Shown: one piece after another, positions 1-64,000 of the stretch
Layout: each line of letters starts with the position of its first letter
How positions within the stretch are numbered: position 1 is the stretch's first letter
NCBI GenBank assembly: GCA_026395915.1
Contig: JAPLXU010000020.1
Location: 18,729 to 82,728 of the forward strand
Reading direction: 5' to 3'
Length of the DNA stretch: 64,000 nucleotides
Source: Candidatus Nomurabacteria bacterium
GTDB lineage: Bacteria > Patescibacteriota > Minisyncoccia > Phycocordibacterales > UBA9973
Notes under the pieces: generated by a model
What the model saw: only the letters and a program-made list of their open reading frames with translations
The model's database searches: none
Told to the model about the DNA's origin: nothing
Program-made: the position numbers and the translations under genes

Positions 1-400
1 AGGCGGAATCACCAAGTTTATGAAAAAACTTGGCACAGCATATTCAATGTTTTTTAATTTAAAATACCAAAGACAAGGTGCGCTTTTTGGCGGGCCATTT
101 AAGTCAAAGTGTATAAAGACAGATGATAATTATATGCGACAACTATTTGCGTATATTCATTTGAATCCATTGGATATCGAATTTTTTGGCTGGGATAAAG
201 ATAAAAATACATATGCATATGTGAATAATAAAAAAAAGAAAGAGTTTTTAGAATCGTATAAGTATTCCAGTTATCAGGACCATACTGGGGTTGATAGGGT
301 AGAAGGCAATATTTTAAACAAGAAATCTTTTCCAGATTATTTTCAGTCTCAGCAATCCTTTAAAGAGTTTATTGAGAATTATTTTATTCCCTTAAGCTAG
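1..400 (+). CDS. IS200/IS605-family Y1 (HuH) transposase, REP-associated tyrosine transposase (RAYT)-like; 5' end truncated at window edge
   Basis: C-terminal block QGALFGGPFKSKCIKTDDNYMRQLFAYIHLNP matches conserved C-terminal region of TnpA_REP/IS200 proteins (cf. E. coli RAYT IWQPRFWEHAIRNEKELRAHVDYIHINP); frame stays open back to position 2, so HuH N-terminus lies upstream of window. Confidence 0.6.
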   Translation, partial: GGITKFMKKLGTAYSMFFNLKYQRQGALFGGPFKSKCIKTDDNYMRQLFAYIHLNPLDIEFFGWDKDKNTYAYVNNKKKKEFLESYKYSSYQDHTGVDRVEGNILNKKSFPDYFQSQQSFKEFIENYFIPLS

Positions 401-417
401 GACTGTCCTAGCTTAAG
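389..417. repeat. perfect palindrome ccttaagctagg-actgt-cctagcttaagg (12-bp stem) overlapping stop codon of the transposase gene
   Basis: read directly; REP-like hairpin adjacent to RAYT-like gene. Confidence 0.8.
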
Positions 418-433
418 GCCGCTTGACTGGAAC

Positions 434-442
434 TGTGGATAA
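434..442 (-). promoter_or_regulatory. TTATCCACA (DnaA-box consensus 9-mer) about 30 nt upstream of -10 TATAAT (473-478) of surface protein gene
   Basis: tgtggataa on + strand; same 9-mer found upstream of three other giant surface protein genes. Confidence 0.4.
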
Positions 443-487
443 GTTTTGATTGTAGTGTCTTCTGATAGAGAGTATAATAATTAGACT

Positions 488-2989
488 ATGAAAACTTCTT
501 TTTTGAAAATAGTTTCTGTTCTAGTTTTTTTCTTGGCAGTTTTTGTCTTGCCTTCTCATACTAATGCAAATAATCCTGCGTGTGGTGTTAGTACTAGCCC
601 GTGGGTGATTACAACTCTTAATTCTTCAACAGGAGGGATTTGCGATTGGACGGTTCCTGCCGGAGTTACACAAATACAAGTGAAAGTATGGGGTGGCGGT
701 GGAGCTGGAGGCGGAAATGGTGGTGATGATAATGGTGGAGGTGGAGGTGGAGGTGGCGCATTTGGAGAAAAAACGATTACTGTTGTTCCTGGAAGTACGT
801 ACACTATTTATGTTGGCTCTGGTGCCACCCATGGTCAAACTGAAGGAGGTCCTAGTTCTTTTGGCAGTTTAGCTGATCATTTAATTGCTTATGGAGGAGG
901 CAGTGGAAAAGTATGTACGGGTGGAGGTTGCGCGGGCGGAATTGGCGGTATTCCAGGTAATGGTTTTGCAGTTTCAACTAAAATTTATGGAAATGATGGA
1001 ATTCCTCCTGGTTACTATTTAGGTGATGGTATTTGGAGAGGTGGAAAGGGTGGTGATTCTGGGGAATGTTCTCTTAACGCTTCATGTGCGGGAAAAGGCG
1101 GTCTAGGTAGAAAAGGTACAGGGGATTATGATTCATGTCCAGCTCCTTACGATTACAACAGCAATGTTGACTGTGGAAATGCTGATGGGTATCAAGGAGG
1201 ATTTCCTGGAGGAGGAGGTGGAGGAGGTGGAGATTTTCACAATCGAGGTGACGGTTTAGGTGGCAAAGGTGGTGATGGTAAAGTTGTAATCACTGATACG
1301 ACTCCAGCAGTTCAAACTTACACCGTCTCTGGAACTGTTTCTGGATCACACGGTACTATCTCTCCAGCCACTCAAACAATTAATTCCGGAAGCACTACAA
1401 CTCTCACCGTAACTCCAAGCGCAGGATACACAGCTACAGTTTCAGGCTGTGGCGGTTCGTTGTCTCAAAATACTTTCACTACTGGCACGATAACTGCCAG
1501 TTGTACAGTTACTGCTAGTTTTTCCGCAACAGTTACTCCCGTAAACGGCGTCTGTGGCTCTGCTAATGGGACACCTGTTTCGTCAACTCCGTCCACTAAT
1601 TTTTGTTCAGTAGGTTCACCTTCTTCAGTTTCCGGTCCTGGCCCTTGGAGTTGGACATGCGCTGGTTCAAATAGTGGTTCAACTGCTTCTTGTTCGGCTA
1701 ATCTTGCAGTTACTCCTCCAGCCACACCTTCCTGTTCATCAGGTTCGTTTCCAATCGACCTCCATGGCTGGGCTTGGTCTTCGAATATCGGCTGGATAAG
1801 TTTCAATTCTTCTGACGCAGGCGCCGGAGGCGGTCCTTACAAAGTGTCTGTTGACGCTTCGGGGAATTTAAATGGTTACGCTTGGTCTTCGAATATCGGC
1901 TGGATAAAGTTCGGCGGACTTTCAGGTTTTCCATCTGGAGGAGGAACACAGGCTCAAGATGCGCAAATAAACGGTAACAATCTCAAAGGCTGGGCGAGAG
2001 CTCTTTCATATGGCGGAGGATGGGACGGTTGGATTTCTCTTTCAGGAGCGGGACCAAACTATGGTCCGACGATATCCGACAATACCATAACAGGATACGC
2101 GTGGGGCTCGGATGTCGTGGGCTGGATTGATTTCAGCGCGACCACTTCGGGTGGAGGGACGACGAACGGTGTCACTTGCGGGAATTCAAACGCCATGTCT
2201 GGTACTCTCACTCCCGCGTCTCCTTCTTGTACTATCGTGGCTGGAGCAAGCAGTTGCAGTGTAAATTTGACTTGGACTACGACGAATCCAGTTGGCACTT
2301 CTGCTGTCACTGCTACTGGAATGTCTAACATAAATGGAAATTCAGGCGGTCCTACGGCTTTTACGGTTCCATATTCTAGTAGGGTATTTCATCTTTTTAA
2401 TAATAATGTTGAACTTGCTCTAAGCAATGCCACTTCAAGTTGCGTGTCAGGCACGGTTTGGAATGGAAGTACAAGTACATGTGTGCCAACGCAAGTAGAT
2501 TTCTCTTTGTCGGCGCACTATATCGACAAGACGGCAATAGCTGATGGGGCTATTGTTCCATCACTTTCGGTACCAATTGGTTCTCCAGCTGATCTGAGTT
2601 GGACAATAGACGGTAATATGAAATCTTGTTTGACTATTCCTGCTGGGTCTGGATCTGATTGGAACAAATTGACGAACCAGACAGAAAGTCTTGGGAAAAT
2701 AGCAAGTGGAACATCTGGCAATGACACAGTTTCGCTCAATACTTTAGGTGATCATACTTTCCAAATTAGGTGTATTGATTCTAATGATGAAATCCAATCA
2801 CGAGCTATTATAATAAATGTGACTGCTTCTGCTTGTTCTACAACTCACTATAAATGTTCCGATGGTATTATTCCTGATACTGGTACAAATAGACATAATT
2901 ATCCTTCAAAGGTAACATGGGATTGCACTGTAAATGGAGTTACTTCAAACTGTACAGAAAATAAAGGCCCAGGCTGGCACGAAAATTAA
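488..2989 (+). CDS. secreted Gly-rich / Thr-Ser-rich surface protein with WSSNIGWI tandem repeats (833 aa)
   Basis: N-terminal signal peptide MKTSFLKIVSVLVFFLAVFVLPSHTNA; GGGGAGGGNGG and GGGGGGGG tracts; three GYAWSSNIGWI-like repeats; no catalytic motif recognised. Confidence 0.8.
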   Translation: MKTSFLKIVSVLVFFLAVFVLPSHTNANNPACGVSTSPWVITTLNSSTGGICDWTVPAGVTQIQVKVWGGGGAGGGNGGDDNGGGGGGGGAFGEKTITVVPGSTYTIYVGSGATHGQTEGGPSSFGSLADHLIAYGGGSGKVCTGGGCAGGIGGIPGNGFAVSTKIYGNDGIPPGYYLGDGIWRGGKGGDSGECSLNASCAGKGGLGRKGTGDYDSCPAPYDYNSNVDCGNADGYQGGFPGGGGGGGGDFHNRGDGLGGKGGDGKVVITDTTPAVQTYTVSGTVSGSHGTISPATQTINSGSTTTLTVTPSAGYTATVSGCGGSLSQNTFTTGTITASCTVTASFSATVTPVNGVCGSANGTPVSSTPSTNFCSVGSPSSVSGPGPWSWTCAGSNSGSTASCSANLAVTPPATPSCSSGSFPIDLHGWAWSSNIGWISFNSSDAGAGGGPYKVSVDASGNLNGYAWSSNIGWIKFGGLSGFPSGGGTQAQDAQINGNNLKGWARALSYGGGWDGWISLSGAGPNYGPTISDNTITGYAWGSDVVGWIDFSATTSGGGTTNGVTCGNSNAMSGTLTPASPSCTIVAGASSCSVNLTWTTTNPVGTSAVTATGMSNINGNSGGPTAFTVPYSSRVFHLFNNNVELALSNATSSCVSGTVWNGSTSTCVPTQVDFSLSAHYIDKTAIADGAIVPSLSVPIGSPADLSWTIDGNMKSCLTIPAGSGSDWNKLTNQTESLGKIASGTSGNDTVSLNTLGDHTFQIRCIDSNDEIQSRAIIINVTASACSTTHYKCSDGIIPDTGTNRHNYPSKVTWDCTVNGVTSNCTENKGPGWHEN
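1772..1907 (+). repeat. 28-bp exact direct repeat gcttggtcttcgaatatcggctggataa (1772-1799 and 1880-1907) encoding WSSNIGWI repeats
   Basis: read directly in sequence. Confidence 0.8.
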
Positions 2990-3021
2990 AAAATTTTAGA
3001 AACAGTTTATAAAAAAAACAT

Positions 3022-3042
3022 CCGCGGAGCATTGCGCCGCGG
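3022..3042. terminator. GC hairpin ccgcggagcattgcgccgcgg flanked by A-run (+) / T-run (-): likely bidirectional intrinsic terminator
   Basis: hairpin followed on minus strand by tgttttttttat; sits between convergent genes 488..2989(+) and 3114..3869(-). Confidence 0.5.
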
Positions 3043-3113
3043 TGTTGTGATACCTTCGATCGAGAAAAAAAGAACAATCAGGCTAACGACTTGCGTTACC
3101 TGCGAAAAAGTGA

Positions 3114-3869
3114 TCAGGCTGACGATTCACGTCGCCCTAGAGAGCGAAAGAGGATTGGAAATCCTCCAAAACATAAGATGAAAGCCCATGTCGATGGCTC
3201 TGGTACGGGCATAATGTCCAGAGTGACCGTGGTCTTCGCGACCATGCTACCCAATGAATACTGGGCAGTAAAATCATCTGTGGGCCCATAAAGTCCAAGG
3301 AGGGCTTGGATTGTTTGTGGCAGACTCGCGGGATTTGGCGTATGTTCAGAATAGGTGTTAAATAACCCAAACACTTGTCCCATAATGGCATTGTTCCCGC
3401 TCCCAGATAAAACGTTTCCCTGGGGGTCTTCACCATAAAGCTTTGGTCCAAATGAGATATTGACGATTGGGTTTGTAAATACGCCGAATCTATCTCCAAC
3501 ACTCCTCTCAACATCGTCAAATGTGAATGGAGTCTTACTAGAAATGACAACGCCGATGTACAATTTACCACCGGTTGAATTGTTGTCATACGTTATGATG
3601 TCAGCCACATTGATATGGCTACCGGAAGGGAGGAATACTGTCGGCGTCGCCGACAATCCCCTCATCGTTGCCATCATATTGTCCGTGAATTCCTGGGAAC
3701 CAGGCTCACCTGACGCAGGACCCACTGCCATGTAGATGTTAATTCCATCAATTGCCTGAAAATTTCCCTGCGCGCTCGCCGACGGGGCGAAACCAACGGA
3801 ACTGACCAAACCGACACTGACCACGGCGCTCATCATGAGCGCCACCAACGAGAAACGAGAATTCTTCAT
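3114..3869 (-). CDS. secreted protein with C-terminal PEP-CTERM-like sorting signal (251 aa); locally elevated GC
   Basis: signal peptide MKNSRFSLVALMMSAVVSVGLVSSVGFAPSASA; C-terminus VPEPSTWAFILCFGGFPILFRSLGRRESSA = PEP motif + hydrophobic helix + Arg cluster; GC visibly higher than flanks. Confidence 0.65.
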   Translation of the reverse strand: MKNSRFSLVALMMSAVVSVGLVSSVGFAPSASAQGNFQAIDGINIYMAVGPASGEPGSQEFTDNMMATMRGLSATPTVFLPSGSHINVADIITYDNNSTGGKLYIGVVISSKTPFTFDDVERSVGDRFGVFTNPIVNISFGPKLYGEDPQGNVLSGSGNNAIMGQVFGLFNTYSEHTPNPASLPQTIQALLGLYGPTDDFTAQYSLGSMVAKTTVTLDIMPVPEPSTWAFILCFGGFPILFRSLGRRESSA

Positions 3870-4016
3870 ATTATTGCTTTCTATTTTGTTTTAATCTTTG
3901 TTCAATGTGTGGTGTTTCCACCACGTTTGTTATTTAAAGTAAAGGGTATACCTTTTCACCTCTTTTGTCCAGTTAAAAATTTTGTTAAAAATTTTAGTAC
4001 GAGGTATACTATATGA

Positions 4017-5780
4017 ATGATAATTGATGAGGAACAGTTTAAGAAATTCATTTTAGATTCGAAGCTCGTTTCAAAAACTGACTTTGACGAGGCGATAAAA
4101 ATAGCCGAGACCAAAAAACAAAAAATTGGGAACGTCCTCCTTTCGGAAGGGAAGATATCCGAGACAGATTTGAAACGAGCGGAAGCTTTTGTCCTCGGAA
4201 TTCCATTTGTTAATTTAACAAAAGAGAAAATTGATTTTTCTGTGCTTTCTCTCATTCCCGAACCGATCGCGCGCAATGACAATATCGTCGCTTACAAAAA
4301 AACCGAGAAGGGGCTCGAGGTAGCCATGCTCGACGTCGACGATCTGCCTGTGATTGATTTCATAAAGAAGCGTTCTGGATTTAAAATTTTACCAAGATTG
4401 ACCGATACAGTTTCGATTAAAGCTGTGCTCGTGCAATACAGGAAAAGTCTAAAAGCGGAATTTCAAAATATCATTCAAAAAGAATCCAATTCGCTCGGAG
4501 TTTCAAAAGACGAAGGTGAAGAAGACAAACTTGGCGAAAAATCCGAATCAGAATTGCAAGAAATGGCGGAAGATCTGCCGGTGATAAAAATTGTAGATTC
4601 TCTGGTCTTTCACGCGATTTTGCAAAACGCGTCCGATATTCATATCGAGCCGGGTGAAAAAGAGCTCACAGTGCGTTATAGAATAGACGGCATCTTGCAT
4701 GACGCGATGATCTTGGACAAAAATGCCGGCGCTGGAATCACAGCTCGTATCAAAGTGCTATCGAATTTGAAACTCGATGAGAAGAGGTTGCCACAGGACG
4801 GCAGATTCAAGATAGAGCAGAATGGAGAGAAAATTTCTTTCCGTGTTTCTACCTTGCCGACATTTTTTGGAGAAAAGACAGTTATCAGAATTTTGAAAGA
4901 GAACGCGCACGGATTTACACTTGAAGGTTTAGGTTTTCATGGCGAAGGACTGGAACGAATCCATGCTTCCCTCAAACAAAAAACGGGAATGGTGCTTGCG
5001 ACAGGTCCGACCGGTTCCGGAAAAACGACGACACTTTACACGATGTTGGATATTTTGAACAGACCGGAAGTGAATATCTCCACCGTGGAAGACCCGATCG
5101 AATATCAGATGCCGAGAGTGAATCAGACTCAGGTCAAACCAGAAATCGGTTTGTCTTTTGCGAACGGATTGCGTTCTCTTTTGCGTCAGGACCCGGACAT
5201 AGTGATGGTGGGGGAGATCCGAGATGGAGAGACGGCTGGGCTTGCGGTGAATGCATCCTTGACTGGTCACCTTGTTCTTTCCACAATTCACACCAACAGC
5301 GCTGCCGGCGCGATACCAAGATTGATAGATATGGGTGTCGAGCCTTTTCTCATAACGGCGACGGTTAAGACGATCATCGCGCAGAGATTGATCCGCAGAC
5401 TCACTCCGAATAAAGAAAAATATTTCTTGTCTCCAGCTGAAATGAAAAACTTGGCGAAGGTCGTCGATATGGACAGAGTGTTAACTTTTTTGAAAACTGA
5501 GAAAATTGTCGGCGAGAAAGATACTTGGGACAAAATTCCTTTTTACAGAACAGTCAAAAGCGCTGAATTTGAAGATGGATATTCGGGTCGCATAGGTATG
5601 CACGAAGTTTTAAAAGTCTCACCCGCTATTAAAGAAATGATAATAGGAGGCAGTTCACAGGATGATGTGGAAACGCAGGCAAAAAAAGAGGGAATGATGA
5701 CGATGATTGAAGACGGAGTTTTTCAAGCAGTTTTGGGAGTGACCACTTTAGAGGAAGTGTTTCGAGTTGTTTCGGAGTAA
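4017..5780 (+). CDS. pilB: type IV pilus assembly ATPase PilB (GspE family)
   Basis: Walker A GPTGSGKTTTLYTML, GspE-N domain, Asp box and His box motifs; 587 aa. Confidence 0.9.
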   Translation: MIIDEEQFKKFILDSKLVSKTDFDEAIKIAETKKQKIGNVLLSEGKISETDLKRAEAFVLGIPFVNLTKEKIDFSVLSLIPEPIARNDNIVAYKKTEKGLEVAMLDVDDLPVIDFIKKRSGFKILPRLTDTVSIKAVLVQYRKSLKAEFQNIIQKESNSLGVSKDEGEEDKLGEKSESELQEMAEDLPVIKIVDSLVFHAILQNASDIHIEPGEKELTVRYRIDGILHDAMILDKNAGAGITARIKVLSNLKLDEKRLPQDGRFKIEQNGEKISFRVSTLPTFFGEKTVIRILKENAHGFTLEGLGFHGEGLERIHASLKQKTGMVLATGPTGSGKTTTLYTMLDILNRPEVNISTVEDPIEYQMPRVNQTQVKPEIGLSFANGLRSLLRQDPDIVMVGEIRDGETAGLAVNASLTGHLVLSTIHTNSAAGAIPRLIDMGVEPFLITATVKTIIAQRLIRRLTPNKEKYFLSPAEMKNLAKVVDMDRVLTFLKTEKIVGEKDTWDKIPFYRTVKSAEFEDGYSGRIGMHEVLKVSPAIKEMIIGGSSQDDVETQAKKEGMMTMIEDGVFQAVLGVTTLEEVFRVVSE

Positions 5781-5800
5781 AAAAGGAAGTTGAATTTATT

Positions 5801-7021
5801 ATGCTTTTCACATACAGAGCAAAATCAAAAGAAGGAGAAATAATGGAAGGAGCGCTAGAAGCTCTCGACCGTTTGACTCTCGCTCGTGACCTTCGAGGTC
5901 GCGGGCTTGTTCCCATCACAATTTCACAACAAAGCGAAAGTTTTTTTAGCAAATTCTCTTTGTCATTCTCTAACATTTTTTCGAGAGTAAAAACAGCCGA
6001 GCTGATTATTTTGACAAAAAATTTAAGCGGAATGTTGCGGTCTGGACTTTCGCTCTATCGAGCATTATCTGTTTTAAAAAAGCAAACAAAAAATCCAAAA
6101 TTAGATAAGATTTTGACATCTGTTTCCGATAATATAAATGCTGGTGAAAACTTGTCGTTTGGGCTTTCAAAATTTCCAGATGTTTTTTCTAAACTTTTTA
6201 TTTCGATGACGCGAGCAGGGGAAGAGTCTGGAAATTTGGCAGATGCTTTGTCAAATATTGGAATAAATTTGGAAAAGTCTCATTCCCTCACAAAAAAGAT
6301 AAAAGGAGCGCTCATTTATCCTGGTGTTATTTTTTCGGCGATGATCGTCATCGGTGTCTTGATGTTCGCTTTCGTCGTGCCGACTTTGGCAAAAACTTTT
6401 CAAGATCTCGGCGCTCCTTTGCCTGCCACGACCAAGCTTCTTATTTTTCTCGGCAACTTTTTTTCGAATCATTTAATTTTAACTTTCGTGATCATAATTG
6501 CTCTCGCTTTCGGTCTGTTTTCTTTTTTTAGGGCGAAATTTATGGAAAAGTATATTGATTTTGCGATTGTTCGTCTGCCTGTTATTGGCAATTTAGCGAA
6601 AGAAATAAATACTGCTAGAACTGCGCGCACTATGTCCTCTCTTCTCTCGTCCGGAGTTTCCATTACTCGCGCGGTAGAAATCACCGAGGACGTTGTGCAA
6701 AATATTTATTACAAAAAAATTTTAAATGACGCAAAAATCGAAGTGGAACGAGGCGCTCCTTTTTCTCAAGCTTTTGCAAACAGCAAAAATCTCTATCCGA
6801 TAATGATGTCGGAGATGATTCAAGTCGGCGAAGAGACTGGAAAATTGTCCGACATGTTGCTCCAGATTGCTCTGTTTTACGAAGAAGAGGTGGAAAACAA
6901 AACAAAAAATCTTTCCACAATTATAGAACCTCTCCTTATGCTTTTCATTGGCGCGGCGGTTGGATTCTTTGCTATTTCGATGATCTCGCCACTTTATTCA
7001 GTCATGGGGAGTATAAAATAA
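5801..7021 (+). CDS. pilC: type IV pilus platform protein PilC (GspF family)
   Basis: 406 aa polytopic protein with duplicated GspF domain signature; immediately downstream of pilB. Confidence 0.85.
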   Translation: MLFTYRAKSKEGEIMEGALEALDRLTLARDLRGRGLVPITISQQSESFFSKFSLSFSNIFSRVKTAELIILTKNLSGMLRSGLSLYRALSVLKKQTKNPKLDKILTSVSDNINAGENLSFGLSKFPDVFSKLFISMTRAGEESGNLADALSNIGINLEKSHSLTKKIKGALIYPGVIFSAMIVIGVLMFAFVVPTLAKTFQDLGAPLPATTKLLIFLGNFFSNHLILTFVIIIALAFGLFSFFRAKFMEKYIDFAIVRLPVIGNLAKEINTARTARTMSSLLSSGVSITRAVEITEDVVQNIYYKKILNDAKIEVERGAPFSQAFANSKNLYPIMMSEMIQVGEETGKLSDMLLQIALFYEEEVENKTKNLSTIIEPLLMLFIGAAVGFFAISMISPLYSVMGSIK

Positions 7022-7058
7022 AATCATTTTTTGTGTATTTCTCTGTGTTATAATAAAT

Positions 7059-8195
7059 ATGATGAGTAAATCACTTATTATCGTTGGAATATTTTCTTTG
7101 ATGGTTGTTGCAACTCTTGGAACACTTTTTTTTGTGCAGAAAAATAATGGAAACGAGAATGATTTAATTGCTAAAAAAAATAAATTACAGGGCGATTTAA
7201 TTATCGCAAAAAAGAAATTAAATAAAGACCAAAACACACTCGATATCATGACAGACAACCTCAAGAGCTCTTTTCCCTTTGCTGTTGCTATTCAAGACCA
7301 AATGAAAAAAAGTTCGAATATTGTCGGTCAAACTGATTTTATGTTTACCGACCCAGACGGATTAAACCCAGAGCTTATAATTAAAAATCTTCCAGCCGTT
7401 ATCCTTGTAAACAAAGAAAGGAAAAATATAAATCTTCTGCTTGAAAAATGGCAGGACAAGATTGATATTTTATCTGTTGAAAAAATTGACGCAAAAGAGA
7501 GTGAGCAAATTAAAAAAGACGTGCAGACGATTAAAACTTATTTAGCGGATCTTTCTCATTTAGTTGGAACTTTAACGCCTGAAAACTCCGGAATCTCTCA
7601 GTTTCAAATATATATTTATATATCAACTCTTCCTTCTGCGAATGCAATAGACGAGGTTCTTAAATCGCTTCAAGCGGCTATTGATGATTCTAAAAATAAT
7701 AATTCACAATTAGACATTCACTCTGTGACGGCAGATGATGTTGTTGTCCAGCAAGGAATAGTTGAGAAGACGCAAGCGGAAGTAACAGCATTAGAAGAGC
7801 AACTGGCGCAGATAGAAAAACAAATACAACAATCATCATCCGTTTCGACTTCTACTCCAGCTTCAAATTCCAATACAGATTCTAATTCTTCTTCTGTCCC
7901 TGATATTACTTCTGGTTCTGCCGATACCACTTCTACTTCATCTGCCACCAATTCAAATTCCAATACCACCTCTTCTGCTTCTTCATCTAATAATTCTGAC
8001 CAAACTAACATCGGCAGTGGAACTGATTCTAATTCGGGGAATCAAAATCAAAATACAAATAACGCGGTTGGAAACAGTAATGGAACGGGTTCATATGATA
8101 ATGGGACTTCTAGCAATTCTAATACTAGCAATCGTCCGGGCATCATAATACAACCTGGTCCGCCGAGGCTCATTGAGGGCGCTAATCAGTATTAA
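7059..8195 (+). CDS. bitopic membrane protein, coiled-coil plus Ser/Thr/Asn-rich low-complexity tail; pilus-locus associated
   Basis: N-terminal TM IIVGIFSLMVVATLGTLFFV, coiled-coil segment, 100-aa S/T/N tract; position between pilC and pilin genes. Confidence 0.6.
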   Translation: MMSKSLIIVGIFSLMVVATLGTLFFVQKNNGNENDLIAKKNKLQGDLIIAKKKLNKDQNTLDIMTDNLKSSFPFAVAIQDQMKKSSNIVGQTDFMFTDPDGLNPELIIKNLPAVILVNKERKNINLLLEKWQDKIDILSVEKIDAKESEQIKKDVQTIKTYLADLSHLVGTLTPENSGISQFQIYIYISTLPSANAIDEVLKSLQAAIDDSKNNNSQLDIHSVTADDVVVQQGIVEKTQAEVTALEEQLAQIEKQIQQSSSVSTSTPASNSNTDSNSSSVPDITSGSADTTSTSSATNSNSNTTSSASSSNNSDQTNIGSGTDSNSGNQNQNTNNAVGNSNGTGSYDNGTSSNSNTSNRPGIIIQPGPPRLIEGANQY

Positions 8196-9634
8196 TTTTT
8201 TACTTCTTGCCAAGAAAGTATTTGATATTGATCTGAAGTAAGAGGAAAATTTGGAGGCGGGGCGTAGAGCAAATTTGCATCATAATTTATGTTTCTAATT
8301 ATATAGCCTGTTTCGTCTGTAAAAGCAAATCCATATCTGGCGTAAGAAGCGATCATTCCGTAAAGTGAAATGACGGATCTTTTTGTGTAATCGCAGCCGC
8401 TTCCATTATAATAAAATCTTCCGACGGCTTTATGTTGCGCCATAAGCGCCCCGTCTATTTTTAGATTATTATCGCTGATCATTCCGACCATCACTCCACC
8501 TTGCGCTACTAAACCGATGGAATCTGTGCCGTCATAGTTGGTATAAGACAAATCGTTGTTTATTATAATATTTTTTAATTGAGTCGTGTCTGAAGGTTCA
8601 GGCAATAGGGACGCGGTTATCGTAAGTCGCGCTCCGTTTATTTGTCCATCAACCACAAGATTGTCTTGGATGAAGATAACGCCATTTGTTGGAAAAGCAT
8701 AATTGCCTAGAAGTGTTTGCGTGTTGATGCTCCAGCTCAAGTCTTCAGAGCCTGAGCTATCGCAGTGGTCCACACTTGCCCAAGAATTTATTTTATACAG
8801 ATCAAAGGTATCATTAGTTTTTAAAACGATATGATAACCAACAGATCCGCCTCCTGCTGTGTCTCGATAAAATCCACCACTTGTTTGCGCAGTCGTTTTT
8901 AATTTTGATACGTCATCTGTAAAGCCAGAAAAACTGATGACAGGTTGACCCATTGCGCGTCCGGCGGCAAAGACATCAGGACGAGCTGGAAGCGGGGTCG
9001 GCGATGTCGGATCATGAGTGCCTAGGCAAGTATGCACGCCATAAGAATTGCTGGTAGTGCAAGCGTCAGAATCAGAATCTGTATAGGTTGCCACTCCGCT
9101 GGTGACCAAGTTATGCGCAAGCCCGTCAAAGCGTATTCCTCCATTTGAGTGAACGGAACCAAAAACTTCTGTGCCTTCACCGAAACGCATTGCGCTATTT
9201 CCGGCAAAAGCGTGTTCGGCGATGGATGGTTTGGCAAGTTGGGCCGATATTTTTCGTAACTGTGTAGAATCAAGCGATGACGAACCAGTAGATTTTATTT
9301 TGACTAATGAAGAACCTTGCGTCGGGGCGGTAATATTAAGAGAAAATTGTCCAATCGTGTTTCCATTTTTATCTATCAGAGGATGAGCATAGCCAAGTCC
9401 ATAAGTACCGTCCGTATAATCAGTTGATGCGTGCGCCAAATGCCATCGATAATAATCTATTCCAGCTTCCGCTGATTGAAACGCCTGTTCGCGATTGTAA
9501 GTTATTCTGGCAGATTTTACAGAAGTGGCGGCAAAGCTAGCAAGCGCGCCGATAATCATTACCGCAATAGCCGCAAATACCAACGTTTGCACTATAATCA
9601 TCCCTTTATTTTTTCTTATGTTTTTCTTAATCAT
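8192..9634 (-). CDS. PilX-like pilus assembly / minor pilin protein (480 aa)
   Basis: N-terminal hydrophobic segment then REQAFQSAEAGIDYY resembling PilX_N motif; in pilin gene row. Confidence 0.6.
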   Translation of the reverse strand: MIKKNIRKNKGMIIVQTLVFAAIAVMIIGALASFAATSVKSARITYNREQAFQSAEAGIDYYRWHLAHASTDYTDGTYGLGYAHPLIDKNGNTIGQFSLNITAPTQGSSLVKIKSTGSSSLDSTQLRKISAQLAKPSIAEHAFAGNSAMRFGEGTEVFGSVHSNGGIRFDGLAHNLVTSGVATYTDSDSDACTTSNSYGVHTCLGTHDPTSPTPLPARPDVFAAGRAMGQPVISFSGFTDDVSKLKTTAQTSGGFYRDTAGGGSVGYHIVLKTNDTFDLYKINSWASVDHCDSSGSEDLSWSINTQTLLGNYAFPTNGVIFIQDNLVVDGQINGARLTITASLLPEPSDTTQLKNIIINNDLSYTNYDGTDSIGLVAQGGVMVGMISDNNLKIDGALMAQHKAVGRFYYNGSGCDYTKRSVISLYGMIASYARYGFAFTDETGYIIRNINYDANLLYAPPPNFPLTSDQYQILSWQEVKN

Positions 9635-10260
9635 AAATTACCTTTTATATTTCGGAGCGATACCTGTGTGGTAAATGTTATTGGCGCCGGCGCTCGATTA
9701 GGATCTGTGTCGGTTGTGATGGTTATTTTTACCAGTCTTATGGGCGACACATCAGCAGTTGATGAAAGCGCGGGTGTGGTGCCGTCATAGTCTTCGTCGT
9801 AATATTCAAAGATAGTAGAGTTGGTAACGTTAGGCACAAGGGTCGTGACAACCTCGCTCCCTGTGTAGCCTAACGGACTTCCTGTTGGCTTGATTACTCC
9901 CTTTTGTAGATTTGTCCCATTTAAAAAATATCTGACTCTTTCTTTCAATCCATCGTCGTATATATCAGAATAGAAAGTGAAACTTGTGGCACTGGCAAGA
10001 TTGATAGCATACCCTCCGTTACTGCCAGAGCTCGCTGTGCGAATTTCTGCCGCCATTGTTTTTAGAGCTGTTCTTCCAGCATTGACACTTCCCAATTCTG
10101 TATAGACAAAAGAATTATATATCCATATATTTCTGGAAAATAAAGTAAGCACTAGCACAATAAGCACAAAAATTGAAACTGCAACAAGTGTTTCAATCAA
10201 AGTGAATCCTCTTTGCCGACCAAAAATCTGACAGATTTTGTTTTTTAGTTCACTTTTCAT
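9631..10260 (-). CDS. type IV pilin-like protein (prepilin N-terminal methylation motif)
   Basis: GFTLIETLVAVSIFVLIVLVL class III signal motif; 209 aa. Confidence 0.75.
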   Translation of the reverse strand: MKSELKNKICQIFGRQRGFTLIETLVAVSIFVLIVLVLTLFSRNIWIYNSFVYTELGSVNAGRTALKTMAAEIRTASSGSNGGYAINLASATSFTFYSDIYDDGLKERVRYFLNGTNLQKGVIKPTGSPLGYTGSEVVTTLVPNVTNSTIFEYYDEDYDGTTPALSSTADVSPIRLVKITITTDTDPNRAPAPITFTTQVSLRNIKGNL

Positions 10261-10261
10261 A

Positions 10262-11620
10262 TTAGGAAGGAGTTAAAGTGATAATTTTATTTTGCCAAGC
10301 GGAGGAGACGGAATAATTTGAAGTGGTGCTTGTTTGAAAACCTGTTTTTGTCACTGTTATAGTGTATGTTGTGCCACTTCCAAGTCCGTTCCAGAATACT
10401 TGACCTGGAGTCGCGCAAGTGCCTGAGTTTGTGGTTTTTGTTTGGTCAAATGGACTTTTCTGCAGGCGGACGGTCGCTCCATTTATTGGATTACCTGAGG
10501 CGTCTTTTACGGAAATCAATAGTGCAAAACTCACGTGTGGCACGGCGATTAATTTCAAAGTTTTGTTTTCGCTTGGATTAATCGCGAAAGAAGGAAATGG
10601 AATTGCGCCGGCTAAATCGTATGATCCGGAAGTAAGCAGAGCGGAATATGTGTCCCATTCAATAGTTGGAATATTATAGTTGCCAGAAGAATCAGTGGTA
10701 AAACTATGCGCAGGATATTTCAAGACGCCAGTGCCAATGAGTTTTGTCCCAGTCAAAGAAAAACCGATATTGGAAAGCGCTGCGCAAGAAGCGTCAGCGG
10801 AGCTTATCGAGAGAGAACTCAATTTATCTATAGTAAAACTTGGCTGAGTCACTTGTTGAGTGACGACGTTAGCGTCAGGTTTCACTGGGCTTGCTCCGGC
10901 GGCTCCACCTACTGGATATGTTTGGTCTTGGGAGTAGCCAGTCTTCGTGGCGGTAATATTATAAGCTCCGGTGCCTGGTGGCGCGTCGACTATTTTCAGC
11001 CACCCCGAATTGTCGGTAGTATCATCTATTATGGTGTCCGGATTTGTTTGCATATTCACTATGTGTATCGATGCGTTTACGACAGGATTGCCACTGTTAT
11101 CAATTGCCTTTATGAAGAGAGAACCATTGTTGGTGGCGGTTTCGAGAGCTCGTGGCGCAATCATGGTAGTGAAACTTAGAGGAGAAAAGTTTTTGCAATT
11201 TGAACAGGATATATCCAAATCTATCATTTTGTAATCGGCCGGCGAAGTATCTTTAGGCGTACCTGAGCAGGTTGGTGGATTGTTATTTGGACAAGCAGTT
11301 CCATCAAAAGAATCATCAATACTTCTTATCGTGTTGGTCAGTGTGAATATATAATTATTACGCGTAATACTTTGCGTTCTAACAATTTTCCCAACTGGCA
11401 ATCCTCCTACTATTCCAACATCTATATAAGGCAAATTGCGAATAATCTCAAATCTTTCGTTAGCCAGTTCCGTAGCTGTCACTTTTGCTTCCGAGGCTAA
11501 TGTAGCATTCATCAACACGACAAAAGCTTGGTACACTGCCAAAGCTACCAACGCGAAAATTGCGCTACCGACTACTGTTTCAATCAATGTGAACCCATTG
11601 GAGTGTTTGTGTGAATTCAT
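10262..11620 (-). CDS. large type IV minor pilin-like protein (452 aa)
   Basis: NGFTLIETVVGSAIFALVALAVYQAF prepilin motif; Thr/Ser-rich extracellular part. Confidence 0.75.
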   Translation of the reverse strand: MNSHKHSNGFTLIETVVGSAIFALVALAVYQAFVVLMNATLASEAKVTATELANERFEIIRNLPYIDVGIVGGLPVGKIVRTQSITRNNYIFTLTNTIRSIDDSFDGTACPNNNPPTCSGTPKDTSPADYKMIDLDISCSNCKNFSPLSFTTMIAPRALETATNNGSLFIKAIDNSGNPVVNASIHIVNMQTNPDTIIDDTTDNSGWLKIVDAPPGTGAYNITATKTGYSQDQTYPVGGAAGASPVKPDANVVTQQVTQPSFTIDKLSSLSISSADASCAALSNIGFSLTGTKLIGTGVLKYPAHSFTTDSSGNYNIPTIEWDTYSALLTSGSYDLAGAIPFPSFAINPSENKTLKLIAVPHVSFALLISVKDASGNPINGATVRLQKSPFDQTKTTNSGTCATPGQVFWNGLGSGTTYTITVTKTGFQTSTTSNYSVSSAWQNKIITLTPS

Positions 11621-11657
11621 TATTTATATTTTAACGTATTATGGTATAATTTGCTAT

Positions 11658-12422
11658 ATGTCAAAAAAAGTAATCATCGGCAACTGGAAAATGAACCCGT
11701 TTACTTCAAAAGAAGCGGAGAAATTGTTTTCTGGTGTGGCGGAAAATATTTCTGACATTAAAAAAACTGAAGTCGTAATTTGTCCGCCGTTTATATATTT
11801 AGAAAAACTAAAAAAACTCTCAAAGAAAATAATTCTTGGCGCGCAGGACGCTTTTTCTGGCGACGTGGGCGCTTTTACTGGAGAAGTTTCAGCCGGAATG
11901 CTTTACAGTGTCGGCGCGAGGTATGTCATTTTGGGACATTCGGAGAGGCGAGCTTTAGGAGAAAACAATAGTGATATAAATAAGAAAATAAAATCAGCTC
12001 TTGATGCAGGGCTTCGACCGATTTTGTGCGTGGGAGAAAGTGTTCGCGATGAAAATCACGGTTACTTCAATTTGGTCAAAGCGCAACTCGAGGAATGCCT
12101 AGCCGGAGTTTCCAAAACAATTATTTCGAAAGTCATCATTGCCTACGAACCTGTCTGGGCGATTTCGACCACTCCGGACCGAAAAGACGCTACTTCCGAT
12201 GATTGCAGGGAGATGGCGATTTTTATCAAGAAAATTCTTTCCGACAAATTTAGCGCTGAGGCAGGGAAGATAAGAATTATCTACGGCGGTTCTGTAAACG
12301 AAAAAGACGCGGGTGACTTTTTAAAAAACGGAGGTGTGGATGGTTTGCTTCCGGGTCGGGCTAGTCTGGACGCCAAAAAATTCACGGAGATTGTAAAGAT
12401 ATGCGAAGCATTAGAGAAATAA
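11658..12422 (+). CDS. tpiA: triosephosphate isomerase
   Basis: MSKKVIIGNWKMNP, AYEPVWAIGT, GGASLDAKKF motifs; -10 tataat at 11645-11650; ORF track start at 11436 overlaps pilin gene so later ATG chosen. Confidence 0.9.
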   Translation: MSKKVIIGNWKMNPFTSKEAEKLFSGVAENISDIKKTEVVICPPFIYLEKLKKLSKKIILGAQDAFSGDVGAFTGEVSAGMLYSVGARYVILGHSERRALGENNSDINKKIKSALDAGLRPILCVGESVRDENHGYFNLVKAQLEECLAGVSKTIISKVIIAYEPVWAISTTPDRKDATSDDCREMAIFIKKILSDKFSAEAGKIRIIYGGSVNEKDAGDFLKNGGVDGLLPGRASLDAKKFTEIVKICEALEK

Positions 12423-13465
12423 AAAATATAAAAGGAAAGACCGCGCTTTTGCGAGTGGATTTCAACGTGCCAATAAAAAATGGGGAAGTGGAGGATGATT
12501 TTCGCATTCGAGCCGCTTTGCCGACGATTAAATTCTTGATTAAAAAAGGAGCAAAGGTTGTTTTGATTACCCATCTCGGCAAAGATGGAACGGAAAGTCT
12601 CTATCCCGTTATTAAACGTTTTTTTGAAATTTCGAAAATTGCCCTTGAAAAGGTTACCTTTTTTGACAATGTCAGAAAGTTTCTGGGCGAGATGGAAAAT
12701 GACCAAGCTTTCGCCAAAAAACTTTCAGCGATGGGAGATATTTATGTGAATGACGCCTTTTCAGTTTCTCACAGGGAGCACGCCTCGGTAGTTTCTTTAC
12801 CGAAATATCTTCCAAGCTATGCAGGTTTTCAGCTTGAAGAAGAAGTAAAAAATTTGTCCCATGCTTTCAAAAATCCTAAGCATCCGTTTTTGTTCATTTT
12901 GGGCGGGGCAAAATTTTCCACCAAAATGCCTCTCATAAAAAAATATTTGGAATTAGCTGACCAAGTTTTCATAGGTGGAGCGCTCGCAAATGATTTTCTG
13001 AAAGCGAAAGGTTATGAAGTCGGACAATCTCTTGTGGATGATACAAACTATGGAATCTCTAGAATTTTAGAAAACGAAAAACTGATTTTGCCGGTTGATG
13101 TGATTGTGAAATCTCAAGACAAACTCATAAATAAAAAAGCGAATGAAGTTGGCAAAGATGAAATTATTTTGGATATCGGAAAAGAGACGGTAGAAAATCT
13201 GGCGCCCTTGATAAAAAAGGCAAAATTGATTCTTTGGAATGGTCCGCTCGGTAAATGCGAAGATGGGGGAGAAAAGTCCACTGAAGAAATATTGAAATTG
13301 GTATCGGTTTCGAAAGCGGAAAGCATCATCGGCGGAGGAGACACGGTTGCGCTTGTTTCTGATATGAAAATGGAGAAGGAATTTTCTTTTGTGTCTACAG
13401 GAGGAGGGGCGACGTTGGAATTTCTGGCGAATGGCACACTGCTCGGCATCAAAGCGCTCGAATAA
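12401..13465 (+). CDS. pgk: phosphoglycerate kinase
   Basis: RVDFNVP N-terminal motif, GGGDT, GGGATLEFL; overlaps tpiA by 22 nt. Confidence 0.9.
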   Translation: MRSIREIKNIKGKTALLRVDFNVPIKNGEVEDDFRIRAALPTIKFLIKKGAKVVLITHLGKDGTESLYPVIKRFFEISKIALEKVTFFDNVRKFLGEMENDQAFAKKLSAMGDIYVNDAFSVSHREHASVVSLPKYLPSYAGFQLEEEVKNLSHAFKNPKHPFLFILGGAKFSTKMPLIKKYLELADQVFIGGALANDFLKAKGYEVGQSLVDDTNYGISRILENEKLILPVDVIVKSQDKLINKKANEVGKDEIILDIGKETVENLAPLIKKAKLILWNGPLGKCEDGGEKSTEEILKLVSVSKAESIIGGGDTVALVSDMKMEKEFSFVSTGGGATLEFLANGTLLGIKALE

Positions 13466-13504
13466 CTTTTTCTACTATCTTTTACATATGTTCGAGATGG
13501 TGGA

Positions 13505-13531
13505 AAACGGAAGCCTTGCTTCCGTTTTTGC
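13505..13531 (+). terminator. intrinsic terminator aaacggaagccttgcttccgttttt after pgk
   Basis: hairpin plus T-run read directly. Confidence 0.6.
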
Positions 13532-13716
13532 GTTTGACTAGTGAGTGTGAAAAGTAGTAGAGTAAAGAACGGTAAATTGCTCCTTTAAAATCTTTTTGTA
13601 ATAAGTGGTCACAGCCAAAAGATTCCGACTCGTTCAGTATTTTTTGGTTGTGACTACTGTGAAAATTTTCTAAACAAAAAATAAATGGTGCACACTGCGT
13701 GCCCAGAAAGCAAAAC

Positions 13717-13932
13717 ATGAAAAGAGAGCAGATTGAGCAGATAGTTGAGCATCTTCGCAATGACGGCCATGGCTATATTTGCAGAGATCACTTGGGTGAA
13801 ATAGTCAGCACTGTTTTAAGGTTGGGAGATCGTGGTTCTCCCTCCAGTTCCGCTAAAAAAGGGAGAGAAGAAGATCTTCCTGTTCCTGAACAGTCAGATT
13901 TCACCATTGCAGGCAGAAGTGCTATGGTCTAA
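13717..13932 (+). CDS. small hypothetical protein (71 aa from ATG; 77 aa if GTG at 13699), GC-elevated
   Basis: ORF MKREQIEQIVEHLRNDGHGYICRDHLGEIV... followed 25 nt later by intrinsic terminator; no recognisable family. Confidence 0.3.
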   Translation: MKREQIEQIVEHLRNDGHGYICRDHLGEIVSTVLRLGDRGSPSSSAKKGREEDLPVPEQSDFTIAGRSAMV

Positions 13933-13956
13933 CGGTTCAGCATTTCCATCAAAGAC

Positions 13957-13997
13957 GAGTGAGCCGTAGGATTGTTCCACGCTCACTTGTTTTCATT
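13957..13997 (+). terminator. intrinsic terminator gagtgagccgtaggattgttccacgctcact + ttgttttcattt
   Basis: hairpin and U-run on + strand only; implies a + strand transcript in 13540-13990. Confidence 0.55.
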
Positions 13998-14001
13998 TAT
14001 A

Positions 14002-14412
14002 CTAGAGTTTTTGAGTAATTTTTTTAACTGCCATTTCTTCTTCTCCTTTTTTATATGGTCTTTTTCCGTGCCATAATCCGAAGCCGTCGTTTTTGATTCT
14101 CGGAATCACATGAATGTGTGAATGAAAGACTACTTGCCCTGCAGCTCCTTCATTGTTCATAGCTACATTTATACCGTCTGCGTCCAATCCTTTTTTTATG
14201 GCGTGAGAAATTTTTTTCACAGTTTTCATCATATCCATCATTATGTTTTCCGGAGTTTCATAAATGTTTATGTAATGTTCCTTCGGTATCACCAAAGTGT
14301 GTCCAATGTTTACCGGAGAAATATCCAAAAATGCCAAAGTGGTTTTGTCTTCATACACTTTATGCGCTGGTATTTCTCCTTTTATTATTTTACAAAAGAT
14401 GCAGTTGTCCAT
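14002..14412 (-). CDS. HIT-family (histidine triad) nucleotide hydrolase
   Basis: HSHIHVIP histidine triad, 136 aa. Confidence 0.85.
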   Translation of the reverse strand: MDNCIFCKIIKGEIPAHKVYEDKTTLAFLDISPVNIGHTLVIPKEHYINIYETPENIMMDMMKTVKKISHAIKKGLDADGINVAMNNEGAAGQVVFHSHIHVIPRIKNDGFGLWHGKRPYKKGEEEMAVKKITQKL

Positions 14413-14448
14413 GAGTGTATTATAACAAATTATGTTAAAATTTCATCT

Positions 14449-16101
14449 ATGCAAAAATATGGGGAATTGCTGAGAATGCTTTTAGAAAAGAGGGGAATTG
14501 TTGATGAAGCACAGGCTGAGATATTTTTAAATCCGGATTACAAGCGAGACTTGCATGATCCTTTTTTGATGCGGGACACGGAGAAGGCCTGCGTGCGTTT
14601 GTATAAAGCTGTGGAAAATAAAGAAAAAATAGTTATTTACGCGGATTATGATTGCGATGGAATACCCGGGGCGGTTATTTTAAATGACCTGTTTCTACTT
14701 TTAGGATACAAAAATTACGAAGTCTACATACCTCAAAGAAATTCTGAAGGTTACGGGCTCAATCTCGACGCTATCAAACAATTTGCAAAGTCTGGAGTGA
14801 AACTTTTGATAACTGTCGACCTCGGCATCACGGCTGTGGCGGAAGTGGCTCAAGCGGAAGTTGACGGCATTGATGTGATAATCACAGATCACCACATTCC
14901 TCAAGAAATTTTGCCTCGCGCTTGCGCTATCTTGAATCCAAAAGCAGACGATTATCCTGAAAAAATGCTTTGCGGAGCGGGCGTGGCTTTTAAATTTGTT
15001 CAAGGCTTTCTTAAAAAATATGGCGAGTATTTCAAAATCAAGGAAGGCTCGGAAAAATGGATGCTCGATATGGCTGGCCTCGCGACGCTCTCCGACATGG
15101 TCCCACTCCTCGGGGAGAATCGAGCGATTTCATATTTCGGAATTAAAGTTCTTAAAAAATCTCCACGTCCCGGCTTGCAGAAACTTTTGGCGAAAATGAA
15201 TATAGACCAGAGATACTTGTCGCCTGACGACATAGGTTTCATGGTCGCTCCGCGATTAAATGCCGCCTCTCGGATGGACGACCCGATGCGAGCTTATGAA
15301 CTTCTCGCTACAGAAGACGAGAGGGAAGCGGGCGCGCTCGCGGATCATTTGTCAAAAATAAACGACGAGAGGAAAACAATTGTGACGAGCATAATGCGCG
15401 AAACCAACAAAAAGCTCGAGAGCTATGAGCACAAGGAGGTGATAGTCATAGGCAATCCGAAATGGCGAGTCGGCATTTTGGGATTGGTGGCGGGAAAAAT
15501 TTCAGACACCTACAAAAAACCGGTTTTCGTTTGGGGTAAAGATGAAAACGATTGCATCAAGGGCTCTTGTCGGAGCGACGGCTCGGTCTCAGTGGTGGAA
15601 CTCATGACTGAAACCAGTGAATCATTTTTGGATTTTGGAGGTCATGAACTAGCCGGTGGATTTACTGTGCATAGCGAGAAAATTCATTTTTTGGAAGAGA
15701 CATTGTCTGTGACTTTTAATAAGATAAAACGAGTGAAAAAAGATGATGAAATAACTTATGATATTAAGGCCGGCTTGGACGCGGTGAATCTAAAAAATTG
15801 GCGGGAGATAGAAAAAATGGAGCCCTTCGGTCTCGGCAATCCGAAACCAGTCTTTCTTTTCGAGGACGTGAAAATAGAAAAAATAAAAAAATTCGGAAAA
15901 AACGGTTCCGGTGAGCATTTGGAAATAGTTTTCTCTGATTTCAATCTGAACAGAGCGAAAGCCATTTCGTTTTTTTCTAGCGTTGATTCTTTTAAAAATA
16001 AACTAAGAGAAGGACTTGCTGTGAATTTGCTCGCCACTTTTGACTTGTCTAGATTTCGCGGTCGAGAAGAGTTAAGATTAAGAATTGAGGATATTATATG
16101 A
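14449..16101 (+). CDS. recJ: single-stranded-DNA-specific exonuclease RecJ
   Basis: DHH motif VIITDHH, DHHA1 GGHELAGG; N-terminal part of listed ORF overlaps HIT gene so internal ATG MQKYGELL used. Confidence 0.85.
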   Translation: MQKYGELLRMLLEKRGIVDEAQAEIFLNPDYKRDLHDPFLMRDTEKACVRLYKAVENKEKIVIYADYDCDGIPGAVILNDLFLLLGYKNYEVYIPQRNSEGYGLNLDAIKQFAKSGVKLLITVDLGITAVAEVAQAEVDGIDVIITDHHIPQEILPRACAILNPKADDYPEKMLCGAGVAFKFVQGFLKKYGEYFKIKEGSEKWMLDMAGLATLSDMVPLLGENRAISYFGIKVLKKSPRPGLQKLLAKMNIDQRYLSPDDIGFMVAPRLNAASRMDDPMRAYELLATEDEREAGALADHLSKINDERKTIVTSIMRETNKKLESYEHKEVIVIGNPKWRVGILGLVAGKISDTYKKPVFVWGKDENDCIKGSCRSDGSVSVVELMTETSESFLDFGGHELAGGFTVHSEKIHFLEETLSVTFNKIKRVKKDDEITYDIKAGLDAVNLKNWREIEKMEPFGLGNPKPVFLFEDVKIEKIKKFGKNGSGEHLEIVFSDFNLNRAKAISFFSSVDSFKNKLREGLAVNLLATFDLSRFRGREELRLRIEDII

Positions 16102-16583
16102 TAGAAAGAGATCAGATAAAAATTTATACGGATGGAGCGGCGAAGGGGAATCCCGGAAAGGCTGGATGGGGGGCTGTTTTTCTTTTTGGAAAGGAAATTT
16201 TTGAAATTGGCGGTAGAGCGGAGCATGCGACGAATAATCAGATGGAATTAACCGCGCCGATTGAAGCGTTGAAATATATAAAGGAACTTTCAGCAAGGGT
16301 AGTCCTTGCTGGGGATATAGAAATTGTTTCTGATTCGAAATATGTGATTTTGGGAATCACTGAATGGATTTTCAATTGGCAGAAGAATAATTGGCGAAAC
16401 GCCGCAAAAAAACCTGTTTTGAACCGCGAACTTTGGGAAGAGTTGTATAAGCTCACAGAAGAATTAAAACCAAAGTGGACTTATGTGAAAGGGCACAACG
16501 GCGATGAACACAATGAACAAGCCGACCTGATAGCGACAAGCTTTGCGGAAGGCACGCCGGTGGAACTTAGAAATAAAAAATAA
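16098..16583 (+). CDS. rnhA: ribonuclease HI
   Basis: IYTDGAAKGNPGKAGWGAV, TNNQMEL, SDSKYV; ATGA overlap with recJ. Confidence 0.85.
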   Translation: MIERDQIKIYTDGAAKGNPGKAGWGAVFLFGKEIFEIGGRAEHATNNQMELTAPIEALKYIKELSARVVLAGDIEIVSDSKYVILGITEWIFNWQKNNWRNAAKKPVLNRELWEELYKLTEELKPKWTYVKGHNGDEHNEQADLIATSFAEGTPVELRNKK

Positions 16584-16600
16584 GCATTTTAATTTTTCAA

Positions 16601-18172
16601 ATGCGGGATAGAATTTTTTATGCGATTTGTTTTGGTTTTATTTTTGGAGTGCTTTTGCGCTCTTTTCTGTTTGTAAATTTGTATCTAGCTATTCTTTTTG
16701 GAATAATCAGTGTCGCTTTAATATTATTTTTTGCGCTAATCTCGAAAGATAAGTGGCCTGCCCGCAATGCTACGCCCGCCAGCAACGCTTCGCGTAGCGA
16801 TTCGGGCTGGCATAGCGTTGCAGGCGGGGGAATCATGATTTCCATTTTTGTTTTGGCTTTTTCGTTTGGAATTTTAAGATTTCACATGGTTGATGTTCCA
16901 GCGCCAAGTATTTTCGAATCAAAAGTAGGTCAGAAAGTCGCTTTGTCGGGAGAAATTATCGATGAGCCGAGTATTAAGGAAAACAATCAACAATTAACTA
17001 TAAGGACGGTCCTTAAAGAAGTTTCCCCAAGGACCGTCCTTGAAAGATCTATTGAAATTTTGTTATCTACCAGTTTAGATACAGATTACAAATACGGGGA
17101 CAAAATAAATTTTTCCGGCAAACTTGAAAGACCTGAAAATTTTGTCACTGATCAAGGCAAAATTTTTGACTATGTGAATTATCTGCGGAAAGACGGAATT
17201 TTTTACGTGATGAGTTATCCGAAGATTGAAATTGTCTCACGAGGCAACGGCAACAAAATCAAAGGCGCGCTCTTTTTTGCCAAGGACAAATTTTTGGAAA
17301 AGATGAATTTTGCTATCACTGCGCCGGAGAATTTATTGATGGGTGGGCTTATCTTGGGCGAGAAATCTTCTTTCAATCAAGCGCTTCGACAGAGCTTTGT
17401 GAATACCGGCACGATACATATCGTCGCGCTTTCCGGATACAACGTGACGATCGTCGCCGAGTGGCTGATGAAACTTTTTGCTTTCTTGCCGAAAAATTTT
17501 GGCATCGGGATTGGTATTTTAGCTGTCTTATTATTTATCATAATGACTGGCGGAAGCTCGACAGCTATACGAGCGGGGATAATGGCAACCTTGGCGCTTG
17601 TTGCTCGGGCGACTGGCAGAAACTATGATGTCGCTCGAGCGCTTCTTCTCGCTGGTGTGTTCATGATTTTATTAAATCCATTTTTGCTAGTTTTCGACGT
17701 CTCTTTCGAGTTATCTTTTTTGGCGACTGTCGCGGTGATATTTCTCGCGCCAAGAATTGAAAAATATTTTTTGTGGGTGCCGAAGATTTTCCAATTGCGA
17801 GACATTGTTTCGGTCACCTGTGCGGCGTATATTTTCGTTTTTCCTTTTATTCTTTATAAAATGGGTAATCTTTCAATCGTCGCGTTGCCAGCGAACGTCC
17901 TTATTTTGCCTTTCATTCCTTTCACGATGATGCTCGGTTTTCTCACCGGTTTTGTCGGACTGATTTCTCACATAGTTGCTGTGCCATTTGGTTTCTTCTC
18001 GTATTTATTTTTGCATTACGAACTCGGCGTGATTAGTTTTTTCTCCAATTTGCCATTCTCAGCTTTTTATTTCCCCGATTTTCCTCTTTGGCTGACAACA
18101 ATAATCTATGTCTACTTTATTTATAGACTTTTTGGCAGAAATATAAAAAGTTTTTTAAAAAATCAAGAATAA
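16601..18172 (+). CDS. comEC: DNA internalisation channel ComEC/Rec2 (membrane competence domain, no fused MBL domain)
   Basis: polytopic, DUF4131-like N-term and Competence domain pattern (GTIHIVALSGYNVTIV); 523 aa. Confidence 0.8.
   Translation: MRDRIFYAICFGFIFGVLLRSFLFVNLYLAILFGIISVALILFFALISKDKWPARNATPASNASRSDSGWHSVAGGGIMISIFVLAFSFGILRFHMVDVPAPSIFESKVGQKVALSGEIIDEPSIKENNQQLTIRTVLKEVSPRTVLERSIEILLSTSLDTDYKYGDKINFSGKLERPENFVTDQGKIFDYVNYLRKDGIFYVMSYPKIEIVSRGNGNKIKGALFFAKDKFLEKMNFAITAPENLLMGGLILGEKSSFNQALRQSFVNTGTIHIVALSGYNVTIVAEWLMKLFAFLPKNFGIGIGILAVLLFIIMTGGSSTAIRAGIMATLALVARATGRNYDVARALLLAGVFMILLNPFLLVFDVSFELSFLATVAVIFLAPRIEKYFLWVPKIFQLRDIVSVTCAAYIFVFPFILYKMGNLSIVALPANVLILPFIPFTMMLGFLTGFVGLISHIVAVPFGFFSYLFLHYELGVISFFSNLPFSAFYFPDFPLWLTTIIYVYFIYRLFGRNIKSFLKNQE
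16757..16830. repeat. GC-rich imperfect palindrome inserted in-frame in comEC (encodes PARNATPASNASRSDSGWHSVAGGG)
   Basis: cccgcaatgctacgcc ... ggcatagcgttgcaggcggg arms; GC far above flanking CDS. Confidence 0.6.
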
Positions 18173-18266
18173 TGTTTTTAAGGGGTTTCGAGGCTGGCGA
18201 GCCGAGAACTTCAGGATTTTTTAAGCTTCAAAAAATCCGTACCGGCAAAAACCTTTTCCTGACTTT

Positions 18267-18869
18267 CTACTGAGCCCTTTTGAAATTTTCTTCAATCACT
18301 TCCCAATTCAAATTTTCAAAAAATGCTTCCACATATTTTTTCTTTTCGGATGTTGGATAGTCGTAAACATAGGCGTGCTCCCACATATCTATGCCGAGGA
18401 TCCAATCGAGGCCGTTCAATTGTCCAAGATGCTGTTCATCGATCCACGCGGGGACGAGTTGTTTGGATTGTTTGTCCCAGTACAATATCGCCCAACCGAT
18501 TCCACGCGTCATGGCTAAAGTTTTAAAGCCCGTCATCGCGGTTTCCAAAGACGGCGCTTCTTTTTCTATGGCTTTTTTAAATTGAGAATTTGCAGGTAAG
18601 GGCTTTGCTCCGCCTTCGAGTGACCTGAAGTAATATTCATGATTTCGCATGCCATTAAATTCAAAGCTGAATCTGCGTTGAATCTCGCTCACGACATATG
18701 GCGCAAAGTTGTCTTCTTTGGCATAATCCACATATTCAGGAATTTTCTCTAAAATGAGATTCGTATTTTTTACATAACCAGCATAGAGCTTCAAATGCTC
18801 TTCAATATTTCTTGCAGAGATGCCTTTCAATTTTCCGATATTAAATTTTCTTTCTTCAAATTTTTTCAT
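18267..18869 (-). CDS. Fe/Mn superoxide dismutase
   Basis: WEHAYY signature (DMWEHAYVYDY), 200 aa. Confidence 0.85.
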   Translation of the reverse strand: MKKFEERKFNIGKLKGISARNIEEHLKLYAGYVKNTNLILEKIPEYVDYAKEDNFAPYVVSEIQRRFSFEFNGMRNHEYYFRSLEGGAKPLPANSQFKKAIEKEAPSLETAMTGFKTLAMTRGIGWAILYWDKQSKQLVPAWIDEQHLGQLNGLDWILGIDMWEHAYVYDYPTSEKKKYVEAFFENLNWEVIEENFKRAQ

Positions 18870-18905
18870 GTTATCATTATACTATATCTGCCGAATGAAA
18901 ATATC

Positions 18906-19760
18906 ATGAAGAAGTATAACTTATTTTTATTGACTCTTTTTCTTCTAATTTCAAATATTTTTCTCTTTCATTTAGATTGGCAAAATTCTCACAAGAAACT
19001 CACTTTTGCGATGCTTGATGTCGGGCAAGGGGACGGACTTTTTATAGAGTCACCGACTGGAACGCAAGTCATGTTTGACGGTGGACCAGCGCGTAGTGTC
19101 TTGGGTCCGCTCGCGCGCGTGATGTCCCCGTTTGATAAAAGCATTGACGCGATAGTTATCACCAATCCCGACGCGGATCACATCGGCGGATTCTTAGATA
19201 TCTTGAAAAATTACAAAGTCGGCGTTGTTTTCGAATCTGGTGCTTTGACTGATTCTAAAACTTACCAGAATTTTAAAGAGGAAATAAAAAAACAAAAAAT
19301 TCCAAACATTTTGGCGAAAAGGGGAATGAGGCTGGATATCGGCGGGGGCGCATTCATTGATGTTTTGTTTCCCGATCGTGATGTGTCTGCTTGGGCGACA
19401 AACGACGGGTCTGTCGTGGCGCGATTCACTTACGGAAAGACATCCATCATGCTAACCGGCGACGCTCCGATCAAAACTGAGAAGATAATCTTGAAGGAAA
19501 ATCCCGCGAAGGAGCTTCAAAGCGAAATTTTGAAAGTCGGACATCATGGTTCGCGCACTTCGACTTCTTCCGAGTTTGTGAAAGCCGTTTCGCCCTCGTA
19601 TGCGCTCATTTCTGACGGCAAAGACAATAAATTTGGCCATCCACACAAGGAAACTCTAGATACCTTGGCTTCATTTGGCGTAAAAATTTTCCGCACCGAC
19701 CTGCTTGGCACCATCCTACTCAAATGTGATACAATAAAACCATGCATGATAAACAAATAG
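18906..19760 (+). CDS. membrane-anchored MBL-fold hydrolase, ComEC C-terminal-domain-like, encoded separately
   Basis: N-terminal TM then AMLDVGQGDGLFIESPTG and HIGGF, GHHGS motifs typical of ComEC beta-lactamase domain. Confidence 0.7.
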   Translation: MKKYNLFLLTLFLLISNIFLFHLDWQNSHKKLTFAMLDVGQGDGLFIESPTGTQVMFDGGPARSVLGPLARVMSPFDKSIDAIVITNPDADHIGGFLDILKNYKVGVVFESGALTDSKTYQNFKEEIKKQKIPNILAKRGMRLDIGGGAFIDVLFPDRDVSAWATNDGSVVARFTYGKTSIMLTGDAPIKTEKIILKENPAKELQSEILKVGHHGSRTSTSSEFVKAVSPSYALISDGKDNKFGHPHKETLDTLASFGVKIFRTDLLGTILLKCDTIKPCMINK

Positions 19761-20929
19761 AAAAATTAATAAAAGCTGAGGAAAAAAGGCAAAAAGGGGT
19801 TATCAATTTGATTCCTTCGGAAAATTATGTTTCGAAAGATGTTTTGACAGCGCTTGGGTCTATTTTTGATAATAAATATGCCGAGGGGTATCCGTATGCG
19901 AGATATTATGCCGGACAAAAGTATACGGACGAACTTGAAACTCTCTGCCAAAAGAGAGCTTTGAAACTTTTCAAACTGAAAGAAGATTTGTGGCATGCAA
20001 ACGTCCAACCTCTTTCCGGTTCGCCGGCGAATTTGGCGGTTTATCTCGCGCTTGTGCCAAAAGGAGGCAAGATCATGGGCTTGCCACTTTCTTCGGGCGG
20101 ACATCTGACGCATGGCCAGAAAGTTTCGATTACTGGCAAAATGTGGGAACAGCTTCCAATAAATTTGAATCCGAAAACAGAACTCATTGACTACGAAAAA
20201 ATGAAAGAAGATGCCATAAGAGAAAAACCTGTGGTTATCGTAGTGGGTTTCACGGCATATCCTCGTTTTGTTGATTTCAAAAAATGCCGAGAGATTGCTG
20301 ACGCTTCGGGCGCTTTTCTCATGGTAGATATGTCTCACTTTGCGGGATTGGTGGCTGGGGGTGTCTATCCGAGTCCGTTTGAATATGCGGACGTCGTTAC
20401 GACCACGACTCACAAGACTCTCCGCGGTCCGAGAAGCGCTATCATCTTTTCAAGAAAAGATAAAAAGTCCGGCGACAAAGATATTTCCGTTTTGATTGAC
20501 AAGGCGGTCTTTCCAGGACTCCAAGGCGGTCCGCATTTGGGACAAGTCGCGGGCGTGGCAGTTGCTCTCAAAGAAGACAATACTCCAGCATTCAAAAAAT
20601 ACGCAAAGCAAATCGTAAAAAATGCCAAAGCGTTGGCGGGAGAACTTTCAGAGTTGGGCTGGAGGATAGTCTCCGGTGGCACGGACTCGCACCTTATTTT
20701 GGTTGATACTTGGATGAACGGAAAAGGTATTCCCGGAAAAGAAGCGGAAGCTAAACTCGAAAAAGCCGGCATCATTTGCAACAAGAACACGATTCCTGGC
20801 GAGACCCGTTCGCCGTTTGATCCTTCTGGTATTCGCATCGGCACTCCGGCTGAAACTACTCGCGGCAAAAAAGAAAAAGATATGATTTTAATCGCTCGAA
20901 AAATTAATAGTACTTTAAGGGGGAAATAA
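19742..20929 (+). CDS. glyA: serine hydroxymethyltransferase
   Basis: LIPSENYVS, TTTHKTLRGPR PLP-lysine region. Confidence 0.9.
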   Translation: MHDKQIEKLIKAEEKRQKGVINLIPSENYVSKDVLTALGSIFDNKYAEGYPYARYYAGQKYTDELETLCQKRALKLFKLKEDLWHANVQPLSGSPANLAVYLALVPKGGKIMGLPLSSGGHLTHGQKVSITGKMWEQLPINLNPKTELIDYEKMKEDAIREKPVVIVVGFTAYPRFVDFKKCREIADASGAFLMVDMSHFAGLVAGGVYPSPFEYADVVTTTTHKTLRGPRSAIIFSRKDKKSGDKDISVLIDKAVFPGLQGGPHLGQVAGVAVALKEDNTPAFKKYAKQIVKNAKALAGELSELGWRIVSGGTDSHLILVDTWMNGKGIPGKEAEAKLEKAGIICNKNTIPGETRSPFDPSGIRIGTPAETTRGKKEKDMILIARKINSTLRGK

Positions 20930-20933
20930 ATTT

Positions 20934-21635
20934 ATGAAAAGCGAAAAAAAAGTTATTGTCATAACGGGAGGGAATAGCGGATTGGGCAAAGCCACAGCTG
21001 AAATCTTGGCTCCAAAAAATCACGTTGTTATTTTGGGCAAAAACACGACGGAAGTGATGGCGACAGCAAAAGAACTTAAATGCGATGGAATTATTTGCGA
21101 TATCACCAACGCCGAGCAAGTGGAAAGCGCGTTTTCGCAAGTTCTGAAAAAATATGAAAAAGTTGATTGCTTGATAAATTGCGCCGGAGTCTGGATTAAG
21201 GGTCCAATCGGAGAAAATAATCCTGAAGAGGTAAAAAATGCTATTTTGGTAAATACATTCGGAACGATGCTGACGACGAACACGCTCGTGCCACACCTTA
21301 AAAAACAAAAACACGGAAGAATTATAAATATCAGTTCGAGGGCTGGTCTCAACGCAAGAGCTGAGCGTTCTGTCTACAATGCTTCGAAATGGGCGGTGAC
21401 CGGTTTTACAAAATGTCTGCAAATGGAACTCGCGCCATTTGGCATAAGCGTTGTCGGTTTTTATCCGGGATTTATGCATACCGATCTTTTTGAAAAAGCG
21501 GGAGATCATAAAGAAAATTTCAATATGGCGATGCCAGTCGAAAAGCCGGCCAAAGCCTTGGCGTATTTGGTGGATGTTGATGAAGATTTATTGATTAACT
21601 CGTTTGAAATGGAATCTTTACGGGAGGCGAAATAA
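20934..21635 (+). CDS. short-chain dehydrogenase/reductase (SDR)
   Basis: TGGNSGLGKA Rossmann motif, YNASKWAV catalytic YxxxK. Confidence 0.8.
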   Translation: MKSEKKVIVITGGNSGLGKATAEILAPKNHVVILGKNTTEVMATAKELKCDGIICDITNAEQVESAFSQVLKKYEKVDCLINCAGVWIKGPIGENNPEEVKNAILVNTFGTMLTTNTLVPHLKKQKHGRIINISSRAGLNARAERSVYNASKWAVTGFTKCLQMELAPFGISVVGFYPGFMHTDLFEKAGDHKENFNMAMPVEKPAKALAYLVDVDEDLLINSFEMESLREAK

Positions 21636-21652
21636 AGATTAATAAGTTCGTT

Positions 21653-22063
21653 ATGAAAATATATTTCTCAGGATCAATACGAGGCGGGAGGGATCACAAA
21701 GAATTTTATTCTAAGATAATTGCTTTGCTGAAAAATTACGGAGAAGTTTTGACAGAGCATATCGGCGATCATAAATTGACTGCCATGGGAGAAATTGGTG
21801 TCACCGATGAATATGTCTACGAACGCGACATGAATTGGCTCAAAGAATCCGATGTGGTTGTGGCTGATGTGACTACTCCAAGTGTGGGGGTAGGTTATGA
21901 AATTGCTTTTGCGGAAATGTTGAAGAAAAAAGTACTTTGTTTGTACAAACAAGGAAGTGAAAAGAGAATTTCCGGAATGATAAACGGCAATAAAAATATA
22001 ATGGTTAAAACTTATGAGGCAGTGGAGGATTTGTCAAAAATTTTAAAAGACTTTTTCAAATAA
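21653..22063 (+). CDS. 2'-deoxynucleoside 5'-phosphate N-hydrolase (DNPH1/Rcl-like; nucleoside 2-deoxyribosyltransferase superfamily)
   Basis: YFSGSIRGGRD ... GEVLTEH ... DVVVADVTTPSVGVGYE closely parallels human DNPH1 YFCGSIRGGRED...GTVLTEH...DVVVAEVTQPSLGVGYE. Confidence 0.75.
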   Translation: MKIYFSGSIRGGRDHKEFYSKIIALLKNYGEVLTEHIGDHKLTAMGEIGVTDEYVYERDMNWLKESDVVVADVTTPSVGVGYEIAFAEMLKKKVLCLYKQGSEKRISGMINGNKNIMVKTYEAVEDLSKILKDFFK

Positions 22064-22096
22064 TTTTCTATTTCGTTCCTTTTCTGCTATACCCGT

Positions 22097-22129
22097 ACAC
22101 TTATTTTGAATTAGGAAAAAAATAAGTGT
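22097..22129 (+). terminator. AT-rich hairpin acacttatttt-N11-aaaataagtgt between DNPH1-like and tmk-like genes
   Basis: 11-bp perfect inverted repeat read directly. Confidence 0.45.
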
Positions 22130-22146
22130 TGGGGTATATTTTCTAT

Positions 22147-22839
22147 ATGGCGAAACGAGGGAAGCTCATAGTTATAGACGGCACGGACAGTAGCGGGAAG
22201 GCTACGCAGACTGAATTTCTGATCAAGCATTTGAGACGTGACGGACGAAAGGTAAAAGTCGTCGATTTTCCGGATTACTATTCGAATTTTTTCGGCAAAT
22301 TCATCGGGCACTGCCTTTCCGAACAGTATTACAATTTCGTGAAAGTGCATCCGAAGATCGCTTCTGTGCTTTATGCGGCGGATCGTTTTGAATCAAGGGA
22401 TAAAATCAAAAAGTGGCTCATGGCTGGCAACATAGTCATCGCAAACAGATACGCGAGCGCGAACCAAATTCACCAGGGTGGAAAAATTGCCAACACAAAA
22501 AAAAGGGAAGCTTTCTTGAAGTGGCTCGCGGAGATGGAGTATGAAGTTTTTAAAATTCCAAGACCAGATGTTGTCATTTATTTGGATGTTCCCATTCCGA
22601 TAATTTTAAAACTGATCAGAGAAAGAAATAAAAATGGAAACAGAAAATATTTGGGCAAGAAAAAAGATGTCCACGAAAAAGATGTTAATTTTTTGGAAAA
22701 TTCAAGGAAAAGTGCATTGTGGTTATCGAATACTCAGAGGGGCTGGATAAAAATAGAATGCGCAAAGGGTGGCGAGCTAGATACTCGTGAAAATATCCAC
22801 GAGAAAATTTATGAAAAAATTAGAAAAATCATAAAATGA
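22147..22839 (+). CDS. thymidylate kinase-like P-loop nucleotide kinase
   Basis: KLIVIDGTDSSGKATQ P-loop resembling tmk GxDGxGKTTQ; 230 aa. Confidence 0.6.
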   Translation: MAKRGKLIVIDGTDSSGKATQTEFLIKHLRRDGRKVKVVDFPDYYSNFFGKFIGHCLSEQYYNFVKVHPKIASVLYAADRFESRDKIKKWLMAGNIVIANRYASANQIHQGGKIANTKKREAFLKWLAEMEYEVFKIPRPDVVIYLDVPIPIILKLIRERNKNGNRKYLGKKKDVHEKDVNFLENSRKSALWLSNTQRGWIKIECAKGGELDTRENIHEKIYEKIRKIIK

Positions 22840-22840
22840 A

Positions 22841-23323
22841 ATGAAAATTCCAATTGTAAATGAACAAGATGAAATAATAAGATACGAAGATCGGGAAACA
22901 AGAAATCCGAAAGATATTTGTCGAATTACTGGACTTTGGATTACAGACCATGAAGAAAATATACTTTTAGCTCAAAGAGCTTTTACTAAGAAACTTAGTC
23001 CGGGGCTTTGGGGGCCAGCTGTTGCAGGAACCGTGGAAGAAGGAGAGACCTATGAATCTAATATCCTAAAGGAAGTAAAAGAAGAAATAGGTCTGACAGG
23101 ATTAAAACTAGTGCTTGGTCCAAAAGTTAGAAGATCTACAAGTCATGAGTATTTTGTGCAATGGTTTACTGCTGTCGTTGATCATGATTATCCATTTGTA
23201 AAGAAAGATGATGAGGTGGAATCAATCAGATGGTTTTCTAAAGAAGAAGTTCTAAAGCTGTTAGAGAAAAAACCAGAAATGTTTTTGGCGAATTTTAAAC
23301 AATATAAAGAATATTTTTTTTAA
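22841..23323 (+). CDS. NUDIX hydrolase
   Basis: Nudix box GTVEEGETYESNILKEVKEEIGL. Confidence 0.75.
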   Translation: MKIPIVNEQDEIIRYEDRETRNPKDICRITGLWITDHEENILLAQRAFTKKLSPGLWGPAVAGTVEEGETYESNILKEVKEEIGLTGLKLVLGPKVRRSTSHEYFVQWFTAVVDHDYPFVKKDDEVESIRWFSKEEVLKLLEKKPEMFLANFKQYKEYFF

Positions 23324-23324
23324 A

Positions 23325-23747
23325 ATGAAAATCAAGGTTAAAAAACTGAAAGAGAACGCGAAGTTGCCTAAATACCATCACCCGGGGGACGTGGGGATGG
23401 ATTTGTATTCGATGGAAACTGTGACGATAAAACCGGGAGAACATTGTCGTTTCTGGCATGGTTTTGCGCTGGAATTTCCGGAAGGCTACGCGGCTATCAT
23501 TATGGACAAGAGTGGAATTTCCAAGGCTGGTTTGAAAAGCATGGGCGGAGTTTATGACGCAGGTTATCGCGGAGAGTACAATACGCAGTTAGTAAATTTG
23601 TCTGATGAGAGTTATACTTTTGAGGAAGGCGACAAGGTTTCCCAGCTCGTGATTGTGCCAATTGCGATAGTCGAGCTTGAAGAAACGGACAAGTTGAGCG
23701 AGTCGGCTCGCGGAGAAGGAAAGTTTGGAAGCACAGGACGAAAATAG
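23325..23747 (+). CDS. dut: dUTP diphosphatase (dUTPase/dCTP deaminase fold)
   Basis: HPGDVGMDLYS, 140 aa trimeric dUTPase-like motifs. Confidence 0.75.
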   Translation: MKIKVKKLKENAKLPKYHHPGDVGMDLYSMETVTIKPGEHCRFWHGFALEFPEGYAAIIMDKSGISKAGLKSMGGVYDAGYRGEYNTQLVNLSDESYTFEEGDKVSQLVIVPIAIVELEETDKLSESARGEGKFGSTGRK

Positions 23748-23784
23748 GTTTTAAAGGCTAGGTTCTAGCTTCTAGGAAAATAAA

Positions 23785-25578
23785 ATGCAAGAAAAAATAG
23801 AAAAATTAATAAAAGATGTTTTATCTGAAATGTTTGATCCAGATGAAAATCTAAATTATACATTAGAACATCCGTCCGATCTAAAAAATGGAGATTATTC
23901 CACAAATGTGGCGATGGTGTTTTTCTCTACTTTAAGACAAGATGTAAGAAAAAGTATAGGCTCAGATAATATTAATATTTCAGGTGATTATAATCTTGGA
24001 CATTTTGAGTGGAAAACACCGAGAGACTGTGCAGAATCTATTAAAAATAAAATTCTGGAAAATAAACCAGATTTTTTAGCAGATATCCAAATCGCGGGCG
24101 CTGGCTTTATCAATTTTCATTTGTCACGAAAATTTTTCGGCAGGAGCGTTGAGAAAATTTTGAACGATGGGGAAAATTTCGGGAAAAATAATTTATTGAA
24201 AGGAAAAAAGGTGATGGTGGAATATACTGATCCAAATCCTTTCAAACCGTTTCACATTGGGCATTTAATGACGAATACGATAGGTGAATCAGTCGCAAGA
24301 ATTTTAGAATTTTCCGGCGCTGATGTGGCGCGGGCGAACTATCAGGGCGATGTCGGGCTCCATGTGGCGAAAGCTATTTATGGTCTTCTCAAAAATGAAA
24401 ATTTGCAGAGCAAGAAAGGTTCTCACAATTTACAGGCGGAAAATATCGGTCAAGCCTATGTGTTTGGCGCGGGAGCTTATGAAGATAATCTAGAGGCAAA
24501 AAAAGAAATTGATGCGATAAACAAAAAAATTTACAACAAAAGCGATAAAAAAATAAATGAAATCTATGAATGGGGTTTTGATGTGACAATGGAAGCTTTT
24601 GAAGATTTGTACAAAATGCTCGGCACGAAATTTGATTTGTATTTTCTGGAAAGCCAAATGATGTTGATCGGAGAAAAAATTGTTCATGCGAATGTAGATA
24701 AAATTTTTGAAAAATCCGACGGCGCTGTCGTTTTCAAGGCTGAAAAATACGACCCGAAACTTCACACACGAGTTTTTATCACCTCACAAGACTTGCCGAC
24801 GTACGAGACAAAAGAGCTCGGGTTGACAGAAGAAAAATTCAAGACCGATCCGGACATGGATTTGTCTATCGTGGTTACGGCGAGCGAACAGATGGAATAT
24901 ATGCGTGTGGTCGCGAAAGCCATTTCGCTCATTCATCCGGAATTTGAAAAAAGAATGAAGCACATCACTCATGGCATGATGCGTTTTGCTTCAGGCAAGA
25001 TGGGTTCTCGCAAGGGGAATGTGATCACCGGCGAGTCTCTCTTGAACGATGTTCGCGATATGGTTTCGGAAAAAATGACTGACCGCGATTTTTCCATAGT
25101 CGAACAAGAAAAGATAGCGACTGATGTCGGTGTGTCTGCGATAAAATATTCAGTTTTGAAGCAAGCTATCGGTGGAGACATCATTTATGATTTCGAAAAA
25201 TCTATTTCTTTCGAAGGGGATTCCGGTCCGTATCTGCAATATTCTCACGCTCGCGCGAATTCAATTTTGGAAAAAGCGCAAAAAGAAAATATTTTGCCTG
25301 ATCCGCACGCAATGCCTTCAGAAATTTTCGAGGTGGAAAAATTATTGTACAAATTTCCCGAAATTGTTCTGCGTTCCGTGGAAGAATATGAACCGCACTA
25401 TGTCGCGAATTATTTGATAGAAGTCGCCCGCGCCTACAACAGCTTTTACGGGAACAATTTGATCGTTGACAAAAAAGACAAAACTTCCGGCTACAAAGTG
25501 GCTATCACTTATGCCTTTACTTTTGTGATGAAAAACGGTTTGCACCTCCTCGGCATCGAAGCCCCAAAGAAAATGTAA
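23785..25578 (+). CDS. argS: arginine--tRNA ligase
   Basis: class I HIGH-like PNPFKPFHIGHLMTNTIGE, DALR C-terminal region; 597 aa. Confidence 0.9.
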   Translation: MQEKIEKLIKDVLSEMFDPDENLNYTLEHPSDLKNGDYSTNVAMVFFSTLRQDVRKSIGSDNINISGDYNLGHFEWKTPRDCAESIKNKILENKPDFLADIQIAGAGFINFHLSRKFFGRSVEKILNDGENFGKNNLLKGKKVMVEYTDPNPFKPFHIGHLMTNTIGESVARILEFSGADVARANYQGDVGLHVAKAIYGLLKNENLQSKKGSHNLQAENIGQAYVFGAGAYEDNLEAKKEIDAINKKIYNKSDKKINEIYEWGFDVTMEAFEDLYKMLGTKFDLYFLESQMMLIGEKIVHANVDKIFEKSDGAVVFKAEKYDPKLHTRVFITSQDLPTYETKELGLTEEKFKTDPDMDLSIVVTASEQMEYMRVVAKAISLIHPEFEKRMKHITHGMMRFASGKMGSRKGNVITGESLLNDVRDMVSEKMTDRDFSIVEQEKIATDVGVSAIKYSVLKQAIGGDIIYDFEKSISFEGDSGPYLQYSHARANSILEKAQKENILPDPHAMPSEIFEVEKLLYKFPEIVLRSVEEYEPHYVANYLIEVARAYNSFYGNNLIVDKKDKTSGYKVAITYAFTFVMKNGLHLLGIEAPKKM

Positions 25579-27176
25579 TGACTCAAGATCAAGCGTTAAA
25601 TATTTTAAAAACAGGTGCGAATATTTTTCTGACTGGCGAGCCGGGGGCTGGAAAAACGCACACGATAAATACTTTTGTGGATTATCTGCGATCTTGTGAC
25701 GTAGAGCCGGCTATCACTGCTTCGACAGGCATCGCGGCTACGCATATCGGCGGAATGACGATCCATTCTTGGAGCGGAATAGGCGTTCGGAAAAAATTGG
25801 ACAAATACGATTTGGACAAAATCACGAGCAGTGAATATATTTCAAGGCGCATACTCCGCACTCGGGTGCTCATTATTGATGAGATTTCCATGCTCTCCAC
25901 GGACATGCTCGACATGGTGGACGCGGTTTGCAGAGAAGTAAAACAAAACGATGAAGCTTTTGGCGGTATTCAAATTATTCTCGTTGGCGATTTTTTTCAG
26001 TTACCGCCGATTGTGAAAAAAGAAGAGCCGAATAAACAAGCAACTTTCCTTGCGGAAGTCCGACTTTCGCGGATTTTTGCTTACAGTTCCGGCGCTTGGG
26101 AGAGGGCTCGACCTGTCGTTTGTTATTTGAGCGAACAGCATCGGCAAGATGACGCTGATTTTCTTTCACTCCTTTCGGCTATTCGCGCTGATGATGTTTC
26201 GGAAGCGCATCAAAGTTTTATAAATGCCAGACAGATTGATCATGATGATATGCCGGAAAATATCACAAAACTTTTTTCGCACAATGTTGATGTGGATAGA
26301 GTGAACGACGCTGAGCTTGCAAAATTAGAGGAAGAAAAAAAGTCTTTCAAGATGTCTGCGAGCGGGAATGAAAAATTAGTGGAGACGCTCAAGAGAGGTT
26401 GTTTGTCGCCGGAAAATCTCGAGCTCAAAATCGGGGCGGTAGTTATGTGCACCAAGAATAATCCGAAAGAAAGATTTGTGAATGGCACTCTCGGGACTGT
26501 CATAGGCTATGAAGAATTCAGTGGACAACCTATCGTTAAAACGAGAAATGGGCGGAACATAGTTGTCGCGCCGATGGACTGGACGGTGGAAGAAAATGGA
26601 AAAATTCGCGCGCAGATAACTCAGATTCCGCTTCGGCTCGCTTGGGCTATCACTGTGCACAAAAGTCAGGGGATGAGCATGGATGCGGCAGTGATGGATC
26701 TGTCGCAAGTGTTTGAGTTTGGACAAGGTTATGTGGCGCTTTCTCGAGTTCGCAGGCTCTCAGGTCTCTATCTGCTCGGCATAAATGAACATGCGCTCAA
26801 AGTGCATCCAGAAATTTTGAAAAAAGATATTGATTTCAAGAAAAAATCCAGCGAAGCGGAGCAAGTTTTCGGCAAGATTTTGGAAAATGATCTCAAAAAA
26901 ATGCACGAGAACTTTGTCGTTGCTTGTGGAGGGAAAATTAGAAAGGACAGAAAGGCCGATTTGGGAGCTCGGCTCCCAAATCGGCCTTCAGCCGAACCCT
27001 TCTCCGAAATCAGGGAGAAACATCCAAACGCGTATCGTCCGTGGGATAAGGAACAAGACGAAGAATTGGGAAAAATGTTCATAGGAGGTTCGTCCATCCC
27101 CGACCTAGTAAAAAAATTCGGCAGAAAAAGGGGAGGAATAACAGCGAGATTAAAAAAACTCGGGTTGAGGGAATAG
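25578..27176 (+). CDS. PIF1/RecD-family helicase with C-terminal HTH_40-like tail
   Basis: Walker A GEPGAGKTHT, VHKSQGMSMDAAV, YVALSRVRRLSGLYL; C-terminal ...GSSIPDLVKKFGRKRGGITARLKKLGL; TAATG overlap with argS. Confidence 0.8.
   Translation: MTQDQALNILKTGANIFLTGEPGAGKTHTINTFVDYLRSCDVEPAITASTGIAATHIGGMTIHSWSGIGVRKKLDKYDLDKITSSEYISRRILRTRVLIIDEISMLSTDMLDMVDAVCREVKQNDEAFGGIQIILVGDFFQLPPIVKKEEPNKQATFLAEVRLSRIFAYSSGAWERARPVVCYLSEQHRQDDADFLSLLSAIRADDVSEAHQSFINARQIDHDDMPENITKLFSHNVDVDRVNDAELAKLEEEKKSFKMSASGNEKLVETLKRGCLSPENLELKIGAVVMCTKNNPKERFVNGTLGTVIGYEEFSGQPIVKTRNGRNIVVAPMDWTVEENGKIRAQITQIPLRLAWAITVHKSQGMSMDAAVMDLSQVFEFGQGYVALSRVRRLSGLYLLGINEHALKVHPEILKKDIDFKKKSSEAEQVFGKILENDLKKMHENFVVACGGKIRKDRKADLGARLPNRPSAEPFSEIREKHPNAYRPWDKEQDEELGKMFIGGSSIPDLVKKFGRKRGGITARLKKLGLRE
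26953..26987. repeat. perfect 16-bp-stem palindrome aggccgatttgggagc-tcg-gctcccaaatcggcct inside helicase C-terminal extension (in-frame)
   Basis: read directly; GC-rich island within AT-rich CDS. Confidence 0.8.
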
Positions 27177-27185
27177 TTATCCACA
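27177..27185 (+). promoter_or_regulatory. TTATCCACA 9-mer immediately after helicase stop, upstream of lipase-like surface protein gene
   Basis: agTTATCCACA, same flanking AG as copies at 56616 and 62084. Confidence 0.4.
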
Positions 27186-27248
27186 CTTTAATCCCTTTTA
27201 TCTTAGAGTTTGTGAGATAATGAATTTATATAAATAATTTTTAATTCG

Positions 27249-30200
27249 ATGAGTATACGAAAATTTGTTTTCTTGTTTTCGTTTATCATTTTTCTCTCCT
27301 TCGCTCCGAAGGTATTTGCCGAGACTCATGTGTCGGGGAATATAGACACAAACACAACTTGGAGTTTGGCTAATAGTCCGTATGTGGTGGATAACACAGT
27401 TATTATTCTTGCAGGAAATACACTTACTGTTGAACCTGGGGTTATCATGAAGTTCTCTTCTAGTTTTGGGAGTTTGGAAGTCGAAGGTACGTTAGATGTT
27501 CCTGGCACAGCAAAATTACCTATTGTTTTCACTTCATACAAAGATGACAACGCGGGAGGTGATACAAATGCCGACGGGACAGCTTCTTTTCCTGAATCTT
27601 TAGATTGGAGAGGAATTATTTTTCATCCTAATTCTGTTGGAAATATTTCCCACGCTTCAATACTTTTTGGCGGGCAATATATTTTCATGTCCTCAGGTTT
27701 CGTTTCTTTTCCTATGATTAGACAAAATGGCGGAACGCTTGCACTTGATAATGTCGAGCTGAGTCCTTACACTTCGCTTGTGGACGGACTCGGGCAAACT
27801 GATGGAAATACTACGATTGCAAATTCACAAATAAAGAATGCGGGGAATAGTATCTCTATCTCTGGTGGCGCTCTTTCTATCCATGGCAGCGTTATTGATG
27901 GAATTAACTATGCACTTAAAAATGACAGCGCGAATATGGTTGATGCGAAAAATAACTGGTGGAGCGATCCTTCTGGTCCTACGCATATAAACAATCCTAA
28001 TGGTGTCGGTGGCCGTATTTCTGGCGACGTATCGTTTTCTCCTTGGCTTAATGTCGATCCGACCATTGCTTTGATAACACTTTCCGCGTCTCCGGATGTA
28101 GGCTTCTCTGGAGATGCGACTAACGCTAGTATTGAACCAAACTTTGGAAACACTGGCACCGTCTTCACATTTAAAACGGTTTATACCAATTCTTTCAATC
28201 AATCGCCAACGAGTGTGCGTCTTGTGATAACAAGAGGCGACAGCAATGCGCCGTGCCAAGCGATAGGCGGTGGAGGTCCGCCACAACCTGCTTTTTTCTT
28301 CAAACAAATTTTTGCTATTACCGCATACGCTTCGGAAGATGACGGATGCGTGATGAGTTTAGACATGAATAGCTCAGCAATATTGCATGACGGTGATTAT
28401 GCCAATGGAGAACAATATGTCATTAAGCAAAAATTTCCTGTCGGAAATTACAAGTATCGTATAGAAGCGGATAATACGCGATACCCAGAAACTGGAAGTT
28501 TTGCATTTCAAGTGAACGAAGATTGTTGCTCAAGCATTCTTTTCTTGCCAGGGATTGAAGCGAGCAGATTGTATAAGCAAAAAACAGCGCTTGGTTTGCT
28601 GGTGGAAGATCAGCTTTGGGAACCGAATGTAAACAGTGATGTGGAAGATTTATATCTGAATATCGACGGGACGAGCAAAAATTCGAATATTTATACGAGA
28701 GATATTATAAAAGAAAGCAATGTTCCGATTCCGATGGGTCCTCTTGGGCAGAACATTTATAAAAGTTTTTCCAATGCGATGGATGGGTTGGTTGATGATG
28801 AAAAAATCGGCGAGTGGAAACCGTTTGCTTATGATTGGCGACAAAGTGTCGATGATATTGTAAATAACGGAACAAAGTATCAAAGTGGCAATGTGTCGCT
28901 CGTCGCTACATTGCAATCACTTGTCAATTCAACTAAAAATAAAAATGGAAAAGTAACAATTGTCGCGCACAGCAATGGTGGACTTTTAGCTAAAGCTCTT
29001 TTGAAAAAACTTCAGGACGATAAAGTTGCGGGAAGAAATAATTTGATTGACAGTGTGGATGTGTTGATTTTAGTTGCAACGCCGGAGATAGGCACAGCAA
29101 GCGCCGTGCCGGTGGTGTTGCATGGATATGATCAAGAAATTGCGGGCGGTTGGTTGATGGATGAAGTTCGCGCTAGGGAAGTGGGGCGAAACATGCTTGG
29201 AGCCTTCGGACTTTTGCCGAGCAGAGAATACATCAATAGGGTAAGCGCTTCGCCAGTGACATTTGTGGATAACTTAATTCCTTCGAATGTCACAACGAAA
29301 CTTGTCAAAACTTTCGGCAGCGCGATTGATTCGTATGCCGAATATAAAAGTTTTCTTTTTGGCGGAGAGGGGAGGATAAATCCAACAATAAGCCAAACAA
29401 ATTTACCGATTAGTTTGTCGCAAAGTTTGTTTGCTAAAACAGAAAGTTTGCATGATAGCATTGACTCTTTTGTTCCGCCGGCGAGTTTGCGAGTGATTGA
29501 AGTCGCTGGTTGGGGATTGGACACCATTGCCAGTTTTGAATATTATCCGAGATTAGATTGTGGTAGTAATCTTTGCGCTTCGTATATATTAGACGAACGG
29601 CCTCGTTTTACTTCAGATGGAGACAAAACAGTGGTTGTCCCAAGCGCGCAATATATGAGTGTTAATGGAAATGCGGAGAAATATTGGGTGGATTTACCCG
29701 TCCACAATAGACAATTACCATTAGGATTAAGAAGAAATAGAAATCATGGAGATATTTTAGAAGTTACTTCATTAAATAATTTGATTCAGTCTGTTGTAGA
29801 GAAAAAGGATATCATCTTTGATGATGTTTTGAAAAACTCTGAACCCGCAGACAACTCAAATCGTTTAAGATTGTCCATTCACTCACCAGTTACACTAGAT
29901 GCATACGATGCAAATGGAAATCACACAGGAAAAATTTGTCCGCTAACCTCAGACTTTTGTTACAAAGAAGAAAATATTGTCAATTCGTCTTATGTGGAAT
30001 TTGGAGAAGGAAAATATCTCAATCTTCCGGAAGATCAAATGAAAAGTATCAAACTTCAGGGCACAGATGTGGGAACATTTACATACAGTTCAGAAAAAGT
30101 TTTGCCAAATGGAACTTCTATTACTTCATTTTTTGTAGATATTCCTGTAACAACACAGACACAAGCACAGATAATTCTTAATCCAAGCACTCAAACACCG

Positions 30201-30602
30201 CAACTGGCCTTGGATGTGACGGGCGATGGAACGACTGATTTTATTGTTACCCCAAATTCAGCTTTTGATCCTGTGCTTTTTCTGCAAGTAATGAGAAAAA
30301 CTGTTGATTCTTTTGACATATCTAAACAGCAGAAAAACGCGCTTGAAAAACGAATCGATGATACAATAAAAGCGATACAGAAGGGTAAAATAAATAAAGC
30401 AAAAATAAAAATAGAGCAGTTCAAAAAGATTTTGATAATATATCCGAAAGAAAGTGATAGAGATAGGCGAGAAAGAGAAAGAAGAAATGAACGAGAACAT
30501 GAAAGAGAGCGCAGAGAGCATAGAAAACCGGGACAATTGTCGTCAGCTGATGCGCAGACCTTAATTACGTTATTGAATCAATTATTAGATAATTTGAATT
30601 AG
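27249..30602 (+). CDS. giant secreted protein: parallel beta-helix N-terminal region, LCAT/PGAP1-like alpha/beta-hydrolase (lipase) domain, charged RE-repeat C-terminus (1117 aa)
   Basis: signal peptide; LFLPGIEASRLY and nucleophile elbow VTIVAHSNGGLLA (GxSxG); C-terminal RRERERRNEREHERERREHR. Confidence 0.7.
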   Translation: MSIRKFVFLFSFIIFLSFAPKVFAETHVSGNIDTNTTWSLANSPYVVDNTVIILAGNTLTVEPGVIMKFSSSFGSLEVEGTLDVPGTAKLPIVFTSYKDDNAGGDTNADGTASFPESLDWRGIIFHPNSVGNISHASILFGGQYIFMSSGFVSFPMIRQNGGTLALDNVELSPYTSLVDGLGQTDGNTTIANSQIKNAGNSISISGGALSIHGSVIDGINYALKNDSANMVDAKNNWWSDPSGPTHINNPNGVGGRISGDVSFSPWLNVDPTIALITLSASPDVGFSGDATNASIEPNFGNTGTVFTFKTVYTNSFNQSPTSVRLVITRGDSNAPCQAIGGGGPPQPAFFFKQIFAITAYASEDDGCVMSLDMNSSAILHDGDYANGEQYVIKQKFPVGNYKYRIEADNTRYPETGSFAFQVNEDCCSSILFLPGIEASRLYKQKTALGLLVEDQLWEPNVNSDVEDLYLNIDGTSKNSNIYTRDIIKESNVPIPMGPLGQNIYKSFSNAMDGLVDDEKIGEWKPFAYDWRQSVDDIVNNGTKYQSGNVSLVATLQSLVNSTKNKNGKVTIVAHSNGGLLAKALLKKLQDDKVAGRNNLIDSVDVLILVATPEIGTASAVPVVLHGYDQEIAGGWLMDEVRAREVGRNMLGAFGLLPSREYINRVSASPVTFVDNLIPSNVTTKLVKTFGSAIDSYAEYKSFLFGGEGRINPTISQTNLPISLSQSLFAKTESLHDSIDSFVPPASLRVIEVAGWGLDTIASFEYYPRLDCGSNLCASYILDERPRFTSDGDKTVVVPSAQYMSVNGNAEKYWVDLPVHNRQLPLGLRRNRNHGDILEVTSLNNLIQSVVEKKDIIFDDVLKNSEPADNSNRLRLSIHSPVTLDAYDANGNHTGKICPLTSDFCYKEENIVNSSYVEFGEGKYLNLPEDQMKSIKLQGTDVGTFTYSSEKVLPNGTSITSFFVDIPVTTQTQAQIILNPSTQTPQLALDVTGDGTTDFIVTPNSAFDPVLFLQVMRKTVDSFDISKQQKNALEKRIDDTIKAIQKGKINKAKIKIEQFKKILIIYPKESDRDRRERERRNEREHERERREHRKPGQLSSADAQTLITLLNQLLDNLN

Positions 30603-30603
30603 T

Positions 30604-31017
30604 ATGAAAAAGAAATTTATAATTTTACCAATCTTTTTACTCATTTTAGTTTTTGTTGTTTCTTTGCCGTGTGACAAGCAACTTACATGTAGTGGTCCAC
30701 TTTCAAATTACGTGAATTATCCAGGTTTATGGTTTTTAGTTTTGATTCCCCTCAGTTTGCTAGCTCTCACTCTTAATGACAGAAAGCACAAATTTTGGCT
30801 AAAATTTACAGGTATATTTTTTGCGATATCGATGTTTTTTGTGTTTTTAATTCCAGAAACTGCTAGAGGCATTATGCTCAATCCTGATAGAGAATCCGCT
30901 AATTGGTTTTTTGTTGGTTTGTATTCTTTTATTTCTATAATTTATTTTTTTGTTCAATTTTTTAAAAACAAAAACAAAAATATTCAAGAAAAACCAGAGA
31001 AAAACTATTTTATATAA
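30604..31017 (+). CDS. small 4-TM membrane protein with Cys-x-Cys loop
   Basis: 137 aa; LPCDKQLTCSGP loop after TM1; starts 2 nt after lipase gene stop. Confidence 0.6.
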   Translation: MKKKFIILPIFLLILVFVVSLPCDKQLTCSGPLSNYVNYPGLWFLVLIPLSLLALTLNDRKHKFWLKFTGIFFAISMFFVFLIPETARGIMLNPDRESANWFFVGLYSFISIIYFFVQFFKNKNKNIQEKPEKNYFI

Positions 31018-31318
31018 ATATCGCTAGTGTTGGCGACATCGCGAATTTACTTTATACTCTTGAAGTTCGAGCTGAGGAAATCCCGCTTGATCTAGAGACG
31101 CTTTCTAGTCTGAGAAATAGAATACAATATCTCAATTTCGCTCAAAGTCTGAAGAATGGTTTCTTGAAACGTGTCGAGACGCTTGAAAAGAAAAGGGAAC
31201 TCGCTAAAACGTTGTTAGATTTTTCGAAAAGCATTATGGAAAAAGCCGACAAAGGCAAGATTTCCGATATCGACGCGCAAGGGCTCATTGGTTTATTTAT
31301 TCAAATGCAAAATATGAT

Positions 31319-31744
31319 ATGATTAAAAATATGAGTACAAAAAAAATAACGTTTTTGTTATTAATTGTTTCTTTAGTAGGTTTTGGATTAGGATGTATCT
31401 TAAAAAATTCCACAGAACTTAGTTTGTGCATGGTTAGTGAACCAACTTGCATAAATAATCTTACTTGGATTGGTAATGGTTTTTTCTATGGCATGTCTGC
31501 ATTGTCACTTGTATTTTTTGTATTAATTTTTACCCAAAAAGCTTTTCCTGCATGGAAGAAATTTGCGATTTGGTTTGTGCCTCTAGCGACCCTGCTTTTT
31601 ATTTTTTATCCGAACCCGGGCTCCGGTGATCTCTTTTCTCCGTATCCTGAGCAAGTATTCAAATGGGTGAGTATCTTGTATGTTGTGATAAGCGTTTTGA
31701 TTATTGCGTTCAACAGCAAGAAGCAATCTACTTTAGTTAAGTAA
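31319..31744 (+). CDS. small 4-TM membrane protein, paralog-like of 30604..31017
   Basis: 141 aa; same topology and Cys loop (ELSLCMVSEPTCINNL) after TM1. Confidence 0.6.
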   Translation: MIKNMSTKKITFLLLIVSLVGFGLGCILKNSTELSLCMVSEPTCINNLTWIGNGFFYGMSALSLVFFVLIFTQKAFPAWKKFAIWFVPLATLLFIFYPNPGSGDLFSPYPEQVFKWVSILYVVISVLIIAFNSKKQSTLVK

Positions 31745-32196
31745 AGTGAATTGATTGTACCAAAATTATTTTCAACGGAGACAATGCCTCCAGTTATTTC
31801 GATCCTCGTGAAAGAGGGGAAAATAAAAAAGGAAGGAAAAACCGGCGAAGCTGTTTTTTACACCAAACTCTATTTTTTTTCTTTACTTTTTCCAAGCTCG
31901 AGTATAAAGTGTAGGTGGATATTGTTCTTCAGCTCAAAATTTGGTGATCTGACAAACGTCCCCGGACAAGAGCCAGTTCAAGATCCACGTTGGTAAAGGA
32001 GGTTGCCATTAAAGAGACACACCCCCCTTAGCCTTCATCTTCGTATAAAACTTGGTTGGTGTATCTTCTACACCAATGCGCTGACGCAATGTCACACCGC
32101 AGGGCCTCGGATATCTATCCTTGGCCCCCTTTTTCTTTTTATTCAACTTTTCAATTTTTTCTTTTAATTAATTTTTAACTTTGATACAATAAACTC

Positions 32197-32625
32197 ATGG
32201 AAACACATCCGAGAGTCGGATTGGGAATAGTCATCGTCAACAAAGACGGGAGAGTTTTGGTTGGCAAACGAAAGGGCGGTCATGCCCAAAAATATTCCAT
32301 TCCAGGAGGACATTTGGAAATGGGAGAGACTTTCGAGCAGGCGGCTATCCGAGAGGCGAAAGAGGAAACTAACCTGGACATCTTTGAGCCGAAATTAATT
32401 TGTGTCATAAATGACCTCGAGACATACAGTGAGGAAGGGAAGCACTACGTGTCTGCTGGACTGCTCGCGACAAAATATTCCGGCGAATTGAAAGTTATGG
32501 AACCGGAAAAATGCGAAAGCTGGAGCTGGGTTGATCCAAAAAATCTTCCCGAACCGCACTTCGACGCGAGCCGTATGGAAGTCAAATGTTATTTGAATGG
32601 AAGTTTTTATGAGGTGGTAAAATAG
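32197..32625 (+). CDS. NUDIX hydrolase (MutT-like)
   Basis: Nudix box GGHLEMGETFEQAAIREAKEETNL. Confidence 0.8.
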   Translation: METHPRVGLGIVIVNKDGRVLVGKRKGGHAQKYSIPGGHLEMGETFEQAAIREAKEETNLDIFEPKLICVINDLETYSEEGKHYVSAGLLATKYSGELKVMEPEKCESWSWVDPKNLPEPHFDASRMEVKCYLNGSFYEVVK

Positions 32626-32824
32626 CAAGTATTTTTTTTCTTTACTTTCTCTGGGTGCGGGTGTAAGGTTTAAGTGGATTTCATCTTTTTGCTTGTCGGC
32701 AGTCTAAATAACAATTGAGTATCAAAATCGTAATTCAAAGCAGGAAGATGAAAAGGGGGAAAATGGAGAAAGGAGGAGGCACTCGTAACAGCGGGCGCAT
32801 AAGGCAAAAACGTCTCATGTTTTA

Positions 32825-32853
32825 GCCGGTCCCACAGGGCGACCGGCTTTTTT
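32825..32853 (+). terminator. intrinsic terminator gccggtcccacagggcgaccggc + tttttt
   Basis: perfect 7-bp GC stem plus U-run; 60 nt upstream of small ORF start. Confidence 0.7.
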
Positions 32854-32914
32854 GTTTGTAATTCTTGATAATTTTTCAAATTGCGATATGCTTATGGGGA
32901 AGGAGAACGATGTA

Positions 32915-33016
32915 ATGAAAATAATATTGATTGTTGGAGCGATTGTGCTTGTCGTTGGGTTCGGCGGGATCTATCTTCTTGGGGTCTTGATGGACAAAAT
33001 GGCAGGTCCGCGATAG
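32915..33016 (+). CDS. 33-aa hydrophobic peptide MKIILIVGAIVLVVGFGGIYLLGVLMDKMAGPR
   Basis: RBS aggagaa 6 nt upstream, bracketed by two strong terminators; competes with overlapping 77-aa ORF 32881..33114 that runs through the downstream terminator. Confidence 0.35.
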   Translation: MKIILIVGAIVLVVGFGGIYLLGVLMDKMAGPR

Positions 33017-33043
33017 CTTTGTTTGTTGGTTTTCTTCAAGTGC

Positions 33044-33076
33044 CCCGGCCCACACATTCTGGCCGGGATTTTTTTT
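33044..33076 (+). terminator. intrinsic terminator ccccggcc-cacacattct-ggccggg + tttttttt
   Basis: read directly. Confidence 0.7.
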
Positions 33077-33106
33077 ATAAAAATTTTATGCTAAAATCAA
33101 TAAATA

Positions 33107-36100
33107 ATGGCTGAAAAAGATGAAAAAGGAAAAAGCGACGCCGCCCTGCGCGAAGAGCGGGTTTTGGAGTTTTGGAAAGAAAATAAAATTTTTGAAAAGT
33201 CTCTGAAACAAACCGAGAACGGGAAAGAATATATTTTTTACGAAGGCCCGCCGACGGCAAACGGCAAGCCGGGGATTCATCACTTGGAGGCGCGAGCTTT
33301 CAAGGATGTCATTCCTAGATACAAAACAATGCGCGGTTTTCATGTCCGCCGAAAATGCGGATGGGACACGCATGGTCTGCCAGTGGAGCTTCAGGTAGAA
33401 AAAAAACTCGGACTCAATTCTAAAAAAGCTATCGAAGAATATGGCGTTGCTAAATTTAACCAAGAATGCAAGGAAAGCGTCTGGGAGTATTTGGATATTT
33501 GGAATAAATTCACGAAGCGCATCGGTTTTTGGCTTGATCAAGAGCACCCCTATGTGACTTATCAAAACAATTATATCGAGTCTGTCTGGAATATAATCAA
33601 GAAAGTTAACGGGCAAAAACTTTTATACAAGGATTACAAAGTTGTGCCGTGGTGTCCGAGATGCGGGACGGCTCTCTCTTCGCACGAGCTCGCGCAGGGG
33701 TACGAAGATGTGAAAGATTTGTCGGTTTATGTGAAGTTTCGCGTACTTGGCGGAGGAACTGTCCTCTCGGGGTCGCTGTCTGGGTCTGCTGACCCAGCGC
33801 TCACTCTCGGTTCGTCAGCCTGCGAGAGACCCCGCGACGACAGTTCCTCCGCCGACACTTTTTTCCTTGCTTGGACGACGACGCCTTGGACTCTTCCGGG
33901 TAATGTGGCTCTGGCTGTTGGCAAGGATATTGATTATGTGAAAATATCCGCCAAAGGCGGATCCGCCTCTGGAGGAAAAATCGGAAATGAAATTTATATT
34001 TTAGCAAAGGCTCGGCTTTCGGTAATCACTGAGCCGTTTGAGATCATCGAGGAAATGAAAGGTAAAGATTTAATTGGTTTTGCATACGAACCACTTTTTA
34101 CGTTTCTTGCCGACATTATTTCGGAAAGCGAACCTGTCCGCAATGCTTCAGGCATAACTGATGCAGGCGAAAAACCAAAATTGGAAAAAGCCTACAAAGT
34201 TTACGGCGCGGATTTTGTGAATACGGAAGACGGAACGGGCATCGTGCACACAGCCGTGATGTATGGGCAAGATGATTTCGTGTTGGGGACACAGATTGGT
34301 TTGCCGAAGCATCACCTCGTTGGGCTTGATGGCAAATTCTTAGCGGGGACGGGATTTTTGGAAGGCAGATTTGTGAAAGAAAAAGACGCAAACGGCAAGC
34401 CGACCTTGGATGTGGACATTATTAAATATCTGACTGAGAAAAATCTGTTTTTCAAAAAGGAAAATTATGAGCACTCGTATCCGCATTGTTGGCGATGTCA
34501 CACGGCGCTCATTTACTACGCTCGGGATTCTTGGTATATCCGAATGTCGGATCCGAAAATCAAAGAGAAATTAATCAACGAGAACAAAAAAATAAATTGG
34601 GAGCCGTCCTATATTAAAGACGGGCGTTTCGGTGAATGGTTGAAGGATGTCAAAGATTGGGCAATATCGCGCGAACGATATTGGGGATCGCCACTGCCTG
34701 TCTGGATCTGCGAGTCTTGCAAAAAAGTTGATGTGATCGGAAGCGTAGCTGATTTGAAAGCCAAAACGAAAAAATCCGGCAATAAATATTTTGTGATGAG
34801 ACATGGGGAGGCGGAGAACAATGTCCTTGATATTGTTTCAAGCAATCCAAATAATACTCACCATCTTACGGAAAAAGGAAAGAAACAAATAGAAAAAGCA
34901 GCTCAATTTTTAATTGATAAAAATATCGATATAATTTTTACTTCTACATTTTTACGAGCACGAGAGACATCAGATTTAATCGCTGGAATAATGAAGTTTT
35001 CTCCACAAGATATAAGAACAGATTCAAGATTAATTGAAATAAATGACGGAACTTTTGACAATAAATCTGTAAAGCAAGTTTATGATTTTTTTGTAAATAA
35101 TAATTTAGATAGATATGATACTGGTTGTCAGGGTGGCGAGAGTATAGTTGATGTTAAAAAAAGAGTGGGGGAATTTATTTATGAAATTGATCAAAGATAT
35201 CAAAATAAAAATATATTAATTATTACGCACGAAGATACAGCTTGGGCATTGTTTTCCGTGATTAATGGTTTTAACAAAAAAGAAACAACTCAAGATAAAA
35301 AATATGATTTTATGCTAGATAATGCTCAAATCAGAGAACTTGATTTTGTTCCTATCCCTCATAACGAAAATTATGAACTTGATTTGCACAAGCCTTACAT
35401 TGATGAAGTTAGTCTTGTTTGTGCCCGTTCGACAAGCTCAGGACAAGCTTGCGGTGGAAAATTAATTAGGACAAAAGAGGTGATGGACGTTTGGCTTGAT
35501 TCTGGCGCTATGCCTTTTGCTCAAGATCACTATCCTTTCGAAAATAAAAAATGGGTGGAGGGGAAAGGTTATCCCGCGGATTTTATTTCGGAGGCCATAG
35601 ACCAGACTCGCGGATGGTTTTACACTTTGCATGCTATCGGGACGCTGATGGGGCGGGGGATGGCTTACAAAAATGTCATTTGTCTTGGTCATCTTCTAGA
35701 CGCGTCTGGCAAAAAAATGTCCAAGTCTCTCGGCAACATTGTCGATCCTTGGACGATGATTGAAAAATACGGCGCAGACACGCTTCGCCTATGGATGTAT
35801 TCTGTGAACCAACCGGGCGAATCTAAAAATTTTGACGAGAAGACAGTCAACCTGCTTCATCAGCAAGTTTTCGGTTTGCTTTACAACGTGCTCGCTTTTT
35901 ACGAACTATACAGAGATAAGAACTTAGAGAAGAACCTCACCCCTTCGCCCCTCTCCTTGTTAAGGAGAGGAGTTGGGGAGGGGTCTAACGTTTTGGACAA
36001 ATGGATCTTGGCCAGACTCGATGAATTGACGGAGCTTTCCACAAAAAATCTCGACAGTTATAAACTGCTCGAGCCGGTGAGAGGTATACAAGATTTTATC

Positions 36101-36841
36101 GGAGATCTTTCCACTTGGTATTTGCGTCGTTCGCGTGAACGAATAAAAAATGGCGACCTTGAAGCCAAAGCGACTCTTTATTTTGTTTTGAAAAATCTCG
36201 CGAAAATCATAGCCCCTTTTGCGCCTTTCTCAGCAGAAGATATTTGGCGCCGATTAAAAAATGAAAACGATTCGGAGAGCGTGCATTTGGCGAAGTGGCC
36301 GAACATGTCAAGGACGGTCCTTGACATGTTCGGCAGTAAAAAATCAAAAGTTCTCAAAAACATGGAAAATGTCCGAAAAATCGTGACTCTTGGACTTGAG
36401 GCTCGCCAAAAAGCTGGCATCAAGGTTCGTCAGCCACTTGCCATGCTCACTCTCAAGAATTTAGATTTTCATGAACTTGGTCCAAGTCTGGTTGAACTTA
36501 TAAAAGATGAAATTAATGTTAAAGAAGTAGTTATTGATACAATCATATCAGATGAAGCTATGTTGGATATTGAAATTACTCCGGAACTAAAACAAGAAGG
36601 GAATTATCGCGAGCTGGCGCGGGCGATTCAAGATATGCGTAAAAAGATGGGTCTGACGCCGAGCGATAGAGTTTCTCTCGTTTTTGAAACAGGCGAGGAA
36701 GGCAAAAAGTTAGTCCAAAAATTTGAGACTGAAATGAAAAAAACCATCTTGGCGGCGGAAATAAATTTCGGGCAAAATAACGGCGAGGAAATAAAAGTAG
36801 ACAGTTTGGTGTTCAAGATAAAAATTGGTAAAATAAAATAA
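33107..36841 (+). CDS. ileS: isoleucine--tRNA ligase (type 2) carrying three in-frame insertions including a histidine-phosphatase (PGAM-like) domain
   Basis: HIGH-like PGIHHLEA, AWTTTPWTLP, WAISRERYWGSPLP, KMSKSLGN; 1244 aa, about 200 aa longer than typical. Confidence 0.9.
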   Translation: MAEKDEKGKSDAALREERVLEFWKENKIFEKSLKQTENGKEYIFYEGPPTANGKPGIHHLEARAFKDVIPRYKTMRGFHVRRKCGWDTHGLPVELQVEKKLGLNSKKAIEEYGVAKFNQECKESVWEYLDIWNKFTKRIGFWLDQEHPYVTYQNNYIESVWNIIKKVNGQKLLYKDYKVVPWCPRCGTALSSHELAQGYEDVKDLSVYVKFRVLGGGTVLSGSLSGSADPALTLGSSACERPRDDSSSADTFFLAWTTTPWTLPGNVALAVGKDIDYVKISAKGGSASGGKIGNEIYILAKARLSVITEPFEIIEEMKGKDLIGFAYEPLFTFLADIISESEPVRNASGITDAGEKPKLEKAYKVYGADFVNTEDGTGIVHTAVMYGQDDFVLGTQIGLPKHHLVGLDGKFLAGTGFLEGRFVKEKDANGKPTLDVDIIKYLTEKNLFFKKENYEHSYPHCWRCHTALIYYARDSWYIRMSDPKIKEKLINENKKINWEPSYIKDGRFGEWLKDVKDWAISRERYWGSPLPVWICESCKKVDVIGSVADLKAKTKKSGNKYFVMRHGEAENNVLDIVSSNPNNTHHLTEKGKKQIEKAAQFLIDKNIDIIFTSTFLRARETSDLIAGIMKFSPQDIRTDSRLIEINDGTFDNKSVKQVYDFFVNNNLDRYDTGCQGGESIVDVKKRVGEFIYEIDQRYQNKNILIITHEDTAWALFSVINGFNKKETTQDKKYDFMLDNAQIRELDFVPIPHNENYELDLHKPYIDEVSLVCARSTSSGQACGGKLIRTKEVMDVWLDSGAMPFAQDHYPFENKKWVEGKGYPADFISEAIDQTRGWFYTLHAIGTLMGRGMAYKNVICLGHLLDASGKKMSKSLGNIVDPWTMIEKYGADTLRLWMYSVNQPGESKNFDEKTVNLLHQQVFGLLYNVLAFYELYRDKNLEKNLTPSPLSLLRRGVGEGSNVLDKWILARLDELTELSTKNLDSYKLLEPVRGIQDFIGDLSTWYLRRSRERIKNGDLEAKATLYFVLKNLAKIIAPFAPFSAEDIWRRLKNENDSESVHLAKWPNMSRTVLDMFGSKKSKVLKNMENVRKIVTLGLEARQKAGIKVRQPLAMLTLKNLDFHELGPSLVELIKDEINVKEVVIDTIISDEAMLDIEITPELKQEGNYRELARAIQDMRKKMGLTPSDRVSLVFETGEEGKKLVQKFETEMKKTILAAEINFGQNNGEEIKVDSLVFKIKIGKIK
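33759..33852. repeat. 94-bp GC-rich compound palindrome (ggcggaggaactgtc ... gacagttcctccgcc) in-frame in ileS just before AWTTTPWTLP
   Basis: outer 15-bp perfect inverted repeat plus inner ctgggtc/acccag hairpin; encodes GGGTVLSGSLSGSADPALTLGSSACERPRDDSSSAD. Confidence 0.8.
34781..35380 (+). other. inserted histidine phosphatase (phosphoglycerate-mutase-like) domain within ileS; AT-rich relative to rest of gene
   Basis: RHGEAENN (RHG motif), LTEKGKKQ, TSTFLRARETS, ILIITHEDTAW; lies between WICESCKKVDVIGS and LDLHKPYIDEV which are normally about 45 aa apart. Confidence 0.65.
35936..35984. repeat. GC-rich hairpin cccctctccttgttaaggagagg with G/C-rich flanks, in-frame in ileS (encodes TPSPLSLLRRGVGEGS)
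   Basis: palindrome read directly; same ctctcct/aggagag core as elements at 56461 and 62019. Confidence 0.75.
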
Positions 36842-36857
36842 ATAAAGGTATCGCTTT

Positions 36858-36868
36858 CTGCTATCGCA
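36858..36868 (+). promoter_or_regulatory. 11-mer ctgctatcgca upstream of regulator gene 36884; second copy at 37402
   Basis: exact 11-mer shared by the two promoter regions flanking the regulator gene. Confidence 0.4.
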
Positions 36869-36883
36869 GAATTTGCTACCTTT

Positions 36884-37381
36884 GTGGGATTATTATATAA
36901 TAGGCTTATGTCAATCATCCTTGATATTTTAGAAGAACTAAATCATAGCAATCTTCGTTACAAGGGAATGCATGTAAATTTGCTTGGCATACCTAAATTA
37001 TCTTCATATAAATATGAATCTCTTAAATCTGGAATTAGTAAATTAAAAAAGAAGCAATATATAACCAAAAACAATTCCGGCTGGATAATGACACCCAAAG
37101 GGAAGAAATATTTTGAAAGAAAATATAATTCCTTAACACAATTTGATTCTCCTTTTTCAAAAAATAATTCTAAAAATTTGCTTGTCATGTTTGATATACC
37201 AGAGGTAAAAAAAGCGGAGAGGGAATGGTTCAGGTGGCATCTCAAAAAGTTCAATTATATCATGATCCAGAAAAGTGTCTGGCGAGGACCTTCTCCTTTA
37301 CCTAAAGAGTTTCTTGATTATGTGAAAAAGATAGGACTTCGGAAAAACTTAAAAATGCTTAAGATATCTAAAACTTATTAG
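36884..37381 (+). CDS. winged-helix regulator with C-terminal Cas2/PaaX_C-like signature (165 aa)
   Basis: C-terminal LLVMFDIPEVKKAEREWFRWHLKKFNYIMIQKSVWRGP (hhh-FDIPE ... R ... L ... GF ... QxSVW); paralog at 44039. Confidence 0.55.
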   Translation: MGLLYNRLMSIILDILEELNHSNLRYKGMHVNLLGIPKLSSYKYESLKSGISKLKKKQYITKNNSGWIMTPKGKKYFERKYNSLTQFDSPFSKNNSKNLLVMFDIPEVKKAEREWFRWHLKKFNYIMIQKSVWRGPSPLPKEFLDYVKKIGLRKNLKMLKISKTY

Positions 37382-37401
37382 TAATAAAAAGGTACCAAAC
37401 T

Positions 37402-37412
37402 CTGCTATCGCA
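37402..37412 (+). promoter_or_regulatory. second copy of ctgctatcgca, between ggtacc inverted repeats, upstream of 2H/MBL gene pair
   Basis: read directly; followed by -10-like tatggtaaaat. Confidence 0.4.
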
Positions 37413-37478
37413 AAAAATGGTACCTGTGATACCTTTAAGTGTTTTTCTTGATTTTTAGTTTTATGGTAAAATAGAATT

Positions 37479-37997
37479 ATGGAAAGTAAATTTAAATTCA
37501 TGTGTGAAAAAAATAAATATACAATTTCTGCGACAAACACTATTAGTTTGCCAGTTTTACTGAAAGATTTGCCTAGCGAAGTAGTGATAAATGGCAACAA
37601 ACTTATACTAAAATCTTCTTTTCATGTCAGTCTAGTGTGTATCAATGAAATTATAAAGAAATACTGTATCTCTGTTCCAAATTTTAGGAATTTAGTGGTG
37701 AAAGATTTTTGTGATTTTGTAAAAACAAATGACATATATCTTTTGAATTATCTCGAAGAATTTAGATTTGTCACAGAAAATGATCTAAAGACAGTGATAG
37801 TTATATGTAAGGTATCTAACTTAGATAAATTTTTCGATTTTATAAATAAAAAATACAAATTGAAAATCGAATATCCTCCCACTCATGTAACCTTATACAC
37901 CTTGGAGGGAAAATTAGGAATTTTTCTAATTGATGCTAATGATATAAAAAATCTAACAAAATCTATTCCAAATCCAATAGAGCATTCATTATTATGA
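37479..37997 (+). CDS. 2H phosphoesterase superfamily protein (LigT/Acb1-like), 172 aa
   Basis: two H-x-[ST]-x motifs preceded by hydrophobics: SSFHVSLV and PTHVTLYT, about 98 aa apart; size typical of minimal 2H enzymes. Confidence 0.45.
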   Translation: MESKFKFMCEKNKYTISATNTISLPVLLKDLPSEVVINGNKLILKSSFHVSLVCINEIIKKYCISVPNFRNLVVKDFCDFVKTNDIYLLNYLEEFRFVTENDLKTVIVICKVSNLDKFFDFINKKYKLKIEYPPTHVTLYTLEGKLGIFLIDANDIKNLTKSIPNPIEHSLL

Positions 37998-38614
37998 AAA
38001 TTACAAAATTCGAACAATCTGGGGTTATTTTTGAAACAAACGGGGGATTTCGTTTAGCTTTGGATATTGGTAAGTATACGCCATTGGAAAAATTGGCAGG
38101 CGTTACGGCGGATGCAGTGATTGTGTCTCATATTCATGGCGATCATTTTTCTTTGGATCAAATTAAAAAATTATCTCCAAAAAAATTGTATCTGGGAAGT
38201 GAATGTAAAGAAGCCTTAGGTAGAGCAAAGTTTCCGTTTGAAATTGTGGAAATAAAGGCCGGAGATCATATTGATACTGGAGGTATTGTAGTCGATATTT
38301 TTAGTGTTGATCATGGTCCGAATGCTTCTCCGTCGCTTCGAGATAATTTCGGTTTTCTTATCACAGTCGATGGAGAGAAGATATATTTTGCAGGAGAAAT
38401 GTTTTACGAATCGGGGATTGAAGTAAAAAATCTTGAGGTTGATTACGCTTTTTTCCCAATTGGGACTTTTTACACTTTTGGTCCAAATGAAGCGTTTAAT
38501 TTTGCCAAAAAATTCAAAAAAATCGGGAAAATTATTTTGATGCATTATGAAAAAACCCCAGAAACCAGAAATCAATTTTTAAAGTTATCAGAAGGTCATT
38601 TTGTTGTTGAGTAA
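37994..38614 (+). CDS. small MBL-fold metallo-hydrolase (206 aa)
   Basis: HxHxDH motif VIVSHIHGDHF; ATGA overlap with preceding gene indicates translational coupling. Confidence 0.7.
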   Translation: MKITKFEQSGVIFETNGGFRLALDIGKYTPLEKLAGVTADAVIVSHIHGDHFSLDQIKKLSPKKLYLGSECKEALGRAKFPFEIVEIKAGDHIDTGGIVVDIFSVDHGPNASPSLRDNFGFLITVDGEKIYFAGEMFYESGIEVKNLEVDYAFFPIGTFYTFGPNEAFNFAKKFKKIGKIILMHYEKTPETRNQFLKLSEGHFVVE

Positions 38615-38626
38615 TAAAAAATTCTA

Positions 38627-39232
38627 ATGCATCACATTTATCACACGGAAGGAATAATCTTGGGAAGCAGGGGTTACGGCGAAGCGGGTAAGTATTATTA
38701 TATTTTCACCCGCGATTTGGGAATGATCACGGCTTCGGCTCAAGGTGTGCGCAAGATGTCTTCCAAGCTCCGTTTCGTTCTGCAGGACTTTTCTTATATC
38801 AAAGTTGACCTCGTGCAAGGCAAAAATATTTTTCGAGTGACGAATGTCATAAAAACAAATAAATTGGAGCAAATCACAAAGACGCCGGAAACTTTTGCTG
38901 TCTTTGTAAACATCGCGCGTCTACTTCGACGCCTGCTCGCCGGTGTCGAGCCGAACGAAACTCTATTCGCGGACTTGTTGCAAGGTCTGTCTATTTTAGA
39001 AAAAATTTCTGACAAGGGCGAATTGGCTCCCGACTTTCAAGACAGCTTGCGTAACATTGAGGCGATTATAGTTTTGCGAATACTGAACAATTTGGGATAC
39101 ATAGGCGAAAATGAAATGTTGCAGAATTTAGTCAAATCTCCGTTTGAAGAAAATCTTGTGTTCGAAATTTCGAGAGACAGAGCGAAAGTGTTGCATCAAA
39201 TCAACAAGGCTCTCAAAGAAACTCATTTATAA
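38627..39232 (+). CDS. recO: DNA repair protein RecO-like (N-terminal OB-fold type, no zinc finger)
   Basis: EGIILGSRGYGEAGKYYYIFTRDLGMITASAQGVRKMSSKLRFVLQ pattern matches RecO N-terminus. Confidence 0.55.
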   Translation: MHHIYHTEGIILGSRGYGEAGKYYYIFTRDLGMITASAQGVRKMSSKLRFVLQDFSYIKVDLVQGKNIFRVTNVIKTNKLEQITKTPETFAVFVNIARLLRRLLAGVEPNETLFADLLQGLSILEKISDKGELAPDFQDSLRNIEAIIVLRILNNLGYIGENEMLQNLVKSPFEENLVFEISRDRAKVLHQINKALKETHL

Positions 39233-39238
39233 AAAGGT

Positions 39239-39270
39239 TCGCCCCGATTGCTTTGTAGCTTTCGGGGCGA
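39239..39270. terminator. hairpin cgccccga-N14-tcggggcg between convergent genes
   Basis: 8-bp GC stem; U-rich tract on minus-strand side. Confidence 0.55.
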
Positions 39271-39286
39271 GTTGTAGATGGGGCGC

Positions 39287-40024
39287 TTACTTTTTCTGCA
39301 GTGGGTTTGGGTTCGGTGTATATTTCTGCGCCTCTTTTATGTCTGCTTCCTCTTGCTCCCTCATCTCTGGAGAAATGAGATATTCATCGGGCTGGCCATC
39401 CCCCGTGAATTTTTTGACGGGGAAGAAGTAGTCTCCGTGACCTGTTTGACCGATGATCACAGAGTTTCCGATCAAGGGTTGAGGACCCTTCCAGATTGAG
39501 AGCGGAACTACTAACCATCGTTCCTCTTTCTTAAAAATGAGGAATTGAAGCGATTCGGATATCTCGTGATGGCTGAAGGCGATTGATCGTTCAACTAGGG
39601 TAAATGGTTTTTTCTCGAGATAAAGAAAGTCTGGACCCTTGGCATCGATAAATACAAATTCTTTGATGACTTGCGATGCAAACGCCTTCCAGACTTCAGG
39701 AGTTTTGAACTCCAAGTTGGCCTCACCTGTTTTAGCAGGATAGACAAACTCAAAGTCCGTTCCCTTGTCTGCCGAACCTCCAATGTAATACATCGTTTTA
39801 ACTTCCCCGGAGTCACCGAATTCCGCTTTGAAACAACAGCGCATTGGCCATACCGTATGATCGGTCCAGTGAACCATGACTTTAGTGCACCTTCCTTCGT
39901 CGCCATATCCACCATACCAAGGCTGGGCCACGTACTGGCCCTTTGGCATAGTCTGGCCGAACAGCGACACCGAGGTAAGAACGAGAACCGACACCAACAC
40001 CGACAGAGTAAGCAATTTTTTCAT
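39287..40024 (-). CDS. secreted hypothetical protein, GC-elevated (245 aa from MKKLL start)
   Basis: signal peptide MKKLLTLSVLVSVLVLTSVSLFGQ with GGAG RBS 7 nt upstream; region visibly GC-richer than neighbours; no family recognised. Confidence 0.6.
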   Translation of the reverse strand: MKKLLTLSVLVSVLVLTSVSLFGQTMPKGQYVAQPWYGGYGDEGRCTKVMVHWTDHTVWPMRCCFKAEFGDSGEVKTMYYIGGSADKGTDFEFVYPAKTGEANLEFKTPEVWKAFASQVIKEFVFIDAKGPDFLYLEKKPFTLVERSIAFSHHEISESLQFLIFKKEERWLVVPLSIWKGPQPLIGNSVIIGQTGHGDYFFPVKKFTGDGQPDEYLISPEMREQEEADIKEAQKYTPNPNPLQKK

Positions 40025-40138
40025 AGAACACTCCATTTTTCACAACAGGGTTCATCACCCACTTTCCACAAATTCCCTCATGTTTGAGGTAAACTTGCCC
40101 GGATAAGTTTGTTGTTTTCTAACAATATGATAGCATAG

Positions 40139-42151
40139 TTGTATGATAAAGTCAAGTGGGTAAAGTCTTCAGAATTTCCTGTAAAATGGTACAATTCCAA
40201 GATGCAATCTGACGACAGAAACAAGCTGAATAGAATAGAAGAGCTCAAAAGTAAGCTTTTCAGCAAAAATTATCAGCCGAAAATAGAACACCGGGACACT
40301 TTTACGCGTTTCAGAAGGAAAAACGTGCCGGATGTTTGGGAGGACGGAGTTAAAGCTACTGCTTCCGACGCGACTTCTTCTGAAAAATTTTTTATGAAAA
40401 CCCCCATATTTAAGAATTTCTTTTTTTTCTCGCTCGCTTTTTTTATTTTGGCAATAGGCTACGCCACTTATGTTTTTTTTGCTGGCGGAAACACTGTGTC
40501 GAATGACAACATCGATATCTCTATTCTCGGGAACAATTTCACAGCCGGCGGAGAAGATTTGTCGTTTATAGTTGAAATCACAAACAAGAACAGTTCCGCG
40601 CTCGACTTAGCGGATCTCGTTGTTGAGTATCCAAAGCATTCTTCAGTTTCGGGAACAGATTCATCAGCTGAAACGGAAACTCTTCGACAATCTCTTGGCG
40701 CGATTCCGGCTGGAGCCGTGCGGGATGAAAATATGAAAGTGGTACTTTTTGGTGAGCAGGGAAGCGTGAGTTCCGTAAAAATTTCTCTTGAATATCGAGT
40801 CGAAGGTTCGAATGGCATTTTTGTGAAGACAAAATCTTACAATGTAACAATAAGTTCTACACCGCTCAATCTTTCCATCGATGCTCCCGCTACGGTAAGT
40901 TCGAATCAAGATATTACTTTGAAAGTCAAAGTGACGCTGAATGCGACCACGACAGCTTCGAAAATGCTTCTCAAACTCGATTATCCTGTTGGATTCCAAT
41001 TTAGATCAGCGGTTCCGGCTCCTTCGATTGGAAATAGCACTTGGAATTTGGGAGACATGGCTCCCGGCGTAGAACGCGATATTTCTATAACGGGCAAAAT
41101 ATTTGATGCCTCAGACGGTGAGCAAAAAGTATTTCATATTTCAAGTGGATCGCAATCGAGTACAGACAAATCCGTGATTGATGTCGTTTTTAATTCTTTG
41201 CCTTATACGATCACGATAAAAAAACCTTTCATCGAAGCGAGCCTCTTCGTAAATGGCGTGTCGGGAAGAGAATTTGCCACAAATACCAAGACTCCGGTTC
41301 AAGGCGAGATCAGATGGGTAAATAATTTAGACACGAAAGTGAATGACCTTGTGATAAAAGCGAAAATTTCTGGCAATGCGGTCAATCGTCAAACGATAAA
41401 CGCTCAACAAGGTTTTTACGATTCTTCGATTGATACGATAACTTGGGATAAAAGTTCCAAGAATGGATTTGACGTAGTGAACCCCGGTGATTCCGGGTCG
41501 GTGAGTTTTTCTGTCTCTCCACTTTCGTTGTATTCAGGCTCGGGTGGAATACTTTCGAATCCAATTATCAATGTGGACATTTCCATTTCTGGTAAACAGT
41601 TGGTTTCTGGCTATGCGACCACAGACTTGAATAATTCTGATTCCTCGGTTATTCGTATTATTTCCGATGTTGGGTTTTCAACCAAAGCGCTCTATTATTC
41701 TGGACCTTTCACGAACACCGGCCCTATTCCTCCGAAAGTCGGAGCGGAGACTTCTTATACGATAGTTTGGTCTCTTTCTAACACTGCCAACAATATCTCA
41801 AAGAGCGTTGTCCATTCCACTCTTCCATCATGGATTAGATTTGTAGGTCCCGTTTCACCTTCAGGCGAAGATTTGACTTTCAATCCTTCCACCAAAGAAA
41901 TAGTTTGGAACATAGGCGGAATTCCGAACGGAACTGGCATTACAGCGACAACCCGCAGTGTCTCTTTTCAAATTGCTTTTTCTCCTTCACTTTCTCAAGT
42001 CGGCGCTACCCCAATTATTATCAATGATGCAGTTTTGACTGGGCACGATGATTTTGCTAATGTGGATGTGAGAGTGGGGAAGTCATCGCTTCGTACACAG
42101 TTGGACAACGATCCGCTTTTCCCTCCGGCCGGAGGCGTAGTGACGGAATAA
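40139..42151 (+). CDS. large bitopic membrane protein with extracellular beta-rich domain (670 aa), function unknown
   Basis: cytoplasmic N-term, TM FFFFSLAFFILAIGYATYVFFAG, about 540-aa extracytoplasmic region. Confidence 0.7.
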   Translation: MYDKVKWVKSSEFPVKWYNSKMQSDDRNKLNRIEELKSKLFSKNYQPKIEHRDTFTRFRRKNVPDVWEDGVKATASDATSSEKFFMKTPIFKNFFFFSLAFFILAIGYATYVFFAGGNTVSNDNIDISILGNNFTAGGEDLSFIVEITNKNSSALDLADLVVEYPKHSSVSGTDSSAETETLRQSLGAIPAGAVRDENMKVVLFGEQGSVSSVKISLEYRVEGSNGIFVKTKSYNVTISSTPLNLSIDAPATVSSNQDITLKVKVTLNATTTASKMLLKLDYPVGFQFRSAVPAPSIGNSTWNLGDMAPGVERDISITGKIFDASDGEQKVFHISSGSQSSTDKSVIDVVFNSLPYTITIKKPFIEASLFVNGVSGREFATNTKTPVQGEIRWVNNLDTKVNDLVIKAKISGNAVNRQTINAQQGFYDSSIDTITWDKSSKNGFDVVNPGDSGSVSFSVSPLSLYSGSGGILSNPIINVDISISGKQLVSGYATTDLNNSDSSVIRIISDVGFSTKALYYSGPFTNTGPIPPKVGAETSYTIVWSLSNTANNISKSVVHSTLPSWIRFVGPVSPSGEDLTFNPSTKEIVWNIGGIPNGTGITATTRSVSFQIAFSPSLSQVGATPIIINDAVLTGHDDFANVDVRVGKSSLRTQLDNDPLFPPAGGVVTE

Positions 42152-42153
42152 AT

Positions 42154-43470
42154 ATGTCAGGAAAAAATATAAAAAAGAATAATGATGATTTGATGGAAAA
42201 AATAGTTTCGCTTTGCAAGAGGCGAGGGTTTGTATTTCCTGGTTCGGAAATTTATGGCGGACTTGGGGGTGCTTATGATTGGGGACATTTCGGCGTTGCT
42301 TTGAAAAATAATATCAAGCAGAATTGGTGGAAAAAGTTTGTAGAATCGCGCCCTGACATGTATGGCGTTGATGCGGCTATTTTGATGCGTCAGGAAGTTT
42401 GGCAAGCGTCTGGGCATGTGGCGGGTTTTGCAGATCCCATGGTGGAATGCGAAAAATGCAAGAAAAAATTTCGTGCCGATCAACTTGAGGATAAGAAAAA
42501 GTGCGCGGAGTGCGGTGGCAAATTAGGGACTGTGGTGCAATTCAACATGATGTTTCAGACCAAGGTCGGCGCGTCAGGAGATTCGAGCGCGATATCTTAT
42601 TTGCGTCCGGAAACAGCGCAGGGAATGTTTGTGAATTTTAAAAATACAGTGGACGCTTTTCATCCGAAATTGCCTTTTGGCATGGCGCAGATCGGCAAAG
42701 CTTTCAGAAATGAAATCACCCCTCGCGATTTTCTTTTTCGACAGCGCGAATTTGAACAGATGGAAATTGAATATTTTGTAAGACAAGAAAATTGGGAAGA
42801 ACATTTTGAATACTGGAAAGGCGAGATGCTTGATTGGATGGAGGAGGTCGGTTTGGACATGGCAAAAGTTCACGAACTCGAAGTGTCAAAAGAAGACAGA
42901 GCGCATTATTCTAGCCGGACTGTCGATTTTGAATTTGATTATCCATTTGGCAAAAAAGAACTTTTTGGCTTGGCTTATCGGACCAATTTTGATTTGAAAG
43001 CGCACAAGCTGGATTATCTCGATGAAGAAAGAAGCGAGAAAATAATTCCTCACGTTATTGAGCCGACTTTTGGCGTTGACCGCGCTGTTTTGGCGGTCTT
43101 GCTTTCGGCTTACTGCGAGGATGAAAAGGACGGGGAAATTCGTTCATTCCTTAAATTGAAGCCAAATATCGCGCCTGTCATCTGCGCTGTTTCTCCACTT
43201 CTTAAAAACAAGCCCGAGCTTGTTGAATATGCGAATACAAAAGTTTACGCTCCACTCAAAACAGAGTTTGGCAGGGTAGCTTGGGATGACAATGGCAACA
43301 TAGGCAAACGCTACAGAAGGCAAGACGAAATCGGCACGCCATTTTGCATAGTGATTGATTTTGATACTTTGACGGACGACAGTGTAACCGTTCGCGACAG
43401 AGATACAGGAAAGCAGGAGAGAATAAAAGTAGTGGATCTTAAAAAATATATAAAAGAGAAAATAAGCTAA
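42154..43470 (+). CDS. glyQS: glycine--tRNA ligase (dimeric class II type)
   Basis: N-terminal RRGFVFPGSEIYGGLGGAYDWGHFG, class II motifs; 438 aa. Confidence 0.85.
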   Translation: MSGKNIKKNNDDLMEKIVSLCKRRGFVFPGSEIYGGLGGAYDWGHFGVALKNNIKQNWWKKFVESRPDMYGVDAAILMRQEVWQASGHVAGFADPMVECEKCKKKFRADQLEDKKKCAECGGKLGTVVQFNMMFQTKVGASGDSSAISYLRPETAQGMFVNFKNTVDAFHPKLPFGMAQIGKAFRNEITPRDFLFRQREFEQMEIEYFVRQENWEEHFEYWKGEMLDWMEEVGLDMAKVHELEVSKEDRAHYSSRTVDFEFDYPFGKKELFGLAYRTNFDLKAHKLDYLDEERSEKIIPHVIEPTFGVDRAVLAVLLSAYCEDEKDGEIRSFLKLKPNIAPVICAVSPLLKNKPELVEYANTKVYAPLKTEFGRVAWDDNGNIGKRYRRQDEIGTPFCIVIDFDTLTDDSVTVRDRDTGKQERIKVVDLKKYIKEKIS

Positions 43471-43967
43471 TGAAAATTTGCACTCTTGGATTTTTGTTCA
43501 GAAATGGAAAAATAATTCTTGCTCAGAAGAAACGCAAAATTGGTGTCGGTAAGTGGAATGGTTACGGCGGAAAAATGGAAGGAGAAGAAAGCAGAATAGA
43601 TTGTCTTATACGTGAGACGCTGGACGAATGTGGAGTTGTTCTGCAAAAAGAAGATTGTAATGAGCTTGGATATATTGACTTTTTTCTTGAAGACAGAAAA
43701 AAATTAAATCAAAGAGTTTTCATTTATCGTGTTAATAATTTTTCTGGCGAACCGAAAGAATCAGAAGAGATGGGTGAACCAAGAGAGTTTAATGTTAATG
43801 AGCTTCCGTATAACGAAATGATGGCTGGGGATGACAAATTTATGACTTTTGTTATTAAGATCAGGAAATTCAGAGGCGAAATTCATTTTTTGGAGAAGGA
43901 AAATAGATTAGTGAGTTCAAATGTTATTGAGATTACCGACGAAAAAAATGAAATTAAACTAAGATAA
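43470..43967 (+). CDS. NUDIX hydrolase
   Basis: Nudix box GGKMEGEESRIDCLIRETLDECGV. Confidence 0.75.
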   Translation: MKICTLGFLFRNGKIILAQKKRKIGVGKWNGYGGKMEGEESRIDCLIRETLDECGVVLQKEDCNELGYIDFFLEDRKKLNQRVFIYRVNNFSGEPKESEEMGEPREFNVNELPYNEMMAGDDKFMTFVIKIRKFRGEIHFLEKENRLVSSNVIEITDEKNEIKLR

Positions 43968-44004
43968 AAGCGATTTGGATTTTCTAAAAGAATTTACTAT
44001 AATA

Positions 44005-44016
44005 ATGCTATAGCAT
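44005..44016. promoter_or_regulatory. palindrome ATGCTATAGCAT immediately after -10 tataat, upstream of regulator gene 44039
   Basis: 12-bp perfect palindrome; near-identical 28-bp block repeated at 44654-44682. Confidence 0.5.
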
Positions 44017-44038
44017 ATTAATAGAGTGAGTAAACAAT

Positions 44039-44620
44039 ATGGGAAAGTTAGAAAAAGAATCGAGAAAAAGATCTCGCAAAGCCAATCTTCAAAAGACCAT
44101 TTTGTCTGCAATTTTTATTGCAGGTGGGCTTAGTATAGCCTTAATGGCCACTAAAATGACAAAAATTTTTAACAAGATTGAGCCAGATTTCATGAAAAGC
44201 AAGTATCGTAAATATTCCTTTAATCGTTCATTGGAAAGATTAAAAAAGAATGATTTGATTTTTTGGGAAAAAATAAATGGAAAGAATCTAGTGCGTCTTA
44301 CGTCAAAAGGTGAGGCAAAGTTGCGACAATTAGAAATTAATGATTTCAAAATAAAAAAACCGAGGCGATGGGATCAGAAATGGCGACTTCTGGCTTTCGA
44401 TATAAAAGAAGAAAGGAGAGGTTTGAGAAACAAGATTCGTCATACCCTGAGACAGATAGGCTTTATCCGCCTACAGGATAGTGTGTGGGTTTATCCTTAC
44501 GATTGCGAAGATTTGGTAATGTTGCTTAAGGCTGATTTCAAAATAGGTAAGGACTTGATTTATATAATTGCGGATAGTATAGAAAATGATAAATTCCTGC
44601 GAAAGGAATTTGACCTATAA
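44039..44620 (+). CDS. winged-helix regulator with Cas2/PaaX_C-like C-terminal signature, paralog of 36884 (193 aa)
   Basis: KWRLLAFDIKEERRGLRNKIRHTLRQIGFIRLQDSVWVYP. Confidence 0.55.
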   Translation: MGKLEKESRKRSRKANLQKTILSAIFIAGGLSIALMATKMTKIFNKIEPDFMKSKYRKYSFNRSLERLKKNDLIFWEKINGKNLVRLTSKGEAKLRQLEINDFKIKKPRRWDQKWRLLAFDIKEERRGLRNKIRHTLRQIGFIRLQDSVWVYPYDCEDLVMLLKADFKIGKDLIYIIADSIENDKFLRKEFDL

Positions 44621-44660
44621 TTCAAAGTCACTTTTATGTTTTAATTAGTTCGCTATAATT

Positions 44661-44672
44661 ATGCTATAGCAT
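44661..44672. promoter_or_regulatory. second copy of palindrome ATGCTATAGCAT after -10 tataat, in promoter of M16 peptidase gene
   Basis: gctataattatgctatagcatataaatag vs actataataatgctatagcatattaatag upstream of regulator. Confidence 0.5.
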
Positions 44673-44730
44673 ATAAATAGTGTAATGATTCGATTTGTGT
44701 TAGATGTATTTGTTATGGTATATTTTATTT

Positions 44731-45999
44731 ATGAAATTCTCAAAAAAGGTTTTAAAAAACGGACTGCGAGTTATCACTGTGCCTATGAAAGACAATCCTA
44801 CGGTCACGGTGCTTGTTCTCGTGGAAGCCGGATCAAAATATGAAACAAAAGAAGTAAATGGGATTTCTCATTTCTTGGAGCACATGTGTTTCAAGGGAAC
44901 CATGAAAAGGCCACAGGCTATAGACATTTCGAAAGAGCTCGATAGCCTCGGGAGTCAATACAACGCTTTTACAGCGCAAGAATATACTGGATATTACGCC
45001 AAGTCCGACGCGCGACATTTCAGAAAAATTTTTGATGTCGTATCAGATATTTATCTCAATTCCACTTTTCCTGATGCGGAAATGCAGAAAGAAAAAGGCG
45101 TGATAATCGAAGAAATGAATATGTACGAAGATATGCCCCAGAGGCATGTGCAAGATTTGATGATGAAATTGCTTTACGGGGACCAACCGGCTGGTTGGAA
45201 CATAGCGGGCGAGAAGAAAAATATTTTAAATATGAAACGCGAGGATTTTACTGCCTATAAAAATAAGCATTATTTGCCAGAGGCGACTGTGCTTATCGTT
45301 GCGGGGCAAGTGACGGAAAGGGAAGTGATGAGTGAGGCGAATAAAATTTTCGGCAAGATTCCGCGCGGGAAAAAAGGTCAAAAATTGAAGACAAAAGATA
45401 TTCAAGATAAACCGCAAGCATTAATTAATTTTAAAAAAACAGACCAGACGCATTTTGTGCTAGGTGTACGAACCTACGATTTATTTAGCGAAAAAAATGT
45501 GGTACTATCTCTCCTTGGCGGAGTGCTTGGTGGCGGAATGAGCTCGAGACTTTTCATCAAGCTTCGCGAAGAAATGGGTGCTGGTTATTATGTTCGCGCG
45601 TACAATGATGCTTACACCGACCACGGCTTTCTTCAAATCTCTGCTGGAGTAAATAATCAAAGAATCGACGAAGTATTGACGGCCGTTCTTGAAGAATGTA
45701 AAAAATTGAAAAATCAAAAAGTGAGCGAGGAGGAGTTAGATAAAGTCAAAGAGTATTTGATAGGCAACATGAAACTTTCTCTCGAATCGAGCGATGACAT
45801 TGCGAATTTTTTCGGCGGGCAAGAGCTTTTGAAACGTGAAATTCTTGATGCTCCAGAAAAAATAAAGAAAATCCGTAAAGTTACCGCTGACCAGATTCAA
45901 GTCTTAGCTAAAGACATTTTTAAAAATAACAAACTAAATTTGGCGCTAATTGGGCCATTCAAAGACTCAAAAAGATTTTTGAAAATACTGAAATTCTAA
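44731..45999 (+). CDS. M16-family zinc peptidase (insulinase-like)
   Basis: inverted zinc motif HFLEHMCFKGT; 422 aa. Confidence 0.85.
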   Translation: MKFSKKVLKNGLRVITVPMKDNPTVTVLVLVEAGSKYETKEVNGISHFLEHMCFKGTMKRPQAIDISKELDSLGSQYNAFTAQEYTGYYAKSDARHFRKIFDVVSDIYLNSTFPDAEMQKEKGVIIEEMNMYEDMPQRHVQDLMMKLLYGDQPAGWNIAGEKKNILNMKREDFTAYKNKHYLPEATVLIVAGQVTEREVMSEANKIFGKIPRGKKGQKLKTKDIQDKPQALINFKKTDQTHFVLGVRTYDLFSEKNVVLSLLGGVLGGGMSSRLFIKLREEMGAGYYVRAYNDAYTDHGFLQISAGVNNQRIDEVLTAVLEECKKLKNQKVSEEELDKVKEYLIGNMKLSLESSDDIANFFGGQELLKREILDAPEKIKKIRKVTADQIQVLAKDIFKNNKLNLALIGPFKDSKRFLKILKF

Positions 46000-46018
46000 C
46001 CTTTTACTAACGACATTT

Positions 46019-47110
46019 TTGTGCTATTATGTTTTTATGTTTGAAAAGGGCAACACAACTTCTATTTCCATAACCACCGGCACGATGGTTCGGGCAGTTC
46101 TCATTCTGCTTTGCGTGTTTCTGTTGTGGTTTTTGAGAGATTTAACTTTAGTCGTTTTGACCTCAATCGTGATCGCTTCTTTTATCGATTCATCGGTTCC
46201 ACATTTTCAAAAAATAGGAATAAACAGAGTTTTCGGGATTGTTATTTTTTACGCTATATCTCTTCTCGTCTTAGCAGGAGTGTTTTATCTTTTTGCTCCA
46301 CTTCTCATCACTGAAATTTATAATTTTTCCAATTTCGTCTCGACTTATATTCCAAACGTAACATTTCTAAATTTTTTCCAAAACGAAGCGTTCTCCGGCG
46401 CGAAAGACATAGTCAACGCTCTTTCCGGTCATTTCTCAATTGCCACGCTTCTGTCCGTGTCGAGAGCTTTTGTCTTGAATCTTTCTGGTGGGTTTTTTCA
46501 GATTATTTCTGTCGCCTTCGGCAGTATTTTCAACTTTATTTTAATTATTCTCATTTCTTTTTATTTTTCAATTCAAGAAAAAGGCATAGAAAATTTTCTC
46601 AAGATTATTATTCCCGCTCAATACGACGATTATGCGGTGGATTTATGGGTGCGTTCCAGTCTCAAGATAGGTCTTTGGGTGAAAGGACAGATGGTTGTGG
46701 GGCTTGTTGTTGGAATTCTCATCTACCTTATACTTTCGCTTATTGGAATAGAATATGCATTCCTTCTTGCGATTATCGCTGGAGTGATGGAGATGGTTCC
46801 ATACGGCATTTGGGTCGCTATGATTCCTGCTTTTGCTTTTTCCTATCTTTCGAGCGGAATTTCTAGCGCTCTCATGGTCGTCGGGGCATATCTCATTGTT
46901 CATCAATTTGAAATCTTTCTTTTCGCTCCGCTTATCATCAAAAAAATCGTGGGTCTCTCGCCGATTGTGATTATTCTTTCAGTGTTGATTGGTTTTGAAT
47001 TGGGAGGATTTTGGGGAGCGATTCTTTCCATTCCTATTGCGGTAATCATCATGGAATTTTTGAGCGACGTTGAGAAAAATAAAATTTTAGCCCGAACCCA
47101 AAATAAATAG
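46019..47110 (+). CDS. AI-2E family (UPF0118/PerM-like) membrane transporter
   Basis: 8-TM pattern with conserved GIEYAFLLAIIAGVMEMVPYGIWV region; true start may be an internal Met (46037 or 46085). Confidence 0.75.
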   Translation: MCYYVFMFEKGNTTSISITTGTMVRAVLILLCVFLLWFLRDLTLVVLTSIVIASFIDSSVPHFQKIGINRVFGIVIFYAISLLVLAGVFYLFAPLLITEIYNFSNFVSTYIPNVTFLNFFQNEAFSGAKDIVNALSGHFSIATLLSVSRAFVLNLSGGFFQIISVAFGSIFNFILIILISFYFSIQEKGIENFLKIIIPAQYDDYAVDLWVRSSLKIGLWVKGQMVVGLVVGILIYLILSLIGIEYAFLLAIIAGVMEMVPYGIWVAMIPAFAFSYLSSGISSALMVVGAYLIVHQFEIFLFAPLIIKKIVGLSPIVIILSVLIGFELGGFWGAILSIPIAVIIMEFLSDVEKNKILARTQNK

Positions 47111-47119
47111 TGATAAATA

Positions 47120-48610
47120 ATGATGAGCAAAGAAAAAAAATCTTTCTACATTACGACAACAATTCCTTATGTGAATGCAGATCCTCACATTGGTTTTGCG
47201 CTTGAGCTAGTGCAATCAGATGCTGTTGCGAGGTATCAGCGTCTGGCGGGAAAAGATGTTTTTTTTAGTACGGGGACCGATGAGTATGGCCAGAAAATTT
47301 GGGAAGCAAGCCAAAAAGAAGGTAAAGACGTGCAAGACTATGTCGATTTTTACGCGCAGAAGTTTATAGAACTCAAGGGCGTTCTTAATTTATCGTATGA
47401 CAATTTTATCAGGACAACGAGCAAGGAGCACGTTTTAGCATCTCAAGAATTTTGGCGTCTTTGCGACGTAAAAGGTGATATTTACAAGAAAAAATATCGA
47501 GGGCTCTATTGTGTAGGGTGCGAGAAATTTATCACAGAAAAAGATCTTGTAGACGGTAGGTGTTCGCTTCATCCAAACATAAAGCCTGAGATGGTTGAAG
47601 AAGAAAATTATTTTTTTAGAATAACGAATTACAAGAAACAATTACTTGAGTATCTCTCGAATGAAAAAGCGGTTTTTCCTGAGTGGAGGAGAAGAGAGGC
47701 CATAGATTTCGTGCAAGATGGTATGGAAGATTTTTCGATTTCTCGCGACAAGAAGCGTTTTTCTTGGGGCATACCGATACCGGGAGATGACAAACAAGTC
47801 ATGTATGTTTGGTTTGGAGCTTTCATAAATTATATTTCGACTTTGGGATGGCCGAACTTCCACCACCCCGCCTCTGGCACCCCTCCTCGGACAGGAGGGG
47901 AGAATCTTTTTGAAAAATTTTGGCAAAATGGAGAGACAATTCAAACTGCTGGCAAGGACATGGTTAAGTTTCAATCGGTTATGTGGCAAGGGATGTTAAT
48001 GTCTGCAGGTCTGCGGGCGACGGATACGGTTGTCTATCACGGTTTCATCACTGGCGAAGGCGGTATTATCAAAATGTCCAAATCTCTCGGCAATGTGATC
48101 AATCCAAGCAATATTGTAAAAGAATACGGCACGGATGCGTTGCGTTATTTTCTCTTGCGCGAAATTTCTTCGTTCGAGGACAGCCCGTTCACAATGGAAA
48201 GATTCAAAGAAGCCTACAATGCTGGATTAGCGAATGGATTGGGGAATTTAGTGAGTCGGGTAATGAAAATGGCAAGTGATAATTTAGAAAAACCGGTAGA
48301 TGTTTTTGAAGATTTTTACCCAAAACTAGATTATGATTTATTTATGGAGAAGTTTGATTTATCACAAGCAATAAATATTATATGGATTTATGTTGGAAGT
48401 ATGGATAAATATATTCAAGAACACAAACCTTTCCAAATTATTAAAGAAGATAAAATAAAAGGGAAAAACATGATTTCTGAATTAGTTTTAATGCTCCACC
48501 ATGTTGCTAAAAAATTAGAACCATTTATGCCGAAAACATCTGAAAAAATTATAGAGTGTATTATTAAAAATAAAATGCCAGAAAAACCATTATTTTTACG
48601 CAAGGAATAA
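47120..48610 (+). CDS. metG: methionine--tRNA ligase (minimal form)
   Basis: YITTTIPYVNADPHIGF (HIGH-like), zinc knuckle CVGCEKF...C, KMSKSLGN. Confidence 0.9.
   Translation: MMSKEKKSFYITTTIPYVNADPHIGFALELVQSDAVARYQRLAGKDVFFSTGTDEYGQKIWEASQKEGKDVQDYVDFYAQKFIELKGVLNLSYDNFIRTTSKEHVLASQEFWRLCDVKGDIYKKKYRGLYCVGCEKFITEKDLVDGRCSLHPNIKPEMVEEENYFFRITNYKKQLLEYLSNEKAVFPEWRRREAIDFVQDGMEDFSISRDKKRFSWGIPIPGDDKQVMYVWFGAFINYISTLGWPNFHHPASGTPPRTGGENLFEKFWQNGETIQTAGKDMVKFQSVMWQGMLMSAGLRATDTVVYHGFITGEGGIIKMSKSLGNVINPSNIVKEYGTDALRYFLLREISSFEDSPFTMERFKEAYNAGLANGLGNLVSRVMKMASDNLEKPVDVFEDFYPKLDYDLFMEKFDLSQAINIIWIYVGSMDKYIQEHKPFQIIKEDKIKGKNMISELVLMLHHVAKKLEPFMPKTSEKIIECIIKNKMPEKPLFLRKE
47861..47905. repeat. GC-rich hairpin cccctcctcgg-acag-gaggggag in-frame in metG (encodes HHPASGTPPRTGGEN)
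   Basis: palindrome read directly; GC island in AT-rich gene. Confidence 0.7.
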
Positions 48611-48612
48611 GT

Positions 48613-48652
48613 ACTCCCACCCTGACCCTCCCCCTACATAGGGTGAGGGAAA
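48613..48652. repeat. C-rich/G-rich imperfect hairpin ccaccctgaccctccccctacatagggtgaggg after metG stop
   Basis: shares cctgaccYtcccc core with element at 61981. Confidence 0.6.
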
Positions 48653-48664
48653 AATACAAACTAT

Positions 48665-49051
48665 ATGTTTTTATATAACGATCCTAAATTTAAACCTAGA
48701 CGCAAGGAATTACGCCACAATGAAACCAAGGAAGAAAAATTATTGTGGAATAGTTTGCGAAGAAAAAATCTTGGTTTTAAATTTTCTCGCCAATATTCTG
48801 CCGGTCCGTATATTTTAGATTTCTATTGTTCAGAAAAAAGGATTGGCATTGAGTTAGATGGTTCTCAACACCTAGACAACAAAGAGTATGACAAAGAAAG
48901 AGATAATTATCTATTAATGAACGACATAAAAGTTTTGCGTTTTTGGAATAGTGAGATAAATGCTAATATTGATGAAGTGTTAGAAAAAATTAAGAACGAA
49001 CTCGCGATTTTGCCTCCCCTTAATGTAAGGGGAGGTTTGGAGGGGTTATAA
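48665..49051 (+). CDS. DUF559-family endonuclease-like protein (Vsr/RecB nuclease fold)
   Basis: YILDFYCSEKRIGIELDGSQH ... RDNYLLMNDIKVLRFW pattern; 128 aa. Confidence 0.75.
   Translation: MFLYNDPKFKPRRKELRHNETKEEKLLWNSLRRKNLGFKFSRQYSAGPYILDFYCSEKRIGIELDGSQHLDNKEYDKERDNYLLMNDIKVLRFWNSEINANIDEVLEKIKNELAILPPLNVRGGLEGL
49014..49036. repeat. perfect hairpin cctcccctta-atg-taaggggagg forming the last codons of the DUF559 gene
   Basis: 10-bp stem read directly; encodes PPLNVRGG. Confidence 0.8.
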
Positions 49052-49064
49052 TGATATTTTATTT

Positions 49065-49928
49065 ATGCTTCCAAAATACATCGACATCCATTGCCACGTT
49101 AATTTCAAAGCTTTTGACACAAATCGAGACGAGGTCATAAAGCGTGCCTTGGATAATAATGTTTGGGTGATAAATGTTGGCACACAGATAGACACTTCAA
49201 AAAAAGCGTTGGAAATTGCGAATCAATACGATGAAGGTGTCTATGCGATTGTTGGATTGCATCCAATCCATACCGGAGCGTCTTTTCATGATGAAAGTGA
49301 GATAGGCGAAGGAGGGGAGGAGTTCTCCTCACGCGGAGAAATTTTTAATAAAGAATCTTACCGAGAACTTCTGAAAAATAAAAAAGTTATTGGGATAGGG
49401 GAGTGCGGATTGGATTATTATCATTGCTCCGAAGAATCGGTTTTAAAACAAAAAGAAGTTTTTGTAGCACAAATAGAATTTTCGAACGAAACGAACAAAC
49501 CGTTGATGATTCATGTTAGAAATAATTATGAAAATAAAAACAGAGATGCTTACGCTGACGTACTTGAACTTTTGAAACAGCATGCAAAAGTTGGTGGCGT
49601 AGTTCATTTTTTTGAAAGCAGTCTTGAAAACGCAAAGAAATTCATAGAACTTGGTTTTTTTGTTTCTTTTACCGGAGTCATCACTTATCCTCCTAAGAAA
49701 AACGGACAAGGTTGCGATTATGCGAAAATAATCAAAGAGATCTCGCTTGATATGATTTTGACTGACACAGATTCTCCGTACGTTGCGCCTGTGCCTTATC
49801 GTGGCAAGACAAACGAACCGTTGTATGTCAAAGAAATCGTGAAAAAAATTGCTGAAATAAAAAACATGCCTGAATCTGAAGTCGCAGGGGCGATTATTGC
49901 AAATGCCAGACGAGTATTTACTTTTTAA
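49065..49928 (+). CDS. tatD: TatD-family DNase/hydrolase
   Basis: IDIHCHVNF, GECGLDYY, metal-binding His/Asp pattern. Confidence 0.85.
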   Translation: MLPKYIDIHCHVNFKAFDTNRDEVIKRALDNNVWVINVGTQIDTSKKALEIANQYDEGVYAIVGLHPIHTGASFHDESEIGEGGEEFSSRGEIFNKESYRELLKNKKVIGIGECGLDYYHCSEESVLKQKEVFVAQIEFSNETNKPLMIHVRNNYENKNRDAYADVLELLKQHAKVGGVVHFFESSLENAKKFIELGFFVSFTGVITYPPKKNGQGCDYAKIIKEISLDMILTDTDSPYVAPVPYRGKTNEPLYVKEIVKKIAEIKNMPESEVAGAIIANARRVFTF

Positions 49929-49952
49929 GGTCTTTTTGCTACTATATAGTTC

Positions 49953-50453
49953 ATGTCAGAGGCAGAAGTTAAAGTCGAAAATGAAATATTAGAAGATGGA
50001 AATTCTCAGGTCTACGAGCTTGGCTATCTTTTGGTGCCTTCTATAAAAGAAGAAGATCTAGGAGTTAATTATGGCAACCTAAAAGAACTCGTGGCATCTT
50101 TTGGCGGGGAGATCATAACTGACGAGATGCCGAAAGCGATCAATCTTGCTTATTCTATGCAGAAAGTTACATCTAATGTGCGCCAGAAATTCAGCACGGC
50201 ATATTTTGGCTGGACTAAATTCATAATGGATACTCAAAAAGTTTTGGAAATGAAAAAACATCTTGACCTTGATCCAAACTTTATTCGATTTTTGATATTA
50301 AAAACAGTCAAAGAAAATACTATAGCTGTAAAGAGATTTGCACGAGGAGAGACTTACAGAAGACCAAAAACAAAAAGCTCTGAGAATGAGACTGTTGTTC
50401 CAATAAACAAAGAAGAGATAGATAAAGAAATAGAAGCATTAATAGCAGTTTAA
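49953..50453 (+). CDS. rpsF: ribosomal protein S6 (extended)
   Basis: YELGYLLVP ... GGEI ... LAYSM pattern and position in conserved rpsF-ssb-rpsR order. Confidence 0.7.
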   Translation: MSEAEVKVENEILEDGNSQVYELGYLLVPSIKEEDLGVNYGNLKELVASFGGEIITDEMPKAINLAYSMQKVTSNVRQKFSTAYFGWTKFIMDTQKVLEMKKHLDLDPNFIRFLILKTVKENTIAVKRFARGETYRRPKTKSSENETVVPINKEEIDKEIEALIAV

Positions 50454-50464
50454 TTATTAAAATT

Positions 50465-50914
50465 ATGTATTTAAATAAAGTAATAATTGTGGGCAACCTT
50501 ACTCGTGATCCGGAGCTTACGGCTATACCTTCCGGACAAAAAGTTTGTAAGTTTGGTGTCGCGACGAATCGCGTTTGGAAGGATAAGAGTGGCGCCAAAC
50601 AAGAATCCACCAGTTATCACAATGTTGTAGTTTGGGGCAGACAAGCGGAAACTTCGGCTCAATATTTAAAGAAAGGTCAGCAAGTAATGATAGAAGGACG
50701 CATTGAGACTCGCAGTTGGGATGACAAAACATCCGGAGAGAAAAAATATAGAACAGAAATTATCGCAGATAGAGTGCAATTCGGAGCAAAAAGTGGAGGA
50801 GCTAGCACGGGGACGCCGAATACTCCATCAGCAAAAACATCGTCGGGTGGGGGAGAAGTCGACACAATAGAATATCCAGAAGAAGACATTAGCCCTGAAG
50901 ATATACCATTTTAA
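50465..50914 (+). CDS. ssb: single-stranded DNA-binding protein
   Basis: OB-fold [15 protein letters not shown], acidic C-terminal tip DIPF. Confidence 0.9.
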
Positions 50915-50925
50915 TAACAAAATTT

Positions 50926-51126
50926 ATGAAACAAGATTATTTTTCAGCCAACAATATAAAATATATAGACTACAAGGATGTTGAAATCCTAAAGAAATTT
51001 TTGAGTCCAAACGGCAAGATCATGAGCCACAAAAGAACTGGCGTAACTGCCAAGAATCAGCGAGCTCTTGCGAACGCCATCAAACATGCGCGCTTCCTCG
51101 GTCTTTTGCCTTTCGTAGTAAAATAA
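50926..51126 (+). CDS. rpsR: ribosomal protein S18
   Basis: [29 protein letters not shown] ... [18 protein letters not shown]. Confidence 0.85.
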
Positions 51127-51141
51127 TCTCTTTACTTTGCC

Positions 51142-51723
51142 ATGTCAAAACTAGAATACAACGAAATTCGTGAGAAAAAAATCATTATTTATGATGGCGA
51201 ACCTTGCGAGGTTATAGAGTCTCATGTCGCGAGGACTCAGCAAAGGAAACCTCAAAATCAAGTGAAGTTGAAGACCCTGATTTCAGGCAAAACCATTAAT
51301 GCTACTTTTCATGTTTCCGAATCAGCTGATGAAGCGGACATTGCGAAAAAGCCTATAACTTTTCTTTATCACAACAAAGGTGAATATTGGTTCTGCGATC
51401 CAGAGGATAAAAGCAAGAGATTCAAACTCGATTACGCGCTTATCGGCGAGTCGGCAAAATTTTTAAAACAAAATAGCGAAGTAGAAGCTGTGGTTTGGGA
51501 AAATGAAGATGAAACTGAGCAGATAATAAAAGTCACTCTTCCTATTAAAATGAATTTTAAAGTCAAAGAAGCTCCTCCAGCTGTTCGTGGAGACACGTCA
51601 AAAGGGGGAATGAAAGTCATTACTCTCGAAAATGGCACAACTTTGAACGCTCCAATGTTTATAAACGAAGGAGACGTCGTAAGCATAAATACCGAAAACG
51701 GAGAATACGTAGAGAGAGTGTAA
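51142..51723 (+). CDS. efp: elongation factor P
   Basis: three OB-like domains, C-terminal GDVVSINTENGEYVERV. Confidence 0.85.
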   Translation: MSKLEYNEIREKKIIIYDGEPCEVIESHVARTQQRKPQNQVKLKTLISGKTINATFHVSESADEADIAKKPITFLYHNKGEYWFCDPEDKSKRFKLDYALIGESAKFLKQNSEVEAVVWENEDETEQIIKVTLPIKMNFKVKEAPPAVRGDTSKGGMKVITLENGTTLNAPMFINEGDVVSINTENGEYVERV

Positions 51724-51733
51724 GGATGTAAAA

Positions 51734-52774
51734 CTAAACTTCTTCTGCAAATTTTTTGCGGATTTCTTTTAGGATTTGGTTGGATGTCTTTTCGTTTTCT
51801 TTCAAGAATGTGCGAGTGGAATCGTAGCCCACGCCGAGTTTCACTTTTTCTGCCTTCTCTTCTGCAGGTTTGTAGAAATATGAATTTCCTGTTTTTTCTA
51901 TTATTCCGAATTTTTCTCCGAGCGCCATAATTTCACCTTCTTTAGAGATACCTTCGTTATAAATTATATCGAATTCTGTCTGCTTGAACGGCGCGGCGAC
52001 TTTATTTTTCACTATTTTCACGCGAGTGCGAGAGCCCACAACTTCTTCACCTTTTTTTATTTGAGCAATTTTTCGAATATCTAGTCGGACAGAAGTATAG
52101 AATTTCAGCGCTTTTCCTCCCGGAGTTGTTTCTGGGTTGCCGAACATTACTCCTATCTGCATTCTGATTTGGTTGATGAAAATCACGACAGTTTTAGACT
52201 TAGCGACGATAGCGGTGAGTTTTCGAAGCGCCTGCGACATGAGTCTCGCTTGCTTGCCGACATGATAAGCTCCCATATCGCCCTCGATCTCGTCTTTTGG
52301 AGTGAGAGCTGCGACAGAGTCAATGACGATTACATCAATTTTCCCCGTTCGCACGAGGGATTCCACGATTTCGAGCGCCTGTTCGCCATTGTCCGGTTGG
52401 GAAATGAGAAGATTGTTTATATTGACTCCGAGTTTTTTTGTATATTCTGGATCCATCGCATGTTCGGCATCTATGTATGCGCAAACACCTCCCAATTTTT
52501 GTGCTTCAGCCACGATATGAAGAGACAAAGTCGTCTTGCCTGAAGATTCTGGTCCGAATATCTCGATAATTCTTCCGCGTGGTATACCCCCGACTCCGAG
52601 CGCCATGTCGAGACCTATGGAACCGGTCGGAATCACATTAACGTCCACTTTCGGCGAGTCGCCAAACTTCATTATCGCTCCCTCTCCGAATTTTGTCTGG
52701 ATGGCCTTCAAGGTATCATCGAGCATAGCTATCCCCGTAGTCTTATCTTCTTTTTTTTCTTTTTTCTTTAACAT
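51734..52774 (-). CDS. recA: recombinase RecA
   Basis: [20 protein letters not shown]alker [13 protein letters not shown]2 loop region. Confidence 0.95.
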
Positions 52775-52873
52775 ACTTTTATTGATTAGTTAAATAATTT
52801 TTCTTTTTTAAATGGTCTGGCTGGGGGAGGGACCCAGAGAACCGAGGACCTTTAAAAAAGAAAAATTATCATG

Positions 52874-53233
52874 CTAATATATTAATTTATAATTTTTTTC
52901 ATCGACGTATCCAAACTTATCTTTGGCCGTTATGTTTATTATATTATATCCAGAAAGGAGCGCAATAGTCTCGTTGAAATTGCCATCTTGATCAACTGAA
53001 ATTTCTCGGCCGTCCAAAGTCAAATTTGTCGCATTCTTTGTATTACCCGTTATTTTAACGATACTATCAGCGATTTTTTCTCCAGATTGCGCAGGTTCGC
53101 TATTTATATTCACATCCTTTATTTTTACTCCTAGAATCAAATCATGAGAACGAAACAAGCCATAGATGATAATAACCAAGAAAAAAATGGAAAGGCTACT
53201 TATCTGCAAGATTTTTTTTGCATCATTGTTCAT
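52874..53233 (-). CDS. small membrane-anchored secreted protein (119 aa)
   Basis: N-terminal TM LSIFFLVIIIYGLF then beta-rich domain; 4-nt overlap with ftsK. Confidence 0.55.
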   Translation of the reverse strand: MNNDAKKILQISSLSIFFLVIIIYGLFRSHDLILGVKIKDVNINSEPAQSGEKIADSIVKITGNTKNATNLTLDGREISVDQDGNFNETIALLSGYNIINITAKDKFGYVDEKNYKLIY

Positions 53234-55431
53234 ATTACATTCCCGCCATTTTCATCATGGGTGATTTTCTCCAATACTTCTCTCGGTTTTGCGCCGTCCC
53301 CGGGTCCAATTACTCCACGTTCTTCTAATTTATCCATCAGTCGTGCCGCTCGCGCGTATCCCAATTTTAATTTTCGTTGCAAATAAGAAGTTGATGCTTT
53401 GCCAGCTTCTACCACGCAAGCTCTCGCTTCCTCATACATTTCATCATCGTCTTCAAGATCTTCGTCGCTGTCTAACGTGCTTTCAAAAATACTTTTATCA
53501 GCCGAAATTGACCCAGAGGATAAACTTATCTCGGCAGTCACTTCGTCTTTGTAGCTATCGGCTAAGTACTTAACAACTTTTTTGACTTCCGATTCAGAAA
53601 TAAACGCGCTTTGCAATCTTTCAGGCTGGGCTTCGCCAGAAGAGTAGAGCATATCTCCAGCGCCCAAGAGTTTTTCTGCTCCGCCAGCGTCCAAAATAGT
53701 ACGGGAATCGATTTGTGAGGAGACTTTCAGAGCTACACGTGCAGGAATGTTGGCCTTAATCAAACCGGTGATGACGTTAACTTCTGGACGTTGAGTGGAA
53801 AGTATCAGGTGGATACCAACCGCGCGAGACATTTGCGCGAGGCGGACAATAGCTGATTCGAGCTCTCTTGGATAAGAGCTCATAATATCCGCCAATTCGT
53901 CTATAACAATGACGATGTATGGCAAGCGATCAGCTTCGACTTCTGTCACAATTCCCTCGCTGTCAGTTTTGGTCTTTTTCGGTTTTTTGCCAAAAATGTT
54001 TGTGTGATAAGACTCGATATCTCGCACTGATTCCGTTTCAAGTATGTCGTATCGGCGATCCATCTCTTTTGCTGCCCATTTGAGGGCAAGAATAGTTTTC
54101 TTTGCTTCGGTGATGACAGGCGTGAGCAGGTGAGGGATATTGTTGTAAAGAGTTAACTCAACTCGTTTTGGATCTATTAATATGAATTTCAAATCGTCCG
54201 GCCCATTTCTGTACAAGAGAGAAGTAATCATCGAGTGGATGGTCACTGATTTTCCAGAGCCTGTTGTACCGGCAACGAGAATGTGAGGCATTTTAGCAAG
54301 GTTCCCAAAAACCGCTTTGCCAGAAATATTTCTGCCGAGAGCTGTCATAAGAGGTTTTATAGAATTTTGGAATTTTTCATCCGAGAGGAGAGTGGCAAGT
54401 CCAACTATTGATTTTGATTTATTCGGAATTTCAATACCGACTAGAGATTTGCCGGGAATCGGCGCTTCTATGCGGATTGGGTGAGCGGCGAGCGAGAGCG
54501 CGAGGTCATTTTGCAGTCCGACAATTCGCGAAAGTTTTATTCCCTCGGCTGGTTTCAAGGCATAACGTGTGACTGTCGGTCCGATTGTGATCTCATCCAT
54601 TTCCACTTCAATGCCAAAGTTTGCAAGTGTGCGTTTGATAATGTTTGCGTTCGCTTTGATGTCACCGGTATTTGGTTTACCTTTGTCTTCTTCAAGAAGC
54701 GATAATGGGGGAGGGACATAAGTGGAAATCAATCCTCCCTTTCTTTTTCTAATTGGTATTTCTTCTTCCTCTTCTACTTTGTCCATACCCAGCGCTTTTT
54801 TAATTTTTTCTCCCGCAGTTTCTTTTTCTGATTCGATTGATTCTTTCTTTTCTTCTTCGGAATTTTGAGAGTCCACAGGTTCCTCTTCTTTCTCATCAGG
54901 GTCCGAAACAGAGACAGGTTTCTTCTTTTTTGAAATTAGGTCCCAAAGTTTTTTGAAGAGCGACCCAAGTTCTAACTTATCATTAAATATCACTAGAATC
55001 GAAATCATTAAGAGTGCTCCGAGGAAAATTATGCTCGCGTACACCTCAAAGAGGGAGACGAGAGGTGTTGCTAAAATTTTTCCGAGCAGTCCGCCAGAAT
55101 TTTTATCTAAAACTATATTCAATATTCCAAGACTAGAGAGCAGAAACACCACTCCGCTTATTGAGGTTCTCCATCCTACGTTCGGAGTTTTTGATTTCAG
55201 ATACGATATTCCAAGTAAGACGAGAAGAGTCGGAAGAAAAAAATATCCCACATCTCCTAAAACATTTTTGAAAAAGTTTTTTATAAACTCGCCTGCGACT
55301 CCTGTCGCGCCGAATGCGGACATTAAAAAAAACAACGCGAAAACAAAAAAAATTATCGCCATAATTCCATGTTTTGTCTGAACTTTCAATCCGGAAGATT
55401 CTCTCTCTTCTCTCTTTACATTTTTTGCCAT
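53230..55431 (-). CDS. ftsK: DNA translocase FtsK/SpoIIIE
   Basis: N-terminal TMs, acidic linker, motor domain with GTTGSGKS Walker A, C-terminal gamma wHTH. Confidence 0.9.
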   Translation of the reverse strand: MAKNVKREERESSGLKVQTKHGIMAIIFFVFALFFLMSAFGATGVAGEFIKNFFKNVLGDVGYFFLPTLLVLLGISYLKSKTPNVGWRTSISGVVFLLSSLGILNIVLDKNSGGLLGKILATPLVSLFEVYASIIFLGALLMISILVIFNDKLELGSLFKKLWDLISKKKKPVSVSDPDEKEEEPVDSQNSEEEKKESIESEKETAGEKIKKALGMDKVEEEEEIPIRKRKGGLISTYVPPPLSLLEEDKGKPNTGDIKANANIIKRTLANFGIEVEMDEITIGPTVTRYALKPAEGIKLSRIVGLQNDLALSLAAHPIRIEAPIPGKSLVGIEIPNKSKSIVGLATLLSDEKFQNSIKPLMTALGRNISGKAVFGNLAKMPHILVAGTTGSGKSVTIHSMITSLLYRNGPDDLKFILIDPKRVELTLYNNIPHLLTPVITEAKKTILALKWAAKEMDRRYDILETESVRDIESYHTNIFGKKPKKTKTDSEGIVTEVEADRLPYIVIVIDELADIMSSYPRELESAIVRLAQMSRAVGIHLILSTQRPEVNVITGLIKANIPARVALKVSSQIDSRTILDAGGAEKLLGAGDMLYSSGEAQPERLQSAFISESEVKKVVKYLADSYKDEVTAEISLSSGSISADKSIFESTLDSDEDLEDDDEMYEEARACVVEAGKASTSYLQRKLKLGYARAARLMDKLEERGVIGPGDGAKPREVLEKITHDENGGNVI

Positions 55432-55601
55432 GTGTCTATTTTAGCATGAATATATATCAAAAAGAAGATTATTATTTTATACTGCACAAAAATTTTTTGC
55501 TAAAAATTTTCTCTGTCCATCGCCGTCGCGATTCCCAAGGCAGTCTAAAACAATAATCTTCTTTTTGATAACTTGAACCTAGAACCTTGTCACTAGAACC
55601 T

Positions 55602-55629
55602 CAAAGAAAAATGCTTGCATTTTTCTTTG
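55602..55629. promoter_or_regulatory. perfect 13-bp inverted repeat caaagaaaaatgc-tt-gcatttttctttg just upstream of -10 tatataat of gene 55649
   Basis: read directly; operator-like position. Confidence 0.5.
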
Positions 55630-55648
55630 TCCTATATATAATGGACAA

Positions 55649-56455
55649 ATGTTTGGAGAAAAGAAAAATCTCAAGGACCCTGAACAGAAGTCTATGACTT
55701 CATATGGGACGAACTCTCAAAGTATGTCTGTTGTATTGTCTTATACAAAAACAAATAAGCTTGTTACTGCACTCTATATGGTAACGGACATGATTGATAG
55801 GGAGGAACCTATCAGAAATAAATTGAGAGCTCTTGGTTCAGAAATCATATCGGACATTCACACTATGCCGATAGCAAGAACTGTTCTTGCTACAAGTATT
55901 GAAGAGATCATGTCCTTTTTAGATATCGCTTCAGCCATAGGTTTTATCTCAGAAATGAATTGCTCAATTCTTAAAAAAGAGTTTATTGAGTTAAAAGAAT
56001 CAATACAAGAATCAAACATAAAACCCGCATGGTTGGAAGAGTTTTTTCAGGGTTCTTCTCATATCGGACATGCCGAATTAGTTAAAGGACAGCCAATAAG
56101 GACAAGAATTGGTGTCCAAAAAGGAAGTACTTTGATGAAAGCTTTGTCCGATAAAACTCGTCTCATGTCCGATAGTAGTGAATTGAGATCTAACACGTTG
56201 AATCCTGATTCTCACACTCGAGATTTTGATATGCTTAAAAAACAAAGACGATATAACATAACTAATGTTATAAAAAATAATGCAGAAGGTTCCACCATCA
56301 AGGACATAAAAGCAAAGGTGAATTATGGGGTGGAGGAAACGCTTATTTGTAGTGAGAAAACTTTGCAAAGGGAATTAGTGTCCATGATAAAAGATGGTGT
56401 CCTTTATAAGACGGGGGAGAAACGTTGGAGTAGGTATTTTATGAAAAAAACCTAG
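55649..56455 (+). CDS. hypothetical protein with helical N-terminal domain and C-terminal winged-helix-like segment (268 aa)
   Basis: C-terminal TLQRELVSMIKDGVLYKTGEKRWSRY resembles wHTH wing; no family recognised. Confidence 0.5.
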   Translation: MFGEKKNLKDPEQKSMTSYGTNSQSMSVVLSYTKTNKLVTALYMVTDMIDREEPIRNKLRALGSEIISDIHTMPIARTVLATSIEEIMSFLDIASAIGFISEMNCSILKKEFIELKESIQESNIKPAWLEEFFQGSSHIGHAELVKGQPIRTRIGVQKGSTLMKALSDKTRLMSDSSELRSNTLNPDSHTRDFDMLKKQRRYNITNVIKNNAEGSTIKDIKAKVNYGVEETLICSEKTLQRELVSMIKDGVLYKTGEKRWSRYFMKKT

Positions 56456-56460
56456 AATTT

Positions 56461-56543
56461 CCTCCTCTCCTTTCAGGAGAGGATTGAGGTGAGGTTTCTG
56501 TAAATTCACCTCACCCTAACCCTCTCCTGAAAGGAGAGGGTGG
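56461..56543. repeat. compound GC-rich palindromic element: cctctcctttcaggagagg + ggtgagg-N-cctcacc + ccctctcctgaaaggagaggg
   Basis: three nested hairpins forming an about 83-bp imperfect palindrome; 35-bp block nearly identical to 62019-62053. Confidence 0.8.
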
Positions 56544-56615
56544 AATATCCTCTTGCCTTGCATTTTGCTTAAAAGTATGAGAATATGGGGTATGGTCTCT
56601 GCCCACAAAAGGGAG

Positions 56616-64000: not shown

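Follow-up and report, generated by a model that had tools for sequence, protein, structure and literature searches.

A rare family of secreted proteins with PEP-CTERM-class tails beside pilB in Nomurabacteria-like genomes

The window analysed here is a stretch of DNA of 64 kb. Near its start, region 2990-4016 forms a single-gene cassette of about 1 kb between a surface-protein gene and pilB. The cassette gene lies on the minus strand, convergent to the surface-protein gene and divergent from pilB. The features of the locus are as follows.

488..2989, plus strand: gene of the convergent partner, an 833-aa secreted protein with Gly_rich_2, WSSNIGWI repeats and a conserved C-terminal tail
2989..2999, plus strand: left 11-bp copy of a direct repeat, AAAAATTTTAG, abutting the stop of the surface-protein gene (cassette boundary)
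3011..3046, minus strand: terminator-like hairpin with CCGCGG stems, followed by U8 (dG -16.5 kcal/mol, z -2.35)
3064..3102, minus strand: first, weaker hairpin with a U-rich run, 3' of the stop (dG -8.8, z -0.89, no better than shuffles)
3114..3869, minus strand: coding sequence of the secreted protein with a PEP-CTERM-class tail (251 aa, ATG start, from the ORF listing)
3117..3206, minus strand: sorting-signal-like tail, residues 222-251, composed of VPEP, the 14-residue hydrophobic WAFILCFGGFPILF, RSLGRR and ESSA
3213..3770, minus strand: mature domain, residues 34-219, an alpha/beta sandwich as predicted by AF2
3771..3869, minus strand: Sec-type signal peptide (residues 1-33), predicted to be cleaved between ASA and QG (sequence inspection)
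3909..3924, minus strand: hairpin of the 5' leader or of the divergent intergenic region (z -3.6 for the minus and -3.2 for the plus strand)
3945..3972, minus strand: promoter-like element CTGGACA, 15 nt, TATACC (seen in carrier alignments; not flagged by the consensus scan)
3987..3997, plus strand: second (right) copy of the direct repeat, immediately 5' of the pilB -10 box (cassette boundary)
4005-4010: pilB -10 box TATACT
4017..5780, plus strand: pilB, type IV pilus ATPase, the divergent neighbour and synteny anchor

The product of the intact ORF ends in ...MPVPEPSTWAFILCFGGFPILFRSLGRRESSA. With its own terminators and an upstream intergenic region of 147 bp, it is arranged as a single-gene operon; PEP-CTERM genes typically form single-gene operons that follow long intergenic regions (Haft 2006, PMC1569441). 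The preliminary description had the gene bounded by terminator-like hairpins. This is correct for the 3' side, where two such hairpins with U-runs follow the stop. The one with CCGCGG stems is the cassette's own terminator, and hairpins with the same stems are found at the equivalent place in the related contigs L082 and L094. The upstream hairpin lies within the 5' leader and so does not terminate the gene. Leader hairpins of differing sequence occupy the equivalent position in L082, L091 and L094, and the alignment across carriers gives no support for a consensus structure. The element at 3945..3972 could be the promoter of the ORF, its -35-like TTGGACAAAA being conserved throughout the carrier loci. 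The 5' intergenic DNA is homologous among carriers, which have in common the pattern TTGGACAAAA...GGTRTAC...AAAACAAAATAG as well as the CCGCGG terminator. Rfam and tRNA scans of the 64-kb window were empty.

An 11-mer common to both ends of the cassette arises in about 1e-3 of mononucleotide shuffles, and the cassette of L082 has a 10-bp duplication at its ends. No integrase is adjacent to the window cassette. An IS200/Y1-transposase-like fragment is located at 20-400, 2.7 kb from the cassette.

The N-terminus of the protein, MKNSRFSLVALMMSAVVSVGLVSSVGFAPSASA followed by QG, has a basic n-region and a hydrophobic core and is by inspection a Sec signal peptide of the kind that PEP-CTERM proteins carry; the AQG cleavage context is conserved among homologues. 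The mature domain of about 185 aa is confidently folded in the AF2 model (pLDDT 86-96 across residues 41-220, core above 90). The predicted alpha/beta sandwich is without recognisable relative: Foldseek against PDB and BFVD yielded no match with TM >0.3, PDB sequence searches, including a profile search, yielded no match, and no Pfam or NCBIfam domain was assigned.

The C-terminal tail of the window copy, VPEPSTWAFILCFGGFPILFRSLGRRESSA, has a tripartite architecture and can be written by parts as VPEP-STWAFILCFGGFPILF-RSLGRR-ESSA, with a Pro inside the 14-residue hydrophobic stretch and ESSA at the terminus. It had been called a textbook PEP-CTERM signal. The class assignment stands but "textbook" does not, as the tail falls below the curated cut-offs, scoring 13.3 bits against Pfam PF07589 (cut-off 20.7) and 16.7 bits against NCBIfam PEPxxWA-CTERM (NF035944, cut-off 35), and is not reported by TIGR02595.

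The family to which the protein belongs is rare. An exhaustive HMMER search of 1.84 billion representatives gave 14 homologues, the closest being 42% identical, and the family comprises 15 clusters at 50% identity in this set. Word-index searches with the protein and then with the family alignment as query returned essentially the query alone; a metagenome scan with four family sequences gave one locus (L094), and a scan of viral contigs for the family found nothing. In the alignment, 10 of the 14 homologues have a VPEP-helix-basic tail at the equivalent position, and seven tails pass one or both of the curated models TIGR02595 and PF07589. TIGR02595 (cut-off 16) is passed by P0002 (25.7), P0012 (22.1), P0014 (20.3), P0008 (19.4), P0009 (19.3) and P0007 (19.2), and PF07589 (cut-off 20.7) by P0008 (26.4), P0014 (25.8), P0009 (22.8), P0006 (21.3) and P0012 (20.7). 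Because homologues share the tail in position and half of them pass these models, the motif is not a chance match; PEP-CTERM membership holds at the family level, with the window copy as a divergent member.

None of the window's multi-TM ORFs (ComEC, an AI-2E transporter, PilC and FtsK) is an exosortase (EpsH/Xrt, 8 or more TM, PF09721/TIGR02602), in agreement with the initial statement that none is present in the genome context, and the small membrane ORFs of the window gave no matches. Related loci totalling 1.6 Mb likewise yielded no exosortase-like protein. When 2,622 ORFs (80 aa or longer) from the window and the related loci L001-L081 were compared with the PEP-hydrophobic-basic C-terminal pattern, ORF 3114..3869 was the sole good match. 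Other family copies, in their own loci, also fit the pattern, and the only two further matches were spurious ORFs. A second PEP-CTERM cargo is thus lacking in this set, which samples about 10% of a genome; the median in classical systems is eight PEP-CTERM proteins per genome (Haft 2006, PMC1569441). The window revealed neither outer-membrane nor EPS genes, and no sigma-54 element appeared in the DNA covered; by the definition of the same survey, every PEP-CTERM bacterium possesses an outer membrane together with genes for EPS (PMC1569441). The searchable open-access literature gave no report of a PEP-CTERM tag or an exosortase in CPR/Patescibacteria.

These observations raise the question of whether the tail is a plain C-terminal membrane anchor that merely tethers the domain, with no sorting enzyme involved and with VPEP in a structural role, such as a rigid Pro-rich stalk. 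The lack of an exosortase and of other PEP-CTERM cargo in the window and in 1.6 Mb of related DNA is consistent with such an anchor. So are the variable and partly atypical tail ends (...GRRESSA in the window, ...LNQSAKRI in P0004, a 21-aa extension in P0008) and the differences between L094 and L083, a 1.6-kb contig 97% identical to it, where the few substitutions cluster in the tail and are accompanied by indels. However, V-P-E-P-(S/T) is invariant wherever the helix-basic tail is kept, though the copies are only 25-40% identical; conservation at P223 and P225 is 90% or more, against a mean column identity of 26% for the alignment. The motif turns into PAP, PES or NPP exactly in those four members where another domain takes the place of the helix-basic tail. 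Moreover, at 13-17 residues, with Gly and Pro among them, the hydrophobic stretches of the family are typical of sortase-type signals and short for an anchor that is to be permanent. Seven tails also pass curated PEP-CTERM models. We consider a plain anchor somewhat unlikely.

The gene is GC-richer than its neighbours, as had been noticed at the outset, and the elevation is moderate: GC is 0.488 vs the window mean of 0.404, the top value among the real genes of the window. GC3 is 0.50 vs a mean of 0.37 (sd 0.076), ranking second of 50 window genes, and GC2 is 0.47, ranking fourth of 50. The codon comparison suggested in the preliminary description was carried out as a z-score conditioned on the amino-acid sequence of the ORF, and found its synonymous codon usage to be the second most atypical among the 50 window genes compared (z = -5.56). 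Amino-acid composition alone was rejected as the source of the high GC because this test is already conditioned on the protein sequence. Expression-linked codon bias was likewise rejected as the source of the high GC3, since the window's genes of translation and recombination (EF-P, S6, SSB, RecA) have GC3 of only 0.30-0.44. The carriers L091 and L094 repeat the pattern, with a family-gene GC3 of 0.47-0.53 vs a host GC3 of 0.19-0.35.

The pilB gene of the window is 64-88% identical to pilB of Nomurabacteria/Paceibacterota MAGs. This identity and the synteny assign the window to a Nomurabacteria-like Patescibacterium, which bears out the CPR-like host proposed earlier. A tblastn search found no match to the family gene at the syntenic site of 80 GTDB Paceibacterota pilB loci. 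At these empty sites the surface gene stops 60-100 bp before pilB, and a terminator hairpin is fused to the -10 box. Two marks of a horizontal cassette are present: relatives lack the gene at the syntenic site, and its composition is atypical.

The family gene does occupy the pilB-adjacent site in the Nomurabacteria-type contigs L082, L091-93 and L094, which represent at least three other genomes and whose pilB is 84-87% identical to that of Nomurabacteria-type loci. The family gene at this site shares only 30-42% identity with the window copy, and the flanking non-coding DNA is homologous between the cassettes. Carriers include the bin of ERZ19399218 scaffold_211 and a 470-kb contig of JGI 3300056388. 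In eight independent contexts the family gene stands tail-to-tail with a WSSNIGWI-repeat surface-protein gene, and these convergent neighbours are mutually homologous; L083 shows only this pairing. The distant member in L098 is found in a mobile/defence island of an organism with GC of about 0.5, beside a serine recombinase.

The preliminary description suggested a horizontal origin of the gene and raised a decayed import as one possibility. The picture of a lone import from an EPS-producing Gram-negative bacterium is not supported. In its explicit form, such an import would be recent and decaying, from an exosortase-bearing diderm, with the tag left as a functionless relic. It would explain the atypical codon usage and GC3, the absence from 80 relatives together with the flanking direct repeats, the sub-threshold tail of the window copy and the island setting of the distant L098 member. 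On the other hand, there is no close homologue, the best among 1.84 billion representatives being just 42% identical; the nearest relatives are themselves in Nomurabacteria-type contigs (L082, L091-93, L094), where they sit at the same site with homologous flanks. The gene pair is kept in eight contexts, the ORF is unbroken and its core confidently folded, and the invariance of VPEP in copies keeping the helix-basic tail speaks against decay of the tag. Such an import is already largely refuted by synteny, and we regard it as very improbable.

A foreign fragment joined into a Patescibacteria contig, by chimeric assembly or contamination, could also produce a local anomaly of GC and codon usage. 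This is extremely unlikely, because the Logan assembly of SRR20698638 contains the same gene with both junctions, to pilB and to the surface-protein gene, at 100% identity (possibly from the same reads as the window), and because homologous cassettes are embedded alike in assemblies of other samples from JGI and ENA.

Taken together, the homologues make up a small, rapidly diverging and patchily distributed accessory family, which resides in Patescibacteria-type genomes in every classifiable context and almost always lies tail-to-tail with the WSSNIGWI-repeat surface-protein gene. The atypical codon usage of the ORF suggests lateral movement, or replacement of cassettes, between Patescibacteria genomes and not one recent acquisition from a diderm. 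A GC3 of about 0.5 persists despite deep divergence at a shared site, which is explained neither by plain vertical inheritance nor by one transfer. Our preferred reading, to which we give a probability of roughly 0.55, is that the locus is a surface-protein cassette that moves laterally and resides in Patescibacteria, and that its conserved PEP tag implies a processing enzyme encoded elsewhere. It has to accommodate the lack of an exosortase in the window and 1.6 Mb of related loci, the lack of a second cargo, the sub-threshold ESSA tail with its Pro, the atypical tail ends of P0004 and P0008, and the unclassified taxon of L084 and L098.

The data show the gene, its family, the conserved tail, the synteny, the insertion and the composition; the processing, its enzyme and the role at the surface are inferred. 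Under the mobile-cassette reading, the domain of about 185 aa would be exported via Sec, and the exported protein would stay in the cytoplasmic membrane through its short hydrophobic helix and basic cluster. A peptidase or transpeptidase dedicated to this task and encoded elsewhere, of the exosortase/archaeosortase type or another intramembrane protease, could then recognise the invariant VPEP and would release the domain or attach it to the cell surface. A pilus and surface-protein locus is thought to mediate attachment of Patescibacteria epibionts, and the surface-held domain may contribute to attachment jointly with the adjacent surface protein and the type IV pilus apparatus. The pilB-adjacent site echoes a link known from the CrtB system of Nostoc, where exosortase cargo is needed for type-IV-pilus-dependent motility and adhesion (PMC12188702).

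We also speculate that Patescibacteria, having no outer membrane, run PEP-CTERM-type sorting without a canonical exosortase and with a single fast-diversifying cargo, that VPEP is read by a yet unrecognised enzyme coupling the domain to the surface or to the giant adhesin, and that GC3 of about 0.5 in genomes with GC3 of about 0.25 reflects continual cassette exchange. As a joint proposition this is unlikely. Still more speculatively, the tag could be read by the exosortase of the epibiont's host bacterium.

PEP-CTERM/exosortase sorting was defined in outer-membrane-bearing EPS producers, and the tag family described here is found in a pilus and surface-protein locus of Patescibacteria, where it gives a defined starting point for studying how CPR cells equip their surface. 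If the carrier genomes encode a canonical exosortase, this would be an ordinary system, newly placed; if they do not, a new processing enzyme would be indicated. The rarity of the family sets up phylogenetic profiling for the membrane protein that co-occurs with it.

To our knowledge, Patescibacteria (CPR) have no outer membrane and no LPS. The family resembles PEP-CTERM/exosortase systems (EpsH, XrtA/B) in the signal peptide, the PEP, helix and basic cluster at the extreme C-terminus, a mature domain without known homology, the single-gene operon and the members passing TIGR02595/PF07589. It differs from them in the Patescibacterium host, in having one cargo with no exosortase and no EPS locus or sigma-54 element in the DNA covered, and in the sub-threshold window copy. 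The archaeal archaeosortase A (ArtA) system combines a tripartite C-terminal signal and an enzyme of the exosortase superfamily with a single membrane and a surface layer, the envelope type expected for CPR bacteria. Its signal logic, enzyme superfamily and single-membrane cells are thus comparable, but it is archaeal, its signature is PGF in contrast to PEP here, and the DNA covered contains no archaeosortase homologue. LPXTG/sortase anchoring of monoderm bacteria is analogous in its tripartite signal and single-membrane cells. LPXTG tails are the top noise matches of the PEP-CTERM model (Haft 2006, PMC1569441); the tails described here, however, have no LPXTG motif, show a consistent VPEP(S/T), and match PEP-CTERM models and not LPXTG models. 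Finally, the small PEP-CTERM families PepA (NF033554, flocculation-associated), NF038129 and NF038126 are similar in size (about 200-260 aa), signal peptide and PEP-CTERM tail. Their mature domains are unrelated to the present one at detectable levels, and the family is not a member of them: the weak matches, which run through the tail and sometimes past it (for example 18.4 bits for P0007, residues 86-237, and 23.1 bits for P0014), all fall well short of cut-offs that lie at 50-100 bits.

The gene under study is an ORF with an ATG start and a product of 251 aa; the preliminary description had placed it exactly. It occupies the following neighborhood.

488-2989, plus strand: 833-aa secreted protein with a Gly_rich_2 domain and WSSNIGWI repeats, convergent with the target gene
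3011-3046, gene strand: strong hairpin followed by U8 (-16.5 kcal/mol), downstream of the target gene
3064-3102, gene strand: weak hairpin with a U-run, downstream of the target gene
3114-3869, minus strand: target gene
3909-3924, minus strand: hairpin upstream of the target gene, in its leader
4017-5780, plus strand: pilB, divergent from the target gene
beyond pilB: pilC and pseudopilin genes

The gene had been described as bounded by terminator-like hairpins, which holds for the downstream pair; the upstream hairpin is part of the leader and does not terminate the target gene. The CPR-like host was rightly recognized, as the pilB of the window is 64-88% identical to those of 80 GTDB species representatives, all of them Patescibacteria MAGs labelled Nomurabacteria, Paceibacterota or Parcubacteria.

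The target protein begins with a Sec-type signal peptide (MKNSRFSLVALMMSAVVSVGLVSSVGFAPSASA, followed by QG) and ends with DIMPVPEPSTWAFILCFGGFPILFRSLGRRESSA. This C-terminus had been called a textbook PEP-CTERM signal. The architecture agrees, but the curated models reject the window copy: the Pfam PEP-CTERM model gives it 13.3 bits (cut-off 20.7) and the NCBIfam PEPxxWA-CTERM model 16.7 (cut-off 35), and TIGR02595 does not report it. "Textbook" is therefore too strong for this copy taken alone. By architecture and at the family level it is a PEP-CTERM protein, found here in an unexpected lineage and locus. AlphaFold with the family alignment predicts a confident alpha/beta sandwich at residues 41-220 (pLDDT 86-96), and low confidence for the signal peptide and tail. 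No relatives were found in PDB, by fold or sequence, or in BFVD.

The family is rare. A word-index search matched solely the target protein, carried by a 5.8-kb Logan contig in which both junctions recur, and an exhaustive HMMER search over 1.84 billion representatives yielded 14 homologues (E 4e-30 to 8e-4, 24-42% identity). Ten of these have the tail (V/I/T)PEP(S/T/N/I)x followed by 13-17 hydrophobic residues and a basic cluster, and seven of the ten reach the curated threshold of TIGR02595, PF07589 or both. Both PEP prolines are at least 90% conserved in an alignment with a mean column identity of 26%. In the other four members the helix-basic tail is replaced by an extra domain of ~70 aa ending FFRL or YFRAIY, and the PEP position reads PAP, PES or NPP; thus conservation of PEP tracks the tail rather than the fold. 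Such a pattern in the alignment is what would be expected of a sorting signal. A plain membrane anchor acting free of any enzyme is a less likely account of the tail. The ~70-aa domain (ending FFRL, YFRAIY or FLRLRY; homologues P0003, P0010, P0011 and P0013) also ends a GC-rich 416-aa secreted protein beside the pilB locus of relative L002 (7626-8876, minus strand). It has no matching family in Pfam or NCBIfam and could serve as another kind of C-terminal module for sorting or anchoring.

The decisive part of the evidence is the genomic context of the homologues. Three of them, P0002 (locus L082), P0008 (L091-93, a 107-kb contig) and a P0004-like copy (L094), are adjacent to pilB on Nomurabacteria-type contigs, with pilB 84-87% identical to the window and other Nomurabacteria-type loci. 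In all these loci the family gene is transcribed away from pilB and meets a big WSSNIGWI surface-protein gene tail-to-tail. The contig of P0004 itself (L083, 97% identical to L094) spans 1.6 kb, and the convergent surface-protein gene is the sole neighbor on it. P0005 (L085), P0006 (L089) and P0009 (L095), on short contigs or not adjacent to pilB, are still convergent with a surface-protein homologue. The eight convergent partner proteins are all mutually homologous (E 1e-5 to 1e-135). P0014, whose 470-kb contig has a gene set resembling that of CPR bacteria, is convergent with an unannotated protein. The taxon is unassigned for only two contexts, L084 (flank GC 0.55-0.64) and L098 (GC ~0.5). 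The family is thus essentially an accessory gene of Patescibacteria coupled to one partner gene.

L098 (1-20699), which holds the distant member P0018, is a defense/mobile island of SIR2 and HerA, a Gabija-like pair of OLD-TOPRIM and UvrD, an HTH protein, a large serine recombinase and Eco57I-type methyltransferases. About 5 kb from P0006, a small-ORF cluster with a Zot-like ATPase (weak PF05707 match; L089 6885-9548) may represent an inovirus-like element carried by a Patescibacteria contig.

No family homologue was found in 80 related pilB loci (1.47 Mb), where the surface-protein gene end and pilB are 60-100 bp apart. This spacer consists of a hairpin terminator (AAAAAATCCCC...GGGGATTTTTTG) joined to the pilB -10 box TATACT; in the window its position is filled by 1,027 bp (2990-4016). 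An 11-bp direct repeat, AAAAATTTTAG, stands at both ends of this cassette (2989-2999 and 3987-3997); about 1e-3 of shuffles share any 11-mer. L082 keeps the ancestral terminator, and its cassette has a copy of ATTTTTTGTT at either end. Non-coding elements recur in the window, L082, L091 and L094/L083 cassettes: all have a -35-like TTGGACAAAA, a -10-like GGTRTAC, a hairpin whose sequence varies and AAAACAAAATAG ahead of the start codon, and three have a CCGCGG-stem terminator. Therefore the whole cassette, and not the ORF alone, is homologous among the carriers. An assembly chimera is unlikely, since the Logan assembly shows the same junctions and homologous cassettes are embedded likewise in assemblies from other samples.

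In relatives L002-L008 and L036 (about 9930-10000) the -10 box TATACT/TATAAT is fused to the T-run of the terminator hairpin. It is only ~7-10 nt ahead of the pilB ATG (window 4005-4016), which suggests a leaderless or near-leaderless transcript. Odd GC-rich genes (0.48-0.59) occur a few kb upstream of pilB in L005 (6373-7065), L013 (5016-5897), L023 (6479-7375) and L036 (4018-5331), those of L005 and L036 with secreted-protein-like starts; the region resembles a foreign-gene hot spot. Both the window (20-400, plus strand) and L036 (7979-8641) have an IS200/Y1-transposase-like gene upstream of the surface-protein gene. The full-length L036 homologue scores 25.4 bits with Y1_Tnp, and the similarity of the window ORF (126 aa) is confined to the C-terminal part of this 220-aa protein.

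The GC elevation noted from the sequence is real. The ORF has a GC content of 0.488 versus 0.404 for the window, the top value among real genes; its GC3 is 0.50 versus a mean of 0.37 (rank 2 of 50) and its GC2 0.47 (rank 4 of 50). Codon usage is atypical as well: in a synonymous-codon likelihood test the gene is the second most atypical of 50 (z = -5.56), and the test is conditioned on the amino-acid sequence, so the anomaly is not only due to amino-acid composition. The GC3 of the family gene is 0.47-0.53 in carriers with very low GC3 (L091 and L094, 0.19-0.35 for host genes), and on the GC-rich contigs L085 and L090 it is in line with its neighbors. The adjoining hypervariable surface gene is host-like in GC3. 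By pilB, carriers are not mutual closest relatives, the window being 88% identical to non-carrier L002 and 85% to carrier L082. Because the distribution is patchy, protein divergence deep and GC3 unameliorated, recurrent exchange of the cassette from a pool of GC ~0.5 fits better than one ancient insertion or one recent import. The preliminary description had also raised a decayed import and a search for its donor. Decay after import from a diderm is largely excluded by the synteny, the homologous flanks and the lack of a close donor, the best homologue among the 1.84 billion representatives being 42% identical. Another strong codon outlier in the window (39287-40036, minus strand; z -5.74, GC3 0.52) encodes a 249-aa secreted protein with no match in Pfam or NCBIfam, possibly a further surface-protein gene of foreign origin.

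The locus is best read as a single-gene surface-protein cassette of Patescibacteria that is functional and moves laterally. Its PEP-CTERM-class tail appears to be under selection, and this implies a partner that recognizes it. The protein would be exported by Sec, transiently anchored through the short helix and basic cluster, and displayed at the surface once VPEP is recognized by a dedicated enzyme. PGF-CTERM/archaeosortase operates in single-membrane cells, and the proposed mechanism follows this system. It is also modelled on PEP-CTERM/exosortase (PMC1569441). Its constant pairing with the giant surface protein and the type IV pilus locus points to attachment as a possible function. In Nostoc, pilus-dependent motility and adhesion require exosortase cargo (PMC12188702).

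The only several-TM proteins in the window are ComEC, an AI-2E transporter, PilC and FtsK; its small membrane ORFs have no match in Pfam. The multi-TM ORF clusters in the 1.6 Mb examined were H+-PPase, PilC, ComEC, MFS, TerC/DUF475, EamA, TMEM43, DUF1361, DsbB and an ABC transporter. This sample, mostly pilB neighborhoods and about 10% of one genome, contained no exosortase among multi-TM ORFs and no further PEP-CTERM cargo, which cannot show genome-wide absence of an exosortase; no outer-membrane or EPS genes were seen in the window. The open-access literature searched contained no report tying exosortase or PEP-CTERM to CPR/Patescibacteria. Should carrier genomes turn out to contain no exosortase, the family could become a distinct variant of the PEP-CTERM system.

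The window also encodes two small PaaX_M/Cas2-like domain proteins (36884-37381, E 8e-11; 44039-44620, E 3e-20), with no CRISPR array or other cas genes noticed nearby. Its large secreted LCAT/esterase-like protein (1117 aa, 27249-30602), PG_binding_1 surface protein (1139 aa, 56978-60397), Fic/DOC protein (60990-61880) and PIF1-type helicase (25578-27176) are typical CPR accessory content. The giant hypervariable secreted proteins with WSSNIGWI repeats upstream of pilB (312-2928 aa; window 2940-2989, L002-L081 about 9900-9960) all share a conserved motif at their extreme C-terminus, approximately [KR][KS]P-x-[FY]-[IQ]-E-[NGDS]-COOH (...KGPGWHEN in the window), with a second variant ...C-x(3-5)-S-x-x-E-E/F. 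The motif has the appearance of a C-terminal signal of CPR surface proteins that has yet to be described.

Follow-up and report, generated by a model that had tools for sequence, protein, structure and literature searches.

The closest described relatives of the lipase examined in this study, LPLA2 (PLA2G15) and LCAT (PF02450), are transacylases. Among lipases with a dedicated neighboring gene, the T6SS effectors Tle1-5 are secreted, membrane-targeting lipases encoded adjacent to cognate Tli1-5 genes, whose products are soluble periplasmic proteins or lipoproteins, while in the lipA-lif pairs of Pseudomonas and Burkholderia the gene for a membrane-anchored foldase lies immediately downstream of the secreted lipase gene. 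Lif proteins consist of one TM helix and a periplasmic helical domain of ~300 aa. Holins can be small 3-4-TM proteins beside secreted enzymes, and the colicin A/E1-type immunity proteins are inner-membrane proteins of ~110-180 aa with 3-4 TM segments that act within the membrane. In the orphan toxin-C-terminus/immunity modules of CDI/Rhs systems, gene 3' fragments and intact partner genes lie downstream of the main gene. In the S. aureus T7SS 'reverse' lipase toxins TslA and TslM, the phospholipase domain precedes a helical domain at the C-terminus; both toxins lack Sec signals and depend on the T7SS and on WXG100/Lap-like helical partners. They are paired with the membrane-associated immunity proteins TilA and TilM, several non-identical immunity genes occur in arrays, and lyso-lipids and free fatty acids build up in intoxicated membranes (PMC13560087).

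We compared these systems with a locus of Candidatus Nomurabacteria located in a window of 64,000 nucleotides (the whole stretch of DNA that was analysed), the features of which are as follows:

27249..30602, + strand: lipase gene NTZ87_04295, 1117 aa (ORF; Pfam LCAT; AF2 model and Foldseek)
27249..27320, + strand: predicted Sec signal peptide, aa 1-24, cleavage after VFA (direct sequence reading)
27321..28520, + strand: variable N-terminal region, with aa 25-277 resembling beta-helix/NosD-type N-termini of homologs and aa 278-424 a variable beta-rich linker domain
28521..29828, + strand: predicted catalytic alpha/beta-hydrolase and cap domain of LPLA2/LCAT type, aa 425-860
28971-28973, + strand: nucleophile Ser575 (invariant column, alignment A3)
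29622-29624, + strand: Asp792 (invariant column, alignment A3)
29745-29747, + strand: His833 (invariant column, alignment A3)
29676..29885, + strand: partner-covarying segment, aa 810-879, comprising the variable loop before His833, His833 and the helices after it
29862..30248, + strand: beta-sandwich domain, aa 872-1000 (AF2 strands at core 448-576)
30270..30599, + strand: helical C-terminal tail, FIMAH-like, aa 1008-1117 (AF2 helices at core 584-692)
30450-30527, + strand: RE-rich low-complexity linker, aa 1068-1093, interrupting the helical tail (low pLDDT)
30604..31017, + strand: TM1 gene NTZ87_04300, 137 aa, 4-TM (ORF, homolog family, alignment A1, AF2)
31014..31322, + strand: lipase gene remnant, ~102 codons and a TGA stop (similarity to lipase C-termini)
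31319..31744, + strand: TM2 gene NTZ87_04305, 141 aa, 4-TM (ORF, homolog family, alignment A2)

The three intact reading frames were found where the first-pass annotation had placed them, and NTZ87_04295 is a 100% match to an NCBI Candidatus Nomurabacteria MAG protein. TM1 starts 1 nt past the lipase stop, rather than the 2 nt given earlier, and the stop of the remnant overlaps the ATG of TM2 as ATGA (the NCBI annotation starts NTZ87_04305 at Met5).

The product of NTZ87_04295 is predicted to be a multi-domain, Sec-exported, LCAT/LPLA2-like phospholipase/acyltransferase. The signal peptide proposed for it can be read directly from its N-terminus (MSIRKFVFLFSFIIFLSFAPKVFA, with ET following the cleavage site), which has n-, h- and AxA-like c-regions, and signal-peptide-like N-termini occur in 99 of 115 homologs. 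The parallel beta-helix proposed for the N-terminal region is supported indirectly: a Pfam search of this region gave no match, even at E<=10, but residues 1-277 align by BLAST to the N-termini of homologs bearing PF13229/PF05048. PF13229, PF05048 and PF16410 are present in homologs, whose N-termini are 27-48% identical to this region (BLAST), with segments shuffled among them. The LCAT-type domain holds up well, as PF02450 matches at E 5e-9 (36.3 bits against a cutoff of 21), the motifs LFLPGIEASRLY, YDWR (residues 528-531; invariant) and AHSNGG are all found, and the columns of the Ser575-Asp792-His833 triad are invariant among 28 homologs. In the AF2 model (pLDDT 87; catalytic domain mostly >90), Foldseek recovers structural similarity to both the LCAT and Tle families: the best PDB match of the core is LPLA2 4x97 (E 1.2e-12; TM-score 0.72, normalised to LPLA2), LCAT 5bv7 matches at E 2e-9, and the T6SS lipase Tle4 (4r1d) is the fifth-best match (E 1.7e-9, TM-score 0.43). 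Model and alignment together show an LPLA2/LCAT fold with an intact triad in the core (residues 425-860), so that the objection of a missing triad does not apply. Conservation extends to approximately residue 1002 in all homologs, the match of the tail to FIMAH is weak (E 0.007, below cutoff), and the charged RE-repeat described earlier is the stretch ESDRDRRERERRNEREHERERREHRK at residues 1068-1093.

Both partner proteins have four TM segments. The four predicted helices of TM1 (AF2, pLDDT 83) form a compact bundle with ~14-residue loops and ~27 residues predicted outside the membrane; its first outer loop contains Cys23-x6-Cys30, and D95, E97 and W101 are conserved in the second. The TM1 family has 104 homologs and the TM2 family >247, the latter with a strongly conserved loop motif, PDPGSGDxFSPYPEQ. 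The description of TM1 and TM2 as paralogous is valid at the superfamily level because the family profiles match (hhalign 95% probability, E 3.8e-8, 103 columns), although the two sequences themselves are only 19% identical (BLASTP E 0.06). Neither protein matched Lif, holins or any other family in Pfam and NCBIfam, and these 4-helix, ~130-aa proteins have no likeness to known lipid transporters.

The locus resembles each of the described systems in part. With LPLA2 and LCAT the lipase shares, beyond the fold and the Pfam match, YDWR, an AHSxGG-type nucleophile elbow, and an invariant GDGTV-type Asp motif with the catalytic His. However, sequence identity is only ~15%, and this lipase is bacterial, Sec-secreted and ~3x larger, adding the N-terminal variable binding region, the C-terminal beta-sandwich and the helical tail, while LPLA2 and LCAT lack the obligatory small membrane-protein partner encoded here. 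The Tle/Tli layout suggested by the first-pass annotation was rejected despite the adjacent cognate gene and the Tle4 match, as there is no T6SS context, the organism is of monoderm type, the lipase has a Sec signal peptide, and the partner is a compact 4-TM bundle unlike any Tli. TilA is a lipoprotein and TilM a single-pass protein bearing a DUF1433 ectodomain, whereas TM1 and TM2 cross the membrane several times and have neither an ectodomain nor a Pfam match. Unlike in CDI/Rhs modules, the retained 3' fragment encodes, rather than a toxin domain, a non-catalytic helical tail that shows no covariation with the partner. TM1 and TM2 share the size and 3-4 TM topology of the pore-forming colicin immunity proteins but have no sequence or fold similarity to them.

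The ~300 nt ahead of TM2, previously taken as a spacer, are not intergenic. This stretch is open for 100+ codons without a plausible start codon and resembles the C-terminus of the lipase at locus L081 (45% identity, E 4e-26, colinear to the stop), the lipase tail at L092 (56% identity, E 2e-31), and a lipase-tail HMM built without the window sequence (E 0.015). By similarity, these alignments identify the 301 nt between TM1 and TM2 as the final ~102 codons of another lipase gene that has otherwise been deleted; this second gene is assigned to the TM2-associated subfamily, other than that of the intact lipase. The layout is therefore [lipase-TM1][Δlipase'-TM2], and TM2 is the surviving orphan partner of a lost lipase; instead of two tandem immunity paralogs, the locus contains a two-gene module twice, once intact and once decayed. 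This module is widespread in Patescibacteria, which are ultra-small, host-dependent bacteria. Orphan units of this kind (a lipase 3' remnant of 60-131 codons and a TM gene) occur in the window and at 8 other loci (L123/L124, with the same arrangement as the window, L104, L083, L075, L057, L078 and L117), and partner-only TM-TM arrays occur among TM2-centred loci. The dN/dS of orphan TM2 against its L081 ortholog, 0.10, indicates purifying selection, but is averaged over both lineages, and the lipase deletion could be recent.

At least 580 related loci were found in species-representative genomes, and the pairing of lipase and small polytopic partner is near-universal in the lipase family, across hundreds of related genomes. 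Downstream sequence was long enough at 72 lipase loci, of which 42 had a TM1/TM2-HMM match at the lipase stop and ~24 more had another small 3-4-TM ORF 0-5 nt past it, while a multi-TM partner was absent at ~5-6. The 97 unique lipase-partner pairs have a modal gap of 1 nt, with 3-4 TM segments in 91 partners. Conversely, ~60 of 67 TM2-centred loci contain the pair; TM2-family genes directly follow a lipase ORF at 56 of 67 informative loci, the rest following lipase fragments or another TM gene, and all three TM1-family look-ups (3/3) were downstream of LCAT-domain genes. Since it recurs in >100 independent loci, this adjacency is far beyond chance, and the alternative that the TM genes are housekeeping genes unlinked to lipases is refuted, genes of both families being found almost always immediately 3' of a lipase-family gene. 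The module itself keeps a syntenic position between housekeeping genes (ArgRS-PIF1-lipase-TM-IleRS). No third gene recurs in its neighbourhoods, a contact-dependent secretion system is neither present nor recurrent there, and no WXG100/Lap-like helical partner or T7SS genes recur near it. A PlsC-type acyltransferase neighbours the module in one organism only.

Partners diverge faster than the enzyme: where lipase cores are 70-80% identical, partner identity averages 41% (range 23-79%). Partner types are also swapped, with closely related lipases paired with unrelated 3-TM (~93 aa) or 4-TM partners. Among 33 close pairs, partner identity covaries with lipase aa 810-879, around the catalytic His833, peaking at aa 825-844 (partial r 0.44, z 3.0, family-wise permutation p 0.005), but this segment does not stand out when all 97 distant pairs are considered. 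The C-terminal tail, though nearer in DNA to the partner, shows no covariation, and in a reciprocal scan the signal could not be placed in the outer loops of the partner. It is also possible that the covariation partly reflects phylogeny escaping the control.

The preferred explanation, for which we consider the balance about even, is that the lipase is a phospholipase directed at host membranes and that the TM protein, translated along with it, protects the producer; to this extent the first-pass interpretation is partly supported. As a phospholipase A/acyltransferase, the enzyme would target neighbouring (host) cells, breaching their membrane and/or freeing lysolipids and fatty acids that the lipid-auxotrophic producers need. 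The biology of the group agrees with such a need: Patescibacteria lack lipid synthesis, no means of taking up or breaking down lipids has been described for them (PMC11665869), and CPR cells are enriched in lysolipids (PMC7242380). Patescibacteria have a single membrane, which their own secreted enzyme would reach directly, and the partner in the producer's membrane may therefore be self-protecting, neutralising or gating the enzyme there in an immunity-like manner. It would probably contact the His-loop/cap side near the active site while the enzyme is docking onto the bilayer, and orphan partners such as TM2 may be kept for protection against related lipases of neighbouring cells. The immunity-like traits found are tight translational coupling, fast partner divergence with type swaps, orphans retained after lipase loss (with purifying selection on orphan TM2), TM-TM arrays, and active-site-proximal covariation. 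Counting against self-protection, both TM families have diversified less than typical arms-race immunity genes (within-family identity is 50-80%, with invariant loop motifs), the placement of the module is not a variable island, some lipases have no multi-TM partner, and the characterised lipase immunity proteins (Tli1-5, TilA and TilM) all have a globular extracytoplasmic domain that TM1 and TM2 lack. With only ~27 residues predicted outside the membrane, direct inhibition by TM1 of so large an enzyme lacks mechanistic proof, and the partner may instead have a docking, regulatory or lipid-acceptor role.

Several of these observations would also suit a lipid-harvesting machine, in which the TM protein is a functional subunit that tethers or orients the enzyme at the surface of the producer and/or receives its products (lysolipid, fatty acid or a transferred acyl chain) and the pair is not toxin-antitoxin-like. 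An acceptor partner is mechanistically natural given the transacylase activity of LCAT and LPLA2 and the fold match; equimolar-type translational coupling, near-universal pairing, synteny with housekeeping genes and conserved loop motifs such as PDPGSGDxFSPYPEQ all agree with it, and catalytic-domain covariation fits docking as well as inhibition. So does lipid auxotrophy without a known uptake system (PMC11665869, PMC7242380). We nevertheless consider this reading rather unlikely, because orphan partners kept under purifying selection after lipase loss and partner-only arrays are hard to explain for a subunit useless without its enzyme. In addition, unrelated partner types serve closely related lipases, the tail, which is the obvious tether, does not covary, the partner is unlike known lipid transporters, and the PlsC-type neighbour is confined to one organism. 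A strictly interbacterial toxin, killing competitors including other Patescibacteria with TM1 and TM2 as an immunity repertoire, shares the immunity-like traits and would account for the similarity to Tle4 (E 1.7e-9), the resemblance to the immunity 'rafts' of non-identical genes typical of TslA/TslM (PMC13560087), and the variable N-terminal binding domains reminiscent of polymorphic-toxin target-recognition shuffling. It appears improbable for a vertically syntenic module with Sec-type export and no contact-dependent secretion system in its neighbourhood, in which a conserved catalytic domain and a non-catalytic far C-terminus reverse polymorphic-toxin logic, and which belongs to obligate episymbionts, for which the host provides the chief membrane contact. 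Lastly, the tight lipase-TM coupling, the lipA-lif precedent and the occurrence of small 3-4-TM holins beside secreted enzymes could point to a Lif-like lipase-specific foldase or a holin-like protein for folding, activation or release; this is very improbable, as TM1 matches neither family and, unlike Lif, has essentially no extramembrane domain, the lipase already carries a Sec signal peptide, and orphan partners persist without a lipase.

The lipase-TM module offers a concrete candidate mechanism by which Patescibacteria, as lipid auxotrophs, may attack or harvest host membranes while sparing their own.

The locus encodes a conserved, translationally coupled pair, consisting of a hydrolase of the LPLA2/LCAT fold with a Sec-type signal (the lipase) and a small polytopic membrane protein, together with a decayed second cassette. 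An ORF call in the window confirmed the three genes described in the first-pass annotation:

27249..30602, + strand: lipase gene, 1117 aa; hypothetical protein NTZ87_04295 of a Candidatus Nomurabacteria MAG
30604..31017, + strand: TM1, 137 aa; identical to hypothetical protein NTZ87_04300
31319..31744, + strand: TM2, 141 aa; identical to hypothetical protein NTZ87_04305

These identities place the genome among the Patescibacteria (CPR). The lipase stop codon (TAG, 30600-30602) is followed by a single base and then by the ATG of TM1. Neighbors of the module in the window are ArgRS, PIF1 helicase, NUDIX and IleRS genes. Rfam and tRNA scans of the whole window returned no matches, and promoter and terminator matches were no more frequent than expected by chance. 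The ~450 nt directly 3' of TM2 (31745-32196) are locally G+C-richer, contain no convincing ORF and no Rfam or tRNA match, and do not resemble the DNA 3' of TM2 in L081 (L-numbers denote related loci, and P-numbers denote homologous proteins or their loci). In the IleRS (33107-36841, + strand, 1244 aa), a complete histidine-phosphatase domain (PF00300 His_Phos_1, residues 562-747, E 2e-28) interrupts the catalytic domain midway, and the syntenic IleRS beside P0194 shares this insertion. The second large ORF of the window (56978-60397, + strand) was ruled out as a lipase and is unrelated to the module; its 1139-aa, Thr/Ser/Gly-rich product has a signal peptide and a sole Pfam match to the peptidoglycan-binding PG_binding_1, and is likely to be of surface or S-layer type. 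A 143-aa ORF with a hydrophobic N-terminal segment comes next (60477-60908, + strand), and a Fic/DOC-family protein (PF02661, E 2e-21, HPFNDGNGR motif) is encoded at 60990-61880 (+ strand).

The suggestion that the lipase and TM genes belong together was borne out in samples centered on the lipase, on TM2 and on TM1, and the TM genes are not unlinked housekeeping genes. The lipase-centered sample drew 80 loci, all from species-representative genomes, from a pool of at least 580 matching stretches. Among the 72 loci with room downstream, 42 had a match to the TM1/TM2 HMM at the lipase stop, and approximately 24 of the remaining 30 had another small ORF with three to four TM segments, 0-5 nt past the stop or overlapping it. 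Across 97 unique pairs of a lipase and its partner (the small membrane protein encoded directly 3'), the modal gap was 1 nt, with 79 gaps between -8 and +12 nt; four TM segments were predicted in 69 partners and three in 22, and one BLAST superfamily held 81 of the 97. In the TM2-centered sample (75 metagenome loci, 67 informative genes), the TM gene was preceded by a full-length lipase ORF in 40 cases, by a lipase ORF truncated at the end of its contig in 16, by another TM gene in four and by lipase fragments in four. Three genes were scored as undetected, but in two of these (L109 and L110) a lipase ORF was present shortly upstream, beyond the strict distance window. All three TM1-centered look-ups placed the gene 1 nt after an LCAT-domain gene, and one of these loci was syntenic with the window (ArgRS-PIF1-lipase-TM1-...-IleRS). 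Neighbor clustering identified no third conserved gene beside the pair, and the other frequent neighbors represent housekeeping synteny.

Two further kinds of neighbor were observed. In one organism (L156, 5462-6103; L157, 2610-3251), a PlsC-type acyltransferase gene (PF01553) lies directly 3' of the pair, a suggestive hint of lysolipid re-acylation; as a general linkage to lipid metabolism it was rejected, being absent from the other 158 sources (157 loci and the window). Y1-type (REP-associated/IS200-like) transposase genes adjoin some lipase genes, one occupying the place usual for the TM partner (L013, 4504-5178) and another occurring at 843-1505 in L158/L159, in L158 just 5' of a lipase split into two ORFs.

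The LCAT-type domain with an AHSNGG elbow that had been read in the lipase is upheld by Pfam, by fold search and by invariant Ser, Asp and His columns. PF02450 (LCAT) matched with an E-value of 5.2e-9 and 36.3 bits (gathering score 21), spanning profile positions 91-239 of 392, and precomputed PF02450 matches were present on 120 of 120 lipase homologs among the matches listed. The catalytic core (residues ~425 to 1002) is common to the homologs, with similarity often reaching residue 1117, and the N-terminal third is shuffled. In A3, an alignment of the lipase core from 28 diverse homologs, S575 (AHSNGG), D792 (GDxTVV), H833 and YDWR are invariant columns; judged from sequence, the lipase carries a predicted Ser-Asp-His triad, S575/D792/H833. 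An AlphaFold2 (AF2) model based on A3 (pLDDT 87.4, pTM 0.86) comprises an alpha/beta-hydrolase with a helical cap at 425-860, a beta-sandwich at 872-1000 and a helical tail broken by a disordered RE linker; the RE-rich stretch, annotated initially as a charged tail, was found at residues 1068-1093. Remote homology to the LCAT, PlaB and Tle families, which the first-pass annotation had raised, was addressed with Foldseek, where the top PDB match was LPLA2 (E 1.2e-12, target-normalized TM-score 0.72; an alignment of ~460 columns covering nearly all of LPLA2), followed by Tle4 (E 1.7e-9, TM-score 0.43) and human LCAT (E 2e-9, 0.63), with Geobacillus lipases and Legionella PlaB matching far more weakly. 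The fold search alone gave significant PDB matches: queries of the PDB by sequence, made with the full-length protein, with the family profile and with the Asp/His segment, returned nothing significant, and a sequence-only alignment to PDB LPLA2 fell below significance. The LCAT profile match, the motifs and the LPLA2/LCAT-like model therefore identify the protein as a bona fide LCAT/LPLA2-fold serine hydrolase, which by fold and motifs is a member of the LCAT-like family, within an uncharacterized LCAT-like subfamily. Its fold suggests that it may have phospholipase A/acyltransferase activity.

Outside the core, the N-terminus reads as a Sec-type signal peptide, as it does in 99 of 115 homologs, in agreement with the original annotation. 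The parallel beta-helix claimed for the lipase has indirect support: it had no Pfam match in the protein itself, but residues 1-277 align to the N-termini of homologs bearing Beta_helix/NosD. The tail is FIMAH-like at best (Pfam E 0.007), and a literature search on FIMAH and on LCAT-like enzymes in CPR/Patescibacteria found nothing relevant.

The TM1 family has 104 matches and the TM2 family more than 247, with 50-80% identity within each. TM1 and TM2 are barely similar pairwise; their profiles match (hhalign 95%, E 3.8e-8, 103 columns), and both carry a K-F-W/W-K-K-F motif on the cytoplasmic side, an acidic P-x-x-E in the second outer loop and W...LY..IS in the fourth helix. The AF2 model of TM1 (pLDDT 83) has four helices (2-19, 34-54, 59-82 and 96-128), with outer loops of ~13-14 residues and no extramembrane domain. 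Following the positive-inside rule, we infer that both termini of TM1 are cytoplasmic, so that the Cys23-x6-Cys30 loop and the PETARGIMLNPDRE loop are predicted to face outward. Neither protein had an NCBIfam or PADLOC match, all Pfam matches were under curated cut-offs, and the TM1 model had no significant match among PDB folds (best E 3.3). An exhaustive HMMER search with the joint profile recovered ~1,050 clusters at 50% identity, nearly all of them 85-180 aa in length, unannotated and, where the source was named, from CPR bacteria; the source names were 'hypothetical' throughout. Rare longer members of this partner superfamily include P0427/P0494 (290 aa) and P0359 (377 aa), and 10 longer members that were searched had no Pfam match. 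P0427, in which two partner domains are fused in tandem, matches the partner profile twice; in P0359 an unannotated N-terminal part precedes the partner domain (residues 282-366), and this protein is possibly a lipase-tail/partner read-through fusion.

The region between TM1 and TM2, originally described as a plain 300-nt gap, measures 301 nt and proved to be the remnant of a lipase 3' end (31014-31322). It has more than 100 open codons, and its stop overlaps the start of TM2 (ATGA). A tail HMM trained on 75 other lipases, the window being excluded, matched this spacer ORF in colinear fashion as far as its end (E 0.015 among 21,373 ORFs). The last 102 residues of the L081 lipase, encoded 5' of the closest TM2 ortholog, align to the spacer (45%, E 4e-26) down to the stop codon (...KGKISDIDAQGLIGLFIQMQNMI* against ...KGKIADFDAQALIILITQVQNMI*), and other intact lipase tails reach up to 56% identity (E 2e-31). 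The window's own lipase tail gave no significant BLASTP match to the spacer; the remnant is recognized only via the tail HMM and L081/L092, and belongs to another lipase subfamily. Since the spacer is a lipase 3' end, the locus reads [lipase-TM1][Δlipase'-TM2], where Δlipase' is the decayed second lipase gene, and TM2 is what survives of a pair whose lipase, from a different subfamily, was deleted. Lipase 3' remnants of 60-131 codons occur just 5' of secondary TM genes in the window and at other loci (L123/124, L104, L083, L075, L057, L078 and L117), mostly ending at, or no more than 2 residues from, the lipase C-terminus. Their breakpoints differ, so the deletions are independent and each left the TM gene intact; the orphan TM2 has a dN/dS of 0.10 against its L081 ortholog (dS about 1). 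The lipase-TM module evidently duplicates and erodes repeatedly.

In blastx, the alignment of the remnant with the L128 tail continues for 12 codons, in a different frame, across the 3' end of TM1 (30978-31017), and the C-terminal extension of the window's TM1, KNKNIQEKPEKNYFI, is atypical, being otherwise found only in the distant homolog P0219. The 3' end of TM1 may contain the junction of the deletion, in which case TM1 may end in out-of-frame lipase-derived sequence. Some genomes carry two or three tandem lipase-TM cassettes, variously decayed (L027, L056, L057, L083 and L075); the lipase pieces in such arrays include full, 330-350-aa and under 100-aa fragments.

Partners evolve faster than the enzyme, with partner identity averaging 41% (range 23-79%) where lipase core identity is 70-80%. 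Unrelated partner types with three TM segments (~93 aa) turn up here and there among closely related lipases, indicating that partners get replaced. Partner identity follows that of the catalytic core (partial r 0.39, p 0.002). The helical tail, considered as a partner-binding element because of the orphan tail-plus-TM units, was rejected (partial r -0.01, p 0.6). Co-variation of the two genes, also raised at first pass, held for close relatives: a sliding-window scan of the 33 closest pairs placed 11 of 11 top segments within lipase residues 810-879, which contain the variable loop before His833, His833 itself and the following helices (peak partial r 0.44, z 3.0, family-wise permutation p 0.005). 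It did not extend to all 97 distant pairs, in which the His-loop was no outlier and only ~2-SD peaks appeared, in the cap region. Loops of the 'LR(R/K/Y)NRxH' type pair with 'LPC..C'-type partners even in the more distant lipases L012 and L018, whereas the closer lipases L004 and L009, having other partners, show other loops. The beta-sandwich and tail lie nearer the TM gene yet covary less, so simple recombinational linkage is not the explanation; the variable segments may carry phylogenetic signal missed by the control. A reciprocal scan along TM1 gave no localized signal.

About half of our confidence goes to the reading that the module is a host-membrane phospholipase with a self-protecting or gating membrane partner. 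The enzyme would attack or harvest phospholipids of the host cell membrane, while the partner would reside in the single membrane of the producer and neutralize or gate the enzyme at that site, probably by way of the active-site/cap face; orphan partners would guard the cell against related lipases made by neighbors. This proposal fits the background on these organisms: according to a 2024 review, Patescibacteria lack their own lipid synthesis, with no mechanism of lipid uptake or breakdown identified (PMC11665869); CPR membranes are lysolipid-enriched by lipidomics (PMC7242380); and secreted phospholipases have been proposed for both attack and lipid supply (PMC8080830). It is possible, if doubtful, that the partner is instead a docking or acceptor subunit of a lipid-harvesting machine. 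A more far-reaching and unlikely reading would make the pair the lipid-acquisition device so far missing from Patescibacteria, in which a surface-exposed LCAT/LPLA2-like transacylase would strip host-membrane acyl chains or lysolipids and the 4-TM partner, as a novel type of membrane-embedded gate or acceptor, would shield the cell's own bilayer and take up the products; if true, this would explain the lysolipid-rich membranes of CPR bacteria. That the partner is a foldase or holin-like maturation factor seems very improbable; in LipA-Lif operons, Lif has a single-TM anchor, ~300 aa or more and a helical periplasmic foldase domain, whereas TM1 has 137 aa and four TM helices.

A strictly antibacterial polymorphic toxin/immunity system is, in our judgment, quite unlikely. 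As in CDI/Rhs-like systems, orphan 3' gene fragments are each followed by an intact partner gene in the window and at other loci, and the partner's size and topology resemble those of colicin pore-former immunity proteins, with no detectable homology. In CDI/Rhs-like systems, however, a variable C-terminal toxin domain covaries with immunity, whereas the lipase catalytic domain is central and conserved, and the 3' fragment here is not catalytic and shows no covariation with the partner. The module is not a member of Tle/Tli, whose layout the first-pass annotation had invoked. Tle effectors are T6SS-delivered and have no Sec signal, unlike the lipase with its Sec-type signal peptide, and no recurrent secretion gene, T6SS or other, was found near the module in 126 loci; Tli immunity proteins are soluble periplasmic proteins or lipoproteins, whereas TM1 is a predicted four-helix membrane bundle. 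As to the lipase itself, Tle4 is a Foldseek match to the model (TM-score 0.43, with 0.72 for LPLA2), and its sequence match is limited to the nucleophile elbow. The T7SS TslA/TslM system carries an LXG-like domain at the C-terminus, WXG100/Lap genes and no Sec signal, in contrast to the signal-peptide-bearing lipase, and no small helical (WXG100/Lap-like) partner gene recurs beside the module. Immunity there is conferred by a lipoprotein or by a protein that crosses the membrane once and has a DUF1433 ectodomain (PMC13560087), and the TilA/TilM families are DUF576 lipoprotein/DUF1433, whereas TM1 and TM2 match no Pfam family. The module is likened to lipase effector/immunity pairs, outside the Tle/Tli and TslA/TslM families, and no paper describing the lipase-TM pair was found. 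Taken together, the first-pass observation is confirmed and its interpretation upheld in part.

The module is a concrete, widespread and testable candidate for how CPR bacteria obtain lipids, comprising a Sec-secreted LPLA2/LCAT-fold family (at least 580 loci in species-representative genomes) and its obligatory partner, drawn from a superfamily of small polytopic proteins that had lacked annotation. A self-protecting partner would represent a new structural class of lipase immunity protein, polytopic and with almost no ectodomain, and would make the pair the first module of the effector/immunity type on record for episymbiotic CPR bacteria. With a partner that acts as acceptor or gate, the pair itself would constitute the machinery for harvesting lipids. 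On either reading, the 810-879 segment and the conserved outer loops of the partner are specific targets for mutagenesis.

What the first reader, a model, noticed from the sequence alone, without database searches (positions are those of the whole stretch)
34781..35380. Histidine-phosphatase (PGAM-like) domain embedded inside isoleucyl-tRNA synthetase, compositionally foreign
Between conserved IleRS elements WICESCKKVDVIGS and LDLHKPYIDEV...VWLDSG, normally about 45 aa apart, lies about 200 aa with RHGEAENN (the RHG catalytic motif), LTEKGKKQ, ...RARETS and THED. This is a complete histidine phosphatase/phosphoglycerate-mutase-type domain. The insert is markedly more AT-rich than the rest of ileS, suggesting a recent in-frame acquisition. 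I am not aware of an aaRS-phosphatase fusion of this kind. It could dephosphorylate a nucleotide or a phosphorylated tRNA, or be a tolerated selfish insertion.
Basis: partly seen in the sequence, partly recalled or inferred. Interest (0 to 1): 0.75.

Follow-up and report, generated by a model that had tools for sequence, protein, structure and literature searches.

The report
Phosphatase domain built into isoleucyl-tRNA synthetase
The isoleucyl-tRNA synthetase of this Nomurabacteria genome carries a complete, apparently active histidine-phosphatase domain inside its catalytic core; this is an old, widespread and undescribed partnership in Patescibacteria, where the same phosphatase is otherwise encoded by the gene just before ileS, and the copy here looks recently swapped in from a lower-GC relative.

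Summary
ileS (33107-36841, 1244 aa) contains a full His_Phos_1 domain (aa 560-753, Pfam E 2e-28). It is inserted cleanly between the two Cys pairs of a zinc knuckle, and its GC3 is 0.17 against 0.47 for the rest of the gene.

The reading "recent foreign acquisition" is wrong as an account of origin. All 120 closest IleRS and at least 84 further genome loci from Paceibacteria carry a module at the same site. The catalytic Arg-His/Arg/Glu/His residues are invariant and dN/dS is 0.06-0.15.

A related standalone phosphatase of about 189 aa lies immediately upstream of an insert-less ileS in 47 of 74 usable metagenome loci, and about 19 more are embedded. This split-or-fused pattern argues for a real functional link with IleRS.

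Module and host-gene phylogenies conflict strongly, with opposite quartet topologies at 198-200/200 bootstraps. The modules are therefore exchanged between lineages. The window's compositional anomaly (z about 4 against 84 relatives) fits a recent swap from a low-GC relative.

The substrate is unknown. I found no paper describing this. It is a new variant of a known kind (an aaRS with an accessory catalytic domain), and I score interest at about 0.7.

The parts
33107..36841 (+). ileS, a type-2 isoleucyl-tRNA synthetase of 1244 aa that hosts the phosphatase module
   Evidence: ORF. TIGR00392 scores 844.9 bits against a cut-off of 621.4. Pfam finds tRNA-synt_1, Anticodon_1 and DUF5915. The protein is 100% identical to GenBank MCX6752691.1 from Candidatus Nomurabacteria.
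33272..33283 (+). GIHH, a non-canonical GXHH form of the class I HIGH motif
   Evidence: Position. The GXHH variant is described for mupirocin hyper-resistant IleRS2 in PMC10485003.
34658..34720 (+). WAISRERYWG motif and first Cys pair (CESC) of the Cys4 zinc knuckle, upstream flank of the insertion
   Evidence: This stretch aligns to T. thermophilus IleRS residues 411-482.
34763..34783 (+). Conserved basic linker KTKKSGN at the N-terminal junction
   Evidence: K, K, S and N are invariant and T and G are at least 90% conserved in relatives.
34784..35365 (+). Histidine phosphatase (His_Phos_1) module, aa 560-753. Catalytic residues are R565/H566 (34799-34804), R617, E644 and H708.
   Evidence: Pfam E 2e-28. 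HMM coordinates. Residues are invariant in 69 sequences. H566 aligns to the His9 nucleophile of PspA 4IJ5. The AF2 model has pLDDT 91 and TM 0.7-0.78 to phosphatase-type members.
35381..35458 (+). Second half of the zinc knuckle (DLHKPYID ... C-ARSTSSGQA-CGG), downstream flank of the insertion
   Evidence: It aligns to 1ILE residues 488-504. The 8-aa RSTSSGQA stretch is a micro-insertion specific to this window.
34826..35467 (+). Low-GC3 tract (GC3 0.168 against 0.473 in the rest of ileS), the putative recombination tract
   Evidence: Change-point scan with log-likelihood ratio 37 against a null maximum of 14. The contrast is the most extreme among 84 homologous loci, z 3.8-4.3.
35714..35728 (+). 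KMSKS catalytic loop motif, intact downstream of the insertion

Best explanation
The segment is a catalytically competent histidine phosphatase of the small PhoE/CobC/PspA-like type. It belongs to a Patescibacteria-wide family that works together with IleRS.

In many lineages this phosphatase is a separate gene of about 189 aa that abuts or overlaps the start of ileS (argS - phosphatase - ileS - recO). In Paceibacteria, including this Nomurabacteria genome, it has been moved into a surface loop of IleRS. That loop lies between the two Cys pairs of the zinc knuckle that follows the WxISRxRxWG motif, so the enzyme is tethered to the catalytic domain.

Several deeply diverged module types exist, and they are exchanged between IleRS lineages by recombination through the conserved flanks. 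The copy in this window is such a swapped-in allele from a lower-GC relative. That swap, and not a first-time acquisition, is why it looks compositionally foreign.

Inferred and not shown: the module removes a phosphomonoester from a ligand handled by IleRS. The candidates are a 2'/3'-phosphorylated tRNA-Ile 3' end, a phosphorylated adenine nucleotide, or phospho-IleRS itself. I cannot say which.
For: Domain identity and integrity:
- establish the family assignment.
- R565, H566, R617, E644 and H708 are invariant in 69 relatives and at least 90% conserved in 120.
- The AF2 model of the module has pLDDT 91 and pTM 0.88, and its best PDB matches are phosphatase-type members at TM 0.70-0.78.
- Selection is purifying, with dN/dS 0.06-0.15, similar to the flanks.

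Ancient and clade-wide distribution:
- All 120 best IleRS hits (63-70% identity) carry PF00300.
- At least 124 loci in GTDB species genomes matched (Zambryski-, Adler-, Taylor-, Nomura-, Colwell- and Wolfebacteria). All 84 loci analysed have exactly one module inside ileS.

Functional link with IleRS:
- The standalone homologue (41-61% identical to embedded modules) lies directly upstream of an insert-less ileS in 4 of 4 inspected loci.
- Of 74 usable metagenome loci, 47 have ileS starting within 150 bp downstream, 4 within 1.4 kb, and about 19 carry the module embedded in ileS.
- Embedded loci have no second copy within 4 kb.
- Other IleRS lineages carry 2-3 modules at other sites, and a ValRS carries 4.

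Module swapping:
- The synthetase body is 72-77% identical to the window while the insert is 33-61% identical.
- Some pairs are 86% identical in the body and 32% in the insert; others are 70% and 76%.
- Eight of nine selected quartets outside the window, and two window quartets, give 198-200/200 bootstraps for opposite topologies in body and insert.
- In those quartets the four body sub-regions mostly side with the body topology.

Recent swap in this window:
- The GC and GC3 contrasts are 0.15 and 0.28, against 0.016 +/- 0.031 and 0.034 +/- 0.064 in 84 relatives.
- Relatives with the same module type come from low-GC genomes, and their module GC3 is 0.18-0.21, like the window's.
- The tract boundaries fall in conserved sequence.
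Against: - No substrate or activity is shown, and none of the characterised His_Phos equivalogs reaches its cut-off.
- No close donor was found. The best module match is only 61-65% identical.
- Pairwise identities of the body sub-regions correlate only weakly with each other (rho 0.13-0.23), so part of the global non-correlation is noise or saturation.
- The quartets were chosen after the fact for being discordant.
- Hidden paralogy, meaning an ancestor with several modules followed by differential loss, could produce discordance without transfer. It would not explain the GC contrast.
- The full-length AF2 model was too poor (pLDDT 65, pTM 0.44) to place the phosphatase active site relative to the synthetic or editing sites.
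Confidence: 0.75

Rival explanations
1. One reading: a recent, first-time, in-frame capture of a foreign phosphatase gene by this particular ileS.
For: The compositional contrast is strong, with GC3 0.17 against 0.47. This is the most extreme of 84 loci.
Against: The same domain sits at the same site, with the same conserved junctions, in all 120 nearest IleRS and in at least 84 other loci. In most of these its composition matches the host gene.
Confidence: 0.03
2. A tolerated selfish or mobile protein-coding insertion with no benefit to the host. Class Ia synthetases of these bacteria would simply be permissive landing pads.
For: Modules occur at about four different sites, with up to 3 in an IleRS and 4 in a ValRS. 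One IleRS even has an in-frame IS200-like transposase domain (P0172). Modules move between lineages.
Against: The catalytic residues are invariant and dN/dS is 0.06-0.15. Pfam detects no intein, endonuclease or transposase part in the window protein. The standalone form is a conserved gene abutting ileS. The embedded and adjacent states are complementary.
Confidence: 0.08
3. A general metabolic enzyme, such as an archaeal-type dPGM, a phosphoserine phosphatase or a PhoE-like phosphatase. It would be fused to or co-transcribed with ileS only for economy of expression in a reduced genome, with no mechanistic link to aminoacylation.
For: The best NCBIfam and PDB similarities are to dPGM_arch, CobC, PspA and PhoE. 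Patescibacteria have compact operons.
Against: All equivalog cut-offs are missed by a wide margin: 79 against 225, 66 against 163, and 56 against 350. About 95% of family members found are next to or inside ileS. Repeated independent internalisation into IleRS and ValRS is hard to explain without a functional link.
Confidence: 0.12
4. The low GC and the discordant phylogeny come from hidden paralogy and relaxed or unusual local constraints, not from recombination with another lineage.
For: Multi-module synthetases exist. Body sub-regions are themselves only weakly correlated. No close donor was found.
Against: A resident paralogue would share the host's synonymous-site composition, but GC3 here is 0.17 against 0.47, with sharp boundaries. 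All 84 loci of this clade have exactly one module at one site. The conflict is confined to the module, while the body parts on both sides of it mostly agree with each other.
Confidence: 0.08
5. An assembly or binning chimera has joined unrelated reads inside ileS.
For: The composition changes abruptly inside a single gene.
Against: The reading frame is intact and both junctions are conserved sequence. The architecture recurs in hundreds of independent assemblies, including long-read ones.
Confidence: 0.01

Closest known systems
Histidine phosphatase superfamily branch 1, small phosphatase-type members (PhoE/YhfR 1H2E, CobC 6NRU, PspA 4IJ5, Rv2419c, TIGAR)
   Same: The fold matches (TM 0.70-0.78). 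The RHG nucleophile and the Arg/Glu/His catalytic set are present and aligned. The size is also similar, at about 190 aa.
   Different: It does not reach the curated cut-off of any characterised equivalog. It is embedded in a tRNA synthetase, or encoded right next to one. The substrate is unknown.
Type-2 isoleucyl-tRNA synthetase (IleRS2) with GXHH motif (P. megaterium IleRS2 8C8U; PMC10485003)
   Same: It has the whole IleRS2 body: editing domain motifs, KMSKS, Anticodon_1 plus the DUF5915 C-terminus, and GIHH in place of HIGH.
   Different: It carries a catalytic domain of about 195 aa inside the zinc knuckle. Neither the structural work nor the 2026 survey of 96,219 IleRS mentions such a domain.
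IleRS with an N-acetyltransferase domain (NCBIfam NF040702 ileS_w_GNAT)
   Same: It is a precedent for an IleRS carrying an extra enzymatic domain.
   Different: The extra domain is a different one, and the window protein scores 290 bits against a cut-off of 1999. One relative (P0172) has both His_Phos and GNAT.
Rv2228c-type bifunctional RNase H / CobC-like acid phosphatase (NF005567)
   Same: A His_Phos_1 domain is fused to a nucleic-acid enzyme, and similarity is detectable (E 6e-18).
   Different: That fusion is end-to-end rather than an internal insertion. The partner enzyme is different, and the score of 65 bits falls below the cut-off of 326.
Rosetta-stone (fused or split) gene pairs and trans-acting aaRS accessory factors (AlaX, YbaK, HINT-LysRS)
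   Same: The same protein is found either as a neighbouring gene or as a domain of the synthetase, which implies a functional partnership.
   Different: The known aaRS accessory factors are deacylases or adenylate hydrolases. I found no report of a phosphatase among them.

Membership tests
Histidine phosphatase superfamily, branch 1 (Pfam PF00300) | Match to the family HMM above the gathering threshold | tested here: met
   The score is 99.7 bits in the whole protein and 105.1 bits for the segment, against a cut-off of 21.7.
Histidine phosphatase superfamily, branch 1 (Pfam PF00300) | RHG motif with nucleophilic His, plus a second Arg, a Glu proton donor and a second His | tested here: met
   R565, H566, R617, E644 and H708 are present. 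They align to the PspA catalytic positions, including His9, and are invariant in relatives.
Histidine phosphatase superfamily, branch 1 (Pfam PF00300) | Alpha/beta/alpha fold of the family, folding autonomously | tested here: met
   The AF2 model of the module alone has pLDDT 91 and pTM 0.88. Foldseek gives TM 0.70-0.78 to 4IJ5/4IJ6, 1H2E, 6NRU and 4QIH.
Histidine phosphatase superfamily, branch 1 (Pfam PF00300) | Phosphomonoesterase or mutase activity through a phospho-histidine intermediate | not testable with these tools
   This needs an enzyme assay with an H566A control.
Cofactor-dependent phosphoglycerate mutase (NF038349 dPGM_arch, TIGR01258 pgm_1) | Score above the curated equivalog cut-off | tested here: not met
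   dPGM_arch scores 79.3 bits against 225, and pgm_1 scores 25.5 against 81.7.
Alpha-ribazole phosphatase CobC / phosphoserine phosphatase PspA / phosphohistidine phosphatase SixA | Score above the curated equivalog cut-off | tested here: not met
   CobC scores 66.2 bits against 162.9, PspA 56.4 against 350, and SixA 41.3 against 74.5.
Isoleucyl-tRNA synthetase, type 2 | ileS equivalog score, KMSKS, a HIGH-type motif, CP1 editing motifs and a type-2 C-terminal domain | tested here: met
   TIGR00392 scores 844.9 bits against 621.4. KMSKS, GIHH, TTTPWTLPGN and GTGIVHTA are present. Pfam finds Anticodon_1 and DUF5915.
IleRS with GNAT domain (NF040702) | GNAT domain and a score above the cut-off | tested here: not met
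   The score is 289.9 bits against 1999, and Pfam finds no acetyltransferase domain.
Intein or other self-splicing / homing insertion | Hint splicing blocks or a homing-endonuclease domain at the insertion | tested here: not met
   Pfam finds only His_Phos_1 between the two halves of tRNA-synt_1. The junctions are ordinary conserved linkers.
Known anti-phage defence proteins (PADLOC) | Match to a defence-system model | tested here: not met
   The module gives no hit at E up to 0.01.

The most novel reading that the evidence does not exclude
The IleRS-associated phosphatase could be a built-in repair or counter-toxin device. It would remove a blocking phosphate from the 3' end of tRNA-Ile (2'/3'-phosphate or pyrophosphate) or from IleRS itself after attack by kinase or pyrophosphokinase toxins. 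The coexistence of deeply diverged module types that are shuffled between lineages would then reflect an arms race. The HD-domain genes or domains found beside or inside the same IleRS would be the phosphodiesterase partner in this scheme.
Probability: 0.12. Interest if true: 0.9.

Novelty: new variant of a known kind. Interest (0 to 1): 0.7.

Why it matters
Aminoacyl-tRNA synthetases are among the best-studied enzymes. I found no report of a phosphatase as an accessory domain or partner of one.

Here a whole major bacterial radiation (Patescibacteria/CPR) keeps a dedicated histidine phosphatase either abutting ileS or inserted in its catalytic core. Catalytic residues are invariant and modules are repeatedly exchanged. 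This points to an unrecognised step in tRNA-Ile or IleRS biology in organisms with minimal genomes: repair, regulation, or removal of a product or inhibitor.

The question is directly testable with a recombinant enzyme and an H566A mutant.

There is also an annotation gap. These proteins are labelled only 'class I tRNA ligase family protein' in GenBank. The case also provides a clean natural example of domain-cassette swapping inside an essential gene.

Tried and rejected
- A word-indexed homology search with the insert alone found only 9 hits, mostly frameshifted fragments. That understated the distribution badly; the full-length and exhaustive searches corrected it.
- The full-length AF2 model (1200 aa, 69-sequence alignment) had pLDDT 65 and pTM 0.44, with the Rossmann fold below 50. 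It cannot be used to orient the phosphatase relative to the active sites.
- The afdb50 fold library was not available.
- Rfam found nothing across 30000-40000, and no tRNA genes were found in the window.
- PADLOC gave no hit for the module.
- Six literature searches found no description of the feature. One further query was malformed.
- A global correlation of pairwise identities proved a weak test, because body sub-regions also correlate poorly with each other. I replaced it with bootstrapped quartets analysed per region.
- A mutase (dPGM) assignment was considered and set aside because of the cut-off failures and because the nearest structures are phosphatase-type members.
- I considered whether the AT-rich island just downstream of ileS (36884-37997) came from the same transfer event. 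About 1.4 kb of normal-GC ileS separates the two tracts, so the question is left open.
Full report
**1. What is there**

The window encodes a 1244-aa protein at 33107..36841 on the + strand. It is an isoleucyl-tRNA synthetase: TIGR00392 scores 844.9 bits against a cut-off of 621.4. Pfam finds tRNA-synt_1, Anticodon_1 and the type-2 C-terminal DUF5915.

Pfam interrupts the catalytic domain with a His_Phos_1 match at aa 562-747 (E 2e-28). An HMM built from relatives delimits the module at aa 560-753, which is nt 34784-35365.

The synthetase itself looks intact:
- GIHH in place of HIGH. This is the GXHH variant described for mupirocin hyper-resistant IleRS2 (PMC10485003).
- The editing-domain motifs TTTPWTLPGN and GTGIVHTA.
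- KMSKS.

The protein is identical to GenBank MCX6752691.1, which is annotated only as 'class I tRNA ligase family protein' from Candidatus Nomurabacteria.

**2. Insertion point**

In the alignment with T. thermophilus IleRS (1ILE), query residues up to ...LKAKTKK match 411-482. The alignment resumes at LDLHKPYID, matching residue 488. About 200 aa therefore replace a loop of about 5 residues. This loop lies between the CxxC and the C...CGG halves of a Cys4 zinc knuckle that follows the WxISRxRxWG motif. Insert-less Patescibacteria IleRS show the same clean gap.

**3. Is the module a real enzyme?**

- The catalytic set R565-H566 (RHG), R617, E644 and H708 aligns to the catalytic positions of the phosphoserine phosphatase PspA, including its His9 nucleophile.
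- These residues are invariant in a 69-sequence alignment and at least 90% conserved among 120 relatives.
- AlphaFold2 on the module alone gives pLDDT 91 and pTM 0.88.
- Its nearest solved structures are the small phosphatase-type members (PspA, TIGAR, Rv2419c, PhoE, CobC) at TM 0.70-0.78.
- No characterised equivalog cut-off is reached: dPGM_arch 79 against 225, CobC 66 against 163, PspA 56 against 350, SixA 41 against 74.5. It is a distinct subfamily with unknown substrate.
- Where synonymous sites are not saturated, dN/dS of the module is 0.06-0.15, similar to the flanking synthetase.

**4. Not recent, not unique**

All 120 best database hits to the full protein carry PF00300. They are 63-70% identical overall and come from MAGs named Nomurabacteria, Paceibacterota and Patescibacteria.

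They are named Zambryski-, Adler-, Taylor-, Nomura-, Colwell- and Wolfebacteria, among others. In all 84 loci that I parsed, there is exactly one module, inside a long ileS ORF. Long-read contigs show the same architecture. An assembly artefact and a one-off capture are both excluded.

**5. The key context: a split form next to ileS**

The exhaustive search showed genuine standalone proteins of about 190 aa related to the module. A search seeded with one of them (P0180) found hundreds in Patescibacteria.

In 4 of 4 inspected contigs, the gene sits between argS and an insert-less ileS of 931-982 aa. In three of the four its end abuts or overlaps the ileS start. In the fourth (L089), a toxin-antitoxin pair and a standalone HD_3 gene lie in between.

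A metagenome scan with the standalone profile returned 80 loci, of which 74 had enough flanking sequence:
- 47 have ileS beginning within 150 bp downstream.
- 4 have ileS within 1.4 kb downstream.
- About 19 are modules embedded at the same zinc-knuckle site of other IleRS lineages.
- 4 show no ileS.

Embedded loci have no extra standalone copy within 4 kb. Several embedded modules have a standalone protein as their nearest relative, at up to 61% identity.

This is a split-or-fused (Rosetta-stone) pattern. The phosphatase and IleRS are linked across the phylum, and the fused and split states have interconverted more than once.

Other lineages go further:
- IleRS with two or three modules at other loops: after the knuckle's second Cys pair, after DCWFESGSMPYAS, and about 70 aa after KMSKS.
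- A ValRS with four modules.

**6. Why the module looks foreign here**

Within the window the module is an outlier:
- GC is 0.29 against 0.43-0.46 in the flanks.
- GC3 is 0.17-0.19 against 0.47.
- Only 1% of 200-codon coding windows are as low.
- The low-GC3 tract is 34826-35467, with a log-likelihood ratio of 37 against a shuffle maximum of 14.

In 84 homologous loci the body-minus-module contrast averages only 0.016 +/- 0.031 for GC and 0.034 +/- 0.064 for GC3. The window (0.15 and 0.28) is the most extreme, at z 4.3 and 3.8. A few other loci deviate in either direction.

The module is also far more divergent than its host: 33-61% identity to the window, against 72-77% for the body. It falls into discrete types.

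Those types do not follow the host gene:
- Some pairs are 86% identical in the body and 32% in the module. Others are 70% in the body and 76% in the module.
- Eight of the nine selected quartets outside the window give 198-200/200 bootstraps for one topology in the body and 200/200 for a conflicting one in the module. Two quartets that include the window protein do the same.
- The conflict is confined to the module. The four body sub-regions on both sides mostly agree with each other.

Relatives that share the window's module type (P0049/L084 and P0016/L085) are low-GC genomes. Their module GC3 of 0.18-0.21 matches the window's.

The most economical reading is homologous replacement of the resident module, through the conserved flanks, by an allele from a lower-GC relative, recent enough not to have ameliorated.

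Caveats:
- No near-identical donor was found.
- Global identity correlations are weak even between body parts.
- The quartets were selected for discordance.

**7. Mechanism**

Shown:
- The module is an intact histidine phosphatase under purifying selection.
- It is physically tethered to the IleRS catalytic domain, or co-encoded with it.

Inferred:
- It acts on a phosphomonoester connected with IleRS function.
- The candidates are a 2'/3'-phosphorylated tRNA-Ile 3' end, a phosphorylated adenine nucleotide at the synthetic site, or phospho-IleRS.
- I assign low probability to each specific substrate. The full-length AF2 model was too poor to place the active sites relative to each other.
- The occurrence of HD domains inside the C-terminal domain of some of these IleRS, and of a standalone HD_3 gene directly before ileS in L089, hints at a broader phosphoesterase theme. 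This is a lead only.

**8. Comparison and novelty**

The thing is a member of Pfam His_Phos_1 and of IleRS2, since all testable defining features are met. It is not a member of dPGM, CobC, PspA, SixA or the GNAT-IleRS family, because their cut-offs are not met.

An IleRS with a GNAT domain (NF040702) is a precedent for extra catalytic domains. I found no paper that mentions a phosphatase in or next to an aaRS. A 2026 survey of 96,219 IleRS domain architectures does not mention one either.

The architecture is visible in public protein sets, but it appears undescribed. I rate it a new variant of a known kind, with interest about 0.7.

Noticed in passing
window 33272-33283: The HIGH signature of this IleRS is GIHH. 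This is the non-canonical GXHH variant reported to give mupirocin hyper-resistance in IleRS2 (PMC10485003). The same variant appears in many relatives that carry a module.
   Followed up: partly
window 33752-33832, 33839-33853, 33947-33976, 34139-34177, 35426-35449, 35948-35974: ileS contains six micro-insertions specific to this window, rich in Ser, Gly and Ala. GC reaches 0.65-0.67 in two of them. They are absent from at least 70% of 120 relatives, and one lies between the two Cys of the zinc knuckle's second pair. Their origin is unexplained.
   Followed up: partly
window 36884-37997: An AT-rich stretch of 1.1 kb (GC 0.25-0.30) with two ORFs lies between ileS and the Lactamase_B_3 gene (37994-38614). 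It is absent in the closest relative L086, where ileS is directly followed by Lactamase_B_3 and recO. ORF1 (36884-37381) is a PaaX_M/Cas2-like protein, and ORF2 matches no family. This may be a second recent import from a low-GC donor.
   Followed up: partly
P0038, P0066, P0097, P0101 (relatives); L089 6193-6819: Some module-bearing IleRS also carry an HD phosphohydrolase domain inside the C-terminal DUF5915 region, at about residues 1117-1270. In L089 a standalone HD_3 gene lies directly upstream of ileS. This is a second fused-or-split pair at the same locus.
   Followed up: partly
P0186, P0168, P0238, P0253 (from the exhaustive protein search): A ValRS carries four His_Phos modules. Other IleRS2 lineages carry two or three modules at different loops. 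P0253 occurs on contigs up to 1.06 Mb, and its first copy reads RHA instead of RHG.
   Followed up: partly
P0172 (JGI, 1066 aa): This IleRS has an in-frame IS200-like Y1 transposase domain (aa 340-461), a His_Phos module, and a C-terminal GNAT domain.
   Followed up: no
window 32197-32625 and related loci L001, L083, L084, L089: A NUDIX hydrolase gene recurs near ileS in four related loci (L001, L083, L084, L089). The wider neighbourhood (smpB, infC, rplT, argS, recO) is also shared among related loci. In the window, 480 bp without a long ORF separate NUDIX from ileS, and no Rfam family matches there.
   Followed up: partly
L088 9716-10567: In one standalone-phosphatase locus, an Avd-like gene and a reverse transcriptase lie downstream of ileS. 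This may be a diversity-generating retroelement.
   Followed up: no
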